Source: Chloroflexota bacterium (GTDB lineage: Bacteria; Chloroflexota; UBA11872; VXOZ01). From it: a stretch of DNA of 64,000 nucleotides. Position numbers and translations under genes: made by a program. This document shows, in pieces, positions 1 to 64,000 of the stretch. The notes below the pieces were generated by a model. The model saw nothing but the letters and a program-made list of their open reading frames with translations, ran no database searches and had not been told where the DNA came from. Each line of letters starts with the position of its first letter. The first letter of the stretch is position 1. The stretch is taken from contig OZ244922.1 in assembly GCA_965221905.1 (NCBI GenBank), forward strand, positions 2,624,001 to 2,688,000, given 5' to 3'.

Positions 1-181
1 CTTGCTCAATGGAGCCAACGACGAGCAGGAAGTGCTGATAGAGTTGCCGTCTGCGGGGTCCGGCAACGTTTCAAGGCTTTCCGTGGTGGAAGTGTGGGGA
101 GGCTTGCCCATACGCACGCGGGACAACTTGATCGTTACGACGCTGGAAAGATCGCAACTCGCGGTCTTGCATATCCAATGA
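1..181 (+). CDS. 3' end of an upstream gene, truncated by the window edge; unknown product
   Basis: Open frame from base 2 (LLNGANDEQEVLIELP...AVLHIQ) ending at TGA 179-181. Confidence 0.55.
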   Translation, partial: LLNGANDEQEVLIELPSAGSGNVSRLSVVEVWGGLPIRTRDNLIVTTLERSQLAVLHIQ

Positions 182-330
182 GGCTAGCTCGGCTTTCTCT
201 TCCTGGAACTGTGAAAGAATCCCTGTCGCCGGGACTCTAGCCACAAAGAGAGGCTATGCAAGTGGCGGCGCGACTTACCGGTGCCTTACCTTCACCTAGC
301 TCTCAGTCCAATCGAATAGCCGTACCGGGT

Positions 331-1110
331 CTACCCTCCTACGTTTGCTACGCAAGCATCGCGCGTCTGCACGGCGAGAGCGACGAAGTCATCGGCAATC
401 AGGCTTGCCCCGCCCACCAGCCCGCCGTCCACGTCGGGCTGTGCAATGATGTCGGGCCACACCTTGGGATTGATGCTGCCGCCATAGAGGATGCGGATAG
501 CCTCCGCCGTAGAAGCACCGCACTCACGGGCGACCACGTCGCGCACCAGACTAATGGTAGCGTTGGCTTCCTCCGCCGCCGCGGCGCGACCGGTGCCGAT
601 GGCCCAAACCGGCTCATAGGCCAGAATGGCGCCCGCAACTTGCTGTGCGGACAACCCTGAAAGAGCCTTGGTGGTTTGGCGGTCAATCACTTCTCGCGTC
701 TTGCCCGCGCGGTTCTCAGCATCAGTTTCACCCACACAAACGATGGGGGTGAGCCCGTACGCAATGGCCGCTATGACCTTGCGGTTCACCATCGCGTCGG
801 TTTCGCCAAAGTGACCCCGACGCTCCGAATGGCCGATGATTACGTGAGAACACAGAGGCTGCACCATCTGCGGGGAGATTTCGCCCGTGAAGGCACCCTC
901 GGCCTCCCAGTGCATGTTCTGAGCACCAATAGCGACAGCAGTATCCTGCATGGTGTCCCGTATTGCATCGAGCGCTACAAACGGAGGGCAAATGATTATG
1001 TCCACTTCCTTCAGCGTTCGCACGCCCTCTTTCATGTCGTTTGCCAGCCCAACGGCTTCATCCCGAGTCTTGTTCATCTTCCAGTTTCCGGCAATGACAA
1101 ATCTCCGCAT
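331..1110 (-). CDS. tpiA: Triosephosphate isomerase
   Basis: IAGNWKMN, GHSERR, AYEPVWAIGTG, LYGGS and GGLVGGASL motifs. Confidence 0.98.
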   Translation of the reverse strand: MRRFVIAGNWKMNKTRDEAVGLANDMKEGVRTLKEVDIIICPPFVALDAIRDTMQDTAVAIGAQNMHWEAEGAFTGEISPQMVQPLCSHVIIGHSERRGHFGETDAMVNRKVIAAIAYGLTPIVCVGETDAENRAGKTREVIDRQTTKALSGLSAQQVAGAILAYEPVWAIGTGRAAAAEEANATISLVRDVVARECGASTAEAIRILYGGSINPKVWPDIIAQPDVDGGLVGGASLIADDFVALAVQTRDACVANVGG

Positions 1111-1378
1111 TTCAATTCCTTTATTTCATCCAGTCCAGGGTAGATCCAGCCACGTTGCCAGTTGTCCGCAGCTCTTTTTGGGAGACGGAAGTGCCCGGCG
1201 ATCACACGCCTCAAATCCGCGGTTCGTGGTATAGTATGAGCATATTACACTGAAGCGCTCTCACCCCGCTGCAAGAGCGCGCGCATCTCCACAAGCTGTT
1301 CTTCCCTTAAGGTTATTTCCCGCTCAACCGTGCAGCCCGATCTTCGCTTTCTAGTCAGGACCACCAAGTGTCGATTCC

Positions 1379-2572
1379 GTGAAAGTTATGCCACAGCGCA
1401 GAATCTACCTGGATTACGCGGCCACTACGCCGCTTGATCCGCGCGTAGTGGAAGCAATGCTCCCGTACCTTACCGATCACTTTGGTAATCCTTCCAGCCT
1501 GCACGCCACGGGCCGACGCGCTCGCCGCGCGCTAGAGGATGCCCGCGAACAAATCGCGCGCACGCTCTCTTGTCAACCAACTGAGATTCTCTTCACAAGC
1601 GGTGGAACAGAGAGCGACAACAGCGCTGTGTTGGGCATTGCCCGAGCGCAACGCGCCGCAGGCCAAGGCAACCACGTCGTCACAAGCCGGATTGAGCACC
1701 ACGCCGTTCTCCACGCGTGCGGGCAGCTTGAAACTGAAGGCTTCCGGGTATCGTACGTACCGGTTGATGAGAATGGAATTCTCGACCCAAAGGCTGTGGA
1801 AGCCGCTCTCTCCGATGACACGGTGCTGGTCTCGGTCATGGCGGTGAACAACGAAATCGGCACAATTGAGCCCGTATGGGAAGTCGCGTCGGTCTGCCGG
1901 GCGCGAGGCATCCCAGTACACACGGATGCGATTCAAGCTGTCGGCATTCTTCCCGTGAGTTTTGCTGAATGGGGCGTAGACGCGCTCTCGCTCACGGCGC
2001 ACAAGTTTTATGGACCTAAGGGAGTTGGATTGCTGGTCTTGCGTCACGGCGTGCCTTTCCAACCGTTGCTGGCGGGCGGGGGCCAAGAGCGTGAGCAACG
2101 GCCCGGCACCGAAAATGTAGCCGCAATAGTAGGCATGGCGCAGGCGCTCCGCCTCGCCCATGAAGAGCGCGGCGAACGAGTCGCCCACGCCCAGGCATTG
2201 CAGCAGCGCCTGGAACACGGCATCGAAGCCCGCATGCCCTGGGCTCTACGCAACGGACACCCGAGCATGCGCGCTGCAAGCATTACGAACTTTTCGTTCC
2301 CAGGCTTGTCGAACGAAATGCTTCTCCTACACCTCGATCTGGCAGGAGTGGACGTGTCAAATGGGGCAGCGTGTACGTCCGGCACTGTCGAACCCTCTCA
2401 CGTGCTGCGTGCCCTGGGCAAGTCTGAGGAATTGGCGACGAGCGCCCTCCGCTTCAGCGTGGGCAAGGAGACTACTATTTCGGAAATCGACGATGCGCTG
2501 GACATCTTGGAGAGCACCGTGAGCAAAATGCGCGCGGAAACGATACTTTCACACCGCAGCAGTCGCGTTTAG
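1379..2572 (+). CDS. iscS: Cysteine desulfurase, IscS/NifS family (start may be ATG 1388)
   Basis: IYLDYAATTP, FGNPSS, TSGGTESDN, TAHKFYGPKG (PLP Lys), GAACTSG (catalytic Cys). Confidence 0.95.
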   Translation: MKVMPQRRIYLDYAATTPLDPRVVEAMLPYLTDHFGNPSSLHATGRRARRALEDAREQIARTLSCQPTEILFTSGGTESDNSAVLGIARAQRAAGQGNHVVTSRIEHHAVLHACGQLETEGFRVSYVPVDENGILDPKAVEAALSDDTVLVSVMAVNNEIGTIEPVWEVASVCRARGIPVHTDAIQAVGILPVSFAEWGVDALSLTAHKFYGPKGVGLLVLRHGVPFQPLLAGGGQEREQRPGTENVAAIVGMAQALRLAHEERGERVAHAQALQQRLEHGIEARMPWALRNGHPSMRAASITNFSFPGLSNEMLLLHLDLAGVDVSNGAACTSGTVEPSHVLRALGKSEELATSALRFSVGKETTISEIDDALDILESTVSKMRAETILSHRSSRV

Positions 2573-2638
2573 AGACCGAATCGCCGCGCCACGTAGCACG
2601 CCGCATTACCTTGATAGCGCCTCGCGCTAATAGCGCTC

Positions 2639-2947
2639 TTGATGAACTTCCTCGAACTTGAGCTCTTCTCACACACTATTGGAGACTACCTCGCCCTTGC
2701 GCCGCCGGTAGTGGTGCTGGGAGTCTTGTTGGGAAGCTTAGAGTCCACTGCCTTTCACGTATTATTCGGTCGGGGCGACCGCTCAACACTCTGGTACTTG
2801 GGGGTTGGACTCGTGGGATTCTGGCTCGGCCATTTTGCGGGAGAATACATTGGAGCCGTTTTCCCACCGGTGGGTCTCCTCCATGCCGCGGAGGCTTCGG
2901 CGGCGTGCGTTACCTTGCTTTATATTGCGGATTACGTGCGAAGTTGA
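2639..2947 (+). CDS. Small hypothetical membrane protein
   Basis: 102 aa with about 3 hydrophobic segments; fills the gap between iscS and the next gene. Confidence 0.6.
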   Translation: MMNFLELELFSHTIGDYLALAPPVVVLGVLLGSLESTAFHVLFGRGDRSTLWYLGVGLVGFWLGHFAGEYIGAVFPPVGLLHAAEASAACVTLLYIADYVRS

Positions 2948-3014
2948 TACAATTCAAGGTGGAAGAACTAGCAGGGAAAGATCAATTTACGAATTTGGCC
3001 TAGAAAGGCACAGT

Positions 3015-3317
3015 ATGCCCAAGAATACAGGAAGCTTTATTTTCGGATTGACATTTGGCGCGCTTTGCGGTGTTATCATGGCATTGCTCCTGACGCCCCA
3101 GAGCGGCGAAGAGGTCCGCGAACTTCTCGGCAGGAAGTCGGAAGACCTTCGGAAAGGCGCTGAAGACGCGGTTGGGCGCGCGCGTGAAAGCACTGCGGGT
3201 ATCGTGGAACGCGGCCGCCACGTGGCGGAAGAGGCCCAAACTCGCATTCACAACAGGCACGCACCGCAGCCGGATGGCGCCGCGGAACAGCCGGAGCCGG
3301 TACAGCCTCAGGTATAG
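3015..3317 (+). CDS. YtxH-domain (general stress) protein
   Basis: SD AGAAAGG before ATG 3015; FIFGLTFGALCGVIMALLLTPQSGEEVR matches the YtxH TM+P.SG.E.R pattern. Confidence 0.85.
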   Translation: MPKNTGSFIFGLTFGALCGVIMALLLTPQSGEEVRELLGRKSEDLRKGAEDAVGRARESTAGIVERGRHVAEEAQTRIHNRHAPQPDGAAEQPEPVQPQV

Positions 3318-3328
3318 CCAACCAATAA

Positions 3329-3366
3329 GCCCCATGTTAACGCAGGCAGGTTAGCATGGGGCATTT
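3329..3366 (+). terminator. Hairpin, probable intrinsic terminator after the YtxH gene
   Basis: GCCCCATGTTAAC-8nt-GTTAGCATGGGGC followed by ATTT. Confidence 0.6.
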
Positions 3367-3610
3367 GCACGCAGAGCGGCGCAAGGCGAAACTAAACCGA
3401 AAGTCTGCTATTTGTAGGCGTGTAGTTGACAGTACTAAGTGTCCACTCTGCGAGAGTCGAAGGCGGCCCGGAAAGCACAGTCTAGGGATTGCCACGGTCT
3501 TTCGAAAGATGGTGTAACACCTAGCGCGGAGACTAATGAGGAGAGACCTCTTCCAAAAGCAAGAACCTCTCCGAGCCTTCCCGTGCCGACATGGGAAGGC
3601 ATCCTCTATT
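3367..3610 (+). ncRNA. Candidate structured RNA (unassigned leader or sRNA)
   Basis: Several stems with purine-rich loops, ending in the 11-bp hairpin 3575-3600; no known family recognised. Confidence 0.35.
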
Positions 3611-3716
3611 AATTAGGGCTCTCACGCATTCGGCACGCTCTGAAGATTGAAAGCGGTTGGGTGTGCTCAAGCTCTCAAGTCCTATGCGTCGAATGCAGTG
3701 GTATGCTAAAGGTACT

Positions 3717-4826
3717 ATGCGCACTGTAGAGTGGTCACCCGAAGGCGTTCGGCTAATCGACCAGCGGCAACTACCGCAGCATGTGGTGGTTTCTGTTTGC
3801 CGTACCGTAGATGAGGTGGCCGCAGCCATCCGTACGATGCAGGTCCGTGGCGCGCCCGCAATCGGCGCCTGTGCCGCGTACGGAATTGCACTTGGCGCGC
3901 AGCACAGCCGGGCAACCTCTGTGATTGCATTGCTAGCTATGCTCCAAGTCCATGCGCAACAGTTGGCTGCAACCCGACCGACGGCGGTCAACCTCACGTG
4001 GGCGCTGGCGCGCGTCATGAGAGCAGTTGAATTAGCATCAAAGCTAGGGGTTGATGCCATCCGGAGAGCAGCCCTTGCCGAGGCGAATGCCATTGCCGAA
4101 GCAGACGTAATCGCAAACCAAAAGATAGGCGCCAACGGCGCTCCGCTGCTTGCAAACGGCGACACCGTTCTCACACATTGCAACGCGGGCGGTCTGGCCT
4201 GCGTCGACTTTGGTACAGCATTAGGCGTAGTGCGAGCCGCGTACACTGAGGGCAAAGATATTCACGTGCTGGTGGACGAGACTCGTCCCTTTCTCCAGGG
4301 CGCACGCCTGACAGCATGGGAACTCTGCCAGTTCGGCATTCCACATACATTGATTACTGACAACATGGCGGGGCACTTCATGCAGCGCGGAAATGTGCAG
4401 AAGATCGTGGTAGGCGCAGACCGCATCGCCGCGAATGGTGACGTCGCCAACAAGATCGGCACATATTCACTCGCCGTCCTCGCGCAGCACCATGGAATAC
4501 CGTTTTATGTCGCCGCCCCCACTTCTACCATCGATCTCAGCATCGCCACCGGCAGTGAGATTCCGATCGAAGAGCGCAGTGCCGATGAAGTCCGATACTT
4601 TGCCGGAGTCGAGATTGCCCCAAAGGGAACTCCTGCCGCGCACCCCGCTTTCGACGTCACTCCCCACAATTTCATAACCGCGATAGTAACTGAAATGGGC
4701 GTGCTGCAAGCGCCATTCGGCCCCGCATTGGCCGCAGCCGTTGCCGCTGCCAACCAAGAGCAGGCACTGCAAGAGCAACCTCTTGTAGCATTTTCGGAGC
4801 AGCAGAAGGAGAGTATCGAAGTCTAA
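3717..4826 (+). CDS. mtnA: S-methyl-5-thioribose-1-phosphate isomerase
   Basis: LIDQRQLP, MQVRGAPAIG, TRPTAVNL, THCNAG, DETRPFLQGARLT, NKIGTY. Confidence 0.96.
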   Translation: MRTVEWSPEGVRLIDQRQLPQHVVVSVCRTVDEVAAAIRTMQVRGAPAIGACAAYGIALGAQHSRATSVIALLAMLQVHAQQLAATRPTAVNLTWALARVMRAVELASKLGVDAIRRAALAEANAIAEADVIANQKIGANGAPLLANGDTVLTHCNAGGLACVDFGTALGVVRAAYTEGKDIHVLVDETRPFLQGARLTAWELCQFGIPHTLITDNMAGHFMQRGNVQKIVVGADRIAANGDVANKIGTYSLAVLAQHHGIPFYVAAPTSTIDLSIATGSEIPIEERSADEVRYFAGVEIAPKGTPAAHPAFDVTPHNFITAIVTEMGVLQAPFGPALAAAVAAANQEQALQEQPLVAFSEQQKESIEV

Positions 4827-5698
4827 TGGGGATGCAAGCCGCGGCAAGAGTTGGAATCATGGGCGGTACGGGATTCGCAGATATCGAAGGGCTGCAAGAC
4901 CGCCGGGAGGTCCACATTGCAACGCCGTTTGGCCCCCCAAGCGATGCTTTCACCTTGGGCACATTGGACGACGTCCCTCTTGCCTTCCTGCCCCGACACG
5001 GCCGGGGACACCGCGTCCAGCCCACTGACCTCAATGCGCGAGCCAACATCTATGGGTTCAAGCGCCTGGGCATCGAATACATCATTTCTATCTCTGCGTG
5101 CGGCTCTCTGCGCGAAGAACTGGCGCCGCAGCACATTCTTGTTCCCGATCAACTCTACGATCATACGAAAAGCCGCGTGAGCACGTTCTTTGGTGACGGT
5201 ATCGTCGCCCACGTCGGCTTTGCGCAGCCCTTCTGTCCTGTCCTCAGCAGCTTTCTCTACCAGACCGGCCAGGCGGTTGACGTTGTAATGCATAGCGGCG
5301 GCATCTACATCTGCATTGAAGGACCGCAGTTCTCTACAAAAGCAGAGTCGGAGGTCTACCGCAGATGGGGCATGGACGTGATCGGCATGACGGCTGTGCC
5401 GGAGGCCAAGTTGGCGCGGGAGGCTGAGATTTGCTACGCCACGCTCGCTTGTGTCACAGATTACGACGTGTGGCACGAAACGGCGGGTGAAGTAACGGTT
5501 GAGATGGTTATCGAGAATCTCCACCAGAACGTCGGTAACGCCAAGGAGATCGTCCGGGGTGTCATCACAGCACTTCCAGCCGAGCGCAGCGGCTGTCCAT
5601 GCCCAGACGCGCTTGCCAATGCCATCATTACCGCACCGGAGAGCATTCCGGCGGCACAGCGTGCTACGCTAGATTTGATAGTAGGAAAATATATATAG
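4826..5698 (+). CDS. mtnP: S-methyl-5'-thioadenosine phosphorylase
   Basis: TPFGPPSD, FLPRHG, EGPQFSTKAES, GMTAVPEAKLAREAE, TDYDVW; TAATG coupling to mtnA. Confidence 0.96.
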   Translation: MGMQAAARVGIMGGTGFADIEGLQDRREVHIATPFGPPSDAFTLGTLDDVPLAFLPRHGRGHRVQPTDLNARANIYGFKRLGIEYIISISACGSLREELAPQHILVPDQLYDHTKSRVSTFFGDGIVAHVGFAQPFCPVLSSFLYQTGQAVDVVMHSGGIYICIEGPQFSTKAESEVYRRWGMDVIGMTAVPEAKLAREAEICYATLACVTDYDVWHETAGEVTVEMVIENLHQNVGNAKEIVRGVITALPAERSGCPCPDALANAIITAPESIPAAQRATLDLIVGKYI

Positions 5699-5797
5699 GA
5701 CTGGAAACGAGAAGCGGAAGCCCATCAGCTTCAACCGTACTTGCTTTGAATGCATACTTGCGGGCCGCCCCGCACCTCGGAGATACGTAACAACGCC

Positions 5798-8006
<2,209 letters not shown>

Positions 8007-8078
8007 TTGGCGCGGACTCGCCAAGGTGCGGAACCGCAGCAAAGTAATCAGGCAGGCAAGGTGGAGAAGGAGACTACT

Positions 8079-9302
8079 ATGGGTTTGGGTATGGCTTCAT
8101 CCGCTAAAGTGTTGTTTACATCTGAATCCGTGACAGAAGGTCACCCTGACAAGATGTGCGATGCAGTATCGGATGCGGTTCTGGACGCGTACCTCGAGCA
8201 GGACCCCGAATCGCGGGTCGCTTGCGAGACCGCTACGACCACTGGGCTTATTATGGTCTTGGGTGAAATCACGGGGCGCGCCAACGTTGACATCGCGAAA
8301 GTAGCCCGCAGCGTTGCAGCAGAGATTGGTTACACGTCCAGCGACTTTGGCTTCGACAGCGAGACGTGCGCCGTGGCGGTTTCCGTTAAGGAACAGTCCT
8401 CAGACATTGCCCAAGGCGTCAACAAGGCCCTCGAGGCGCGGGAGGGGAGTGGCGACGATCTGCTTGCCACCGGCGCCGGAGACCAAGGCATGATGATCGG
8501 CTATGCCTGCAACGAAACTTCTGAACTCATGCCGGCGCCCATCATGCTGGCGCACCAGCTAGCCCAACAGCTCGCAGTGCTCCGTCATTCCGGGGCGCTT
8601 TGGTATCTCCGCCCCGACGGCAAGTCGCAAGTGACGGTAGAATACAACTACGGCAAGCCCGCACGCGTCGATACCGTCGTCCTATCAACCCAGCACCATC
8701 CTGACGTCGACCAAGAGACCATTCGCCGCGATCTCATTGAACAATGCGCGCGCGCCGTGATTCCCGCCATGTGGCTGGATGAGAATACGCGTTTCCTGAT
8801 CAATCCCACGGGTCGTTTCGTTACGGGCGGCCCCATGGGCGATGCCGGCCTGACCGGTCGCAAGATCATCGTTGATACGTACGGCGGTATGGCACGACAC
8901 GGCGGCGGCGCTTTTTCCGGCAAAGACCCAACCAAGGTTGATCGCTCTGCCGCGTACGCCACGCGTTACGTGGCGAAGAACATCGTCGCAGCAGGCCTGG
9001 CCGATAGATGTGAGATTCAAATCGCGTATGCCATCGGCACAGCCAATCCCGTCTCCATTATGGTGGATACGTTCGGCACCGGACGAGTGTCTGAAGACGA
9101 ATTCGTTTCCCTCATCCATGAACGCTTCGATCTCCGCCCGGCAGCAATCATCCGTGATCTCGACCTACGGCGCCCCATCTATCGCAAGACTGCTGCTTAC
9201 GGGCACTTTGGACGCACCGACATCGACGCTCCTTGGGAAGCAATCGACAAGGCGGAGCTACTTCGGAATGCAGTCGGTAAACTCTCCGGCGCAACTACAT
9301 GA
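8079..9302 (+). CDS. metK: S-adenosylmethionine synthase
   Basis: [42 protein letters not shown]; SD AAGGAG before ATG 8079. Confidence 0.98.
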
Positions 9303-9393
9303 TCCGGAGCGCTAGCACGCCAGTCCTCTTTGCAGCAAGACTCTGCTGCGCGGACGGCACTTTCTTCATAGCCACATCTAGGATCATTCGTTG

Positions 9394-10407
9394 ATGGATG
9401 CAGCACCGAGCGAGACCAATGCGCGCATCAAGAGCACCGCGCGCATTGCCATCGGTATTGCCATCACAGTGGTTACGCTGTACGTTGTTTACCGCGATGC
9501 AGATCCCCAACAGATGCTCGACGCTTTCGGGGAGTTCAATCTGGCTATGCTATTGCCATTTGGGCTCTTCTACGCGGTGCAACTTTGGGCAAAGACCGAG
9601 CGGTGGGCGCAGCTTCTTGATCGCGGGACGGTCAGGCTGCGTATTCTCTTCTCCTCCATGATGGTGGGCTACACGGTCAATACGCTTCTCCCGGCGCGCC
9701 TCGGTGAAGTCGCACGCATCTATCTTCTGCACAAACGGGCCGGAATACCCGCGGGACGCACGCTCTCAACCATAATTCTCGAGCGCCTGCTAGACGTTGC
9801 CGCCGTCGTGATTATTCTCGGAATCGCGCTTCTTTCGGTTGACCTGCCCAATTGGATCCGTACCTCGATTCTTTTGGGAACCGTCCTGCTCATCGTTGGG
9901 TTAGCAGGGCTGCTCGTAATTGCGTATCTGCCGCGTAGTCTATTAGGCAGCTTCGCTGAGCGCGCCCCTGTGCTGCAACGTATCCCGCTCAAAAGCACCA
10001 TCGAGGCCGGCTTCACGCTTCTTGTGGAAGTTGCAAGGACGCGGCGCGGCCTTTGGGCCTTCGGCTGGTCGCTACCGGCGTGGGCGTGTGTGGTGGCGGG
10101 GACGCACGTCATTCTGCTTGGCTTCGGCTTCGACGTGCCGATCTGGGCGAGCATGGTGCTCGTCGGTGCAACCACGCTCGGTATGATTCTGCCGTCATCC
10201 CCCGGGTATGTCGGTGTTTTTCACTTGCTGGCCGCTGAATCGCTGGTATTGTTTGGCGTAGCGGAAACTCCGGCGGAAACTGCGGCTCTCCTGTTACACA
10301 TCGTGAGCTTTGCGCCCGTCACGCTGCTTGGCCTCTACTACGTGTGGGCGGACGGCCTGGGATCGATAGGTGGCTTGGCGCAGGAGAGCGCACGGCTCAG
10401 TAAATGA
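9394..10407 (+). CDS. Lysylphosphatidylglycerol-synthase TM / flippase-like membrane protein
   Basis: NTLLPARLGEVAR, ERLLD and PSSPGYVGVF motifs; about 8 TM segments. Confidence 0.85.
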   Translation: MDAAPSETNARIKSTARIAIGIAITVVTLYVVYRDADPQQMLDAFGEFNLAMLLPFGLFYAVQLWAKTERWAQLLDRGTVRLRILFSSMMVGYTVNTLLPARLGEVARIYLLHKRAGIPAGRTLSTIILERLLDVAAVVIILGIALLSVDLPNWIRTSILLGTVLLIVGLAGLLVIAYLPRSLLGSFAERAPVLQRIPLKSTIEAGFTLLVEVARTRRGLWAFGWSLPAWACVVAGTHVILLGFGFDVPIWASMVLVGATTLGMILPSSPGYVGVFHLLAAESLVLFGVAETPAETAALLLHIVSFAPVTLLGLYYVWADGLGSIGGLAQESARLSK

Positions 10408-10455
10408 TCCCCACCACGTGGTGAAAGAGGCAGGTCTCCCTGGCGATTGCCCCCT

Positions 10456-11046
10456 TCAGCGGGACTGGTACCAAACGTGGATGACCCGCTGCAAGGTAGT
10501 AAGCAGTGTCAGTATTGCCAACAGCCAGATGACGATCTTCAGCACTATGATGAAATCGAAGGGGAACAGCAACGCCAAGCCGAGAGCAATGACGCGTTCG
10601 GGACGTTGAAACCAGCCAACGTTACATGATAGTCCTAGCCCTTCCGCCCGGGCACGCGTGTAGCTCACCATCTGCGATCCTACGAGCATGATCGCCGTTC
10701 CCATTACGGTCGGATTGTCTCCAAAGCTGAGAAAGTATCCAATCAATCCCAGGCCGATTGCAGCTTCAGATAGCCTGTCCAGGGTTGAATCGAAGAAAGC
10801 GCCGAAGGTAGAGCCTTGGTCGCTAACCCGCGCCAATGCGCCATCCACCATATCGAATGCGCTCGCTACCAGTACAAGAATCGCAGCCCACGGCCACATC
10901 CCTTGCCACACAGCCGCGGCCGCTACGAGGCTAAGAATGAAGCCAAAAGTTGTTACCGTGTTTGGCTGAACCCCAAGACGGGCAAGCGGGCGAACCAACG
11001 CTTCCATCGTAGTTTGTGCCCATTCGCGAACGCCAGGATGTATCAT
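10456..11046 (-). CDS. CDP-alcohol phosphatidyltransferase, phosphatidylinositol-phosphate synthase-like (alternative start 11067)
   Basis: DMVDGALAR...GAFFDSTLDR signature; VSYTRARAE and RPER motifs as in PgsA1/AIP synthases. Confidence 0.9.
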   Translation of the reverse strand: MIHPGVREWAQTTMEALVRPLARLGVQPNTVTTFGFILSLVAAAAVWQGMWPWAAILVLVASAFDMVDGALARVSDQGSTFGAFFDSTLDRLSEAAIGLGLIGYFLSFGDNPTVMGTAIMLVGSQMVSYTRARAEGLGLSCNVGWFQRPERVIALGLALLFPFDFIIVLKIVIWLLAILTLLTTLQRVIHVWYQSR

Positions 11047-11104
11047 GGTGTCTTCATCTCCGTACACATGCGTCTAGGTCATACACGCTCTCGGTAGCCA
11101 AGAG

Positions 11105-12295
11105 TTACCGCACTTTCTCCTTCTTCCGACGATGGATTCTTGCCCAATCATACCGGCGGCTGCGCGGTGCCTTGTTTGCAATACTTTCCTCGTAGAAAGC
11201 GATTAGCTGCGTTGCGATCTTCTCCCAGGAGTAGCTTTGCGCTGCCTGCAACCCGCGTGCGCCTGCTTCCTCGCGCAGAGTCCTCTGATCGAGAAACTGC
11301 ATCAGTGCATGCGCCAAAGCCTTGTCGTTTTCAGGAGGCACCAGCACCCCCGCGCCCGTGCCTTCCAGCACGCCGCGGTACCCCTCAATATTCGAAGCCA
11401 CTACCGGTTTACCGGCCGCCATCGCCTCAAGCAGCACAATGCCCTGACTCTCGCCGCCCGTGGACGGGGCGCAAAACACATGGCATGACTTGTAATATCG
11501 GACTTTCTCTTCTCTACTAACGAACCCGACGAAAACTACGTTTGACAGCCCTAGTTGCACTGCTTTCTTTTCGTACTCAGCGCGCTGTGCCTCTGCGAAT
11601 GCCCCCACCACAATCAGCCGGACCCTGTGGGCGCCGCTCTCCTGCACCGTCTGCAGTGCCTGTAAGAGGTAGGTAAGTCCTTTGCGCTTCTCAAGTCGCC
11701 CGACAAAGAGCACATTGAGCATGCCGTCATCCAGATCGGGAAATGGCGGTAACGCGCTCTGGAAGAGCTTCATATCGATGCCATTGGGAATTATGCGATA
11801 TTGGGATGGAAAGTAGCGTGAAATCAGCTCCCGGGCCGCGTCAGACACCGCAATCCGTCCCTGCAACCGGTTGAAATACCGCTTCAACAGCGGCTTGCCG
11901 TAGAGATACGCGAAGTGTGAGCGTCGGTACGTGTGGAATGTTCCCACGTTTACGGTGCGGGAGTGACGGAGCACCGTGATTGGTAGGGCAGGCGCAAGCG
12001 GCTCGTGCAAGTGGACCACGTCAAACCGCTCTTTGGCGAGGATCTCCTTCACCTGCCGCGAGAGCGTGAGTGACAGTGATATGCGGGCAACTGAGGCGTT
12101 CATGGGAACCCGGACGATAGTCTTTCCAACCCGGTACAGGTTATCGTAGGGCAGCTCCTCTTCCGGCTGAGATGAAGGAGCGAGAATTCGTACCTCGTGT
12201 CCCATACTCCGAAACTGTGCATTCAAGTGGCTGATGTGTTCGGTCACACCGCCAGGATATGCATAGTCATAGGGTGAAACGAGGGCAATTTTCAC
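11105..12295 (-). CDS. GT4 glycosyltransferase, PimA-like phosphatidylinositol mannosyltransferase
   Basis: KIALVSPYD..PGGV..H, DVVHLHEP, GTFH, IIPNG, RKG, APSTGGESQGIVLLEAMA. Confidence 0.88.
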   Translation of the reverse strand: MKIALVSPYDYAYPGGVTEHISHLNAQFRSMGHEVRILAPSSQPEEELPYDNLYRVGKTIVRVPMNASVARISLSLTLSRQVKEILAKERFDVVHLHEPLAPALPITVLRHSRTVNVGTFHTYRRSHFAYLYGKPLLKRYFNRLQGRIAVSDAARELISRYFPSQYRIIPNGIDMKLFQSALPPFPDLDDGMLNVLFVGRLEKRKGLTYLLQALQTVQESGAHRVRLIVVGAFAEAQRAEYEKKAVQLGLSNVVFVGFVSREEKVRYYKSCHVFCAPSTGGESQGIVLLEAMAAGKPVVASNIEGYRGVLEGTGAGVLVPPENDKALAHALMQFLDQRTLREEAGARGLQAAQSYSWEKIATQLIAFYEESIANKAPRSRRYDWARIHRRKKEKVR

Positions 12296-12303
12296 ACTCC
12301 GCC

Positions 12304-13041
12304 TCACTTCCCAGGTACCAAAGCCTGTCCTAACCAATCCGCATACCGTCGCATCTTGCGCCGAAAGTAGAGCATCGACTCATCGAGATCGAAGTAACTC
12401 CCACGCGCCAAAGTCGTTTTGTCCCTGATTGCTTTCCGCATGTCTTCCGCAGTCGTTCCCGGAAACAGGGTGTGCGCTTTACCTATACCCTCGAGGATGT
12501 GCGAGTCACTGCCTCCAACCTGGGAAATGCCCAGCTTTTGCTGGATATCCAGAGCTTTCTCATAGCTCATCTTGCCGGCAGGACTAGCGTTCATGACCTC
12601 AATGGCGTCAAAGTGGTAGCCTTTTCTCTCCAGCCGCCTAAACGTGTAGGGCCAGAAGCTAAGAGTCAACCAGGACATGGGGTGGGGGACAATAATTAGC
12701 CCACCTTGCTCCCGGATAGCATCGATCGTCCACTCCGCGCTGCGCAAGACGGGAAAAGCTGTCTCTACCCACAGGCCTATCAGGTGGCCGTCGAACGTAG
12801 ACACCTCGATGCCTGGGATCACTTCCAGGCCGGGGAACTGATCGGCGAGAGCCGCTGCCTCCAACGCGCCGTCGATTTCGTCATGATCGGTGACGGCAAG
12901 CAGCGCAATGTCAGTCTCCGCGCTGACGTACTCCAACATCTGGTAAGGGGAAAAAGTGCCGTCGCTCGCGTTGGTATGAATGTGCAGGTCGGCCTTGCCC
13001 ATGAGTGTTGGCATCGACGACGTTTCCGGAGACGGGACCAT
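12304..13041 (-). CDS. PHP-domain metallophosphoesterase
   Basis: DLHIHT..SDG, VTDHD, GIEVST..GH, PHP, GGSDSH; SD AAGGAG before ATG 13041. Confidence 0.9.
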   Translation of the reverse strand: MVPSPETSSMPTLMGKADLHIHTNASDGTFSPYQMLEYVSAETDIALLAVTDHDEIDGALEAAALADQFPGLEVIPGIEVSTFDGHLIGLWVETAFPVLRSAEWTIDAIREQGGLIIVPHPMSWLTLSFWPYTFRRLERKGYHFDAIEVMNASPAGKMSYEKALDIQQKLGISQVGGSDSHILEGIGKAHTLFPGTTAEDMRKAIRDKTTLARGSYFDLDESMLYFRRKMRRYADWLGQALVPGK

Positions 13042-13058
13042 CCGCGTACCGCTCCTTC

Positions 13059-13970
13059 TCAAGCGCGCCCCGCAGTGGAAGCCTGGGCAGTCAATGGCTG
13101 GGGCCACATGGGACGAAACATGAACCACTGCTCGGGACATGAACGAATGATTTCTTCCAGCACAATTGCAAGTTGCTGCATAGTCGCTTGAATGTCACCT
13201 TTCTCATCATCGCTGGGCACGGTATAGATAGGCGGATAGACGGTAACGGCCAATCCATTATCCGCCCCGCGCCGGCACTCGCACATCACCAACGGGGCTC
13301 CGGTGCGCAGCGATAGCGCGGCCGGACCGGCGGGCAGGTATGTCCGGCTGCCAAAGAACGTCACCGGAACGCCGCGCCCATCCATTGGCCGATCGAACAG
13401 CAGCCCTACAACTCGATTTGACTGCAATTGACGCAACATGGCGCGCAGCCCTCGCTCCACCGGTACCGTATCGAAGCCCAAGCGGTCCCGCACTCTGCGC
13501 ACGACCCAATCCATGGCCCCACTATTGAGCTCATCCACCGGAATTAACACTGGGAATCGCTGCGCAAGCATCGCACCGCCCAAGTCCCAAAGACCGAAGT
13601 GCCCGGAGACGAATATGACGCCCTTCCCGGCTTGGAGGGCTTCAGTGACATGTTCCTCTCCATGAAGCTCCCGTACCCGTTTCTGTAGGCGTTCGGGCGT
13701 CATGCGCATCCAACTCAGGAAGTCGGCCATGTACCAGCCATAGTTTTCCATAGACATCTTGGCCAGTCGTTGCGTTTTAGGATGCGCTACCGGTTTTCCC
13801 AAAACGTGAGACATATTGGCCGTCACGTTCTCGCGTCCCGTACGCCAGAGGGCGAATACCATCCCAGCCAACAAACTCGCAATACGATACTTGACGGTCT
13901 GCGGCAAGGCGCCGTCAATCGCGGCACCCGCCAGCAATAGAAGCCGTCCCATGAGGCCGCCAAGTGTCAT
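13059..13970 (-). CDS. Lipid acyltransferase, PatA/LpxL-like
   Basis: GKGVIFVSGHFGLWD (H-x4-D), LLFDR, VPVTFFG, PAGPAAL, PEQWFM. Confidence 0.88.
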   Translation of the reverse strand: MTLGGLMGRLLLLAGAAIDGALPQTVKYRIASLLAGMVFALWRTGRENVTANMSHVLGKPVAHPKTQRLAKMSMENYGWYMADFLSWMRMTPERLQKRVRELHGEEHVTEALQAGKGVIFVSGHFGLWDLGGAMLAQRFPVLIPVDELNSGAMDWVVRRVRDRLGFDTVPVERGLRAMLRQLQSNRVVGLLFDRPMDGRGVPVTFFGSRTYLPAGPAALSLRTGAPLVMCECRRGADNGLAVTVYPPIYTVPSDDEKGDIQATMQQLAIVLEEIIRSCPEQWFMFRPMWPQPLTAQASTAGRA

Positions 13971-13990
13971 ACCACTAACTCTAAACCCGA

Positions 13991-15100
13991 TTAGTCCGCG
14001 CCCTGAAGGACGTGGCCCACGTCATCACCGGATCCGGCTATAAACTCTTCCAACATCTCGCGCGCTTTGTCATCAGTAATCTGCTGCGGCGGCGACTTCA
14101 TCAGATACGCCGACGGCGCAACGAGCGTGCCGCTCAAGTTTCGGTCAAGTCCGATCTTGGCTAATCGCACGGCATCGATCACAACGCCGGCCGAGTTTGG
14201 CGAATCCCACACTTCGAGCTTAATCTCTGCGCGCAGCGGCACATCTCCGAAAGCCCGACCGTTCATATAGATATATGCCCACTTCCGATCCTCCAAGAAG
14301 GGCACATGGTCGCTAGGGCCAATATAGACGTTATCCGCTCCGGGATCGTAGTCCAACAGCGAGGTCACCGCGTTTGTCTTGGATTCCTTCTTAGATCTCA
14401 GTCGAGAGCGTTCCAGCATATTGAGAAAGTCAGTATTGCCGCCTACGTTGAGCTGGCTGGTTTCCTCTAAGCGCACCCCGCGGTCCCGAAAGAGCCGCGC
14501 CAGGGCGCGATGGACAATCGTGGCCCCCACCTGTGACTTGATGTCGTCGCCGACAATTGGCACCCCCGCTTCGTGGAAACGCCGCTGCCAGTATGGCTCG
14601 CGGCCGATGAAAACCGGAATGCAGTTAACGAAACCGCAACCGGCCCGCAGGACCTGTTCCACGTACCATTTCGTCGCCTCTTCACTGCCCACCGGCAGGT
14701 AGCTCACGACAACGTCCGTGCCGGTGTCTTTCAAAATGCTGACAATGTCGTCGGTAGGACCGGGGGCCTTGTGCACAACCTCACTTAGGTATTGACCAAT
14801 GCCGTCGTGGGTCATGCCGCGACGCACTGTTACGCCGACCGGCTCGACCTCTGAAAACTTGATCGTGTTGTTTGGCGCTTCCCAAATTGCTTCGCCTAGG
14901 TCCTTGCCGACTTTGTTTTGGTCGACGTCGAAGGCGGCTGAAAACTCAATGTCGCTTACGTGATACTCGCCCAGGCGCACGTGCATGAGACCGGGAACGA
15001 AGTCCGTATCCGCTGCGTCTCGGTAATAATTCACACCTTGGATAAGGGATGACGCGCAGTTTCCCACGCCAACAATTGCGACCCGTACCTTACTACTCAC
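13991..15100 (-). CDS. ino1: myo-inositol-1-phosphate synthase
   Basis: [50 protein letters not shown]. Confidence 0.96.
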
Positions 15101-15214
15101 CGGTTCAACTCTCCCTAACGCTGCTGCAGTTCTACCTATCGACCGACAATGGTGTGCGGTCTCGACGCCGCCCACGCTAATATCCATTGATTCGATTGCT
15201 CGCTCAACTTGAAA

Positions 15215-15547
15215 CTATCCCGCCGCTTGCTTCGCCAGTTTCGGCTCGGCATCGGGCTCTGTTCCCAGCAAGTCGTCCAGCCCTTGGGCGACCTTCTGAA
15301 ATCCGGCAGGATTGACCGCATAGTGCACCTGCCGTCCGTCCTTCCTCGCCTCCACCAATTCAGCCCGGCGCAGAATGCTCAAGTGCCACGACAGCAGCGG
15401 CTGGCTGATCGGCACTTTTTCCCGTAGTTCGGTCACCGTCATAGTCTCTCCAGCCGCCAAGGCCCGGAGAATATCCAGGCGGGAACGACTGGCAAGTGCG
15501 CGTAGCTGTCTGCTGAACTCGCGTAGCGATTGCGCCTGCAAAGACAT
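15215..15547 (-). CDS. ArsR/SmtB-family transcriptional regulator
   Basis: ALASRSRLDIL...SQPLLSWHLSILRRAELV...GRQVHY; SD AGGAG. Confidence 0.92.
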   Translation of the reverse strand: MSLQAQSLREFSRQLRALASRSRLDILRALAAGETMTVTELREKVPISQPLLSWHLSILRRAELVEARKDGRQVHYAVNPAGFQKVAQGLDDLLGTEPDAEPKLAKQAAG

Positions 15548-15578
15548 TGTCTCTCCTAACCGAAACCTACCCAACACG

Positions 15579-15646
15579 TCACATATATATCAAATATATT
15601 TGAAGTGATTTTTCTTTATATTATCGCCTTCAGTAGCCTGCGTCAA
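15579..15646 (-). promoter_or_regulatory. Sigma70-like promoter and palindromic operator for the arsR-ino1 operon
   Basis: TTGACG(15646-15641)-17nt-TAATAT(15623-15618); perfect palindrome TCAAATATATTTGA at 15590-15603. Confidence 0.6.
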
Positions 15647-15991
15647 GAGATACCCAAGGATATTCAACGCGCGAATTTATCAGTTTTCGCGGAGCGCATC
15701 GGTGCAAGTACCAGCAGGCATCATTGGCTCATCAAGCATTTGACTAATCGCATGCATTGACTCCACGACGAATGTAGAAAGCGCCGAGGCGTCCGATGGG
15801 CGGGGACTGGCAAACATACATATCTCAGGCAATTGGAATGTTGGTTAGAGTGTGAAAGGAGGTATGCGAGAAGTGTGGCGATGCAATTGACAGATCTTGC
15901 GAAGAATATCTGTACTGAGGAATTGGTGTTATTCTTGCCCCGTAGGATTCAACAAGTGCAAGCTCATGCACTCGAGGTAGGGCAGCGGGCA

Positions 15992-16372
15992 TCATTGAAT
16001 TGGAGGCAGTTCCTCAATCTTCACCTCTCCGTCAAAGAAGGCATCTACTGTAACCCTACTACCCCACAGCAAAGTCATGCCTAGTAACGGTGCGCTGTCA
16101 GACTTCAGAACTAGTACATCTCTTAGACGTCCGTGCCAAGTGACTGCAGCAAGAAACGCCTCGAACTCAAAGAGTTCTCCATTGGCTAACTCAAAGGTCC
16201 GCTGGCCTACTGAGGGGATACCAAGTCGCTGTATGGAATCTGTGGGCAACGTCAAGTAGCCAGTAAACCCGGTATCCAAGATAGCCTCAATTGATTGAAT
16301 GCTACCTTCACCATCAATGATGTCGATGGTGACTAGCGCTTGTTGATTGCCGTCAACTCTTCCCTTAATCAT
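15992..16372 (-). CDS. Clan AA (retropepsin-like) aspartic protease
   Basis: AILDTGFTGYL, LANG and PLLGM motifs. Confidence 0.85.
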   Translation of the reverse strand: MIKGRVDGNQQALVTIDIIDGEGSIQSIEAILDTGFTGYLTLPTDSIQRLGIPSVGQRTFELANGELFEFEAFLAAVTWHGRLRDVLVLKSDSAPLLGMTLLWGSRVTVDAFFDGEVKIEELPPIQ

Positions 16373-16640
16373 CGTGCGTGGGCGCACGGAAGCCGCCGAC
16401 GTGGCTGTAAGCTGCGCGATGGCCGATGCGGATTCCATACGTCACGGCCGTCGGCCTCCGGTCTAATAGCCGCCGTGTTGCCACCGCATCGCCTGCGTCG
16501 ATCTCATAGTCGCCGCTCTCGACGTCGATGACTACAAAGTTTCCCTTCCCCACCGACTCAACTCTAGATTGGATTTGTTCCCGGTAGATCGCTTCTCCCC
16601 GGGCCGCAATCTCCCCAGAACTATATGCCCGGGCTGCCAT
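16365..16640 (-). CDS. Small hypothetical protein coupled to the aspartic protease
   Basis: RGEAIY...GNFVVIDVESGDYE...RIG pattern; SD AAGGAG; overlaps the protease start. Confidence 0.75.
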   Translation of the reverse strand: MAARAYSSGEIAARGEAIYREQIQSRVESVGKGNFVVIDVESGDYEIDAGDAVATRRLLDRRPTAVTYGIRIGHRAAYSHVGGFRAPTHDD

Positions 16641-16902
16641 GACATGCTCCTTAATTCACAGTAAAGCGTCTCGTCTACAATTCAAAGATACGCTCCAAGC
16701 CGTCCGATGGTCAATGAGGGCGCAGGTCGGACAAGGCTCCCTGATACCACGGTCTGGCCGGAAAAGAAGGGGACAGAGCCTTTTGCTGCGCTTGTACCTT
16801 GGTTCAGTGAAGCACAACTTCGAGAATTGTTGCGCATACATCCTTTTCCACTCTAAAGAGAATGTGTTCCTGCGCGCGGCATTTTGCTAGCATAGAATCA
16901 AC

Positions 16903-18018
16903 ATGCAAGTGGCACTAGCGCACGATTACTTCTATGCCCTGGGGGGTGCCGAGCAGACCGTTGCGGTAATGCACGGCCTTTGGCCGGAGGCGCCCGTCTA
17001 TACCTCATTTGTTGATCACGCTGCGTTTCCCTTAGACTTCACCGGCTGGGAACTGCGTACGTCGTTTCTTCAGCACGTGCCCCGCCCCGCCCGATTCCAG
17101 AAGTTTCTTACGCCGCTCTACCCGCTCGCATTCCGCAGCTTTGACATGCAGCCGTTTGACGTGGTGGTTTCATCGGCCAGTTTCGCCGCCAAAGGCATTC
17201 CACGCCGCCCGAACACCCTGCACATCAGTTACTGTTACACGCCGCCGCGCTTTCTCTGGGGCATGACTCCGGCTACGGATCGCGCTCAGATGTCCTGGCC
17301 GGTGCGCGGCCTTGACGCACTGTTGCGACCGTACCTGCGTCGGTGGGACCGCTGGGCGGCGGCACAGCCGCACCATCTCGTGGCAATCTCCAACACCGTA
17401 GCCGCGCGCATGCGCCGCATCTACGGCGTGGAGGCAACCGTCATCTATCCCCCCGTGGCTACGCGCCGTTTCCACTCGCAGCCGCACCGCGATGAGGGGT
17501 ATTATGTATATGTGGGGAGACTGGAGTCCCATAAGCGCGTCGACCTAGCAATCGCGGCCGCTCAAGCTGCCCAGGTTCCGTTGCGCGTCATCGGCGACGG
17601 CCCCCTCCGCGACCAAATTGCACGCACTGCGCCGCCTAACGTACAAATCCTTGGTTGGCTGCCCGAGCAGGAGTTGGTCGCTCAACTTGGCGGGTGCCGC
17701 GCCCTGCTCTTTCCGGGAGAAGAAGATTTCGGCATCGTGATGGTAGAAGCGCTCAGCGCGGGCAAGCCCGTGATTGCCTATGGCGCTGGCGGCGCTACCG
17801 AAATCGTGCAACCGGGTGTAAACGGCGTGCTCGTGCCGGCACAGACAACAGACGATTTCGCACAGGCGCTGCGTGCATTCGACGGTCGTCAATTCTCTCC
17901 TGAAGTCTGCCGCGAGACTGCGGCCCAATTCGATGAAGCTGTCTTCACCCATCAATTCAAGGCATTTGTGGAACAAAAGTGGATAGAGTTCGCGCAAACA
18001 CTTCCCGGGAACTCATGA
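16903..18018 (+). CDS. GT4 glycosyltransferase
   Basis: LAHDY...GGAE, YCYTPPR, HKR, EEDFGIVMVEA. Confidence 0.92.
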   Translation: MQVALAHDYFYALGGAEQTVAVMHGLWPEAPVYTSFVDHAAFPLDFTGWELRTSFLQHVPRPARFQKFLTPLYPLAFRSFDMQPFDVVVSSASFAAKGIPRRPNTLHISYCYTPPRFLWGMTPATDRAQMSWPVRGLDALLRPYLRRWDRWAAAQPHHLVAISNTVAARMRRIYGVEATVIYPPVATRRFHSQPHRDEGYYVYVGRLESHKRVDLAIAAAQAAQVPLRVIGDGPLRDQIARTAPPNVQILGWLPEQELVAQLGGCRALLFPGEEDFGIVMVEALSAGKPVIAYGAGGATEIVQPGVNGVLVPAQTTDDFAQALRAFDGRQFSPEVCRETAAQFDEAVFTHQFKAFVEQKWIEFAQTLPGNS

Positions 18019-18767
18019 ATCTAAGCACCGGTATGCCTAAAAGCGCCGACGTGCTTGGCGTGCGCGTGGACTGCGTGACTATGAACGAGACCCTGGAGCG
18101 GTGCGCACAGTTCCTCGATACCGACGGTCATCACCAGGTGGCAACGCTCAATCCCGAATTTGTAATGCTTGCACAGCGAGATGCACGGTTTCGCACGCTC
18201 GTGCGTGAGGCGAGCCTCGTGGTGCCTGACGGTGCGGGCATCGTCTGGGCCTTGCGCCGCCAAGGAATTACTAATGTCGAACGCGTCACCGGCATCGACT
18301 TGATGCGGGAAATCTGCGCCCAGGCCGCCATTTCACAAGTGCCCGTTTTCTTGCTGGGCGCCGCTCCGGGAATCGCGGCACGGGCCGCAGAAGTTTTGCA
18401 AAGGCAATTTCCGGGCCTCGTGGTGGCCGGCACCGCCGTCGGTGCGCCTGACCCCGACCAAGCATCTACGCTCTGTGCGCAGGTACGGGATTCCGGGGCA
18501 GACATTCTCTTCGTTGCATTTGGCTGTCCCGCCCAAGACTTCTGGATTCAGGACTACCAAGAAGAGACCGGCGCACGCCTCGCGATGGGCGTCGGCGGCA
18601 GCTTCGACTACCTCTCGGGCAAAGTCCAGCGCGCGCCGTTGTGGATACGAAGGATGAACCTGGAGTGGTTCTATCGTCTTGTGCGTCAGCCGTGGCGCTG
18701 GCGTCGGCAGCGTGCGCTTGTATCCTATATGTGGAAAGTCTCGCGAGAGCAACAAGAAGTAGAGTGA
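18015..18767 (+). CDS. WecB/TagA/CpsF glycosyltransferase
   Basis: TLNPE, VPDGAG, RVTGIDL, GCPAQD, GVGGSFD, RAP, LEWFYRL. Confidence 0.93.
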   Translation: MNLSTGMPKSADVLGVRVDCVTMNETLERCAQFLDTDGHHQVATLNPEFVMLAQRDARFRTLVREASLVVPDGAGIVWALRRQGITNVERVTGIDLMREICAQAAISQVPVFLLGAAPGIAARAAEVLQRQFPGLVVAGTAVGAPDPDQASTLCAQVRDSGADILFVAFGCPAQDFWIQDYQEETGARLAMGVGGSFDYLSGKVQRAPLWIRRMNLEWFYRLVRQPWRWRRQRALVSYMWKVSREQQEVE

Positions 18768-18845
18768 GAGCATCATTAGCGCCGGAGCGCGCCGCGACAT
18801 TGTGAGTTCTCTCCAAGACCACTCCTGCGCAAAGGATATGCAGCG

Positions 18846-19853
18846 ATGAATGCTGTCGGCAACACATGCACAGGCGGCGTGGATTCTGATAACGGGCTGC
18901 GAATCAATGATGTCTTGGTCGTAGGCAGCATCAACACGGACTTGGTTATAGCGGTGCCAACCCTTCCCCAAGCAGGGGAGACCGTGCTGGGGGACGACCT
19001 GCAGCGCATTGGCGGCGGCAAGGGCGCCAACCAAGCTGTGGCGGCAGCGCGCCTCGGTGCGCGCACGGCATTTATCGGCCGCGTCGGTTCTGATGCGTTT
19101 GGCAAGGCGCGCCAGGCAGAGCTGGAGTCGTTCGGTGTGGCCGTTGCAGGCATATCAACCGATCCCGATCGCCCGACCGGCGCGGCTCTCATTATGGTTG
19201 ACGACCACGGTGACAATGTGATTGCAGTGTCCCCCGGTGCCAATGCCGCGCTTGCGCCCTCCCACGTCATCTCGGCCAAGGCGCAGTTTGCGCAGAGCAG
19301 TGTGCTCATATGCCAGCTTGAAGTGCCGCTTGAAACAGTTGCAGCCGCGCTGGCTCAGGCCCGCGCGCACAGTATGACGGCCATTCTCAATGCTGCGCCC
19401 GGGAACGCCAAAGCGTCTCCCCTTCTGGGATCAACCGACGTACTTATCGTAAATCGAGTGGAAGCCGAAAGCCTTGTAGGGGATCGTGTAGGATCGATCG
19501 CTGCCGCGCGCGCTGCCGCGGGAGAGCTCAGCCAAAGAGTCCGTCGCGCAGCCATCCTTACACTCGGCACAGCAGGCAGTATAGTGGCTTCCAGTGACGG
19601 CATCGAGCATGTCCCGGCATGGCAGGTGTGTACGGTTGACGGCACCGCCGCAGGCGACGCATACGTCGGTGCGGTCGCCGCTGCGCTTGCACGCGGCGAA
19701 ACCCTGGCAGACGCAGCGAGATTTGCAACCGCGGCGGCAGCAATCGCGGTAGGGCGCTTTGGTGCTCAGCCATCGCTTCCTACGCGCAAGGAAGTCATAG
19801 AGTTTCTCAAGAGTCATCCTTCTGCCATACCTGCATACGAACGAAACACCTGA
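18846..19853 (+). CDS. rbsK: Ribokinase
   Basis: VVGSINTDL, GGKGANQAVAAARLG, QLEVP, LNAAP, DGTAAGDAY. Confidence 0.88.
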   Translation: MNAVGNTCTGGVDSDNGLRINDVLVVGSINTDLVIAVPTLPQAGETVLGDDLQRIGGGKGANQAVAAARLGARTAFIGRVGSDAFGKARQAELESFGVAVAGISTDPDRPTGAALIMVDDHGDNVIAVSPGANAALAPSHVISAKAQFAQSSVLICQLEVPLETVAAALAQARAHSMTAILNAAPGNAKASPLLGSTDVLIVNRVEAESLVGDRVGSIAAARAAAGELSQRVRRAAILTLGTAGSIVASSDGIEHVPAWQVCTVDGTAAGDAYVGAVAAALARGETLADAARFATAAAAIAVGRFGAQPSLPTRKEVIEFLKSHPSAIPAYERNT

Positions 19854-19875
19854 CTGTCATCCCGGAGCAAAACCC

Positions 19876-20898
19876 ATGACCGAATCCTCCTGGCAAGACG
19901 TACTGACACAGTTTTCGTCGCAGCGGATTCTCGTAATTGGCGACATGGTTGCCGACGAGCATATCTTCACGCGCGCGAGCGGCATGTCGCGTGAAGCCCC
20001 GCTGCCGGTATTGCAATTCATTGACCGCAAGCTCGTGCCCGGCGGCGCTACCAATGTCGCCCGCAATGCCCGTGCACTCGGCGCGGAAGTTTGGGTAACG
20101 GGCGTTATTGGGAACGACCAAGTCGGTCATGACTTACGAGAGATGCTCGAAGATGACCGCATCCATTGCAATGAACTTTACACCGCTGATGGTCGTGCTA
20201 CTTCAATTAAGACGCGCATCTGGGCCGGAGGAGACCAACAGCCTGTGCAGCAGCAGGTATGCCGTATAGATCGCGTCGAGCGCAACCCTAATTCGCAAGA
20301 GCTTTGCCAACAGGTGATAACAGGTCTCGCAACCCGCATTCCGCAAATAGATGCCATCATCGTCGCAGACTATGAGATCAGCATGATAGAAGACTCCATC
20401 ATCGAAACAGTCTTGCGCCAGGCTCAAGCGGAATGCAAGACTGTCACTGTCGACTCCCACGGCAATCTTACGCGCTTCCCGGCGGCCGACACGTTCACCC
20501 CAAACCAACCGGAGGTTGAGTTTACGCTCGGTCGCACCCTGAATTCGCATGACGATCTAGAAGAAGCGGGCACGGCCCTGCTCGATCTCCTTGCTACAAA
20601 GGTGCTTCTCATTACGCGCGGGAGTGAGGGCATGGCGCTGTTTGCTGCCGGAGCTGCGCCCTATCACATTCCGGCGCTCGGCAGCAGCCGCGTGATCGAT
20701 CCCACTGGGGCTGGCGATACGGTATCGGCCGTGCTCACATTGGCCCTCCTGATTGGTCTCCCGCCCCAGCGCGCTGCTATGATGGCAGCAGCGGCAGCAA
20801 GCGTTGTGGTACGCAAGCTCGGCGCTGCCGTAGCTTCCCCCGCTGAAATCTTGGCTGTTTTGTCTGCCGCAGAAAGCCCGGAGTGTGACCGCATCTAA
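19876..20898 (+). CDS. HldE/RfaE domain I-like heptose-7-phosphate kinase
   Basis: LVIGD, SREAPLPV, PGGATNVA, KTR, ITRGSEGM, DPTGAGDTV. Confidence 0.85.
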   Translation: MTESSWQDVLTQFSSQRILVIGDMVADEHIFTRASGMSREAPLPVLQFIDRKLVPGGATNVARNARALGAEVWVTGVIGNDQVGHDLREMLEDDRIHCNELYTADGRATSIKTRIWAGGDQQPVQQQVCRIDRVERNPNSQELCQQVITGLATRIPQIDAIIVADYEISMIEDSIIETVLRQAQAECKTVTVDSHGNLTRFPAADTFTPNQPEVEFTLGRTLNSHDDLEEAGTALLDLLATKVLLITRGSEGMALFAAGAAPYHIPALGSSRVIDPTGAGDTVSAVLTLALLIGLPPQRAAMMAAAAASVVVRKLGAAVASPAEILAVLSAAESPECDRI

Positions 20899-21364
20899 GA
20901 TCTTGACTGAAATAAAGCTGATTGGCCGCTGCAGTGCACTAAAGCGACAAGGACGATCAATCGTCTTCACCAATGGTTGTTTCGATCTGCTCCATCCGGG
21001 CCACGTCGCCTACCTGGAAGCCGCGCGAGACCTTGGTGATGCCCTCATCGTGGCTGTTAACAGCGATCGCTCCGTACGGGCGCTAAAGGGGCATACGCGA
21101 CCCATATCATCGGAGAAGGACCGCGCGCGCGTGCTCGCGGCGCTAGCGTGCGTGGACTTTGTAACTGTTTTTGACGACGACACAGCGGAACGACTACTAA
21201 ACGTCTTGCAGCCTGAGATTTATGTCAAGGGTGGCGACTACACGGAAACAGAACCGGTAGAGGCCGGCGTTATCAGGGCCTATGGCGGAAACGTGCGAAT
21301 CCTCCCCTTCACCTCCGGTTACAGCACCACAGCGCTTGTTGGCCGTATCCTCGCCAGCGAGTAG
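20885..21364 (+). CDS. HldE/RfaE domain II heptose-1-phosphate nucleotidyltransferase
   Basis: VFTNGCFDLLHPGH, NSDRSVRALKG..RP, YVKGGDY, FTSGYSTT. Confidence 0.92.
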   Translation: MTASKILTEIKLIGRCSALKRQGRSIVFTNGCFDLLHPGHVAYLEAARDLGDALIVAVNSDRSVRALKGHTRPISSEKDRARVLAALACVDFVTVFDDDTAERLLNVLQPEIYVKGGDYTETEPVEAGVIRAYGGNVRILPFTSGYSTTALVGRILASE

Positions 21365-21409
21365 TCCTAGCGATTTTAAACCGTTACACGCAAAGGAGAA
21401 AATCATACA

Positions 21410-21868
21410 GTGGCGCAACGTACTCTCATCATCATCAAGCCCGATGGCGTCCAACGCGGTCTTGTCGGCGCAATTCTGGGCCGTTTCGAACAGCGCGGTC
21501 TCAAACTCGTCGGACTCAAGCTCATGTCCGTCACGCGATCTCTCGCCGAAGTCCACTATGCGGTACATCAGGAGAAGCCGTTCTTTGCCGACTTGATCGA
21601 ATTCATTACCGCTGCTCCCGTTGTTTGCGCCGTGGTGGAGGGACCGGAGGCAATAGCAGTAGTACGGAGCTTGGTAGGCGCCACACGCTTTACCGAGGCT
21701 GCGCCGGGTTCGATCCGCGGCGATTTCGCCCTCGACCTCACGATGAACTTGATACACGCTTCCGATGCGCCCGAAACCGCGGAAAATGAAATCAACCTCT
21801 TCTTCCAACCGGAGGAATTAGTGGACTACACGCGAGAGAGCGATCGCTGGGTAACGAGCGAGGGATAA
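21410..21868 (+). CDS. ndk: Nucleoside diphosphate kinase
   Basis: IIKPDGVQRG, PGSIRGDF, NLIHASD. Confidence 0.97.
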   Translation: MAQRTLIIIKPDGVQRGLVGAILGRFEQRGLKLVGLKLMSVTRSLAEVHYAVHQEKPFFADLIEFITAAPVVCAVVEGPEAIAVVRSLVGATRFTEAAPGSIRGDFALDLTMNLIHASDAPETAENEINLFFQPEELVDYTRESDRWVTSEG

Positions 21869-22141
21869 TCCAAAAGCGCTATAGTCGCGGGAACGTGCAG
21901 TGAGAGTTGCCCGCTGTTGTGGAGATGTTGTTGTATTGCGCGGCACTGGACACGACCGCGATCCGCGTGCACCATACTACTAGAATGGTAATTCAAGACA
22001 ATTGCTCAAGCGGAAAGAAAGTGAATCGCGATCCAGTTGGCTTACGGCGCATTGAGAATCGTCGTGGTGTCCTCTGTTGATTGCCTCACCGAACATAGGC
22101 GAACGGGCATTAGTCATCAGGAAAGGGGATAGTCAAGGAGC

Positions 22142-23554
22142 ATGAAAGATCAACGACCGAACGTCATCCTTTTCACCACCGACCAGCATCGCGGCGATCA
22201 TCTCAGCATCGCCGGACATCCGGTGGTCGAGACGCCCAACGTGGATTCATTTGTGGAGCACGGCGCATACTTCCCCAATGCCTACACCGAAATTCCATCC
22301 ACCACAGGGGCGCGGCGTTGCCTCCACGGCGGACAGCGCAGCTATGACTGCGGCTTGATCGGCTATTCCGGCACCGAGTGGCATGAGCCGAACACCCTCG
22401 CGGGGGTACTTGCCGATGCCGGCTACCACTGCATCAACGTCGGCTGGCGCAACATGCACCCGCGCCGCAAGCTCTACGGCTTTCACACCGTCATCCCGCA
22501 CGACCTACGCGTAGGGTTTGATGACTACTGGGAGTGGCTGTGTCAAGAGTTGGGCCCTTATGCGCACGAACGCATCCATGGCTCAGACGCAAACGGATGG
22601 CTGGGACGTCCCTGGCCCTATGAGGAACGTTATCATGCCACGAACTGGACCGTAGACGTTACGATAGAACAAATCAAGAAGCGCGACCCGACTCGTCCGG
22701 TATTCGTCTGGTGCTCGCACCTGCGACCGCATTCGCCCTACGATCCGCCACAGTTCTTTTGGGATATGTATGCCGATCGGCAATTGCCGGAAATACCGGT
22801 CGGAGACTGGGCCGAGCGCTACAACGTACCGCAGCCCGGACTCGGCCGCACTGCCTGGTACGGTCGTCTCACCGACGAGCAACTCCAGCGGATGCGCGCC
22901 GGTTACATGGCGTGCATCAGCCATATCGACTATCAGCTTGGCTACCTGATGGAACGCGTCCAACAGGAGTTAGGCAACAACGTCATGTTCGTATTCACGG
23001 CGGACCACGGCGACATGATGGGCGACCACAACTTGCTACGCAAGTCGTACGCCTATGAAGGGTCGGCCCGCATTCCGTTCGTCGTCAAGTATCCCAATAA
23101 CCAAGACCTCCCGTCCGGCACGTTCGAGCACCCGGTAGGACTGCAGGACGTCATGCCCACAATCCTCGATGCAGCCGGCACCGACATCCCAGAATCAGTA
23201 ACAGGCAAGAGTGTCCTGCAAGTGGCGCGTGGTGAGCCGTGGCGAGATTTCGTCCACGGCGAGCACTCTCCTTGCTACAGTCACGACAACGCGGTGCAGT
23301 ACCTCACCGACGGCAAGGAAAAGTACCTCTGGTACCCGGTGCGGGGCGAGGAGCAGTTCTTCGATCTTGCTAACGATCGCCAGGAAATCCACGATAGAGC
23401 GAACGATCCGGCCTATGCCGACCGCGTTGCTCTCTGGCGCGACCGCCTCATTGCCTACCTGGGCGAGCGCGGCGATGGCTTCTCCGATGGAGAGAAGTTG
23501 CTTGTGCGTCCAGAGGGCTATGGCCCGGCGGCAGATCAACCTGCGGCGGTCTGA
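22142..23554 (+). CDS. Sulfatase-fold (alkaline phosphatase superfamily) hydrolase with atypical active-site motif
   Basis: PNVILFTTDQHR, PHSPYDPP, TADHGDMMGDH, YEGSARIP; signature reads PSTTGAR instead of PxCxPxR. Confidence 0.88.
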   Translation: MKDQRPNVILFTTDQHRGDHLSIAGHPVVETPNVDSFVEHGAYFPNAYTEIPSTTGARRCLHGGQRSYDCGLIGYSGTEWHEPNTLAGVLADAGYHCINVGWRNMHPRRKLYGFHTVIPHDLRVGFDDYWEWLCQELGPYAHERIHGSDANGWLGRPWPYEERYHATNWTVDVTIEQIKKRDPTRPVFVWCSHLRPHSPYDPPQFFWDMYADRQLPEIPVGDWAERYNVPQPGLGRTAWYGRLTDEQLQRMRAGYMACISHIDYQLGYLMERVQQELGNNVMFVFTADHGDMMGDHNLLRKSYAYEGSARIPFVVKYPNNQDLPSGTFEHPVGLQDVMPTILDAAGTDIPESVTGKSVLQVARGEPWRDFVHGEHSPCYSHDNAVQYLTDGKEKYLWYPVRGEEQFFDLANDRQEIHDRANDPAYADRVALWRDRLIAYLGERGDGFSDGEKLLVRPEGYGPAADQPAAV

Positions 23555-23730
23555 GCGCAAGGGCTGGATACGTATACCATCAGTAACTCTCCAGTTTGCA
23601 CGTAGCACACAGTGCGTGCGTAACCTTCTGCGCACAAACAGTGCGGACGCAATCGCGCTATACTTAGCCCCAGTTACAGGAACGTACGTGATAGCGTACC
23701 GACCTTGCATGCCGCACGGAGGTCACACCA

Positions 23731-25497
23731 ATGGCCGGTACAAGCGCATTCGATCCGATCACCTTTGAAGTCGTGCGCCACGCGCTGACTGAAGCTACCG
23801 AGGAAATGGCGGTTGCGCTCCGGCGCAGCGCCTACTCGACCAACATCAAGACCCGGGCCGATTTCTCTTGCGCCTTCTTCGACCGCGATTTGAACGTGGT
23901 GGCCCAGGCGTTCTGCCAAGCGGTGCACCTCGGCTCACTCGTGCACCTTGTGCCGATTGCCATCCGCGCCTATGGTCCGGAAAACCTCAACCCGGGCGAT
24001 GCCATTCTTTGCAACGATCCCTATCTTGGTGGCGTGCACCTCAACGACATTAGCCTCATTTCGCCGGTCTACTACGAAGACGAGCTTTTCGGCTACGTCG
24101 CGAACATGGCGCACCACGTAGACGTGGGCGGCGGCGCGCCGGCCAGTGTCGGCGCGTTTCGTGAGGTCTATCAGGAAGGGATCATCATCCCACCGGTCAA
24201 GCTAGTGGCGTCCGGCGAGATCGTTCAAGACGTGTTTCGACTCATCCTGGGACAAATCCGCTCCAAGCGGGAGACTGCCGGTGACTTCCGCGCCCAGATC
24301 GCCGCCAATACCACCGGCACGCGCCGGTTGTCTGAGCTGGTTGAACAGACCGGCCTCTCCACAGTCAGTAAGTACATTAAGGAATTAATGGCCTATGCCG
24401 AGCGGCGTACGCGCGCTGAAATCGCCAAGCTGCCCCAGGGAGAATTCACCGCCGATGGCTACGTTGACAACGACGGCTATACCGACGATCCGGTGCACCT
24501 GGTAGCCAAGGTGCGCATCGACGATGACGGAGTCTTCTTCGACCTGAACGGCTGCGACCCACAGCGGCGCGCGCCGGTGAACTCAACCTTTGCGCAGACG
24601 TTCTCCGCCTGCGCCTACAACCTCAAGTGCTTGATCGATCCCGATATCCCGCCCAACCAGGGCTTCTACCGCATGGTACGCATAAATGCTCCGGAAGGTA
24701 CGGTAGTAAACTGCCGGCCGCCTGCGCCCGTGGTGGGAGGGTGGGAAACACACGCGCGCCTCAATGACGTCATATTCAAGGCGCTCGCGCCTGCACTGCC
24801 GGAGCACTCGCCCGCAGGCACTAAGGCCATGCAGTGCCACGCCGGATTCGGCGGCATCGATCCGCGCAACGGCGAGTACTACTGCTTCTTGGAAACTCTC
24901 GCCGGTGGCTATGGCGGCAGATTCCAGAGCGACGGCCCGGACGCCGTGCAAACCCACGGCCAGAACACCGAGAATGCACCGATTGAAGAAACCGAGCGCT
25001 ACTATCCGGTGCGCATCTTACGTTACGAGCTGGTGGACGACTCTGAAGGACCGGGGAAGTTTCGCGGCGGACTGGGCCTGCGCCGCGATTATGTCTTCCT
25101 CGACCATGACGTTACGTTTACGGTTCTTGCCGACAGAGACAAGGCGGGCCCGTGGGGACTCTTTGGCGGCGAACCCGGTCGCCCGGCCTTCTACCTTCAC
25201 AAACACGATGGCGAAACGGTACACCTGAGCTCAAAGACTACACTCGACGTACGTCCCGGAGAGATAATCCGCTATGAGACCTGCGGCGGCGGCGGTCACG
25301 GCCCGCCCTGGCAGCGGGACCCGGAACGGGTACTCAATGACGTGCGTCAAGGGAAAGTCAGCCGTGAGCGCGCACGCACCGCCTATGGAGTGGTAGTCGA
25401 CCCGGAACAATTGGCAATCGACAGCAGCGCAACTGCGGCGCGACGCGCGGCTATGCAAGCCGAAAACACTGACAAAGACACCAACGGAACGGGGTGA
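23731..25497 (+). CDS. Hydantoinase B / 5-oxoprolinase subunit
   Basis: DPITFEV, DFSCA, NDPYLGGVHLND, HHVDVGG, QEG, GPGKFRGG, GGGGHG. Confidence 0.93.
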   Translation: MAGTSAFDPITFEVVRHALTEATEEMAVALRRSAYSTNIKTRADFSCAFFDRDLNVVAQAFCQAVHLGSLVHLVPIAIRAYGPENLNPGDAILCNDPYLGGVHLNDISLISPVYYEDELFGYVANMAHHVDVGGGAPASVGAFREVYQEGIIIPPVKLVASGEIVQDVFRLILGQIRSKRETAGDFRAQIAANTTGTRRLSELVEQTGLSTVSKYIKELMAYAERRTRAEIAKLPQGEFTADGYVDNDGYTDDPVHLVAKVRIDDDGVFFDLNGCDPQRRAPVNSTFAQTFSACAYNLKCLIDPDIPPNQGFYRMVRINAPEGTVVNCRPPAPVVGGWETHARLNDVIFKALAPALPEHSPAGTKAMQCHAGFGGIDPRNGEYYCFLETLAGGYGGRFQSDGPDAVQTHGQNTENAPIEETERYYPVRILRYELVDDSEGPGKFRGGLGLRRDYVFLDHDVTFTVLADRDKAGPWGLFGGEPGRPAFYLHKHDGETVHLSSKTTLDVRPGEIIRYETCGGGGHGPPWQRDPERVLNDVRQGKVSRERARTAYGVVVDPEQLAIDSSATAARRAAMQAENTDKDTNGTG

Positions 25498-27644
25498 GGT
25501 CTGTGGGCGCAGCAAGATATCGGCTCGGTGTTGACATTGGCGGTACGTTCACCGACGCCACGCTGGTGGATGAGAGCAGCGGCCGTCTCTGGAATGCCAA
25601 AGTCTCATCCACGCCGCACAACCCGGCGCAGGGCTTTCTTTCGGCTACCCGGCAGATACTTGACCAGTCCGAGTTAGCTCCGGAGTCATTGCGCTACGTG
25701 GTCCACGCGACCACCGTGGCGACGAATGCCATCATCGAAGGCAAAGTCGCGCCCACCGTGCTCATAACGACCGAGGGCTTTCGCGACATCCTGGAGATTG
25801 CCCGCCAGATTCGCCCTTCACTCTATGACACGCAGTTTGAGAAACCGAAGCCCCTCGTACCACGCGATCGCTGCTTCGGCGTGCGCGAGCGCCTGGACGC
25901 TACCGGCGCCGTTCTCACACCATTGAACGAAGCCGCCATACCCCAAATCGCAGCCATCATACGAGATGCGGGTGTCGAGTCCGTCGCCGTCTGTTTCTTG
26001 CATTCTTACCTGAACGCGCAGCATGAGCAGCGCGTGGGTGAATTACTGCGAGACTTCGCGCCGAACATTGCCATCTCCCTTTCATCCGACGTAGCGCCGG
26101 AAATCAGGGAGTACTTCCGTGCCAGCACTACGGTCATCAATGCTGCGCTACGACCCATTGTTTCGCGGTATCTTGAGAACATCGAGGAGCAACTGCGCGC
26201 GCAAGGCGTTTCATCCGAACTCTTGGTAATGCAGAGCAGCGGCGGCCTCATGACGTTTGCCGACGCCCGCCGCAGACCCGTCTTCATGGTGGAATCCGGC
26301 CCGGCTGCGGGCGTGATCACGGCGGCGCACCTTGGTGAAGCGCTGGGCTACCCAAACGTCATCTCCTTCGACATGGGCGGCACTACCGCAAAAGTCGGCC
26401 TCGTGCAAGACGGCACGCCCCGGATTACCAAAGATTACGAGGTCGGCTCTGTCGCCCAACCCGGCAGCGGTGGGTTTCGCGCAGGCGGCTACCCCATCCG
26501 CACCCCCGTCATAGATTTGGTGGAGATTGGCGCCGGAGGGGGGTCAATCGCTTGGGTTGACCCCGGCGGCATCTTGCGCGTCGGGCCTCAGAGCGCAGGC
26601 GCCGACCCCGGGCCGGCCTGCTACGGTCAAGGCGGCGCCGAGCCGACGGTTACCGACGCGAATCTGGTCTTAGGCCGGCTCAATCCCGGTTACTTGCTCG
26701 GGGGTGACCTCAAACTGGATAGTGCGCTCGCCCATGCGGCCATCGAGCAGCGCATTGCCAAGCCTCTCGGATTGGACGTGGTGAAAGCCGCGTATAGCAT
26801 CGTAGAGATAGCGAACGTGGCGATGATTAACGCGCTGCGTCTCGTCTCGGTGCAACGCGGCCATGATCCCCGCGATTTCGCGCTCACCGCCTTTGGCGGA
26901 GCCGGACCGCTGCACGCCAACCGCCTGGCGCACGAGATGAACATCCCCGTTACCGTCATTCCCACCAGTCCGGGAACGGCTTCGGCGCTGGGCCTCCTCG
27001 TCACTGATATCACCTACGACTATGCCACTACACTGATCGAGCAAGTCGACCGTCTCCAGCCAAGCGTAGTAGCGGATGTGTTTGCAGACCTTCGTAAACA
27101 AGGCACAGAAGCCCTCGCCGCCTCGGGCGTAGCTCCCGCCGACATGTCCTTCGTGCATCAAATTGACTTGCGCTACGTCGGGCAGAGCTATGAGCTCACG
27201 CTGCCGTGTCCCGATGGCGAAGCGACGGGCTTTACCGTTTCCGAACTCTTGAATGACTTTCACGCAGAGCACAATCGCGTTTACGGCCATAGCGTTCCCG
27301 GCGAGCCGGTGGAAACCGTAAATCTGCGGCTTACGGCTCTCGGCAACATTGTAAAGCCGCCGCTGCTGGCAAGAGACACCGCGATGCACGCCCTGCAAGC
27401 AGCACAACTTGGTAGCCGTCCGGTATACTTTGGCGAAGCCGATGGCTTCGTGGACTGTCCTGTATATGATCGCTATCGACTTGGCGCGGGCATGGAGGTG
27501 GCGGGCCCGGCGATTGTGGAAGAATACGATTCTACGACCGTAATTCATCCTGGATACTACGCATCGGTCGATCAATACGGTACACTGCTACTTACAAAGC
27601 ACGCTATCGTTTCCCGCAACGGAGGAGCAACAAGGGATGGCTGA
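25494..27644 (+). CDS. Hydantoinase A / 5-oxoprolinase ATP-binding subunit
   Basis: GVDIGGTFTD, HATTVATN, ESGPAAG, DMGGTT, SAGADPGPACY, FGGAGPLH. Confidence 0.94.
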   Translation: MRSVGAARYRLGVDIGGTFTDATLVDESSGRLWNAKVSSTPHNPAQGFLSATRQILDQSELAPESLRYVVHATTVATNAIIEGKVAPTVLITTEGFRDILEIARQIRPSLYDTQFEKPKPLVPRDRCFGVRERLDATGAVLTPLNEAAIPQIAAIIRDAGVESVAVCFLHSYLNAQHEQRVGELLRDFAPNIAISLSSDVAPEIREYFRASTTVINAALRPIVSRYLENIEEQLRAQGVSSELLVMQSSGGLMTFADARRRPVFMVESGPAAGVITAAHLGEALGYPNVISFDMGGTTAKVGLVQDGTPRITKDYEVGSVAQPGSGGFRAGGYPIRTPVIDLVEIGAGGGSIAWVDPGGILRVGPQSAGADPGPACYGQGGAEPTVTDANLVLGRLNPGYLLGGDLKLDSALAHAAIEQRIAKPLGLDVVKAAYSIVEIANVAMINALRLVSVQRGHDPRDFALTAFGGAGPLHANRLAHEMNIPVTVIPTSPGTASALGLLVTDITYDYATTLIEQVDRLQPSVVADVFADLRKQGTEALAASGVAPADMSFVHQIDLRYVGQSYELTLPCPDGEATGFTVSELLNDFHAEHNRVYGHSVPGEPVETVNLRLTALGNIVKPPLLARDTAMHALQAAQLGSRPVYFGEADGFVDCPVYDRYRLGAGMEVAGPAIVEEYDSTTVIHPGYYASVDQYGTLLLTKHAIVSRNGGATRDG

Positions 27645-27930
27645 AGCCTTGCTGGGTACCCTTGGGAATTCGCAAGACACTCTGGCGACCAAATCCGACC
27701 TTCATGAATTAGCACAGGAGACCAAAACCGACCTGCGCAATCTGGTGCGAGCAATCGCAACCCTAGAGCAAGCTGTAAGTAAGATGGCAAGCAAGGCCGA
27801 TCTGCGAGAACTGGAACACTCAATCAGAGCTTCCGTGCGCGAATTGGAATTGCGCATGACTGTTAAGGTCGGCGCTATGCTGTTCGCGGTGGCAGGTCTG
27901 CTCGTTGCGCTGGAACTGATACCGCGCTAG
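27637..27930 (+). CDS. Short coiled-coil protein with C-terminal membrane anchor, CCDC90/DUF1640-like
   Basis: Repeated LATKSDL/MASKADL, ELELRMTVKVGAML plus TM segment; SD GGAGGAG. Confidence 0.7.
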   Translation: MAEALLGTLGNSQDTLATKSDLHELAQETKTDLRNLVRAIATLEQAVSKMASKADLRELEHSIRASVRELELRMTVKVGAMLFAVAGLLVALELIPR

Positions 27931-27964
27931 ACCAAGGGTAGCAACGGTAAGAAGGATACGCGAT

Positions 27965-29143
27965 ATGGCTGAGACTGCCGATGTCGTCGTCGTTGGAGGC
28001 GGGAGCACCGGTACCAGCATTGCCTGGCAACTGGCAAAGATGGGGGCCGGCCGGGTCGTTTTGCTCGAACGACGGGGCCTAGCGGCACAAGCAACCGGTG
28101 TCACCGCAGGAATCGTCCGCACCCACTACACGCATGAGACACTCGCGCGCATGGCCTTGCGTGCGCGACATGTATTTGAAAACTTTGACGACGTGGTTGG
28201 CGGTGACGCCGGTTTTCGGCAGACGGGGTTCCTCGCCTTGCTAGGACCGGACGATGTCGACACGGTAGCGGCAAACATCGCCATGCACCGTGATCTTGGA
28301 ATTAACACCTACATTCTGTCGCCGGACGAAATACGAGAAGTAGAGCCGCGTCTGGCGTTGTTTGGCATTGGCGCGGCTGCCTGGGAACCGGAATCGGGGT
28401 ACGCCGACCCGGTGCGCACCACCCTTAGTTTCGCGGATGCTGCGCGGCGGCACGGCGCGGAGCTCCGCATCGGCGTAGGGGCGGATAGCTTGGAAGCAGA
28501 CGCGAATGGCATCGTTGGCGTCGAGACGAACGTCGGACCCATAGCCACACGCTCTGTGGTCGTCGCCAACGGTTTCTCTGCACGCGGCTTGGTAGCGCCC
28601 CTGGGCATCGAGGTTCCTCTCACACCGATACGGCATGCGGTGGCGTTCATGCAGCGTGCCGACTACTTCGGCAAAACCCACCCCATCATCTCAGACCGTG
28701 TACAAGGGAGCTACTACCGCCCCCGCGAGGACGGTCAGACTATGGTCGGCAAGACCGCGCCGTATGATGGAGATGAAGATCCGGACGCTAGTGCTTGGCC
28801 CGCCGCGCGGCCTGAAATCCTCCAAACCCTAGCTGAGCGGTACCAGAGGCGGTTCCCCAATCAAGGAGCGCCCGCCGTAAACAGCGCCACGTCCGGTCTT
28901 TACGACTGTTCGCCGGACCTCCAGCCGCTGCTCGGCGCCGTGCCTGACGTGCCGGGCCTGCACCTTGCCGTCGGACTGAGCGGTCATGGCTTCAAACTCA
29001 GTCCCATCTTCAGTCAGATGCTGGCTGAGCAGTTGCTCACAGGCAGCAGTACGCTCTTCGATATCGAGATGTTCAATCCGGCACGCTTTATCCAAGAACG
29101 GCGCATCGTGCCGCACCACGCATACTCAATTTCAACACTTTAG
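27965..29143 (+). CDS. FAD-dependent oxidoreductase, DAO / sarcosine oxidase beta-like
   Basis: VVVGGGSTG, AGIVR, GYADP, YDCSPD, GLSGHGFKLSP. Confidence 0.9.
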   Translation: MAETADVVVVGGGSTGTSIAWQLAKMGAGRVVLLERRGLAAQATGVTAGIVRTHYTHETLARMALRARHVFENFDDVVGGDAGFRQTGFLALLGPDDVDTVAANIAMHRDLGINTYILSPDEIREVEPRLALFGIGAAAWEPESGYADPVRTTLSFADAARRHGAELRIGVGADSLEADANGIVGVETNVGPIATRSVVVANGFSARGLVAPLGIEVPLTPIRHAVAFMQRADYFGKTHPIISDRVQGSYYRPREDGQTMVGKTAPYDGDEDPDASAWPAARPEILQTLAERYQRRFPNQGAPAVNSATSGLYDCSPDLQPLLGAVPDVPGLHLAVGLSGHGFKLSPIFSQMLAEQLLTGSSTLFDIEMFNPARFIQERRIVPHHAYSISTL

Positions 29144-29338
29144 AATTCCAGTCTTACGGCCGGATGAGGTTCCGCAAGACGCGTTCTTTCGATCGGCGCA
29201 ATGAGCGGGCAGAGCATTGAGAAAGGAGAGCGATTGAGTGGTAAAGCAAGCGCCCGCGAGAGATCAAATGTGATGTAGTCTGAGTGTGTCGACTAACAAT
29301 TCGGCACACGTGAATGAGACCACGGGAGGTCACAAGCA

Positions 29339-30712
29339 ATGTCTATGGGCAATGGATTTACGACAAGACGCCGTTTCCTCGCAGGTGCCGGCGGTTTGGC
29401 AGGCGCCGCGCTCCTTGCAGCGTGCGCTGTAGCACCTGGTGCAAGTGACGGCGAGATGATGGAAGAAAAGGAAGCGCCCAAGGAAGCTGAAGCACCGCAA
29501 GCGGAAGTCGTTGAGGTGGTGTGGGCGTGCTACGACCTGCAGGAGTATCGCAACGTGACCCTGCGGGAGATGGCGGAAGTCTGCAATAACACCTTGGAGA
29601 ATCGCACCACCAGGCTTGAAATTGTCACCGAGAACTTCCTGGAGAAAATCCGCACCGAGTTCGTGGCCGGCACAACCACCTACGACATCGTTGTAAACCA
29701 GATCAACTGGGTGCAGGCCGGCGCGCGGCAGGGCATGTTCCTGCCCATCAGCGACTACATGAAGCGCGACGGTGTATCACGTGATGACTACCTTGACTCC
29801 TCTTCCTGGGAAGTCAATGGCATCATGTACGGCTTGGCATTCCTCGGCGGCGGCGACGCCATCTACTACAACAAGGACCTCTTCGACAACGACGGCGTCC
29901 CGTATCCGGAGTTGGGCACAACCTACGAGCAACTGCTCGATGGCGCCGCCAAGATGACAAAGCGCACCGGGGAAGAGACCACTCAATGGGGGTATAACTT
30001 CGGGTACTCCTCGCTGGAGGTCAACCTGGGCAGTTTTATCCTCGATTCCGGCGGACAGGTGCTCAACGAGGCGCGCGACATGGCCCTCTACGGCGAGGAC
30101 CAAAACGCCATCGCGGGCGCACAGTTCTACGTAGACATGATCCTCAAGCATCGGGTGGTGCCTTGGGGTGACGAGCGGCAGGCGCTGCGCGAGGAGGGCG
30201 GCAGCGGCCGCCACATTGGCACCGGCAAAGTCGCCATGTCGCAGATTACGTTGATCCCGCTCAAGGGCGCATACGAGGTGCTCGGCGACCGGCTGGGCAT
30301 TGCGCCGCTCGCCACTGGGCCGGCGGGAACCCGCAGCCCGGCCACCGGTAGCAACGCCTGGAGCATCATGTCGCTCACCGAAGTGCCTGATGCGGCCTGG
30401 GACGTGTTCCACGTCCTGAGCCAGAAGGAGGCGCAAGACCTTTACGCCGTGCACGCCCACCCCGGGCTCTTTGCCTCCGCCGACGTGTTCTTGGGCAACT
30501 ACCCGGGTATGGACTGGTCCACTGTCCTGGACAATTGGCGGGACGGCGGACGCGACTTCTTCCTGACGCCGGAGACCGGAGAGTTCTGGACGACGGCAAA
30601 CCAGAACCTCCAGCCGATGTACACCGGCGAATCTACCGTCCAAGAGGCCATGAAGACCTCTGCCGACGCTGTGAACGTTCTCTTTTCACAACGTCCGGAC
30701 GACTGGAAGTAG
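29339..30712 (+). CDS. ABC transporter substrate-binding lipoprotein (carbohydrate family 1) with Tat signal
   Basis: TRRRFL Tat motif, LLAAC lipobox, IYYNKDLF..GV.YP; SD GGGAGGT. Confidence 0.88.
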   Translation: MSMGNGFTTRRRFLAGAGGLAGAALLAACAVAPGASDGEMMEEKEAPKEAEAPQAEVVEVVWACYDLQEYRNVTLREMAEVCNNTLENRTTRLEIVTENFLEKIRTEFVAGTTTYDIVVNQINWVQAGARQGMFLPISDYMKRDGVSRDDYLDSSSWEVNGIMYGLAFLGGGDAIYYNKDLFDNDGVPYPELGTTYEQLLDGAAKMTKRTGEETTQWGYNFGYSSLEVNLGSFILDSGGQVLNEARDMALYGEDQNAIAGAQFYVDMILKHRVVPWGDERQALREEGGSGRHIGTGKVAMSQITLIPLKGAYEVLGDRLGIAPLATGPAGTRSPATGSNAWSIMSLTEVPDAAWDVFHVLSQKEAQDLYAVHAHPGLFASADVFLGNYPGMDWSTVLDNWRDGGRDFFLTPETGEFWTTANQNLQPMYTGESTVQEAMKTSADAVNVLFSQRPDDWK

Positions 30713-30720
30713 CCTTGTCG

Positions 30721-30752
30721 GTAGAGGGGTGCGTCACGGCGCACCCCTCTAC
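30721..30752. repeat. GTAG-started palindrome (REP-like or terminator)
   Basis: GTAGAGGGGTGCG-6nt-CGCACCCCTCTAC, perfect 13-bp stem just after the stop codon. Confidence 0.65.
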
Positions 30753-30786
30753 TACTTACGCCGTGGTAGCTACTCCCTACTCCGCG

Positions 30787-31074
30787 GTAGCGCAGGTTTG
30801 AAACCTGCGCCCAACAGCCGGGTTTCTACGTGATACAAGGCCGAAGTCCGGCACGCGCGGAGAAGATGGTTTCCCGCTTTCGCGGGAATGACGGAGCCCC
30901 ATCTTGCTATTTTCATGGTAGTGGCAGACTGACCGATGACCACTCTTGTAGTAATGGACTACGCGCTGGCTACGTTCATGGCAATAATGGAGCCGGACAC
31001 GGGCTACTCTGCAAGTAAACTCTCTGCTCAGCCGGAGCAGATCTAAGCGAGCGCAGGTTTCAAACCTACGCTAC
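30787..31074. repeat. Inverted pair of REP-like palindromes (REPIN-like) enclosing a second palindrome family
   Basis: GTAGCGCAGGTTTGAAACCTGCGC at 30787-30810, inverted copy at 31051-31074; TTCCCGCTTTCGCGGGAATGAC at 30871-30892. Confidence 0.75.
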
Positions 31075-31105
31075 CATTAGCTCTCTACTTATCCGGAGCA
31101 CACCA

Positions 31106-32071
31106 ATGACAGTCCGCGAGCTTTACAAAACCGCCATAGAACTCGGTACTGCCCTCGATCCGCGCAGCCGCGAGACCCTTGACGCAGAACTCGCGCGGCG
31201 CAAGCAAGAATTCGATGCACTGCCCGACTGGAAGAAGCCTTACTTCGACCATGAGCGGTTGCGGAATCCTTACGGCGACGTGCGCATCGTCAACGGTCCG
31301 GAAGACGCCGAGGTATACACAGCGCTCGCGGGCATCAATATTGGCACTGACGAGTTTCTCATCGCCGACCGGCTCAAGGACAAAGGCGTGCCGCTCGACG
31401 CAATTATCGCGCACCACACCAGCGGCACCGGCATCGGCCGCTCGCACATCGACGACATCACCCTCATCAACATCGATATCTTCGTGCGAGAGGGAGTGCC
31501 CCGCCGAAAGGCGGAGAAAGTCCTCTTGCCCTGGATCGACGAGTGGCGTACCGGCTACGACGACATGCCGCATCGGATGGGGCCCGACATGGCACGGCTC
31601 TTCGAAATCCCTTTCATCCAAATACACACGCCGCAGGACCTCTATATTGGCGTAGGCATGAGAGAGATATTTGAGAACCTTAAGCCACAAACCCTGGCTG
31701 ACGCTGAAGAAGCGCTGATGACTATTCCCGAATTCCAAGGCGCCGCGCGCCACGGCGCATATTCGACCGTTCTTGCAGGCGACCCGGATACGCCCCTCGG
31801 ACGCTACCTCATACAAGATGCCGGGGGTTGGCTGTGGCCGCCGGAGGGGCTAACTGTGCTCGCCAAAGCCGGTGTGAACACCGTCCTGCAAATTGGAGCA
31901 TCTGCAGCAGGGGCGATAGCCGCCGCGAAAGCCGGCATGTCGCTGGTAAGACTACCCCACGCCGCTGCGGATAATCTGGGTATCAACCTCTTCTACGACG
32001 AGGTGGAGCGCCGTTTCAGCCCACTTAATATCATTCCGTGCAACTATTTCGAGCGCATAAGGCACACGTAG
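31106..32071 (+). CDS. NIF3/DUF34-like metal-binding protein
   Basis: ELYKTAIELG..LDPR, ERLRNPYGD.RI, IIAHH, IHTPQD, HAAADNLGINL. Confidence 0.7.
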   Translation: MTVRELYKTAIELGTALDPRSRETLDAELARRKQEFDALPDWKKPYFDHERLRNPYGDVRIVNGPEDAEVYTALAGINIGTDEFLIADRLKDKGVPLDAIIAHHTSGTGIGRSHIDDITLINIDIFVREGVPRRKAEKVLLPWIDEWRTGYDDMPHRMGPDMARLFEIPFIQIHTPQDLYIGVGMREIFENLKPQTLADAEEALMTIPEFQGAARHGAYSTVLAGDPDTPLGRYLIQDAGGWLWPPEGLTVLAKAGVNTVLQIGASAAGAIAAAKAGMSLVRLPHAAADNLGINLFYDEVERRFSPLNIIPCNYFERIRHT

Positions 32072-32119
32072 TGCGCAATTGCCGTCTTTGATGCGATTTC
32101 AAGCGAAGGGAGAAGAATC

Positions 32120-33169
32120 GTGCGCCGCGTTGTATTGTCCGGCACCCCCTATGAGATGGGCCTCCAGCACGGCACTGCTTGCGCTGAGGCCATCAGTACA
32201 GCGATTGAGCGGGTAGTCTTTGGCTCAAGAATCGATGCTACCCACCGTGCACGCGTCGTCCGACAGATGGAGCGTAACATCGACCGGGTTTTTCCTGAGG
32301 CGCTCAAAGAGATACAGGGCATCGCCGACGGCGCGGGTCTCAAGAGCGAGGACATCTTGGCGTATACGTCGTGTATGGAAGTCGGCCGCAGCGCGGTCGG
32401 TTGCACGAACGTCGCTCTGCGCACGGACGATCACGGAGTCGTGCATTACAAGTCCAACGACGTCGGTAAGGAATCTCTCGGATCGTATATCTTCTGGGAT
32501 ATTAGGCCCGAAAAAGGCCATCCGCTCATCTGCGTCTCCGGTCCAGGCGCGCCCTGGATGGGGCCGGGGCTAAACGATACCGGCCTCACCTTTGGCGGCA
32601 GCAGCATCATGAATACCGATCAGGATTGGGATCACGGTATTCCTACCAACCTCCTGCAGCGCTATCTTCTGCAGTACTGCGCGGACGTAGACGAGGGCAT
32701 CGCGCTCTGCGAGAGTACCCCGGTTATGAACCACGGCATGAATGTCATGCTGACCGATCCCGCCGAGAACGCCGTGGTGGTGGAACGGTCGGCAACGCGC
32801 ATGGCAGTGCGGCGGATGGAAGAAGATGCGATCTGGTGTGCAAACCACTACGTGACGGCGGAAATGCTGCCCGTGGACAACCGGACAAACGCTGACTTTC
32901 GCGCGAACAGCGAGGGCCGCACAGCGCTGCTAGCGGCGCTCACGGGTGAAGAAGAGCCCCATACCCTAGAGCAAGTAACACGCATCGCACGCGCTCACGC
33001 CGATCCGGTCTCGCTCTGCCAGCACGGGCCGATGCATAGCGTCTTCGGCCTCATCATGGTTTCACGTGACCGCACTCTGCTCGTGAGCGACGGCTACCCC
33101 TGCCAGAATGAGCTCGAGATGTTTTCCTTTGACACGCGCCTGACCGCACACAGTCCGTCATTACCCTGA
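32120..33169 (+). CDS. C45-family autoproteolytic acyltransferase/hydrolase (Ntn fold)
   Basis: GTPYEMGLQHG, EIQGIADGAG, GCT cleavage site, GLNDTGL, ANHY. Confidence 0.85.
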   Translation: MRRVVLSGTPYEMGLQHGTACAEAISTAIERVVFGSRIDATHRARVVRQMERNIDRVFPEALKEIQGIADGAGLKSEDILAYTSCMEVGRSAVGCTNVALRTDDHGVVHYKSNDVGKESLGSYIFWDIRPEKGHPLICVSGPGAPWMGPGLNDTGLTFGGSSIMNTDQDWDHGIPTNLLQRYLLQYCADVDEGIALCESTPVMNHGMNVMLTDPAENAVVVERSATRMAVRRMEEDAIWCANHYVTAEMLPVDNRTNADFRANSEGRTALLAALTGEEEPHTLEQVTRIARAHADPVSLCQHGPMHSVFGLIMVSRDRTLLVSDGYPCQNELEMFSFDTRLTAHSPSLP

Positions 33170-33189
33170 AAATAGGCGGCCTTGCTCCG

Positions 33190-33309
33190 GTAGCGTAGGT
33201 TTGAAACCTGCGCCGCCCGTGGGAGTGACGAGCGGAGAGAATTGTCATTCTTTACTTTGGTCTAGGGTCTGTATGAGACCGGCATGGATTCTCACTTGCG
33301 CGGGAATCC
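33190..33309. repeat. Third REP-like copy plus a degenerate GGATTC..GGGAATCC palindrome
   Basis: GTAGCGTAGGTTTGAAACCTGCGC at 33190-33213 is the exact reverse complement of 31051-31074; palindrome at 33286-33309. Confidence 0.7.
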
Positions 33310-33334
33310 ACTGTCGGGAATTGAGGAACTACAC

Positions 33335-35170
33335 ATGAATCAGCCAATCTTGTTGTTGTATTCCGACGATGCGCATACTACCCCTGTGAGCGCAGAAATC
33401 CTGCGCTGTGAGGGTTTCCCCTGGCTTGAGGCGAAACCCGCGGCATCCTTCGTCGACGCACCGCCGGATGTCGAACTCATCGTCGTCGCGGGCAGCGGCG
33501 TGAGCCGGGAAACCGCGGAGCGCTTGGCGGCTGCAGTGGCTGCCGGCACTTCGCTAATTGCCCTTGCGCCCGATCCCGCTTTGCTTGGCGTCTTTGGAGC
33601 CGCGGCGAGCGAGTCTGTAGCCGACGCGTGGCTTACGGTGCGGCAACTGCCGCGCTGGGAACATGGCAGCCTGCCGTTGCTTTGCCCTGATGACATTTCG
33701 CAACCGCTGAGCGGCGGCGAGACGATTGCTGAGCTACGGGATTTGGAGGGCACTGTCCACGGCGCCGGCATTGTGGAGACGCGGCTTGGCGAAGGCAAGG
33801 CGTGGCTGTATGGATACGATCTCTGCCAGGCTGTCGTCACCTTTCGGCACGGCGATGGAGACCTGCATGAGCGACCTAAGCAAGACATGGGGCCGCTTAA
33901 AGGGCCGCGCCATCTTTACAGCTTCTTCGAGCTTTCCGAGAAAACCACCCGCGATATCCCCGTAGCGGACGTCCATCAAGACATTTTGCGTACCCTTGTA
34001 GCGGAGGCACTGGCCGATACGCCCCTGCCGCGCCTCTGGTACTTCCCTGACGCCGCGCCGGCCCTGTGGTTCATCAAGGGCGACGGCTGCGGCGAAGAAG
34101 GCGCGCCAGTGTTAATAGACATTGTGGAGTCGTATGGCGCGTTGCTCACCTTCTACCGGGCACCCTTCAGCCGCTACGAGGGTGACCTGATGAAAGAATG
34201 GCACGCGCGTGGGCATGCAGTTTCCATAGAAGTGGACCTAACGAGCATCACGCAGTATGCCGTGCAGGAAAACGGCAAGCAGGTACGTTACGGCCGCACG
34301 CCGGAAGACTTGAACGAGAACCACCTGTCCGCATTGCGTGCGAACCTGCAGAAATCGTGGGACGTATTTCGTCGAGAGACTGGCCTGGACGTGGAGACCA
34401 TCTGTAGCCACGGCTGTCAGTGGAGCGGCAATCCGCTGCTGGAAATTATGTTGGATTTCGGTTGGTATACGCCCACACACTTCGCCTCCCATGATCCCCG
34501 CATGCGGCGGGATGACAATTACGGCCCGTACATGATCGGCACCGGCCTCTGCATGCCCTATTTTCAACACGGCGTCGGCGTCACCGATATGTGGCACATG
34601 CCGGCCCAGTGGGACGAAAGCCAGACCATCGGCCGGCACGCAGACTTGCTGGCCGGCCCGATGGCGGATACGCCTGATCGGGCCGACGGCATGGTGGGTC
34701 TCACCTCTGAAGAGTACGGCGTGGAATTGGCGCGCTTTGCCGAGAGTGCGGCCACGCGCTGGCACGTAATGCAGATCGCGAACTTTCACCCCGTCTACGC
34801 CGCCGGCCCTCAAGACCACGTCAGAGCCTCGCGCCACGCTCTAGAGTTGGGCATGGAAGGCGCGATTGCTGCCGGTTGCAAGTTCGAGAACCAAGAAGAG
34901 TATTCCAGCTTTTCGCGCGCACGCACGGGCGTGCGCTTGACAGAGTCCTATTCCCAAGACGACAGTCACTTCATCACGCTCGCAGCCGGCAATAATGTGT
35001 CCGGCCTCTCCTTACTCCTGCCGGAAAACGTCCGGTCCGTTCAAGAAAAGAGTTCAGGCGCTAGCCTGCCCATCCGTCAGGCAACGCTAGAGGGCCGACG
35101 CCAACGCGCAGTCATTGTTGATCTAGCTGCGTCAATACCTAAGACGTTGTGCTTTAGATCGGCATCGTAG
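33335..35170 (+). CDS. Hypothetical 611-aa protein, possibly with a divergent polysaccharide-deacetylase-like domain
   Basis: Long ORF with SD GAGGA; LPRLWYFP, TFY, RGH, FHP segments loosely recall NodB-type barrels. Confidence 0.7.
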   Translation: MNQPILLLYSDDAHTTPVSAEILRCEGFPWLEAKPAASFVDAPPDVELIVVAGSGVSRETAERLAAAVAAGTSLIALAPDPALLGVFGAAASESVADAWLTVRQLPRWEHGSLPLLCPDDISQPLSGGETIAELRDLEGTVHGAGIVETRLGEGKAWLYGYDLCQAVVTFRHGDGDLHERPKQDMGPLKGPRHLYSFFELSEKTTRDIPVADVHQDILRTLVAEALADTPLPRLWYFPDAAPALWFIKGDGCGEEGAPVLIDIVESYGALLTFYRAPFSRYEGDLMKEWHARGHAVSIEVDLTSITQYAVQENGKQVRYGRTPEDLNENHLSALRANLQKSWDVFRRETGLDVETICSHGCQWSGNPLLEIMLDFGWYTPTHFASHDPRMRRDDNYGPYMIGTGLCMPYFQHGVGVTDMWHMPAQWDESQTIGRHADLLAGPMADTPDRADGMVGLTSEEYGVELARFAESAATRWHVMQIANFHPVYAAGPQDHVRASRHALELGMEGAIAAGCKFENQEEYSSFSRARTGVRLTESYSQDDSHFITLAAGNNVSGLSLLLPENVRSVQEKSSGASLPIRQATLEGRRQRAVIVDLAASIPKTLCFRSAS

Positions 35171-35315
35171 GCTGTACTCTTGGGGCTGCGCGCATAGCAT
35201 TTGACTGCGTTGTTTTAGGTGCCGCGCATAGGCGGGTCCCTTGCTTGAGAGCCGTCAGTGAACAGCTAAAGTGACTGTGCTTCAAACACCTTTATTTGAT
35301 TGAAATGGTTTAGGC

Positions 35316-35344
35316 TTGACGGCCCACAGTACGTAACCTAACAT
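35316..35344 (+). promoter_or_regulatory. Putative sigma70 promoter for the peptide precursor
   Basis: TTGACG-17nt-TAACAT. Confidence 0.45.
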
Positions 35345-35600
35345 GGAAACTGCGATCAAAGATGATCGTCCCAACCGTCAACATCGGGGCTTGTTGCATA
35401 GCGTTTAAGGAGGTTACTCTCTAGTAACAGTACTCTAGGATATGTACCGTTATACCGCCCGGATTCAACTGCTAATTTTGAAGAGTGTCTGGACGCAATC
35501 GGCAAGACTTAGGAAATGGATGAGAAGCAAGGGACATGGGTAACGGCCGGTTGGGGATATGGGATACGCACGTTAGAGCTAGTCTTGGAAGGATACTGCG

Positions 35601-35792
35601 ATGAGTGAAGAAAAGTCTGCTTCTAGCGAAAAAGCCGTGGCTGCCGAGACAGAGATCGAACCGGCAAGCGGCGAGATGACCGAGGACGAGTTGTCCGAGG
35701 CCGTCGGTGGCACTGGGACCGTTGATGAACAGGTCCCGCAGACCACCGGTGACAGTGCCGGCAGCGGTTGGTGGAACGACCCCAACCTGTAG
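35601..35792 (+). CDS. Double-glycine leader peptide precursor (RiPP/bacteriocin-like)
   Basis: SD GGAAGGA; leader ends EMTEDELSEAVGG; 26-aa core TGTVDEQVPQTTGDSAGSGWWNDPNL; upstream of a C39 transporter. Confidence 0.85.
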   Translation: MSEEKSASSEKAVAAETEIEPASGEMTEDELSEAVGGTGTVDEQVPQTTGDSAGSGWWNDPNL

Positions 35793-35808
35793 GTTTTTTG
35801 GCGAAAGA

Positions 35809-35850
35809 GCGCCGGTGCGTTTGCGGCAACGCAAATGCACCGGCGTTGTT
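35809..35850 (+). terminator. Strong hairpin after the precursor gene
   Basis: GCGCCGGTGCGTTTGCG-GCAA-CGCAAATGCACCGGCGT followed by TGTT. Confidence 0.75.
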
Positions 35851-36317
35851 ACATATTGAGCGTCGGTTCTTGCAGGCTAAGTCAGAAACCACTCACTGGA
35901 TGCTTCCCCTTGAATGGAGGAGCCAACGAAACCCCGCGGGCCAGTAACACAATTCGATCCAGAGCCATCAATTCCTCCGATGTGGAGGAATTCTTGACTC
36001 TTGGCGCGCCCAATGCCAATTGCGGGAGACGCCCCCACCCATTTGCACTCCTCGGTCACTCAGTTTGTCAGGCCATGGTGCACCAAGTCAAGAGGGGAAG
36101 AATCCTTAATTCAACTGTCTTCAAGCCTGTTCCTTTGGGGGCTATGCCTGCTGCGGTAACCCATGTGGCAAGTTAGCCGATGAAGTCCATACCCCGCACT
36201 GTGATACAGTCATACGGCTGAAAGAAACACGGTGAATTTCAATGCTCGCGTGTATGCATCATTTCGCACATAGTTTCATTGCGGTAGAATAGCCTTCAAA
36301 CTGTCACCTGCCTACCC

Positions 36318-37226
36318 GTGAATGCCGGAGCAGCCACGTTGTCGAACAATCGGCGTTTATATCGCGAGGAAGCATTCGCCCGCAGAGGCAAGACAGAGCC
36401 TCTCTACGGCCTATTGCGTGTGACGGCGCCTCACGAGTGGATTATTCTGGTTTGCCTGTCAATTGCGTTGCTGGGCTTGGCCGCTTGGGGGCTGTTCGGT
36501 AGTGTCGAGCAAAGCGTATCGGCCCAGTGCGTGCTGATCCAACCGGGCGACCGCTATACTATCATTGCTGAGGCCCCCGGAAATGTTGTAGATCTCCTGG
36601 TGGCTGTAGGCGACGAAGTTCAAGCGGGGCAGCCCCTTGCCCGGCTCAGGACCCCCGACCTAAGCCGAGAGATCGTGCTCGCCCGCTCCCGAGTAGACGT
36701 ACTGGAGAGTAAAGCCGCAAAGATGAGCGATGCCCTCGACGAGGCGCGTAGGGAGCTCATTGAACTAGAGGCGATAGCAGCATCCGGTGAGTACATAACA
36801 ACACCATTTGCCGGCGTAATCACGACCTACGAATTGTCCCTAGGGCAGGCGATCGAGGCCGGTTCCAAAGTGGCGAATGTACGTGCAGGCGCCGGCAGTA
36901 GACTTGAGGCGATTGCAGTAGTCTTGCCGGAAAGCGCATCGCGCCTTGCAGTCGGCATGGAGGCACAAGTCCTTACTAAGGACCGGAATCGCAAAGATGC
37001 AAACGTGCTGGAAGCTGAAGTGCACGACATTTCACCACGGCCCGTCACTCCTCCCGACTGGCTCACCTCCCTCGGCCTCCCAACTCTGGCGGGGAGCCAC
37101 GTGGTTCGCGTGGCCTTGCGTGAGGCCCCACCATCTCTCCTGGCGGACGGGGATTCATGTGACGTGCGGATAGTTTTGCGTAGGACCTCGCCCGTGCGAT
37201 TGCTGCTTTCCACCGGATCAAATTGA
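36318..37226 (+). CDS. NHLM-type bacteriocin secretion adaptor, HlyD/membrane fusion family (start may be TTG 36339)
   Basis: LYREEA...LLRVTAP..W N-terminus, TM segment, split lipoyl motifs GDEVQAGQPLA and ITTPFAG, C-terminal SPVRLL. Confidence 0.85.
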   Translation: MNAGAATLSNNRRLYREEAFARRGKTEPLYGLLRVTAPHEWIILVCLSIALLGLAAWGLFGSVEQSVSAQCVLIQPGDRYTIIAEAPGNVVDLLVAVGDEVQAGQPLARLRTPDLSREIVLARSRVDVLESKAAKMSDALDEARRELIELEAIAASGEYITTPFAGVITTYELSLGQAIEAGSKVANVRAGAGSRLEAIAVVLPESASRLAVGMEAQVLTKDRNRKDANVLEAEVHDISPRPVTPPDWLTSLGLPTLAGSHVVRVALREAPPSLLADGDSCDVRIVLRRTSPVRLLLSTGSN

Positions 37227-37240
37227 GGTAGCTGGATACT

Positions 37241-39439
37241 ATGCCAGCAAGTCAAGCAGTAAAACCGGCCGCAAAGCGGATGCGTACGCCACTCTTCCCA
37301 CAGCTTGAAACCTCAGAGTGCGGTGCTGCCTGTCTTGGCATAGTACTTGCTCACTTCGGGCGCTGGGAACCGATTGAAGCGTTGCGAGATGCGTGTGGAG
37401 TGAGCCGTGACGGGAGCAGCGCCGCAGACATCGTCAACGCAGGAAAACGATACGACCTCAAGATTTCCGGCTGGCGCAAGCAAGTCGGCGAGTTGCATGA
37501 CGTGCGCCTGCCGGCAATCCTCTTCTGGGAATTCAACCACTTCCTAGTACTCGAAGGATTTAGGCGCGGTCGCTACTACCTTAACGATCCCGCCAACGGC
37601 CGCCGCACCGTGGATGAAGAGACCCTTGGCCAGGCTTTTACCGGAATCGTCCTGACAGCGGAGCCGGGGCCGGGGTTTCGTACCGGCGGCTCTCCTCCAA
37701 GCGTAATACGCAAGCTTTGGCGCTGGTTGCGCGAAGTCAAGTCGCCACTCGCCTTCGTAGCTGCCTGCGGCCTCCTGCTCGCTTTGCCCGGTCTTTCCCT
37801 CCCCGTTCTCCTTAGCATGTTTGTGGACTACGTTATGAGCGGAGAGGAAGGGTCCTGGGGTGCGTTTCTTGTCGCCGCCGCGGCGATCACCGGAGGGCTG
37901 GTCTACCTGCTCACCTGGCTGCAACAGCATGCGCTTCGCAGGCTTGCTATTCGCCTGTCTGTCGTCCACGCAGAGCGCATGCTTTCACGTCTATTTAGGC
38001 TGCCCGTGGAATTCTTTGCACATCGGTTCGCCGGCGACCTGACGTCTCGGGTCCAGTTAGTCAACGAGGTAGCCAGCGGTTCTTCGCGGCAGTTGCTCGG
38101 CATCATGATCGAGCTCGTTATGAGCGGTCTATTCCTGGTGTTGATGGTCCTCTACAGTCCGCTGCTGGCCGCACTTGTGGCTGCCTTGGGCCTAACAAGC
38201 ATTATGTTAATGCACATACTTTGCCGGTTGCGAAACGACGAAAACCGCCAATTGCGGCGCGAGCAAGCCCTTCTTTACGGTACCGGATCGTCGATCATAC
38301 GCAATATGGAAGCCCTGAGGACAACCGCAGCCGAGGACGACTGCTTCGCGCGCTGGACGGGCTACCAAGCCCGGGAGCTTGTCACCCGGCAGAAGTTCGC
38401 AGAGCTAGGCCACACAATTGCCACGTTGCCCAGGCTGTTTCTCATACTGGGTGGCGTTACGGTCTTGGGATTCGGCGGTTTGCAAGTCATGTCAGGCGAT
38501 ATGACTATCGGCATGTTGATGGGATTCTATGTAGTTTCGGGAAACTTCCTTCAACCAATCGGCCGTTTCGTTCAATTCGCCGATTCTTTCCAAATTCTAG
38601 AAGCGGACTTACAACGCATTGACGATGTGCTAGATACTCCTGAAGACCCTGCGCTGAAAACAGTGAATGACTCTGCGCGAGGAAGGGTTGCTACCTTAAG
38701 CGGTCGGCTGCGAATGGCGGGAAGAATTGAGCTGCGCAACATCACCTTCGGCTACCATCCCAATCGCCCTCCCCTTATTGAAAACATGAGTCTTACCGTC
38801 GAACCAGGTCAGCGCATTGCTTTGGTGGGGCCTACGGGATCGGGTAAATCGACGTTGTTGAAGCTCGTCAGCGGCGAATATACACCTTGGTCAGGCGAAA
38901 TACTTTTCGACGGCGTGCCGCGCAACGAAGTCCCGCGCGAAATTCTTACTCGTTCGCTCTCCATTGTAGACCAGCAGACTTTCCTCTTTGCGGCCTCGGT
39001 GCGTGACAACTTGACCATGTGGAACCCAACAGCCCCCGACGAACAGGTAGTTGCTGCCGCACAGGACGCTCTCATTCACGACGAGATTATGAGCCGCCCA
39101 TCGGGCTATGATTCAAGGGTTGAAGAAGGGGGCACAAATTTCAGTGGCGGCCAGCGACAGCGCATGGAAATCGCCCGCGCCCTTGTCGATAATCCCTCTG
39201 TGCTCTTTCTCGATGAAGCTACCAGCACACTCGATGCCGTGAGCGAGAAGCGTATTGACGACAGCTTGCGGCGCCGCGGCTGTACCTGCATGATCGTTGC
39301 CCACCGCCTGAGCACAATTCGCGATAGCGATCAGATCATCGTCTTGGAACGTGGTCAACAGGTCCAATGCGGCACACACGAGGAACTCATAGCCGACAAA
39401 GACGGCTTATACTTTCAACTGATCCAGTCCCAGTGGTGA
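37241..39439 (+). CDS. NHLM-type peptidase-containing ABC transporter (C39 + TMD + NBD)
   Basis: QLETSECGAACL (Cys), FWEFNHF (His), YLNDPA (Asp); GPTGSGKST, FSGGQRQR, DEATS. Confidence 0.95.
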   Translation: MPASQAVKPAAKRMRTPLFPQLETSECGAACLGIVLAHFGRWEPIEALRDACGVSRDGSSAADIVNAGKRYDLKISGWRKQVGELHDVRLPAILFWEFNHFLVLEGFRRGRYYLNDPANGRRTVDEETLGQAFTGIVLTAEPGPGFRTGGSPPSVIRKLWRWLREVKSPLAFVAACGLLLALPGLSLPVLLSMFVDYVMSGEEGSWGAFLVAAAAITGGLVYLLTWLQQHALRRLAIRLSVVHAERMLSRLFRLPVEFFAHRFAGDLTSRVQLVNEVASGSSRQLLGIMIELVMSGLFLVLMVLYSPLLAALVAALGLTSIMLMHILCRLRNDENRQLRREQALLYGTGSSIIRNMEALRTTAAEDDCFARWTGYQARELVTRQKFAELGHTIATLPRLFLILGGVTVLGFGGLQVMSGDMTIGMLMGFYVVSGNFLQPIGRFVQFADSFQILEADLQRIDDVLDTPEDPALKTVNDSARGRVATLSGRLRMAGRIELRNITFGYHPNRPPLIENMSLTVEPGQRIALVGPTGSGKSTLLKLVSGEYTPWSGEILFDGVPRNEVPREILTRSLSIVDQQTFLFAASVRDNLTMWNPTAPDEQVVAAAQDALIHDEIMSRPSGYDSRVEEGGTNFSGGQRQRMEIARALVDNPSVLFLDEATSTLDAVSEKRIDDSLRRRGCTCMIVAHRLSTIRDSDQIIVLERGQQVQCGTHEELIADKDGLYFQLIQSQW

Positions 39440-39467
39440 TGCAAGCCATGCAACAGAAGAGCACCGC

Positions 39468-42383
39468 ATGAGATCGAGACGATTCCATCGGCTCAGCGAA
39501 CTCGCGGTCGAGATCGGTGAGCCGGTGCCAACCGCGGGTAATCGTCCCATACGCCTTGACGATCCAAGTGTTGCTTGGTTCGTCGAGCGTGGCGACCTGG
39601 ATGTCTTCCTCTTTGAGTACCAGGACAAAGAGCTCTCTTCCAATGCGAAGCACCTACTCCGCGCCGTTGAAGGACGTCTCGTGTTCGGAGTCGGTGAGAA
39701 CGGTTCTTTGATTACCATCGCCAAAGGCACTCCGGACTGCCAGTTGCGCCGCCTTCAATTGGAAGACATCCTACAATACGATGTTGCAGAGCAGTTGGCG
39801 GGCCAAGTTGATGCTTGGCTCGCGGAGTTCGCGGCCGCCGTGGCATTGCACATAGAACCGCGCCCGCGCCCAGACGTGCTGCCAAACCCCAAAGACCCGG
39901 GCGAGCCGTTGGACGCCGCAATCGGTTGCGTACTATCGGCTCGATCGGGCGGCGTAGTTTGGGTCGCCATTGGAAACGCCGATGCGGCATATTTGGGCAC
40001 CGAAGAGCGTGACAAGGCAGGCACCGGTTTCGTCCCGCTCACCGCAGATACGTGGCTCACGCTGCAGAATTCGGCTTGTGTCAGTGGCACTCTGTCCCGA
40101 TCGTTGAATGAACAAGGAGTGCTTTTTGCAGCACTCGCGGAGTTCCATCAGCTTGCACTTGGCGCCGAGCAAATCAATCGCCTGCTGCTGGTAGCTGACG
40201 AGGCAAACGAACAGACCGCCCGCACCATCAATCGGCGCCTCGACGAAGAACGCGCCCGGCAAAATCTGTTTGGCATCCTAGGATCATCCTATCCTACTGC
40301 GGGTGAAAATGGCTCAACGCTTCTCGCCGCGTTGAAAGTCATCGGCAAACGAGAGGGCATCGAGTTTCATGCTCCGGCACGACGACGAGTAACGGTAGAT
40401 GAAGAACCTTCCCTCCAAGAAATCCTGAATTCATCCAGAGTGCGTGGCCGCAAAGTGCGCCTTGCGTTCGAGGACCGCTGGTGGGTTGGCGACAGCGGCG
40501 CGATGCTGGGGTTTCGGCAAGAAGACGGCCATCCGGTCGCTCTATTGCCTAGCATGTCCGGGCGCTACAGTGTAGTCGACCCGGTCTCGGGACGGTCGAC
40601 CCGCCTCAATGCGGAGCAGGCCAATAGTATCCGGCAAGATGCTTGGCTGTTCTACCGGCCTTTTCCCAATGACCGACCGGTGAGAACCAAAGACATCCTT
40701 CGCATTGCGACCAAGGGAATGGCCAATGACCTCAGCCGGTTTGCAGGCGTCGGCATTGTAGCCAGCCTCTTGATGCTCGCCCCTGCCGTAGCCGTTGGGA
40801 TGCTGGTGGATTGGGTACTCCCGGCTGCGGCCGGAAATGTGTTGGTCCAGATCATCATTGCGCTGACCGCGTTTGCCCTTATTGGAACGCTGCTGCAGAT
40901 ATTGCGCGGCACGGCCATGATGCGACTCGGAGGCCGCGCTACTGCTCGAATTAGCGCGGCGCTCTGGGATCGCTTGTTGGGACTGCCACCAAGTTTCTTC
41001 AGAAACTTCACCGCTGGAGAGCTTGCGATGCGAATGTCGGCGTTCCAGGTGTTGCGCGATCAACTGTCGGGAGTGGTCGCTAACGCTTTAATCTCGTTCA
41101 TCTTCCTGCTGCCAATGCTCGTTCTCCTCTTTCTCTACGACGCAGCTTTGGCTTGGCTAAGTGTTGGGATCGGCACTCTTTCGCTTGCGGTTACTCTAGT
41201 AATCGGTCTCTTGCAAGTAGCCCCGCAACGCCGTCACTACGCCGCCTCCCGGCGTCTAGCCGGAGAAATCTTCCAATACATCAGTGGCATAAGCAAACTG
41301 CGCTCTGCCGGCGCAGAATCATCGGCATTTGCTTCATGGGCCCGCGGCTATCGTGAGCAGCAGCGCGCGCAGTTGCAGATCGGCAAGCTGAATGAGCATC
41401 TGGTTGCCTTCAGTGCCGCCTTGCCGGCCTTTATAGGTGCAGCCCTCTTTGGCGTGGCACTTTGGCATGGTCCCGACCAACTCGCTCTAGGGAACTTCCT
41501 CGTCGTCTACGCGGTCTCCATCACGATCTACGCCTCGGTCATTGGGTTGGGAAACTCGTTTGAGGTCATTGCCGCTGTCTTGCCTGGGTACGAGCAAGTG
41601 AAGCCAATTCTCGCTGCGGTGCCGGAAAGTCGAATGTCATCGGCTGCGCCGGCAGACCTCAGTGGAAACATACGCCTAGACCACGTGAGTTTCCAATACA
41701 CTAAAGATGGCTCTCCCATTGTCGATGATGTCTCCATCCACGCGCGCCCCGGCGAGTTCATTGCCATCGTGGGGGAATCGGGCGCAGGCAAGAGCACCTT
41801 GCTGCGGCTTGCCTTGGGGCTGGAGGAACCTTCCGCAGGCGGCATCTATTACGACGGACGCGACCTTGCCCATCTGGACCGGCGCTCCGTGCGGCGCCAG
41901 ATTGGCGTGGTGACTCAAGATGGCGCCCTGCAACCCGGGAATCTTTTGGACAACATCATCGGTCTCAGCGATGAATTAACGATAGACGATGCCTGGCGGG
42001 CAGCCAAACTCGCCGGCGTGGACGACGAAATTTCTGCTATGCCGATGCAGATGTTCACTGCCGTGGGCGATTGTTCCTCGACCTTCTCCGGCGGGCAGAT
42101 TCAGCGTATCAGAATCGCAGCGGCCCTTGTGCGCAGCCCAAGTATCGTGTTCCTGGATGAGGCCACAAGTTGGCTCGACGCTAAGAGCCAGGCCCAGGTC
42201 ATGCAAGGAATCGAGAGCCTCGCCGCCACGCGCATCGTGATCGCTCATCGCCTCTCCACTATTCGAAAGGCAGAGCGCATCTATGTGCTACACAAAGGTC
42301 GAGTGGTCCAGGAGGGCAGCTTCATCGCGCTCTACCAGACCGACGGCCCGTTCCGCACGCTGGTGCAGCGACAAATGACGTGA
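39468..42383 (+). CDS. NHLM-type second ABC transporter subunit (long N-terminal extension, no catalytic C39)
   Basis: WWVGDSGAMLGF, FYRPFP, GESGAGKST, FSGGQIQR, DEATS. Confidence 0.93.
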   Translation: MRSRRFHRLSELAVEIGEPVPTAGNRPIRLDDPSVAWFVERGDLDVFLFEYQDKELSSNAKHLLRAVEGRLVFGVGENGSLITIAKGTPDCQLRRLQLEDILQYDVAEQLAGQVDAWLAEFAAAVALHIEPRPRPDVLPNPKDPGEPLDAAIGCVLSARSGGVVWVAIGNADAAYLGTEERDKAGTGFVPLTADTWLTLQNSACVSGTLSRSLNEQGVLFAALAEFHQLALGAEQINRLLLVADEANEQTARTINRRLDEERARQNLFGILGSSYPTAGENGSTLLAALKVIGKREGIEFHAPARRRVTVDEEPSLQEILNSSRVRGRKVRLAFEDRWWVGDSGAMLGFRQEDGHPVALLPSMSGRYSVVDPVSGRSTRLNAEQANSIRQDAWLFYRPFPNDRPVRTKDILRIATKGMANDLSRFAGVGIVASLLMLAPAVAVGMLVDWVLPAAAGNVLVQIIIALTAFALIGTLLQILRGTAMMRLGGRATARISAALWDRLLGLPPSFFRNFTAGELAMRMSAFQVLRDQLSGVVANALISFIFLLPMLVLLFLYDAALAWLSVGIGTLSLAVTLVIGLLQVAPQRRHYAASRRLAGEIFQYISGISKLRSAGAESSAFASWARGYREQQRAQLQIGKLNEHLVAFSAALPAFIGAALFGVALWHGPDQLALGNFLVVYAVSITIYASVIGLGNSFEVIAAVLPGYEQVKPILAAVPESRMSSAAPADLSGNIRLDHVSFQYTKDGSPIVDDVSIHARPGEFIAIVGESGAGKSTLLRLALGLEEPSAGGIYYDGRDLAHLDRRSVRRQIGVVTQDGALQPGNLLDNIIGLSDELTIDDAWRAAKLAGVDDEISAMPMQMFTAVGDCSSTFSGGQIQRIRIAAALVRSPSIVFLDEATSWLDAKSQAQVMQGIESLAATRIVIAHRLSTIRKAERIYVLHKGRVVQEGSFIALYQTDGPFRTLVQRQMT

Positions 42384-42425
42384 GCAAGCCGGTCTCTGCG
42401 TGCCATCGGGGAGCACAGCAAGTCC

Positions 42426-43160
42426 CTACTGCTGCGTGGGCTTACTCAGTGCATAGACAATGAAGTTCGGCACACGGCGCTCGTCGGCGAACCCCGGATT
42501 GGCGGCTAGCTGCGCGTCTGATGGAGTCGGCTCTCGCAGCGATTCCAGGACGAATCCCGCTTCCAAAAACGCTGAAATGTGGCTGGAAAGCGTCCGGTGC
42601 ATGTTGATAAACGACTCGCCCCACCATTCAAACTCGCGCGGACCCTCGTCGGTGTAGTCGTCAACCGCATAGAACAGCTTCTTGTCGCCCAATTTGATCC
42701 AGCCGTACGGCACCGCCGTGCGCATTGGGTGGACGTTGCATACGATGAAGCGCCCACCGGGCCGCAGTACGCGAAACGCAGCCTGTATGGACCGCCGAAA
42801 ATCGAGCAGGTCCACCAGCACGATGTATGAGACCGCCAAGTCGAAGCTCTCGTCGTCTAGGCCCGTGAGGTCCTCAGCGTTTCCGATCAGATAGGTCTCG
42901 CCGCCGGATGCCAACGCGCGGGCCTGCTCAACCAGGTCTTCCGTAAGATCGATACCCGTAACGTCCGCTCCCAGTCCGGCCAGGAGACGAGAGAATCGTC
43001 CTTCGCCACAACCGATGTCCAGTACGCGTCGGCCTGCTACGTCCCCCAGCGCCTCGAGCATCCAGGAATCGAGCATGCCGATGCGGACCGACTGGTCTTG
43101 TTGCACCCAGTCTTGGGCATGTTCGGCCCACTGCGTGCGCAGTTGTTCCTTGAGACTCAT
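42426..43160 (-). CDS. Class I SAM-dependent methyltransferase
   Basis: VLDIGCGEG, FD, RVLRPGGRF, HRTLS, LREP. Confidence 0.9.
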   Translation of the reverse strand: MSLKEQLRTQWAEHAQDWVQQDQSVRIGMLDSWMLEALGDVAGRRVLDIGCGEGRFSRLLAGLGADVTGIDLTEDLVEQARALASGGETYLIGNAEDLTGLDDESFDLAVSYIVLVDLLDFRRSIQAAFRVLRPGGRFIVCNVHPMRTAVPYGWIKLGDKKLFYAVDDYTDEGPREFEWWGESFINMHRTLSSHISAFLEAGFVLESLREPTPSDAQLAANPGFADERRVPNFIVYALSKPTQQ

Positions 43161-43205
43161 AGAACGCAAACACCACAAAGCGGGGACAAATCGTGATCGG
43201 GAGCT

Positions 43206-43280
43206 TGGCTCCGCGGCGAGGACTCGAACCTCGAACCAGACGGTTAACAGCCGCCTGCTCTACCATTGAGCTACCGCGGA
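43206..43280 (-). tRNA. tRNA-Asn (GTT)
   Basis: Cloverleaf TCCGCGG...CCGCGGA-GCCA; anticodon arm GGCGG-CTGTTAA-CCGTC; T-loop GGTTCGAGTCC; encoded CCA. Confidence 0.97.
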
Positions 43281-43370
43281 AAGTGGACGATTCCAGTGTA
43301 CCAACGCGCACCGCACACGGTCAACGACAGCGACCGCATGACCTGGGAAAATGCCCGAAGCGAGTTCCTC

Positions 43371-44786
43371 TCAAGGCAGCCACGTGCGATCTTGCTGCAG
43401 CCGCAGCCGCGCCGAGTCTATGGCGGCCCGGACCCGCACAGGCGCGGTACCGCCGGGCATGTCGCGGGCCGCGAGCGATCCTTCCACCGAAATCACATCG
43501 AACACGTCCGTTCCGATGCGGTCGCACATCTCCCGATACTCTGCGAGCGAAAGCTTCGAAAGGCCGCAGCCGCGATCGAGACAGAGGCGCACGATGCGGC
43601 CGACCACTGCATGTGCCTCGCGAAATGGCAGCCCCTTGCGGACAAGATAGTCAGCAAGATCGGTAGCCGTCGCGAAGCTGCCACCGGCAGCCTCCGCCAT
43701 GCGCGTGGCATTCACACCGAGCGTACCCATCGCACCTGTCATTATGTCGAGACATGCTGCCGTCGTATCCACGCCGTCGAAGAGCGCTTCTTTGTCTTCT
43801 TGCAGATCGCGGTTGTAGGTTAGCGGCAAGCCCTCCATGAGCGTGAGAATGGCAAAGAGGTCACCAAAAACCCGGCCGGCCTTACCCCGCGTGAGTTCCG
43901 CTGAATCGGGATTTTTCTTCTGGGGCATGATGCTGGAGCCTGTGGCGTAGGCATCGTCGAGCTCCACAAAGCCAAATTCGGCAGACGACCAAAGGATCAC
44001 CTCTGAGGCAAGCCGCGAGAGATGCACCATTATCTGGCTGCACACGTGCAAAACCTCGATCACAAAGTCCCGGTCGCTCACCGCGTCCATGCTATTCGCA
44101 GCAATCGCCTCAAAGCCAAGCTCCTGGGCCACATACTCACGGTCCAGCGGATAGGGCGCGCCTGCCAGCGCCGCCGCGCCCAACGGCAAGACGTTCACGC
44201 GCGCCCGGCACTCCCGCGACCGCGCAAAGTCACGGGAAAACATCTCCACGTAGGCAAGAAGGTGGTGGCCGAACGTCACCGGCTGAGCTCGCTGCAGATG
44301 CGTGTAACCAGGCATACTGGTCGCAGCGTGCGCAGCCGCTTGGTCGAGCAAAGTCTGCTGAAATTGGCAGAGTTGCAGTCCAAGCGAGTCGAGCGCCCCC
44401 CGGCACCACAGGCGTACGTCGGTCGCCACCTGATCGTTGCGGCTACGGGCCGTATGGAGCTTGCCCGACACAGTTCCGACACGTTCTTGCAAGAGGTCTT
44501 CAACCGCCGAATGCACATCTTCCCAGCGCTCGGCGTCCGGGGCGATCGCGCCGCTTTCAATCTCCTCCAGAATCGCCGCAAGGCCCGCGCAGATGGCGTC
44601 GGCATCCTCGTGCGAAATGATCTCTTGCTTAGCAAGCATGCGGCAATGCGCCGTGGAACCGGCAATGTCCTCGCCGAAGAGCCGCCAATCTACCGGCAAC
44701 GACGTCGAAAACGCCAGCATGTCACCGGCTAGCGGCTTGGTAAAGCGCCCACCCCACAGGGTGGAAGGATGTTTAGTGTTTTCCAT
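43371..44786 (-). CDS. argH: Argininosuccinate lyase
   Basis: LWGGRF, HTARSRNDQ, MPGYTHLQRAQP, GSSIMPQKKNPD. Confidence 0.98.
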   Translation of the reverse strand: MENTKHPSTLWGGRFTKPLAGDMLAFSTSLPVDWRLFGEDIAGSTAHCRMLAKQEIISHEDADAICAGLAAILEEIESGAIAPDAERWEDVHSAVEDLLQERVGTVSGKLHTARSRNDQVATDVRLWCRGALDSLGLQLCQFQQTLLDQAAAHAATSMPGYTHLQRAQPVTFGHHLLAYVEMFSRDFARSRECRARVNVLPLGAAALAGAPYPLDREYVAQELGFEAIAANSMDAVSDRDFVIEVLHVCSQIMVHLSRLASEVILWSSAEFGFVELDDAYATGSSIMPQKKNPDSAELTRGKAGRVFGDLFAILTLMEGLPLTYNRDLQEDKEALFDGVDTTAACLDIMTGAMGTLGVNATRMAEAAGGSFATATDLADYLVRKGLPFREAHAVVGRIVRLCLDRGCGLSKLSLAEYREMCDRIGTDVFDVISVEGSLAARDMPGGTAPVRVRAAIDSARLRLQQDRTWLP

Positions 44787-45052
44787 GAGTAACTACACTC
44801 AATTCTCTCAGTCTGTCCCTCCGGTCACCGGCTTCGCACCGCCTCCAACCACCGGAGGCCTGGAAATACAAGGAGAGTCCGCCAATAGTAGCGTAGGGGC
44901 TTGCTCCCTGCCAGGGACAGCGTGCAAATGGGTGGGAGAGTCAGATTTCCGTGTGCGCGGGAAAGGCGGGCAACCGACGGTCACTCTCCATAGGGGCCAG
45001 CCGAGACCTCTTCCCCAATGTAGCCCCGCGTGCGAAGCTGCCAACTGCGCCC

Positions 45053-45886
45053 TTAGTCTACAATGCGATAGCCCAATTCCTTCTGCCCTTCAACTCTGCC
45101 TCTAATCAGCGCACCCCTCTCTACTTGGGCCCCAAGCAAGGCTTCAGCCAGTTTGCGTTCCCAGCCAAAGAGTAGCGCAATTTCCCGCGCCGTGCAGAGC
45201 GGAGCATTCGTCACGGCCTGGCGTACGAGCCGGGCACGCGCCTCTTCCTTTGATAAAGCGAGCGTCTTGCACGCTGGCGGAATGTGTCGCTCGACCAAGT
45301 CCCAGTCGTGCATGGAGAAGCCCTCCACACTGCCACCGGCGACAGTAATTAAGTATCGCTCCTGAAGCGTCCGCAAAGCTGCCTGATACTGCCGCTTGCT
45401 CGCACCTGAAAGTGACTGCACTTCCCGGCGCAGGTCGCGCGACCGAATTGGGCCCTGGATAGCGACCACCTGCAGCATGTGCCGCTCTACGAGACTCAGC
45501 AGTCCACTCTCCAGCACCATATCAACCGAGCCGTGCAGTCCCCACAACTTTCGGAATGCCGGAAAGAACTGCCAGGCAATAAAGACGGCACGGTGGCGGA
45601 GATAGTGACCGTAGGCGCAGCGTTTCGCTGCCGGCAGAGTGTTCTTCCAATGCCACACTTCCAGAGAAAAGGTCTCCAGGCTGCCCCTGGCGCGCAGTTC
45701 GGCATCGCTCACATTGGGCCACGGCAATCCGCCCGGCGAAAAGAGGTGAACGAAACCCCGCTCTGCCACGTATGCCGCCGCATCAGCCTCATCGAGCACC
45801 CCGCTACCGTCGCCTAGAAAAAACTTCTGCCGGCGTTCTTCCTGGAGGACTTCGGGCGAGACAGCGTCTCCAACGTCAACAGCCAT
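45053..45886 (-). CDS. Winged-helix protein, AlkZ/YcaQ-related (tentative)
   Basis: AAAYVAERGF, WHWK, YGH, GPIRSRDLR..AL..LQ wHTH and C-terminal HTH. Confidence 0.6.
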   Translation of the reverse strand: MAVDVGDAVSPEVLQEERRQKFFLGDGSGVLDEADAAAYVAERGFVHLFSPGGLPWPNVSDAELRARGSLETFSLEVWHWKNTLPAAKRCAYGHYLRHRAVFIAWQFFPAFRKLWGLHGSVDMVLESGLLSLVERHMLQVVAIQGPIRSRDLRREVQSLSGASKRQYQAALRTLQERYLITVAGGSVEGFSMHDWDLVERHIPPACKTLALSKEEARARLVRQAVTNAPLCTAREIALLFGWERKLAEALLGAQVERGALIRGRVEGQKELGYRIVD

Positions 45887-45905
45887 GCCACTGTCTTCTT
45901 ACTAG

Positions 45906-47091
45906 GAAAGGTCTGAGCAAGTCGGGATATGCATCGGTTTATGGGTATGTGCGGGATTGTGGGGTGGTTTGAGGTGTGTCTTGGCATGTGGGAGGGGCTG
46001 TTTTGGCTTTGATGCGGTCCCGTTGGAAGCGCAATACGCTCCTGGCCGTGTTTTGGGCGCACTGCTCCCGTGTCATGTTGCCAACTGGCGTGCGGCCGTC
46101 ATCACATTGGTCAGCCCCAGCAGCAACGCCAGCCGTTGCCTGTTCTTGGACAGACCCCGGTAGCGCACCGTGGCGTAGCCGAAGTGCCGCTTCACCCACA
46201 GGAACGGATGCTCTACTTTGGCCCTAACCGATGCTTTGCGCTGCTCTGCCAGCGCCGCCGCGCTCTCAGGCGCCAGTTTCCGCCGCAGCCCCGGCTTGAG
46301 CGCCACCTGCCACGCTACGGCGCGCCCCTGATGCTCCGGTCGCTTCTGCACCCCCACGTACCCGGCGTCTCCCCACACCTGCTGCTCTGCGCCGTGCAGC
46401 AACGCCGCCGCTTGCGTTACGTCGTGCACGTTGGCCGATGTGGTGGTGAAGCTATGCACGAGCCCCGTCTGTGCGTCGACGCCGATGTGCAGCTTCATCC
46501 CAAAGTAATACTGGTTCCCCTTCTTCACCTGCCGCATCGCCGGGTCTCGCTCCCCCTCTCGGTTCTTCGTCGATGTCGGCGCCGCGATGATGGTCGCGTC
46601 CACTACCGTCCCCGCTCGCAGCCGCAAGCCCCGACCTGCCAAATGCGCGTTGATCTCCGCCAACAACCCCTCTCCTAACCGGTGCTTCTCCAGCAAATGC
46701 CGAAAGTGCAGAATAGTCGTCTCGTCCGGCAGCGCCTCTGACAGCCGCAGCCCCACGAACCGCCGCACCGGTTCTACCTCGTACAGCATGTCCTCCATCC
46801 CAGGATCGCTCAGGTTGTAGAACAACTGCACGCAGTGTATCCGCAGCATTACCGACAAGGGATACGGCCGCCGCCCCCGCCCTGGCTTGGGATAGTACGG
46901 CGCAATGCGCGCCTCCATCTCCGCCCACGGGAGCAGCGCGTCCATCCGCTCCAAGAACTTCTCCCGGCGCGTCTTGCGCTTCTTCTGCGCGTACTCCAAG
47001 TCGGCAAACGTCGGTTGCTCCATTACCCAGCTCCTCACCGTATCCTGCTTTCTTGCTATGATACTATGCCAGGGACTTGTTCAGAGTTTTC
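45906..47091 (-). mobile_element. IS5-family insertion sequence, about 1186 bp
   Basis: Terminal IRs GAAAGGTCTGAGCAAGTC / GACTTGTTCAGAGTTTTC (15 of 18 match); flanks CTAG and TTAG. Confidence 0.92.
46073..47023 (-). CDS. IS5-family DDE transposase
   Basis: KTRREKFL, PDETTI..FRHLLE, VDATII, FGMKLHIGVD, GDAGY, RAKVEHPF, RYRGL.KN. Confidence 0.96.
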   Translation of the reverse strand: MEQPTFADLEYAQKKRKTRREKFLERMDALLPWAEMEARIAPYYPKPGRGRRPYPLSVMLRIHCVQLFYNLSDPGMEDMLYEVEPVRRFVGLRLSEALPDETTILHFRHLLEKHRLGEGLLAEINAHLAGRGLRLRAGTVVDATIIAAPTSTKNREGERDPAMRQVKKGNQYYFGMKLHIGVDAQTGLVHSFTTTSANVHDVTQAAALLHGAEQQVWGDAGYVGVQKRPEHQGRAVAWQVALKPGLRRKLAPESAAALAEQRKASVRAKVEHPFLWVKRHFGYATVRYRGLSKNRQRLALLLGLTNVMTAARQLAT

Positions 47092-47094
47092 TTA

Positions 47095-47312
47095 GAGCTT
47101 GTCTCATAAATACATCGCTCTGTGTAGACCTGCCCTTCGACCCTTCGACAAGCTCAGGACAGGCAGGCTCAGAGCTTGCCCCGTACTCGATACAACGTAT
47201 CGACACGATACGGGGGCGAACGGAAAAGGCAAGAATCCGTTCGTGCTGAGCGCTGCGCGAAGCCCTTGTCGAAGCACGAATCGGCTATCGAACCGATTTA
47301 TGAGATAGCTTC
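47095..47312. mobile_element. MITE-like non-coding element with nested palindromes
   Basis: Terminal IR core TCTCATAAAT/ATTTATGAGA; internal CTTCGACAAGCTCAG...CTGAGC...CTTGTCGAAG and TCGATAC-AAC-GTATCGA. Confidence 0.6.
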
Positions 47313-47382
47313 TAGCTCCCGATGCAGACCGCCAGGATGAATGGCTCCAGGGAGACCTCCACAAGGCAAGGTCGGCGCCCTG

Positions 47383-48636
47383 CTACTTTTCCTCCGCATC
47401 ATTTGACTCAAGCCGTTTGGTTTGGGGCAAGAGCGGTGTGTCCTCGCCGTGCAGTTGCTGACGCGCTTGCACCTGGGTGCTCAGGCCCCAAATCTTCACG
47501 AAGCCCTCTGCAGCACGATGGTCGAAGGCGTCGCCGCTCAGATACGTCGCCAAGTCTTCACGGTAGAGCGAGTACGGGGACTGCCGCCCCACAACGGTTG
47601 CTTGACCGCGGTATAACTTCACCCGCACCGTGCCGCTCACCGAGCGTTGCGTGCTGTCTACAAACGCCATCAGATCGCGGTTGAGCGTTGAGAACCAGAG
47701 ACCGCCGTAAACCAGGCGTGAAATCTCTTCCGCCACCACGCGCTTGAAGTGCGACTGGTCCCGGGAGAGCGCGAGTTGCTCCAAGGCCTCGTGTGCCTTG
47801 AAGAGGATTGTGCCCGCCGGACACTCATAGATTTCGCGCGACTTGATGCCAACCACCCGGTTTTCCACGTGGTCCACACGACCGACACCGTGCGCGCCTC
47901 CCAAGTCATTGAGCTCCTGGATGAGGTCGACACCGATCTTTTCCTGGCCGTCGATGGCTACGGGAATGCCTTCTTCGAACCCAATCTCAATGTAGGCGGG
48001 CGTCTGCGGCGCGTTCTCCGGTGCAACGGTCCACTCGTACGCGTCCTCCGGCGGCTCCACCCACGGGTCTTCCAATGGACCCGACTCGATGCTGCGCCCC
48101 CACAAGTTTTGGTCGAGGCTATACGGCTGACGCGACCCTTCAGGCACCGGAATCCCATGCTCCTTGGCGTAGGCTTCCTCTTGGTCGCGGGTCAGACCCC
48201 ACTCACGCACCGGCGCTATCACTTGCAACTCCGGTGCGAGCGCATGCACGGAGACATCGAAGCGCACCTGGTCGTTACCCTTGCCGGTGGAACCATGCGC
48301 TACCGCCTCGGCGCCCTCTTCCCGGGCTACGTCCACGAGGAGCTTTGCGATCAGCGGACGGCCAAGCGCCGTCGCCAAGTAATAGGCATTCTCGTACACT
48401 GCGCCGGCTTTGAGCGCCGGCCAGATGAAGTGATCGATGAAGATGTCCCGCGCATCCACTACGTGAGCATCGCGCGCGCCGGTCATAAGCGCTTTCTTGC
48501 GAATCGCGGGCAGGTCCGGCTCGTGCCCAAGATCAATGGTAAGCGTGACCACGTCCATTTCATATTCTTCTTGCAGCCAGCGTATGCACACGCTGGTGTC
48601 CAGGCCACCGGAATAGGCCAGGACTACTGTAGCCAT
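47383..48636 (-). CDS. argG: Argininosuccinate synthase
   Basis: VLAYSGGLDTS, HGSTGKGNDQVRF, DQNLWGRSIE, GIKSREIYE. Confidence 0.98.
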   Translation of the reverse strand: MATVVLAYSGGLDTSVCIRWLQEEYEMDVVTLTIDLGHEPDLPAIRKKALMTGARDAHVVDARDIFIDHFIWPALKAGAVYENAYYLATALGRPLIAKLLVDVAREEGAEAVAHGSTGKGNDQVRFDVSVHALAPELQVIAPVREWGLTRDQEEAYAKEHGIPVPEGSRQPYSLDQNLWGRSIESGPLEDPWVEPPEDAYEWTVAPENAPQTPAYIEIGFEEGIPVAIDGQEKIGVDLIQELNDLGGAHGVGRVDHVENRVVGIKSREIYECPAGTILFKAHEALEQLALSRDQSHFKRVVAEEISRLVYGGLWFSTLNRDLMAFVDSTQRSVSGTVRVKLYRGQATVVGRQSPYSLYREDLATYLSGDAFDHRAAEGFVKIWGLSTQVQARQQLHGEDTPLLPQTKRLESNDAEEK

Positions 48637-48752
48637 ATTAGTTTTCTCCTCTTCACAATTATCGATTTAGGAATTTGCTAACTAGTGTTAACTGAGGCAA
48701 ACAGCCGTACATAGGGGGAAGCATGCAAGGCGGATATGGCGCGAGCGAGCGG

Positions 48753-49940
48753 CTACAGAATCCCGCCTAGCGTTTTCTCAATGCGCGCCAAGCCCTCGTC
48801 CGCTTCCGCATCTGTCAGCGTCAGTGCCGGGGCTATGCGAATGCTGGGCGGCGCCACACGGTTCACGATGAGGCCGCATTCCAAGGCGTGCGCAAGAAAC
48901 TTCTCTGCTCGTTCTTCACCCAGATCGAACGCGAGAAGCAGCCCTTTGCCGCGTATGTTCGTAATCGCGTTGCCGTGGCGGGCGCTGATCTCGGCAAGTC
49001 CGGCCTTGATGCGTTCGCCCTGGCGCGTGGCATTATTCCACAACTCGTTCTCGATAATATGCTTCACCACGGCTGCGGCGCCCGCACAGACGAATGGATT
49101 GCCGCCAAACGTAGAGCCGTGATCGCCGGGCACAAAAACGGCGGCGCGTTCGTTGACCATGCAGGCGCCAATAGGCAGGCCGCCTCCCAGCGCCTTTGCC
49201 AACGCCAACACGTCCGGCTGGATGCCGTAGTGCTCATAGGCGAATAAGCGCCCCGTACGGCCGATGCCGGTCTGCACTTCGTCGAGCGCCAGCAGCAAGT
49301 TGTGCTCGTCGCACAGCGCGCGCAGCCCTTGGACGTAGTCCTGGTCTGCCTCATACACGCCGCCTTCGCCCTGTATGAGTTCCACCAAAATGCCGGCGGT
49401 TTTTGGGCCCACTGCTGCCTGGGCCGCCGCAAGGTCGTTGAAGGCCACCCGCACGAATCCCTCCGGCATGGGCACAAAGTCTTCCTGATAGTGCGGATTC
49501 GCCGTTGCCGCCACGGCAGCTATCGTGCGCCCATGGAAGGCATCGCTCATCACGATGATTTCATAGGCCCCGTCGCGGTTTAGCTTGCCGTACTTTCTCA
49601 CTATCTTGATCGTGGTCTCCAGCGCCTCCGAGCCGCTATTCACGAAGAATACGCGGTCAAGCGTAGAGTTCTCAACCAGCAATTCCGCTAGTTCGTATTG
49701 CCGCGGCACGTGAAAGAGCGAAGAGGTGTGCAGCAAGGTAGTTGCTTGCTTTACGATCGCTTTCACCTGCACGGGATGGGCATGGCCCAATGCATTTACG
49801 GCTATGCCCTGCAAGAAGTCGAGGTAACACCTGCCGCGATCATCCCACACCCAGGAGCCGTCGCCGGACACCAACGTAACCGGCAAGCGGTTGAATGTGT
49901 TCATGTAATACTGCTTCTCTTTGGCAGGCCAGTCGGTCAT
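48753..49940 (-). CDS. argD: Acetylornithine aminotransferase
   Basis: GIAVNALGH, NSGSEA, FHGRT, IQGEGG, DEVQTG, LAKALGGG, HGSTFGGNP. Confidence 0.93.
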   Translation of the reverse strand: MTDWPAKEKQYYMNTFNRLPVTLVSGDGSWVWDDRGRCYLDFLQGIAVNALGHAHPVQVKAIVKQATTLLHTSSLFHVPRQYELAELLVENSTLDRVFFVNSGSEALETTIKIVRKYGKLNRDGAYEIIVMSDAFHGRTIAAVAATANPHYQEDFVPMPEGFVRVAFNDLAAAQAAVGPKTAGILVELIQGEGGVYEADQDYVQGLRALCDEHNLLLALDEVQTGIGRTGRLFAYEHYGIQPDVLALAKALGGGLPIGACMVNERAAVFVPGDHGSTFGGNPFVCAGAAAVVKHIIENELWNNATRQGERIKAGLAEISARHGNAITNIRGKGLLLAFDLGEERAEKFLAHALECGLIVNRVAPPSIRIAPALTLTDAEADEGLARIEKTLGGIL

Positions 49941-50147
49941 GCCGCTCTCTTCCTTCCCACAAAGCTGAAAAAACACTCTTTGCCTAGTATAACGCAGCGC
50001 TAGTCGGTTTTGAACCGCGTTAGCCTCGTCTACACCCGGACAGACGGTGTCCACTGCTGCAATCGTGCATGGACAGAGAGCACTAAAGACGCTACACTAG
50101 CGCGCAGCAGTTGTTATTTCCTCAAATTGTCATGGAGTTCTCACCTC

Positions 50148-51008
50148 ATGAAGTTCATCCTGTTCTCCAAGCATCTTGAGCATCTCAGCTACGAGGAGCT
50201 TGCGGATACGATTGCCGGCATCGGCTTGGACGGCGTTGATCTGACTGTGCGCAGCCCAGGGCACGTGCTGCCCGAAAACGTCAAGACCGATCTCCCCAAA
50301 GCCGCCAAAGCAATCCGCGACCGGGGCTTGGAAGTCGGCTGGATTACGACGAACATCTACAGTGCCGATGCCCCCTACGCCGAGGACATCCTGGCGACTG
50401 CCAGCGACCTGGGCATATCGCAGTTCAAGCTGGGCTATCACAAGTACGAAGGCTTCGGTAACATCAAGCGCCAGATTGCCGAGGTGCGGGATGCCGTCCG
50501 AGGCATCGAACGCCTCTGCCACAAATACGACGTGTGCGGGGGCATGCACGTCCACTCCGGTCCAAACTTGGCTGCGGTGGCTCCCATCATCGGCTTGCAG
50601 ATCGAGGGCTTCGACCCACAGGCTATCGGTCTCTACGCGGACTTTGGGCACATGGGCTTGGAGGGCAGCTTTGGCGGCTGGATTCAAGGACTAGACCTGC
50701 TCTCCGATAGGCTGGTCATGCTCGCGCTGAAGAACATGGGACAGTTCTGGGAAGAAGACGCAAAGACCGGCGAGTATAAGTGGAACCGGAAGCTCGTGCC
50801 CGTCGAACGCGGCTTCACGCCGTACAAGGAAGCGTTCGGCTACCTCAAGCAGATTGGCTACGACGGCTACGCCTCATTCCACAGTGAGTACCAAGGCGCC
50901 GCCTCGTGGAAGAGCCTGGCCCACGACGAACTGATCGAACAGACGAAAGCAGACTTTGCTTATGTCAAGGGTATCTGCGCGGAACTGGGTATTCCTCACG
51001 GTGCGTAG
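50148..51008 (+). CDS. Sugar-phosphate isomerase/epimerase, xylose-isomerase-like TIM barrel
   Basis: LFSKHL, GLDGVDLTVR.PGHV.PE, HVHSG, DFGH, SFHSEY. Confidence 0.85.
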   Translation: MKFILFSKHLEHLSYEELADTIAGIGLDGVDLTVRSPGHVLPENVKTDLPKAAKAIRDRGLEVGWITTNIYSADAPYAEDILATASDLGISQFKLGYHKYEGFGNIKRQIAEVRDAVRGIERLCHKYDVCGGMHVHSGPNLAAVAPIIGLQIEGFDPQAIGLYADFGHMGLEGSFGGWIQGLDLLSDRLVMLALKNMGQFWEEDAKTGEYKWNRKLVPVERGFTPYKEAFGYLKQIGYDGYASFHSEYQGAASWKSLAHDELIEQTKADFAYVKGICAELGIPHGA

Positions 51009-51107
51009 GAGGCACGCCGTACGGCGAAGGTCTAATGGGGACTGCCAATACGCAGCGCGAGAGGTCGCGCAATGAAACGGCACACGCATATCTAGCGAGG
51101 AGAAAAC

Positions 51108-52439
51108 ATGGCACCACAACCCGCGATTCTCGGTGGCGAACCCGCCGTCACGTTGGACCACAGCTACTACGCGCAGTGGCCGATCTACACTGAAGAAGAG
51201 GTGGAAGCAGTTTCGGACCTCATTCGCAACCACGCCCTCGCCAGCCAATTCGGTGGATCGGGGCCAATTACAGACTTGGAGCGGCAGGTAGCAGAGACAT
51301 GGGGCGTCAAGCACGCCTTGGCTCATTCGTCAGGCACGGCGTCGCTGCGGGCGGCGCTCTTTGGCGTCGGTGTCGCCCCCGGTGACGAGGTAATTTCGCA
51401 ATCAGCCATCCATCCCTTCAACTGCCTGCCGATTGTCGGCAGTGGCGCGATACCGATCTTCGCCGACATCGATCCGGTCACCCTCACCCTCGACCCGGCG
51501 GACGTAGAGCGCAAAGTCACGCCGCGTACTAGAGCCATCATGGTCGTCCATTGGCCCGGCTGTCCGGCGGACATGGACGCCATCATGGACATCGCCGAGC
51601 GGCATTCTCTGCGCGTGGTGGAGGACAACGCGATCTCGCAGGGGACAACCCATCGCGGTCGCATGGCTGGCACCATTGGCGATGCCGGCGCCATTAGCTT
51701 TCAACACGGCAAGAGCACGTCAGCCGGTGAGGGCGGCGTCTTCATGACCAACGACACGGAGATCTTCCAGCGCGCCGCGTCATTGGGTCACTACGAGCGC
51801 CTGAGGGATTTACCTGATCCAAAATGGCGCGCCGTAAGCGGCTTCAGCTTTGGCGAAAAGTACCGCATGGCGACCCTATCCGCAGCTATCGGCAGCGTCC
51901 AGATGAAATACTGGAAAGAACGTCTCGCCGTGCGGCATGCAAACACTGACAAGCTGGGTGAAGCTATAGCCGCAATCGACGGGTTTGCCGCGCCCGATTA
52001 TCCCGATTACTTCCCTTCACCCTACCAGAGCGGCCGCATCATGTTCGATCCCAATGCGCTCGGCGGCATCTCCCGCGAGCGGCTGCTCCAGGCGCTTCAA
52101 GCCGAAGGGGCGCAGGTATCTTCACCCGCTCAAAAGGACACGCACACCCCTCACGCAGGCAGACTCACGCATATGCTCCACAAGCACCCGGTGTTCGCGG
52201 GCAACGAGCACGGGACCGGAGACATCCTGTGGGAAGTACTTGGAGCAAACGTCACTCGGGTGGACTACAAGAACGTGACTCTACCCGTCACCGAAGACCC
52301 GGAGATTCCCTACGATTCAATTCGTGTGCCCAGCTTCACCCGTCCGGCGGATGAACTGATCGAACAGTACGCCGCGGCCTTCGCCAAGGTCGCCGCCAAT
52401 GCCGACAAACTGAGCGGGGCTCTAGTCGAAGCCCGTTAA
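51108..52439 (+). CDS. DegT/DnrJ/EryC1/StrS PLP-dependent aminotransferase
   Basis: SSGTASL, PGDEV, PIFADID, VVEDNA, SFQHGKSTSAGEGG. Confidence 0.9.
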   Translation: MAPQPAILGGEPAVTLDHSYYAQWPIYTEEEVEAVSDLIRNHALASQFGGSGPITDLERQVAETWGVKHALAHSSGTASLRAALFGVGVAPGDEVISQSAIHPFNCLPIVGSGAIPIFADIDPVTLTLDPADVERKVTPRTRAIMVVHWPGCPADMDAIMDIAERHSLRVVEDNAISQGTTHRGRMAGTIGDAGAISFQHGKSTSAGEGGVFMTNDTEIFQRAASLGHYERLRDLPDPKWRAVSGFSFGEKYRMATLSAAIGSVQMKYWKERLAVRHANTDKLGEAIAAIDGFAAPDYPDYFPSPYQSGRIMFDPNALGGISRERLLQALQAEGAQVSSPAQKDTHTPHAGRLTHMLHKHPVFAGNEHGTGDILWEVLGANVTRVDYKNVTLPVTEDPEIPYDSIRVPSFTRPADELIEQYAAAFAKVAANADKLSGALVEAR

Positions 52440-52575
52440 TTCATAGCCTCATTTATGTAAATGCCGGTGCGTCTTGTCCCTCGGTCGTGGCCTAATGGCG
52501 ACACTGACGGTGGAGGTGACTACGACCATCGTCCTTGTACGCTGAGAAATTCTACTCGTCAACCTCACAAAGAAC

Positions 52576-52613
52576 GTAGCGCGGGGGCTTGTCCCCCGCT
52601 CTTTAGCCCCTAC
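52576..52613. repeat. GTAG-type REP-like palindrome between convergent genes
   Basis: GTAGCGCGGGGGCTTGTCCCCCGC...CCCCTAC. Confidence 0.55.
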
Positions 52614-52876
52614 AGAAGACCCAAATGGGTCCCGCCGCACGGGTTACCACTTCTGCGCTATACCGTCTTATCGGCGGCTCTCGAGCTACGGCAAATGCAT
52701 TCATACTCCAAGCCGACTCGGCATTCACGTGAACAGACATCCATGTCCGGCAGCCGGGTGGCGTGCAAGGGCTGACACTCACAGTCATGGCGACACCGCG
52801 ACTCCGCTATCCCTCGTCGCAGCTAGAGTTCTCCGACCACGCACGCGTCTTCCGTCGGTCCCAATCTCATCATTTG

Positions 52877-53728
52877 TCACACTATCCCCAGCAGGCGCGC
52901 CCCATTCTCCCAAATCAATGCCTGGCGGTCCTCAGCGCCGAGTTGCGCTCTATTCAAGAATTCAAGGGCGCGGCGCTGCGACATGAGAGGAAAGTCGCTT
53001 CCAAAGAGCAAGCGGGATGTGCCAAGCTGCGCACCAATCCGGTAAACCTGTGGGTCATAGAGATAGGGCGTAGCCGCCGAATCGTAATAGGTCATGCGCG
53101 TAAGCTCTTCAATCTCCGGCATGAGTGAATAGAAGAGGAGTCCGCCACCCCAATGCGCCAACACGATGGGCACGTCCTGCGCCATCCCCAGCAGACGGAC
53201 CAGCTTTTCCGGCGTCGTCCCGCCCTTACCTGGGTAGCCGTGCCCCAATGGCTCGCTGGCATGCAAGAGCATGACCATGCCGTGCGCCCGGCACGCCTCG
53301 ATGACGGGCCGCATAGTCTGCTCATCTGTTACGTCGAAGCGCTGCCCGTCCGCATTGAGCTCACCGACACCGCGAAAGCCCAGGGCAGCACAGCGCTCGA
53401 TCTCGCGTGCAGCACCCGGATCGCCCGGCACAACCGTACAAAACGGCACAATCTGGCGATACGGCCGCAGAGCTTCTAGAATAGAGTCATTCGTTTCGCT
53501 GCAGAATCCTGGGTCACACCAGCCGAAATTCAGCGCCACGGCAGCGGAGACGCCGTCACGATCCATCGCACTCGCCAGGTCGGCAGCAGTAGCCAGGCGA
53601 CTCTGAGGCGCTGCGTAGAGGGATGCAAACCAAGGCTCGTTTGCAAAGTGCCGTTCACGCGCCTTTACAACTTCCGCGGGAAAGACATGAGTATGAAAGT
53701 CAAGAACGCGCTCGCTGTCTATTTGCAC
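52877..53728 (-). CDS. Amidohydrolase-family protein (amidohydro_2 type)
   Basis: LDFHTHVFP, GFRGVGEL, LLHASEP.GH.YPGKG, LAHWGGG, LFGSDFP; GTG 53728 with SD GAAGGGA. Confidence 0.88.
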   Translation of the reverse strand: MQIDSERVLDFHTHVFPAEVVKARERHFANEPWFASLYAAPQSRLATAADLASAMDRDGVSAAVALNFGWCDPGFCSETNDSILEALRPYRQIVPFCTVVPGDPGAAREIERCAALGFRGVGELNADGQRFDVTDEQTMRPVIEACRAHGMVMLLHASEPLGHGYPGKGGTTPEKLVRLLGMAQDVPIVLAHWGGGLLFYSLMPEIEELTRMTYYDSAATPYLYDPQVYRIGAQLGTSRLLFGSDFPLMSQRRALEFLNRAQLGAEDRQALIWENGARLLGIV

Positions 53729-54886
53729 ATTCCCTTCTGTCGGGTGCGGTGTCCTTACTGCGATTTTAACACGTACTCCGGCATGCAGTCGCTCGTACCG
53801 GCGTATGTGGAGGCATTGTGTCGCGTAATTACCCGCGAGGGTGCGGCCAGCGGCTTTCACGCCGCGCGCACAGTGTATTTTGGCGGCGGCACCCCATCTC
53901 TGCTGGAGCCTAAGCACGTGGCCCAACTCATCGAAGCAGTCAATGTCGTCTTGCCGCTCACTGCAGACTGCGAAATCACCCTGGAAGCCAACCCGGTTAC
54001 AGCCGACGCCGAGCGCTTTGCCGGATTTCGGGCTGCCGGTGTCAATCGCCTCTCTTTTGGCGTGCAGAGCTTCTCGGATCGGCTCCTCAAAGTGCTGGGG
54101 CGTGACCATAATGCCGCGCAAGCCAAACGCGCCTTGCACCTCGCACGACAGGCCGGTTTCGAGAACGTAAGCCTTGATCTGATGTACGCGGTCCCCAATC
54201 AGTCGCTTGCCGACTGGCAGCATGACGTGGCGCGCGCCCTGGCGCTTGCACCGGAGCACCTGTCGCTCTACTGCCTCACCGTGGAAGCCAGCACGCCCTT
54301 TGCACGCTGGGTAACCAATGGCCGCATTAAGCTTCCCTCCGATGACATTGCCGCGGACATGTACGCGTATGCATCAGAATACCTGGCAGTCGCTGGCTAT
54401 GAACACTACGAAATTTCGAACTGGGCGCTGCCGGGCGGAGAAGGGCAGCACAACCAAATTTACTGGCGCTACGAGCCGTACCTGGGTCTGGGCGCCGGCG
54501 CGCACGGCTACCTGCACGGAACACGCACCGAGGAGATACATAAGCCCCGCGAGTACATTGAGCGAGCGCTGTGCGGCGAGTCGACCGTCCTGCGCCAAGA
54601 GAACATCTCGGAACCAACTGCTATGGAGGAGAGCATCTTCCTCAACCTACGGCTGATGCAGCGGGGAATTCTGCGTCAAGAATTTGCAGCCCGATTCGGC
54701 ACGGATCCGGTAACCCTGCTTGGTCGGGAGCTTGCAGAATTGACCCGCGCGAACCTGGTGTCAATTGACGAACAATCCATCCGCCTCACGCCAAACGGCT
54801 ACTTCTTGGCTAATGAAGTCTGCGTCCGGCTCATATCCGCACTGGATGCAGGCAGCTTAACCGCCACTATTACTGCGAATAGCTGA
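53687..54886 (+). CDS. hemW: Radical SAM heme chaperone HemW
   Basis: YLHIPFC.. CPYCDF (CxxxCxxC), YFGGGTPS, EANP, YEISNW, HNQIYW, GLGAGAHG. Confidence 0.92.
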   Translation: MSMKVKNALAVYLHIPFCRVRCPYCDFNTYSGMQSLVPAYVEALCRVITREGAASGFHAARTVYFGGGTPSLLEPKHVAQLIEAVNVVLPLTADCEITLEANPVTADAERFAGFRAAGVNRLSFGVQSFSDRLLKVLGRDHNAAQAKRALHLARQAGFENVSLDLMYAVPNQSLADWQHDVARALALAPEHLSLYCLTVEASTPFARWVTNGRIKLPSDDIAADMYAYASEYLAVAGYEHYEISNWALPGGEGQHNQIYWRYEPYLGLGAGAHGYLHGTRTEEIHKPREYIERALCGESTVLRQENISEPTAMEESIFLNLRLMQRGILRQEFAARFGTDPVTLLGRELAELTRANLVSIDEQSIRLTPNGYFLANEVCVRLISALDAGSLTATITANS

Positions 54887-55159
54887 ACGTAGACTGGACT
54901 GTCTATGCATTGAGGGTGATCATAGCCGCGTGTCTAATGCTGTGCATTAGTTCTGCCTGGGTCTATCGCAGGGCTTACGTTGGAGTTGCTGCGCTAGTGC
55001 GCGGTCGGTACCACAACCATACCGCAGCGGCAAAGTTTGGCTACAGGTCTGAGGAAACGGCGAGGTCGCAGGTCAGCACGCCGGCCCGATTCATGAAACC
55101 GAAGACGGCAAAACCCTTGAGCTACGCCCGACGTCCCGGGCTTTCCGATTAGTCCATGG

Positions 55160-56431
55160 TCAGGGGGCCGTCGATGGGCTGGGTTGGCCTGAGGCTACTG
55201 CGCTGTCCGATTGTGGGTTGCCAGTTTCCCTCTTCCTATGGAAGTGCTGCACCATCAACAACCCAATGGTCGCGACGGTTACTATCACGATTGCTCCATG
55301 CACGAATCGGATCGCACCAGGAGGAAACGTGTCCCACAGTGCCCCTACGGCAATCGTGAATCCGAACAGCCCTAACACGAGGTATGCGACGAGCATACTG
55401 ATTTGCAGTTTCTTGGCTCTTGCTTGAGCCATGAAAAATGCGATGATGGAGTACACGGCAACGCACGAGAATGCGGTCCAGCCGGCGCGGACAAAATGCG
55501 TGCCGATCTCTGCCCCGGACAGGTGCCTTGTTCCCCACCATAACGCATCCAAAACCTCCACGGCGATGACTGCTATCAGGACGTACACCACCCGACGCAC
55601 CACCCGGTAGATTCGGTCCGGGCCGATGGCGACAAGGGACACGTACCCGCTATACATCCCACACACTCCAACGCCGATCAGCGAGAACATCGCCCGCCGG
55701 AGCTCGTTGGGGCCGCCGGCGAAGTCGGTCCACACTTGCCAAATCATGATGAATAGCCCCACGCAGAGTCCGGCCGCCCATACCATGGGTAGTTGTCTCA
55801 GGACCTGCCCAAGCGCCCCTGTCCGGTCGCGGTAGCTGAGGACAAGGTAGGCATTGGCAACTACACTCAACATGATCCCAATGATGATCAACATGGTGAA
55901 GAACAGGTCCTCAAGGTTCAAGATTGAGAGGTCGAAGCGGAGTGAAACCAGTCCGAGTACGGCCCAAGTTAGGATGCCTGCAGCAGCAGTCCAAATGAAT
56001 AGCGGTGTTACAATTGCAAAGAAGCCACCGGATGGGTCAATCCTCAGGAAGCGCCTATATCCGCTCCAAGCCTCGCCTACCGCCACCGCAGCAACATCCT
56101 TGCGCGGCTGCCTACCGGCCACGCCTGCCGCGGCGGGAGCATCATCCTGGCGCGGTCGCCTCCTGGCCTCGTCTGCAGCGGCAGGAGCGTCGTTCTTGCG
56201 CGGTTGCTCGCTGCCTTCGTCTGCCGCCACCGGAGCGTCTTCCTGGCGCAGCCGCCTACTTCCCTCATCGGCCGCCAACGGAGCGTCATCCTGGCGCGGC
56301 TGTCTGCTGGCTTTGCTTGCTGCCACGGGAGCATCATTTTGCCGGGTTGGCGTTCCACATTGCGCGCAAAACTTGGCGCCTCTATCCAATTCGCTGCCAC
56401 AGTTAGTGCAGAACCTGCTAGTAAGCTCCAT
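55160..56431 (-). CDS. Zinc-ribbon membrane protein with a tandem-repeat linker
   Basis: FCTNCG...FCAQCG, repeat linker, about 8 TM segments. Confidence 0.8.
   Translation of the reverse strand: MELTSRFCTNCGSELDRGAKFCAQCGTPTRQNDAPVAASKASRQPRQDDAPLAADEGSRRLRQEDAPVAADEGSEQPRKNDAPAAADEARRRPRQDDAPAAAGVAGRQPRKDVAAVAVGEAWSGYRRFLRIDPSGGFFAIVTPLFIWTAAAGILTWAVLGLVSLRFDLSILNLEDLFFTMLIIIGIMLSVVANAYLVLSYRDRTGALGQVLRQLPMVWAAGLCVGLFIMIWQVWTDFAGGPNELRRAMFSLIGVGVCGMYSGYVSLVAIGPDRIYRVVRRVVYVLIAVIAVEVLDALWWGTRHLSGAEIGTHFVRAGWTAFSCVAVYSIIAFFMAQARAKKLQISMLVAYLVLGLFGFTIAVGALWDTFPPGAIRFVHGAIVIVTVATIGLLMVQHFHRKRETGNPQSDSAVASGQPSPSTAP
56060..56344 (-). repeat. About six 48-bp (16-aa) tandem repeats
   Basis: RQNDAPVAASKASRQP / RQDDAPLAADEGSRRL / RQEDAPVAADEGSEQP / RKNDAPAAADEARRRP / RQDDAPAAAGVAGRQP / RKDVAAVAVGEA. 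Confidence 0.85.
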
Positions 56432-56699
56432 GCAACTACCTTTCTTCCCAGTTATCTGGTCTTTCCTGATTTCTGGCTCAGAGCCTTGTCACCACATGCA
56501 ACAAATAGCTTGTAGTGCTGACATCCAGTAGTATAAGACATACCGTGCGACTTAGTGAATCGCTGGCTATGTGCAAACCTCACTGCGCAGCGCCGCTACT
56601 TAGAAAAGTCCTGCGTACCCAACAAGAGGTGCACATTGAAGTAGCTGCCAGTAGTGATATTGCTAGTTCTACACGCCGCTCACTTTGGAGGCAGTTGCC

Positions 56700-57545
56700 A
56701 TGTTTCGCTATGTGTTGGGTTTCATACTTGCTGTCGTCATCATCACTGCCGGTATCGTCGCGATAGTAGCTTTTTACGAAGAGGAAACTCCGGCATCGCG
56801 CCCCGCGCCTGCTGAGGAAGCTGCGAATCGCGGCACCGAGTCTAAGCAATTGGCGCCCGAGCCAACCCGCGCGACCTCTCCCGCTAGCCCAACCCCAGCG
56901 CCTACAGTCCTGCCTCTGCCTACGCTGCCGCCTTTGCCTAAAGCCACGCCCTATCCTGCTGGCGACCCCGAGCTCTACGGTGCGATTTGGCGGGGTACCA
57001 GCGATGCGGAAAGGTTGCAAGCTCTCGTTAATGAAGGTAGAGAGGTTAATGCCAGCAACGATCAGGGCGATCCGTTCTTGTACACAGCGATCTGGCGGGC
57101 CTCCCCGGAGAAAGTACAGATACTTGTGGACGCCGGTGCGGATGTAAACGCGCGCGATAGCGATAATGATCCGATGCTTTACACCGCGATTTGGCGAGAC
57201 AGGATCGAAGCGCTGCGCATTCTGGTGGAAGCCGGTGCGGATGTGAACGCGCGAGACAGCAACAACAATCCGCTTCTTTACACCGCGATTTGGCGTGAAA
57301 AGAACAAGGCGTTGCAGATACTCGTAGCCGCTGGTGCGGATGTGAATGCGCGCGACAGTGACAACGACCCGCTTCTCTACACCGCGATTTGGCGGGACAA
57401 GATTGATGCGCTGCGGATACTCGTCGACGCCGGCGCGGACGTAAGTGCCCGATTGGCCGATGGCCGGTCGCTCCTGGCGGTGGCGAGTCTACAGGGCACC
57501 CCTGAAGCCGTACAGATCTTGCTTGATGCTGGCGCAAAAGAATAG
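56700..57545 (+). CDS. Membrane-anchored ankyrin-repeat protein
   Basis: N-terminal TM, Pro-rich linker, 33-aa repeats NARDSDNDPLLYTAIWR...LVDAGADV at 99-bp spacing; SD GGAGG. Confidence 0.92.
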   Translation: MFRYVLGFILAVVIITAGIVAIVAFYEEETPASRPAPAEEAANRGTESKQLAPEPTRATSPASPTPAPTVLPLPTLPPLPKATPYPAGDPELYGAIWRGTSDAERLQALVNEGREVNASNDQGDPFLYTAIWRASPEKVQILVDAGADVNARDSDNDPMLYTAIWRDRIEALRILVEAGADVNARDSNNNPLLYTAIWREKNKALQILVAAGADVNARDSDNDPLLYTAIWRDKIDALRILVDAGADVSARLADGRSLLAVASLQGTPEAVQILLDAGAKE

Positions 57546-57699
57546 CAGGAAACGGAGCGGTGTGCTGCCGGGGGCAAGCCTTGGAAACCAGAGCGATCGC
57601 AAGACCGGCTTCAGCAGGATGAAGGGACGCTGGAAGGTGATCAATGGGTGCTGGTGTTGCCGGTTAGCAAGTGTCTAGTGTCCCGTTGCCTGCCCGGCA

Positions 57700-57840
57700 G
57701 CTTCACCCCCTCGAACCAACACTCTCCGGAGGCGTGTGGCACTAATTCTTCGTCCGGCCCGTAGCAACAACAGACCTCAGCCAGCTAGAAGTGTAACCTA
57801 TGTCCCCGAACAACTGTTACCCATCTCCCCGGTCTGTACA
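57700..57840 (+). mobile_element. Remnant terminal end of an IS481-like element
   Basis: Tandem TGTAACCTATGTCCCCG / TGTTACCCATCTCCCCG ending in TGTACA; no intact transposase. Confidence 0.55.
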
Positions 57841-58044
57841 GTTTATACAGCGGTAGATGAACAAGATGAGGATCACCGCATTGGAAACACCCACCGCATG
57901 TCCCCCTCAGTACGATGCTGTCCCACATGTAGCGTCAATACATCTCACCCACTGATTGTCCCAATCCTCCAAGGTTGCTACTATTGCATGCAGAGACGCG
58001 CGATCCAAAGCTAATTGAGAGGACCCGCGAAGGAGATTGCCCTC

Positions 58045-58410
58045 GTGCGCGCGAATTACGATAGTGCTATGCCCTTCGACTTTGACGGGTTGTGCATTCG
58101 GGAACTCACTCCCCGTAGTTTAGAAGCAGCCTCAATCGCAGCAATCGACGTACCTCCCGGCGCACGGCATCGCACCGCACGCTCAAGCAAGAGAGAAAAG
58201 CTCTACGTTTGCCTCGAAGGGTTCATTTCATTCGTCGTCCAAAACCGAGAGACGACACTAGGGCCTCTGGATGTCTTGCACATCCCCACGCACGAGTGGT
58301 TCCGCTATTTCAACGAGAGCGGAAAGCCTGCTAAACTGCTGCTGATACATATCCCGCCCTTCGATCTCGCTAGCGAACAGTTTTTGGAAGCGCAGGACGA
58401 CAGTAATTAG
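58045..58410 (+). CDS. Cupin-domain protein
   Basis: VPPGARH, EKLYVCLEG, LGPLDVLHIP; SD AAGGAG before GTG 58045. Confidence 0.75.
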   Translation: MRANYDSAMPFDFDGLCIRELTPRSLEAASIAAIDVPPGARHRTARSSKREKLYVCLEGFISFVVQNRETTLGPLDVLHIPTHEWFRYFNESGKPAKLLLIHIPPFDLASEQFLEAQDDSN

Positions 58411-58508
58411 GTGCAGGAGAAGAGGAGGAGTGTAGCGGAAGCAATATCGTGTGGGAACAGTAAGCCAAGTCTATGTGTAATTCAACGACAATCTAAAGGG
58501 AGAATAAA

Positions 58509-58895
58509 ATGGCGGTTTTCTTGCATACACGCATACGTGTGAGCGATTTGGACAACTCGATTAGTTTCTATAGTGAACGCTTAGGCTTCAAATTGCTAAG
58601 CCGGAGCGAGCGCTCCCCCCACGGGAATCAGATCGCGCACCTGGAGCTGCCCGGCAACCTGCATACGCTGGAGCTTACCTACTCCGACGACTATGACCTT
58701 AACGTCCCTGAGGACCTGATGCACCTCGCCATCGGCGTCACCGACCTCATTGCATTCTGCGCCGAATTGGAGGAAAAGGGAATCGAGATTTGGCCGGACG
58801 GTTGGCGCGAGGTGTTCGCCGCGGGCAGGAAGATGGGATTCATCGACGACCCCGACGGCTACGAAATCGAACTGCTCGAGCGGGCGGAAGCTTAG
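58509..58895 (+). CDS. VOC / glyoxalase I-like protein
   Basis: FLHTRIRVSDL..SI.FY, LELTY, HLAIGV, FIDDPDGYEIEL. Confidence 0.9.
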   Translation: MAVFLHTRIRVSDLDNSISFYSERLGFKLLSRSERSPHGNQIAHLELPGNLHTLELTYSDDYDLNVPEDLMHLAIGVTDLIAFCAELEEKGIEIWPDGWREVFAAGRKMGFIDDPDGYEIELLERAEA

Positions 58896-59168
58896 GGGAG
58901 CCGGCCCAACGTACATCGGGGAATGCGCGGATTCTAAAGCTAGGCTCAAGCGACGGACTAGTGTATCAGAATGTCGCCTAGCGTTAACTAAACTGTCTCG
59001 ACCGCAGGGAAAAGCCGCAAGAGTCCGTGCATTCATCTGGCAATTGGGGCAGCATGGCACAGTGCGCACGACCTGAGAACCAATGGATGCATTCTCCATC
59101 TCGGGCACTACAGGTTTCATAGGTCTTAGCAATTGGATCGCGCAAACAGGCCCGCTACTTCCCTACCT

Positions 59169-59690
59169 TCATGTAAGGTATTCCGGCGCGGCCTCTGCGT
59201 ACCAATTCCGATCGGCGAAGTGGCGAGTCTCCTCCAGGTCAGTTGCCGTTGCCAGGATGGCCTCCATGGTTTCCCCTGTGGTTGGGTGCTCCACGAGCGG
59301 AGCAATCTCCGTTAGAGGACACAGCGTAAAACCGCGTTCGGTGAGCCGCGGATGCGGGATAGAGAGTGATGGAGAAGCAATCTGCTCATCCCCATAGAGC
59401 AGAATGTCTATGTCTATCGTGCGCGGCGCGTTCGGAAACGATCGAACCCTACCAAGTGCTCTCTCGATTTCCAAGGCAAACCGGAGGAGTTCCCTGGGAC
59501 CTAGCTCTGTGAATCCTTCGAGCACGGCATTCAGAAACCATGGTTGCTCGGTGTAGCCCACGGGTTCGGTTTCGTAGACTGACGACACTTGCGTAAGCAT
59601 AACCTCAGCATGCAGCCGCCGGGCCGCGCGTTGTAGATTGGCGAGTCTGTCGCCGACATTGCTGCCAAGGCTGAGATAGACAACAGCCAC
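59169..59690 (-). CDS. folK: 2-amino-4-hydroxy-6-hydroxymethyldihydropteridine diphosphokinase
   Basis: YLSLGSNVG, SSVYETEP, FLNAV, PRTIDIDIL, PHPR..ERGF.L.PL. Confidence 0.95.
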   Translation of the reverse strand: MAVVYLSLGSNVGDRLANLQRAARRLHAEVMLTQVSSVYETEPVGYTEQPWFLNAVLEGFTELGPRELLRFALEIERALGRVRSFPNAPRTIDIDILLYGDEQIASPSLSIPHPRLTERGFTLCPLTEIAPLVEHPTTGETMEAILATATDLEETRHFADRNWYAEAAPEYLT

Positions 59691-59703
59691 GACCCTACAC
59701 CCC

Positions 59704-60960
59704 CTAATCCGTGGTCGTAACGTCCTCTGCGCCACCGTCACCGTGCAGCCACACCTTATGTACGGCTACGCCAAGCTCACGTGTATCCGGGGAGCCGAGC
59801 ACCTCATGCGGGTTCCATGGCTCATCCCAGAGAAAGGCAACATCAAGGCGCGTGTTAGCATCCTGCGGCACAGGAAACTCGATCTCCTGCCACTCACCCG
59901 GTGGCAACGAAACCGGGTATTTTACCTCATTCGTGTAGACGGCGCCGGTTACGGGTCTGTTCAGTTCCTTTGGACCGGAAAACAGGTTTATCGAAATAGT
60001 CTCCTGTCCGCTGTACTTGAGACGCACCAACGCATCACGGCTCGTCCACCGTATTTGAGGCGGCCAATTCTCTCGGGGATACCACCCGCCACCCAATTGC
60101 GGATCCTCATTCTCCCCCATCACAACAGCGCTCTCGGTGACGCGACGATAAGCATAGATGTCCGCGTACATGTCCTGCGGATAGCCATAGCGCGCCTTGC
60201 CAACCGCACGCGCGCGTAGCATAACCACGTCTTGCTGTCCTCTCAGCAGCCCAGTTCGCGTTGCCGCCCGCACGACTGCATCAAGAATTCGTGGATGATC
60301 GTAGGAGCAGTCGTGAATAGAGTACAGTTCTTCAACTTGATAGTTGCAGGCTTGCAATAATCGGCGTAATTCGCCGGCGCTGAATTCGCGATGGTGGCGC
60401 GCATAGCTGTTAAAGCCTGAATATGGCGGATAGATATTCTTGCCACTCAAGAACTTCAGAATATTCGTATAGCGGAATGGATTAGGCGTCGAGATAATTA
60501 ACCGTCCCTCAGGCTTGAGCACACGGTGTATTTCATACAGAGTCTGTGTGGGATCGTACGTGAGGTGCTCGATGACCTCACAGTAGAGAACGAGATCAAA
60601 GGAGCCATCCGGGTAGGGAAAGGGGTCATACTCGATATTTACTCCCTCGTATTGTATGGTCCGCGTAAACGGATACTTAGTGCTATGCAGGCGCACGGTG
60701 CCGCCATCGACGTCCAACCAATACGGCTCGTTAATTGGGGACACTGCAAAGTTGGTGTAGCGAAGAAGCAACGCCGTCATATAGTACGGCATTGCACCGA
60801 TTTCAAGTACGTTAGCTTGAGATGGCAGATCGTCTGGAATGAGTGCAAAGGTGGCGCCCAGCCGGTCAAGCGCAGTACTAAGATAGTCGCTGATCTCTTT
60901 CTGTTCCGCATGTTCGAGCGATCGAAGAAAGTTCAGCGCCTCTTCGTTGTCCAGCTTCAT
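59704..60960 (-). CDS. Class I SAM methyltransferase with C-terminal accessory domain
   Basis: VLEIGA, FDLVLYCEVIEHL, RVLKPEG...STPN, H.REF. Confidence 0.88.
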   Translation of the reverse strand: MKLDNEEALNFLRSLEHAEQKEISDYLSTALDRLGATFALIPDDLPSQANVLEIGAMPYYMTALLLRYTNFAVSPINEPYWLDVDGGTVRLHSTKYPFTRTIQYEGVNIEYDPFPYPDGSFDLVLYCEVIEHLTYDPTQTLYEIHRVLKPEGRLIISTPNPFRYTNILKFLSGKNIYPPYSGFNSYARHHREFSAGELRRLLQACNYQVEELYSIHDCSYDHPRILDAVVRAATRTGLLRGQQDVVMLRARAVGKARYGYPQDMYADIYAYRRVTESAVVMGENEDPQLGGGWYPRENWPPQIRWTSRDALVRLKYSGQETISINLFSGPKELNRPVTGAVYTNEVKYPVSLPPGEWQEIEFPVPQDANTRLDVAFLWDEPWNPHEVLGSPDTRELGVAVHKVWLHGDGGAEDVTTTD

Positions 60961-62621
60961 GTCGCCACCCCGCTCGGTGCAGTGTTGGGAACATCTTGGT
61001 CTGACACCACTTGAGCCACGAGCTTGAGGAGCCTGTCTGCAAACTGCTCCTCGCTAAATCGCTCAGCTCGCCTCACCGCCCCGGCACGTAACCTGGAAAC
61101 CAGCGCCGGATCGGCAATCGCGGCAACAGTATATTGCTTCAGCTCATCCAGGGTATTCCACAGAAAACCGCTCTTGTTGTGCTCTACGATTTCGGGCAAG
61201 CCCCCTTTACCCAGGACAATAGGCACACATCCGGCCGCCATTGCTTCCACCGGCGTGATCCCAAAGTGTTCGAAGCGCTCAGGATGGTGCGCTTCGTCTT
61301 CACCATAGCCTGTCGCATGCCAATAGAGGGTAGCCTGACTGTAGAGTTGGCGCAATTTCTCGTATTCCACGTTAGGGTGGAGCACCACCGGCAGACCCTC
61401 TGCCAAGTGTTGGACACGCCGGTAGTAGTCCTGGCTCAGCGAATCTTGCGCAACACCTCCCGCTAAGTGAAGCTCCCAACCCGCCAGGTCTTGGCGCGAT
61501 AGCGCTGCAAATGCCTGGATCATCTCTGGAAACTTCTTCTCATGGCTGTGGGGAAAGAACCGGCCTACGCTCAGTATGATAGGGCGTTTCTTCCCAGGCT
61601 GGAGATCGCTGACGTCCACCGGCGGGTAGAGTATTTCGCCTTCCAATCCCCATGACTTTTTTACCCAATGCGCAACGTAGCGCGAAATCGGGCAGAGTAA
61701 ATCGTACGTCCGAATATAGTCCAATGATGGGTTCTCCGGTATGCCATGGAGGCGCAAGCCAAGTTCAGAAAACTGCCGTTCAAACACTAACTCATACAAG
61801 TAGTATCGCCAACTTCGGGACCGTACGGCGGCCACTGCAATTCCGACTTGCCGATAGTCGTGCTCCTCCACCCCGGCGTCATGGGCGGGAAAGGTCTCAC
61901 ACGTCAACGTAATCCGGGCGCGGCCATTCTTGATACACCGCTTGGGGAGAATAAACTCGATATTCTCATAGTTACCCATAGTAGTTTGCAGTGTCGTCTC
62001 GCACAGCAAGTGATCGCCACACGACACCCGTACTGGCACCGGCGGACTGCCGTCAGGACGAAATGATCCCGCGACGATCTGCATCGGTGTGTCGCGTTTC
62101 CAGCCGGTAATAGGCACCTCAACTGTGGCTTGGCCGGCGGACCATCGATACCACCCTCCGCCAAGTTCCTGGATGGCATGGAAACCTTCACGAAATTGGG
62201 GCACCCTGAGTTCACGCAAAAGATGACGGCCCACCCGTTGCCGCAATCGCGCCCCCCAGGTATGCATCCCAAGAAACGGAAAATAGACGAACATGATGCT
62301 GTGCTTGGCCCGGCTTGGCACAAACGAGAAGTGCGACCCGTTAATGAAGAGGTCATATTCCGCCGTAACCGGAGCCATGAGATCGAATGGAAGATCCTCC
62401 ACACAGCGCAGTTTCACTCTGGAAAGGTCAATGTTGAGTCTGCTTCCAATTGCGGCCAGGTCCACCGGTTGATGGGTGATAAGGGTAACATCATGCTGCG
62501 CGGCGAGCGCATTCGCCGCCACCCCTGTATATCGTTCCGCACCCCCCTGGGTATGCAGCCACCGGTTGTAAATGCCAATGTTCAATTTTCTACGCACGCG
62601 TAGTGTGACCCACCTGATCAT
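60957..62621 (-). CDS. GT4 glycosyltransferase with inserted accessory domain
   Basis: GGAERY, ILYPPV, SVGRFF...KK, EHFGITPVEAMAAG. Confidence 0.9.
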   Translation of the reverse strand: MIRWVTLRVRRKLNIGIYNRWLHTQGGAERYTGVAANALAAQHDVTLITHQPVDLAAIGSRLNIDLSRVKLRCVEDLPFDLMAPVTAEYDLFINGSHFSFVPSRAKHSIMFVYFPFLGMHTWGARLRQRVGRHLLRELRVPQFREGFHAIQELGGGWYRWSAGQATVEVPITGWKRDTPMQIVAGSFRPDGSPPVPVRVSCGDHLLCETTLQTTMGNYENIEFILPKRCIKNGRARITLTCETFPAHDAGVEEHDYRQVGIAVAAVRSRSWRYYLYELVFERQFSELGLRLHGIPENPSLDYIRTYDLLCPISRYVAHWVKKSWGLEGEILYPPVDVSDLQPGKKRPIILSVGRFFPHSHEKKFPEMIQAFAALSRQDLAGWELHLAGGVAQDSLSQDYYRRVQHLAEGLPVVLHPNVEYEKLRQLYSQATLYWHATGYGEDEAHHPERFEHFGITPVEAMAAGCVPIVLGKGGLPEIVEHNKSGFLWNTLDELKQYTVAAIADPALVSRLRAGAVRRAERFSEEQFADRLLKLVAQVVSDQDVPNTAPSGVAT

Positions 62622-64000
62622 CGGAGGACTGTAACCAGCGCCCAAGATCTGCCTGTGACACTGTGCGTCCGGTATCAATGACGCGTCTACTCCTCAGAAT
62701 GCTAGGAGTGAGCAAGAGCAATCGAACCCAAACTTTCAAACGGATCCACAAACGACGGAAGTGTGCGCCGGTTGCCGTTCGCCGCAAAAGCAGTCCGCCG
62801 CATGACTGGGCCAAATTCCAAGCTGTCTCGGCAGCATACCGACGCAACTGCTGCTGCGCAAGCTGCCATGGGGCGTTTTTCATGAGCATGAGCAACCGAT
62901 TCAGATCTACATTGTAAGTAAAGAGGGGTGACCACTCTCCCGCTGAACCGCTGTGCACGTGTCGCACAATTGCTTGCGGCACGTACCAGACCTTCCAGCC
63001 TCGCGCGCGGGCTCGCCAAGCAAGATCCATGTCCTCATAGTACATAAAAAAACGCTCGTCGAAGAGACCGACGGCATCGAGCATGTCTCGGCGCAGCAAG
63101 CAAGCAGCACCATTGAAGTGAAATACCTCTTCTGTGGTATCGAATCTACCATCATCCCAGATAGGGTAAACGTGTCCTTGGCTCAAACGCGTACCCCTAT
63201 CGCGGCCGGAGCCATCGGGCAAGACTGAGGAACCTGCATTCTGAATTAAGGACTCTGCATGCTGAAATAGCGATGCAGGGACAGCAACGCGAACTCTTCG
63301 CGGATTCGCGTCAACCGCTCCCTTGTACAGCGTATTTCCGGCGCACGTCAGCGATACGTGCACAGCACGGCTATCGGGTCGCCACGCGGCAAGCGTGAGC
63401 TCCAAAACCCGATCTTGGGCGCCCGATTGCCCTACCGGCAATCCAAGATCAGCCTTCGCATCTGTCCACTGCAGCAACCGGCCTTCTGCGTCATGTTCGG
63501 CTGCATAGAAACCTGCGAGCAGCCGCACCCCCCCACTCTGTTCTTTTTCACCACCGACCACTTCGGCGCCATATACCTGTACCCCCAATCTGCGCTTATC
63601 TCCCGATTTCATCTCTTCATCCGGCACAAACGACTCGCTCTGCAGTAGTAGCGGCAGATAGTCGTTCATGTAGAGCAGTTTCGCAGTGGTGGCGCCAATG
63701 CGTTGGTCGTCGGCCATTGGGCGCACGAGATGAAGCAGCCAATCTGCCTGCACAGCAGTATCGGTATTGAGAAGCGCGACAAATGGAGAGTCAATTGCCC
63801 GAATGGCCCGGTTATTCCCCGCCCCAAAGCCCAGATTGCCTCCGGTCTCCAATACCTGAATATCTGGAAAACGTTTCCGCACCCACGCGGGAGATCCGTC
63901 TGTGGACGCATTGTCGGCCAGGATGACCTTGAAGCGGTCTGAAGGATACGTGGTCTGCATGAGCGCAGTCAAGCAACGGCCCAAATACCGCAGTCCGTTC
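62590..64000 (-). CDS. GT2 glycosyltransferase with inserted domain, 5' end outside the window
   Basis: ADNASTDGS, NLGFGAGNN, LLNTD, FDERFFMYYEDMDLAWR. Confidence 0.92.
   Translation of the reverse strand, partial: NGLRYLGRCLTALMQTTYPSDRFKVILADNASTDGSPAWVRKRFPDIQVLETGGNLGFGAGNNRAIRAIDSPFVALLNTDTAVQADWLLHLVRPMADDQRIGATTAKLLYMNDYLPLLLQSESFVPDEEMKSGDKRRLGVQVYGAEVVGGEKEQSGGVRLLAGFYAAEHDAEGRLLQWTDAKADLGLPVGQSGAQDRVLELTLAAWRPDSRAVHVSLTCAGNTLYKGAVDANPRRVRVAVPASLFQHAESLIQNAGSSVLPDGSGRDRGTRLSQGHVYPIWDDGRFDTTEEVFHFNGAACLLRRDMLDAVGLFDERFFMYYEDMDLAWRARARGWKVWYVPQAIVRHVHSGSAGEWSPLFTYNVDLNRLLMLMKNAPWQLAQQQLRRYAAETAWNLAQSCGGLLLRRTATGAHFRRLWIRLKVWVRLLLLTPSILRSRRVIDTGRTVSQADLGRWLQSSDDQVGHTTRA

What the first reader, a model, noticed from the sequence alone, without database searches (positions are those of the whole stretch)
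35601..42383. Orphan double-glycine peptide with a full NHLM export trio and no maturase
Seen: a 63-aa ORF with a GG leader (EMTEDELSEAVGG) and an acidic, Cys-free 26-aa core ending SGWWNDPNL. It is followed by an HlyD adaptor, a C39 peptidase-ABC with intact Cys/His/Asp, and a second ABC subunit. Known: this three-gene exporter normally accompanies long NHLP/Nif11 precursors and YcaO, LanM or radical SAM maturases. Here the leader is only 37 aa and no maturase lies in the window. Inference: either an unmodified anionic secreted peptide (signalling or metal binding rather than a cationic bacteriocin), or a RiPP matured in trans. The W-W-N / W-N-D triplets resemble aromatic-x-x cyclophane (triceptide) motifs. 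This is the best candidate here for an undescribed system.
Basis: partly seen in the sequence, partly recalled or inferred. Interest (0 to 1): 0.78.

Follow-up and report, generated by a model that had tools for sequence, protein, structure and literature searches.

The report
Orphan secreted peptide with dedicated exporter
A small, conserved, acidic peptide gene sits beside its own cut-and-export pump in a few lineages of uncultivated Chloroflexota, with no modifying enzyme in sight; it is a new cargo for a known kind of exporter, not a new kind of system.

Summary
The 63-aa ORF at 35601-35792 is a real gene: 15 orthologues give dN/dS 0.24, and it is covered by contigs from 4 of 4 RNA libraries laid. 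It has a canonical double-glycine box (EMTEDELSEAVGG) and a 26-aa anionic core ending GWWNDPNL.

Downstream lie a short HlyD-like adaptor, a C39-peptidase ABC subunit (TIGR03796, over cut-off; Q21/C27/H100/D116 intact) and a second ABC subunit (TIGR03797, over cut-off).

The four genes behave as one cassette. They are adjacent in 15 of 15 peptide-bearing genomes of the genus, occur in either orientation in the same slot (7 versus 8), and are all missing from two genus members that keep both flanking genes.

Searches of the 99.6%-complete genome found no YcaO, LanC-like, Nif11 or PqqD/RRE match. The one radical SAM/SPASM gene and the one full-length P450 do not follow the peptide across relatives. 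The triceptide idea is not supported.

A second lineage ('Dehalococcoidia' MAGs) has the same core with a different leader, encoded about 950 kb from a 68%-identical exporter, again with no maturase nearby.

Most likely this is a leader-cleaved, otherwise unmodified secreted peptide. It is a new cargo family for the known NHLM export cassette. Its function is unknown.

The parts
35316..35344 (+). Promoter-like site: TTGACG, 17 nt spacer, TAACAT
   Evidence: Found by the consensus scan. The -35 'gcTTGAC' is present in 12 of 12 aligned genus loci. Function not shown.
35351..35385 (+). Conserved block at the start of a roughly 230-nt 5' untranslated region
   Evidence: This is the most conserved non-coding stretch of the locus, with mean column identity 0.92 over 35351-35380 in 12 loci. 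RNA-library contigs from three runs begin at 35360, 35363 and 35372; a fourth runs on upstream. Rfam gave no match. Role unknown.
35587..35593 (+). Shine-Dalgarno-like GGAAGGA, 7 nt before the ATG
   Evidence: Read from the sequence. A GGAGG/GGAAGG motif is kept in 12 of 12 loci.
35601..35711 (+). Leader peptide, residues 1-37: a low-complexity acidic N-terminus followed by the double-glycine box G24-E-M-T-E-D-E-L-S-E-A-V-G-G37
   Evidence: Invariant over 15 genus orthologues: G24, E25, T27, E28, D29, E30, A34, V35, G36, G37. dN/dS of the box is 0.10. Non-polar residues sit at -4 (A, or I in the second lineage), -7 (L or M) and -12 (M or L), the positions that dock in LahT150 (PMC6363468 passages).
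35712..35792 (+). Core peptide, residues 38-63 (26 aa), plus the stop codon: an acidic G/S/P-rich linker and the C-terminal motif G-W-W-x-[DN]-P-[ND]-x
   Evidence: Cores of 15 orthologues are 25-26 aa, with D+E 4-7 and K+R 0-2; Cys occurs in 1 of 15. WW and P are invariant, including in the second lineage. dN/dS of the C-terminal motif is 0.18.
35805..35850 (+). Strong stem-loop 13 nt after the stop codon (terminator- or attenuator-like)
   Evidence: Folding energy -40.6 kcal/mol, z -5.0, with 0 of 200 shuffles folding as well. In 12 genus loci the consensus has 11 pairs, 9 of them with compensatory double changes, and most loci have a T-run behind it.
36318..37226 (+). Short HlyD-family adaptor, 302 aa
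   Evidence: TIGR03794 is the best hit (2.3e-28, 99.3 bits) but lies under the cut-off of 156.2. Pfam HlyD_3 and HlyD_D23 match. Adjacent to the peptide in 15 of 15 genus genomes.
37241..39439 (+). ABC1: C39 peptidase (residues 17-143, nt 37289-37669), transmembrane domain and ATPase
   Evidence: TIGR03796 scores 900.2 bits, over the cut-off. Pfam C39, ABC_membrane and ABC_tran match. Catalytic residues align with LahT150 and PCAT1, and the full length aligns to PCAT1 4ry2 at E 1.3e-87. It is the only one of 64 ABC matches in the genome that covers the peptidase part of the model.
39468..42383 (+). ABC2: two cyclic-nucleotide-binding-like domains (about residues 18-215), a long helix, a Cys-less C39-like domain (about 283-400), transmembrane domain and ATPase
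   Evidence: TIGR03797 scores 760.9 bits, over the cut-off, from residue 283 onward. An AF2 model of residues 1-420 has pLDDT 85.2. Its top Foldseek matches are PKA/PKG regulatory subunits with tandem cNMP-binding domains, E about 1e-6. Residues 276-420 hold no Cys, and the H/D region matches ABC1 weakly (E 0.005). The N-terminal extension is shared by about 970-aa homologues from several phyla.

Best explanation
The four genes form a self-contained accessory cassette that makes and secretes one small peptide.

Proposed mechanism:
1. The precursor is transcribed from its own promoter. A conserved stem-loop behind the gene probably lets only part of the transcription run on into the exporter genes.
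2. The 37-aa leader carries only the 13-residue export/cleavage box shared by double-glycine leaders. It lacks the long NHLP or Nif11 domain that maturases bind.
3. The C39 domain of ABC1 docks the box through the non-polar residues at -4, -7 and -12 and cuts after G36-G37.
4. ABC1 pairs with ABC2, which carries a Cys-less C39-like domain and two cyclic-nucleotide-binding-like domains that may gate export. Together with the short HlyD adaptor they move the 26-aa anionic core out of the cell.
5. The core most likely leaves without further enzymatic modification. It most likely acts outside the cell through its invariant C-terminal GWWx(D/N)P(N/D) end, as a signal or ligand rather than a pore-forming bacteriocin.

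Shown here: gene reality, conservation, family membership of the two ABC subunits, intact catalytic residues, cassette behaviour, co-occurrence, and presence in RNA libraries.

Inferred: cleavage, heterodimer formation, attenuation, lack of modification, and the extracellular role.
For: The gene is real:
- dN/dS is 0.24 over 15 orthologues, 0.10 in the GG box and 0.18 in the C-terminal motif.
- Third codon positions are the most variable.
- 4 of 4 RNA-library runs laid, from 3 studies, have contigs at 94-98% identity over the ORF or part of it. Two of them span the whole ORF.

Exporter identity.

Cassette behaviour:
- Peptide, HlyD and ABC1 are adjacent in 15 of 15 peptide-bearing genus genomes.
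- The block lies between the same two flanking genes in either orientation, 7 one way and 8 the other.
- G010 and G011 lack the peptide and any C39-bearing ABC (best hits are 32-34% identical and start at about residue 150 or later). Both keep the flanking genes: 160 bp apart in G010, and with an unrelated small cassette between them in G011.

Co-occurrence outside the genus:
- Of 44 other genomes of the class, 0 have the peptide and 1 has the exporter.
- A second lineage (G061) has one copy of a peptide with the same core, and an exporter whose ABC1 is 68% identical. The exporter of the peptide-less G027 is 51% identical.

No maturase found:
- The own genome (99.64% complete, one contig) gave 0 matches for YcaO, LanC-like (37), the Nif11 leader (39) and PqqD/RRE (87).
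- It has 8 radical SAM genes. Seven look like housekeeping enzymes by eye; HemW was confirmed.
- The radical SAM/SPASM gene and the full-length P450 do not track the peptide.
- In G061 neither the peptide nor the exporter has a maturase-like neighbour.

Single cargo: a GG-leader regex and a leader HMM run over 70,557 open frames found no second precursor.

Leader box: EMTEDELSEAVGG compares with N11P ELSDEELEAVAGG in Table 3 of PMC2887384.

Against a bacteriocin role: all 15 cores are anionic. The 525-bp spacer inside the cassette is poorly conserved, so it holds no conserved immunity ORF.
Against: - Absence of a recognisable maturase is negative evidence. Only named families were searched, and unknown enzyme classes cannot be excluded.
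- The MvdD ATP-grasp search was uninformative, because its control matched nothing in any control genome.
- The core is unusually conserved for an unmodified peptide: WW and P are invariant and the spacing is fixed. That could equally mark an enzyme recognition site.
- In G061 the peptide and the exporter are unlinked. In G027 an exporter exists without this peptide and with no adjacent precursor. Adjacency is therefore not obligatory, and components acting in trans do occur in this group.
- No receptor, two-component system or import system is linked in G000.
- Cleavage and export were not tested.
- RNA-library contigs can include DNA and cannot show transcript ends or levels (caveats printed).
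- HlyD does not reach the curated TIGR03794 cut-off.
Confidence: 0.55

Rival explanations
1. The peptide is a RiPP matured in trans. An enzyme encoded elsewhere, of a class not recognised by current RiPP markers, modifies the conserved GWWx(D/N)P end before the C39 exporter removes the leader. The modification could be a Trp cross-link, hydroxylation or prenylation.
For: The C-terminal motif and its spacing are invariant across two lineages whose leaders differ, as expected for an enzyme-recognised site. Haft et al. 2010 describe precursors located far from their modification genes (PMC2887384 conclusion passage). The peptide and the exporter themselves are unlinked in G061.
Against: The leader lacks any NHLP or Nif11 domain, and no RRE/PqqD domain was found in the genome. 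No YcaO or LanC-like match was found. The only radical SAM/SPASM gene and the only full-length P450 do not follow the peptide's distribution. The adjacent methyltransferase is kept where the cassette is absent. No maturase-like gene lies next to the peptide in either lineage. The cassette is gained, lost and inverted as four genes only.
Confidence: 0.22
2. The peptide is an unmodified class-II-like bacteriocin or microcin that kills competitors, with immunity encoded elsewhere or provided by the exporter itself.
For: A double-glycine leader plus a C39 ABC exporter plus a HlyD-type accessory protein is the classical layout of unmodified bacteriocins (PMC2887384 and PMC3140520, passages read). 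The cassette is accessory and patchy within the genus, as bacteriocin loci often are (that comparison is recalled, not tested here).
Against: All 15 cores are strongly anionic, with D+E 4-7 and K+R 0-2, rich in G/S/P, and have no hydrophobic stretch beyond WW. No conserved small immunity ORF lies in the cassette. The core is conserved rather than diversifying: dN/dS is 0.18-0.35.
Confidence: 0.12
3. The ORF is not the exporter's cargo. It is an unrelated small gene or a regulatory upstream ORF, and the exporter moves something else.
For: G027 and G061 show that this exporter type can sit with no adjacent precursor.
Against: The box is a canonical GG box under strong purifying selection. The peptide and the exporter are present or absent together in 17 of 17 genus genomes. 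No other GG-leader ORF was found in the genome. The second lineage holds both the peptide and the closest exporter.
Confidence: 0.04

Closest known systems
NHLM three-gene export cassette (TIGR03794/03796/03797) with NHLP or Nif11 precursors (Haft et al. 2010, PMC2887384; passages read)
   Same: Same exporter families; two of the three genes score over the curated cut-offs. Same gene trio. Same 13-residue box before Gly-Gly, and a core of about 26 residues.
   Different: The leader is 37 aa, against an average of 70-83, and has no NHLP or Nif11 domain. No YcaO, LanM or radical SAM partner is present. The core has no Cys and is conserved rather than hypervariable. There is one copy per genome rather than a paralogous family. 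HlyD is short and scores under the cut-off.
Cyanobacterial double-glycine bacteriocin clusters, groups IV/V (Wang et al. 2011, PMC3140520; passages read)
   Same: HlyD, a C39 ABC transporter, and a second ABC transporter that lacks the peptidase but carries an N-terminal CAP_ED (cyclic-nucleotide-binding) extension. Precursors are often negatively charged.
   Different: A different phylum. This peptide family is not among the families those authors describe, as far as the passages read show; their supplementary tables were not read.
ComC/ComAB and other unmodified GG peptides of Gram-positive bacteria; PCAT1
   Same: A short leader, a GG cut by the C39 domain coupled to export, and no modification. 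ABC1 aligns end to end with PCAT1 and ComA structures.
   Different: Those use one homodimeric transporter (recalled). ComC is linked to a ComDE sensor pair (recalled). Here there are two different ABC subunits and no linked sensor.
LahT/LahA of Lachnospiraceae C6A11 (Bobeica et al. 2019, PMC6363468; passages read)
   Same: Closest solved relative of the C39 domain (6mpz, E 1.7e-33). The same Gln21 and Cys27 numbering, and the same -4/-7/-12 docking pattern.
   Different: Lah precursors are substrates of a lanthipeptide pathway. No such enzyme is present here.
EbfG small secreted proteins of Synechococcus elongatus (PMC4997328; abstract only, from the listing)
   Same: GG-motif small proteins with a non-antibiotic extracellular role (biofilm development).
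   Different: No sequence relation was tested. The role of the present peptide is unknown.
Triceptides, darobactin-type radical SAM cyclophane peptides (recalled, no paper read)
   Same: An aromatic residue followed by two residues near the C-terminus.
   Different: No co-occurring radical SAM/SPASM maturase. The third residue of the would-be W-W-x motif is not conserved.

Membership tests
NHLM/NHLP-type bacteriocin export system | Peptidase/permease/ATPase subunit reaching the TIGR03796 curated cut-off | tested here: met
   900.2 bits against 853.3.
NHLM/NHLP-type bacteriocin export system | Second permease/ATPase subunit reaching the TIGR03797 cut-off | tested here: met
   760.9 bits against 709.4.
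NHLM/NHLP-type bacteriocin export system | HlyD-like subunit reaching the TIGR03794 cut-off | tested here: not met
   99.3 bits against 156.2. The protein is 302 aa against a 421-position model, with two matched stretches. TIGR03794 is still its best NCBIfam hit.
NHLM/NHLP-type bacteriocin export system | Cargo with an NHLP (TIGR03793) or Nif11 (TIGR03798) leader | tested here: not met
   The peptide matched no NCBIfam or Pfam family at E 0.01 or better. No Nif11 leader was found in the genome. The only TIGR03793 hit is a nitrile-hydratase-alpha-like protein with its metal site intact.
C39 (double-glycine) peptidase | Catalytic Cys and His, with the Asp and the oxyanion Gln | tested here: met
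   Q21, C27, H100 and D116 align with LahT150 and PCAT1. Residue roles are taken from PMC6363468 passages. Activity was not tested.
Double-glycine leader peptide | Gly-Gly at -2/-1, non-polar residues at -4, -7 and -12, and acidic residues in the box | tested here: met
   Read from the sequence: A34, L31, M26, G36-G37. Conserved in 15 of 15 orthologues. Compared with motif 2 in Table 3 of PMC2887384. No leader model in NCBIfam, which should include TIGR01847, matched at E 0.01 or better.
RiPP (post-translationally modified peptide) | A modifying enzyme encoded with, or co-occurring with, the precursor | tested here: not met
   None is in the cassette or beside the peptide in either lineage. 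YcaO, LanC-like and PqqD/RRE gave 0 matches. The radical SAM/SPASM gene and the P450 do not track the peptide. Unknown enzyme classes were not testable.
Triceptide / radical SAM cyclophane peptide | A radical SAM/SPASM maturase partnered with an aromatic-x-x motif | tested here: not met
   The one radical SAM/SPASM gene is present in 6 of 16 genus relatives and in 11 of 14 genomes of other genera in that search, none of which matched the peptide. The residue after WW is N, T, H or D.
Class II (unmodified) bacteriocin | A cationic or amphiphilic core and a linked immunity gene | tested here: not met
   Cores are anionic in 15 of 15. No conserved ORF lies in the intra-cassette spacer. Activity was not testable.
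ComC-type signalling peptide | A linked histidine kinase and response regulator that sense the peptide | tested here: inconclusive
   None is in the cassette or its flanks in G000. In G061 a fused kinase/regulator gene converges on the exporter, with one SDR gene between, but no link has been shown.

The most novel reading that the evidence does not exclude
The invariant C-terminal GWWx(D/N)P(N/D) end, kept across two Chloroflexota lineages whose leaders differ, is the active end of a new extracellular signal. It could be read by kin cells or by the animal host, or it could be the target of a Trp-directed modification made by an enzyme class that carries none of the current RiPP hallmarks. The two cyclic-nucleotide-binding-like domains on ABC2 would then tie its release to an intracellular second messenger.
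Probability: 0.15. Interest if true: 0.65.

Novelty: new member of a known kind. Interest (0 to 1): 0.35.

Why it matters
It adds a small, well-defined cargo family to the widespread NHLM export cassette: a short leader, no maturase and an anionic conserved core. This shows that the cassette is not a reliable flag for a modified natural product.

For genome mining, it is a case where 'orphan exporter plus GG peptide' should be read as a secreted unmodified peptide.

For the biology of these uncultivated Chloroflexota, it offers one short peptide that can be synthesised, appears in RNA libraries, and can be tested directly for signalling, binding or inhibitory activity.

Tried and rejected
It gives no result either way.
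- Rfam, on 34900-36500 at E 1 or better, gave no match.
- Pfam and NCBIfam gave nothing for the peptide or for the 113-aa ORF at 35835-36176. That ORF lies in a poorly conserved spacer and is taken as spurious.
- ESM Atlas gave no hit at 0.9 or above. The nearest named clusters (lantibiotic type A, microviridin, ComC) scored 0.81-0.84 and are leads only.
- The MvdD ATP-grasp family search gave 0 hits, but its control matched nothing in any control genome, so it says nothing.
- A search for inverted repeats flanking the cassette, which could explain its inversion, found only short chance-like pairs.
- Upstream genes (solute-binding protein, a 321-aa protein with no family hit, a C45 autoproteolytic hydrolase, a 628-aa unknown) and the downstream methyltransferase were considered as maturases. 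They were rejected because they remain, still adjacent, in G010 and G011, which lack the cassette.
- The extra genes between argH and the methyltransferase in the inverted arrangement look by eye like a heme O synthase-like gene, a GNAT gene and a tRNA. They were not scanned against any family library.
- Parts of the stretch without RNA-contig cover (35970-36370) and the lower contig depth over HlyD are not used as evidence.
- srp proteusins of sponge symbionts (bioRxiv 10.1101/2023.06.09.544420; abstract and section 10 read) have NHLP leaders and an LCCCW core. They are not this family.


Full report
WHAT IS THERE

On the + strand, the window holds a 63-aa ORF (35601-35792), a 302-aa HlyD-family gene (36318-37226), a 732-aa ABC gene (37241-39439) and a 971-aa ABC gene (39468-42383).

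NCBIfam puts the two ABC proteins over the curated cut-offs of the NHLM export families. TIGR03796 scores 900.2 bits against 853.3, and TIGR03797 scores 760.9 against 709.4. The adaptor's best hit is TIGR03794, but at 99.3 bits against 156.2, and the protein is about 120 residues shorter than the model. Pfam finds Peptidase_C39 at residues 17-143 of ABC1.

The closest solved relative of that domain is LahT150 (6mpz, E 1.7e-33). Q21, C27, H100 and D116 align with the catalytic positions of LahT150 and PCAT1 (residue roles from passages of PMC6363468). The full protein aligns end to end with PCAT1. Of 64 ABC matches in the genome, only this one covers the peptidase part of the model.

THE PEPTIDE IS A REAL GENE

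- It has no Pfam or NCBIfam match.
- A search of 5.8 billion proteins returned 12 relatives, all 61-65 aa.
- 14 of 16 other genomes of the same genus encode one copy each. 0 of 44 other genomes of the class do.
- Over 15 orthologues, dN/dS is 0.24. By region it is 0.10 for the GG box, 0.18 for the C-terminal motif, 0.31 for the N-terminal leader and 0.35 for the linker, with synonymous sites near saturation.
- Third codon positions vary most, including in the N-terminal leader, which supports the annotated start.
- A GGAGG-like site precedes the ATG, and a TTGAC -35 element is kept in 12 of 12 loci.
- A strong stem-loop follows the stop codon (-40.6 kcal/mol, z -5). It is conserved as a structure rather than as a sequence: 11 pairs, 9 with compensatory changes, in 12 loci.
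- Four of four RNA-library runs laid, from three studies, one of them labelled 'sponge metagenome', hold contigs at 94-98% identity over the ORF or part of it. Two span it fully. The tool warns that such contigs may include DNA and cannot show transcript ends or levels, so this is support, not proof, of transcription.

ANATOMY OF THE PEPTIDE

The leader is 37 aa. Its first 22 or so residues are low-complexity and poorly conserved. The last 14 (G-E-M/L-T-E-D-E-L/M-x-x-A-V-G-G) are nearly invariant.

This stretch matches the 13-residue 'motif 2' that Haft et al. give for Nif11- and NHLP-type leaders and for Gram-positive GG leaders (N11P: ELSDEELEAVAGG; PMC2887384 Table 3). It places non-polar residues at -4, -7 and -12, the positions that dock in LahT150. 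The long NHLP or Nif11 domain is absent.

The core is 25-26 aa in all 15 orthologues and is anionic, with D+E 4-7 and K+R 0-2. Cys occurs in only 1 of 15. It has a conserved [DE][DE]Q-x-P near its start and an invariant W-W ... P near its end: [GR]-W-W-[NTH]-[DN]-P-[ND]-x.

THE FOUR GENES ARE ONE CASSETTE

In all 15 peptide-bearing genus genomes, the peptide, HlyD and ABC1 are adjacent. ABC2 follows wherever the sequence held reaches that far.

The block lies between the same two genes: a 628-aa protein of unknown family and a class I methyltransferase. In 7 genomes it lies in the orientation of G000, and in 8 it is inverted.

G010 and G011 lack the peptide. They also lack any C39-bearing ABC, their best hits being 32-34% identical and missing the first 150 or so residues. 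Both keep the two flanking genes: 160 bp apart in G010, and with an unrelated HTH/NYN-like cassette between them in G011. So the flanking methyltransferase and the upstream genes are not dedicated to the peptide.

ABC1 looks frameshifted near residue 385 in G007 and is cut by a contig end in G014. This explains why one search scored only 12 of 16 genus genomes at its strict threshold.

SEARCH FOR A MATURASE OR ANOTHER CARGO

The genome is one 3.52-Mb contig rated 99.64% complete.

- It gave no match to YcaO, LanC-like (37), the Nif11 leader (39) or PqqD/RRE (87).
- The only NHLP-model hit is a 150-aa protein that scores better as nitrile hydratase alpha. It keeps a CTPCSC metal site and has no Gly-Gly site.
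- There are 8 radical SAM genes. By eye, seven are housekeeping types. One of them, in the window at 53648-54886, was confirmed as HemW.
- The eighth has a SPASM domain. Its orthologues are found in only 6 of 16 genus relatives, not in 8 peptide-bearing ones, and in 11 of 14 genomes of other genera in that search. None of those matched the peptide.
- The full-length P450 is present in the peptide-less G010 and G011 and was not found in the peptide-bearing G004, G005 and G006.
- A GG-leader regular expression over 70,557 open frames of 30 aa or more matched 10. One is this ORF. The other nine do not look like precursors by eye and were not examined further.
- A leader HMM found only this ORF.

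A SECOND LINEAGE

A profile search of 1.84 billion representative proteins found 7 proteins at E 0.001 or better. They include two 61-aa peptides with a different leader (ELDLS[ED]L..IVGG) and the same core end, GWW[DT]DPNL.

A pattern scan of 185,579 species genomes confirmed 11 loci. Nine are titled Chloroflexota or Chloroflexi MAGs, and two are titled Dehalococcoidia MAGs.

In one of the latter (G061), the peptide is single-copy. It lies about 950 kb from an NHLM trio whose ABC1 is 68% identical to that of G000. The trio of the peptide-less G027 is 51% identical.

Neither the peptide's neighbours (hydrolase, CMD, amidohydrolase, transporter, ThiC) nor the trio's neighbours (urease genes, SDR, a fused kinase/regulator) look like maturases.

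THE SECOND ABC SUBUNIT

Residues 1-282 lie outside TIGR03797 and match no Pfam family. They are shared by about 970-aa homologues from several phyla that carry the NHLP-export name.

An AlphaFold model of residues 1-420 (pLDDT 85.2) matches PKA/PKG regulatory subunits with tandem cyclic-nucleotide-binding domains (Foldseek E about 1e-6). This agrees with the CAP_ED extension that Wang et al. describe for the peptidase-less transporter of cyanobacterial clusters (PMC3140520).

Residues 276-420 contain no Cys, and their His/Asp region matches the C39 domain of ABC1 weakly (E 0.005). This is a non-catalytic C39-like domain.

INTERPRETATION

The simplest reading is a self-contained cassette. A precursor carries only the export box, is cut after G37 by ABC1, and is exported by ABC1/ABC2 with a short adaptor. 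This releases an unmodified 26-aa anionic peptide whose conserved C-terminal end is the functional part.

An extracellular signal or ligand role seems more likely than killing, because the core is anionic, conserved and has no linked immunity gene. No receptor is known, however.

Maturation in trans by an unrecognised enzyme remains possible; I put it at about 0.2. The strongly conserved core could be read either way.

The triceptide idea is not supported.

NOVELTY

Haft et al. wrote that the wider distribution of this export system should reveal further peptide families. This is one such family. It is small, confined as far as these searches reached to a few Chloroflexota lineages, and unusual in having a short leader and no maturase.

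Paper searches for double-glycine or C39 together with Chloroflexota, Dehalococcoidia or sponge RiPPs listed nothing that describes it. Supplementary tables of the papers cited were not read.

Verdict: new member of a known kind, of moderate interest.

Noticed in passing
window 35171-35600 and 42384-42425; L042, L043: The slot between the 628-aa gene and the methyltransferase is variable. It is empty in G010 (160 bp). In G011 it holds an unrelated cassette: a 240-aa HTH/NYN-like ORF plus a 62-aa basic ORF. Elsewhere it holds the peptide-export cassette in either orientation. No flanking repeats were found.
   Followed up: partly
window 46073-47038 (-): A DDE transposase ORF (Pfam DDE_Tnp_1, DUF772) sits between the AlkZ-like gene and argG in G000. 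In 6 of 6 relatives whose loci span both genes, the two are about 90-115 bp apart with no such insert.
   Followed up: no
G000:C1:2135226-2135678 (L045 1459-1911, -): A stand-alone 150-aa nitrile-hydratase-alpha-like protein with a CTPCSC metal motif. It also reaches the NHLP leader model's cut-off when its two stretches are summed. No beta subunit was seen in the 3-kb locus.
   Followed up: partly
L029 6371-8562 (G007): The ABC1 orthologue aligns as two pieces that meet at residue 385 in different frames. This is either a frameshifted pseudogene or an assembly error.
   Followed up: no
window 35672-35704: In two RNA libraries, more deeply covered contigs (word depth 106 and 222) from other sequences share only these 33 bases of the GG box and diverge on both sides. 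They are probably abundant GG-leader precursors of other organisms.
   Followed up: no
window 35351-35385: A nearly invariant block (tgcGATCaaagatGATCgtcccaaccgtcaaca) lies just after the promoter-like site. It could be an operator or a 5'-UTR element. Rfam gave no match.
   Followed up: partly
G001, G012, G014, G016: P450 paralogues in four genus genomes each carry one in-frame TAG within an otherwise full-length match.
   Followed up: no
P0028: A 107-aa metagenomic protein has three tandem GG-leader-like boxes (ELTQEELERVRGG, ELTEDELDEVRGG, ELTEDELDKVTAG) separated by short spacers. Its genomic context was not available.
   Followed up: no
window 43206-43280 (-): tRNA-Asn (GTT) lies between argH and the methyltransferase. 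In the inverted arrangement, genes that look by eye like a heme O synthase and a GNAT lie in the same interval; they were not scanned against any family library.
   Followed up: no
L076 11870-12403 (G027): The peptide-less exporter of another family has only a 177-aa ORF where the HlyD adaptor should be, and no precursor-like ORF upstream.
   Followed up: no
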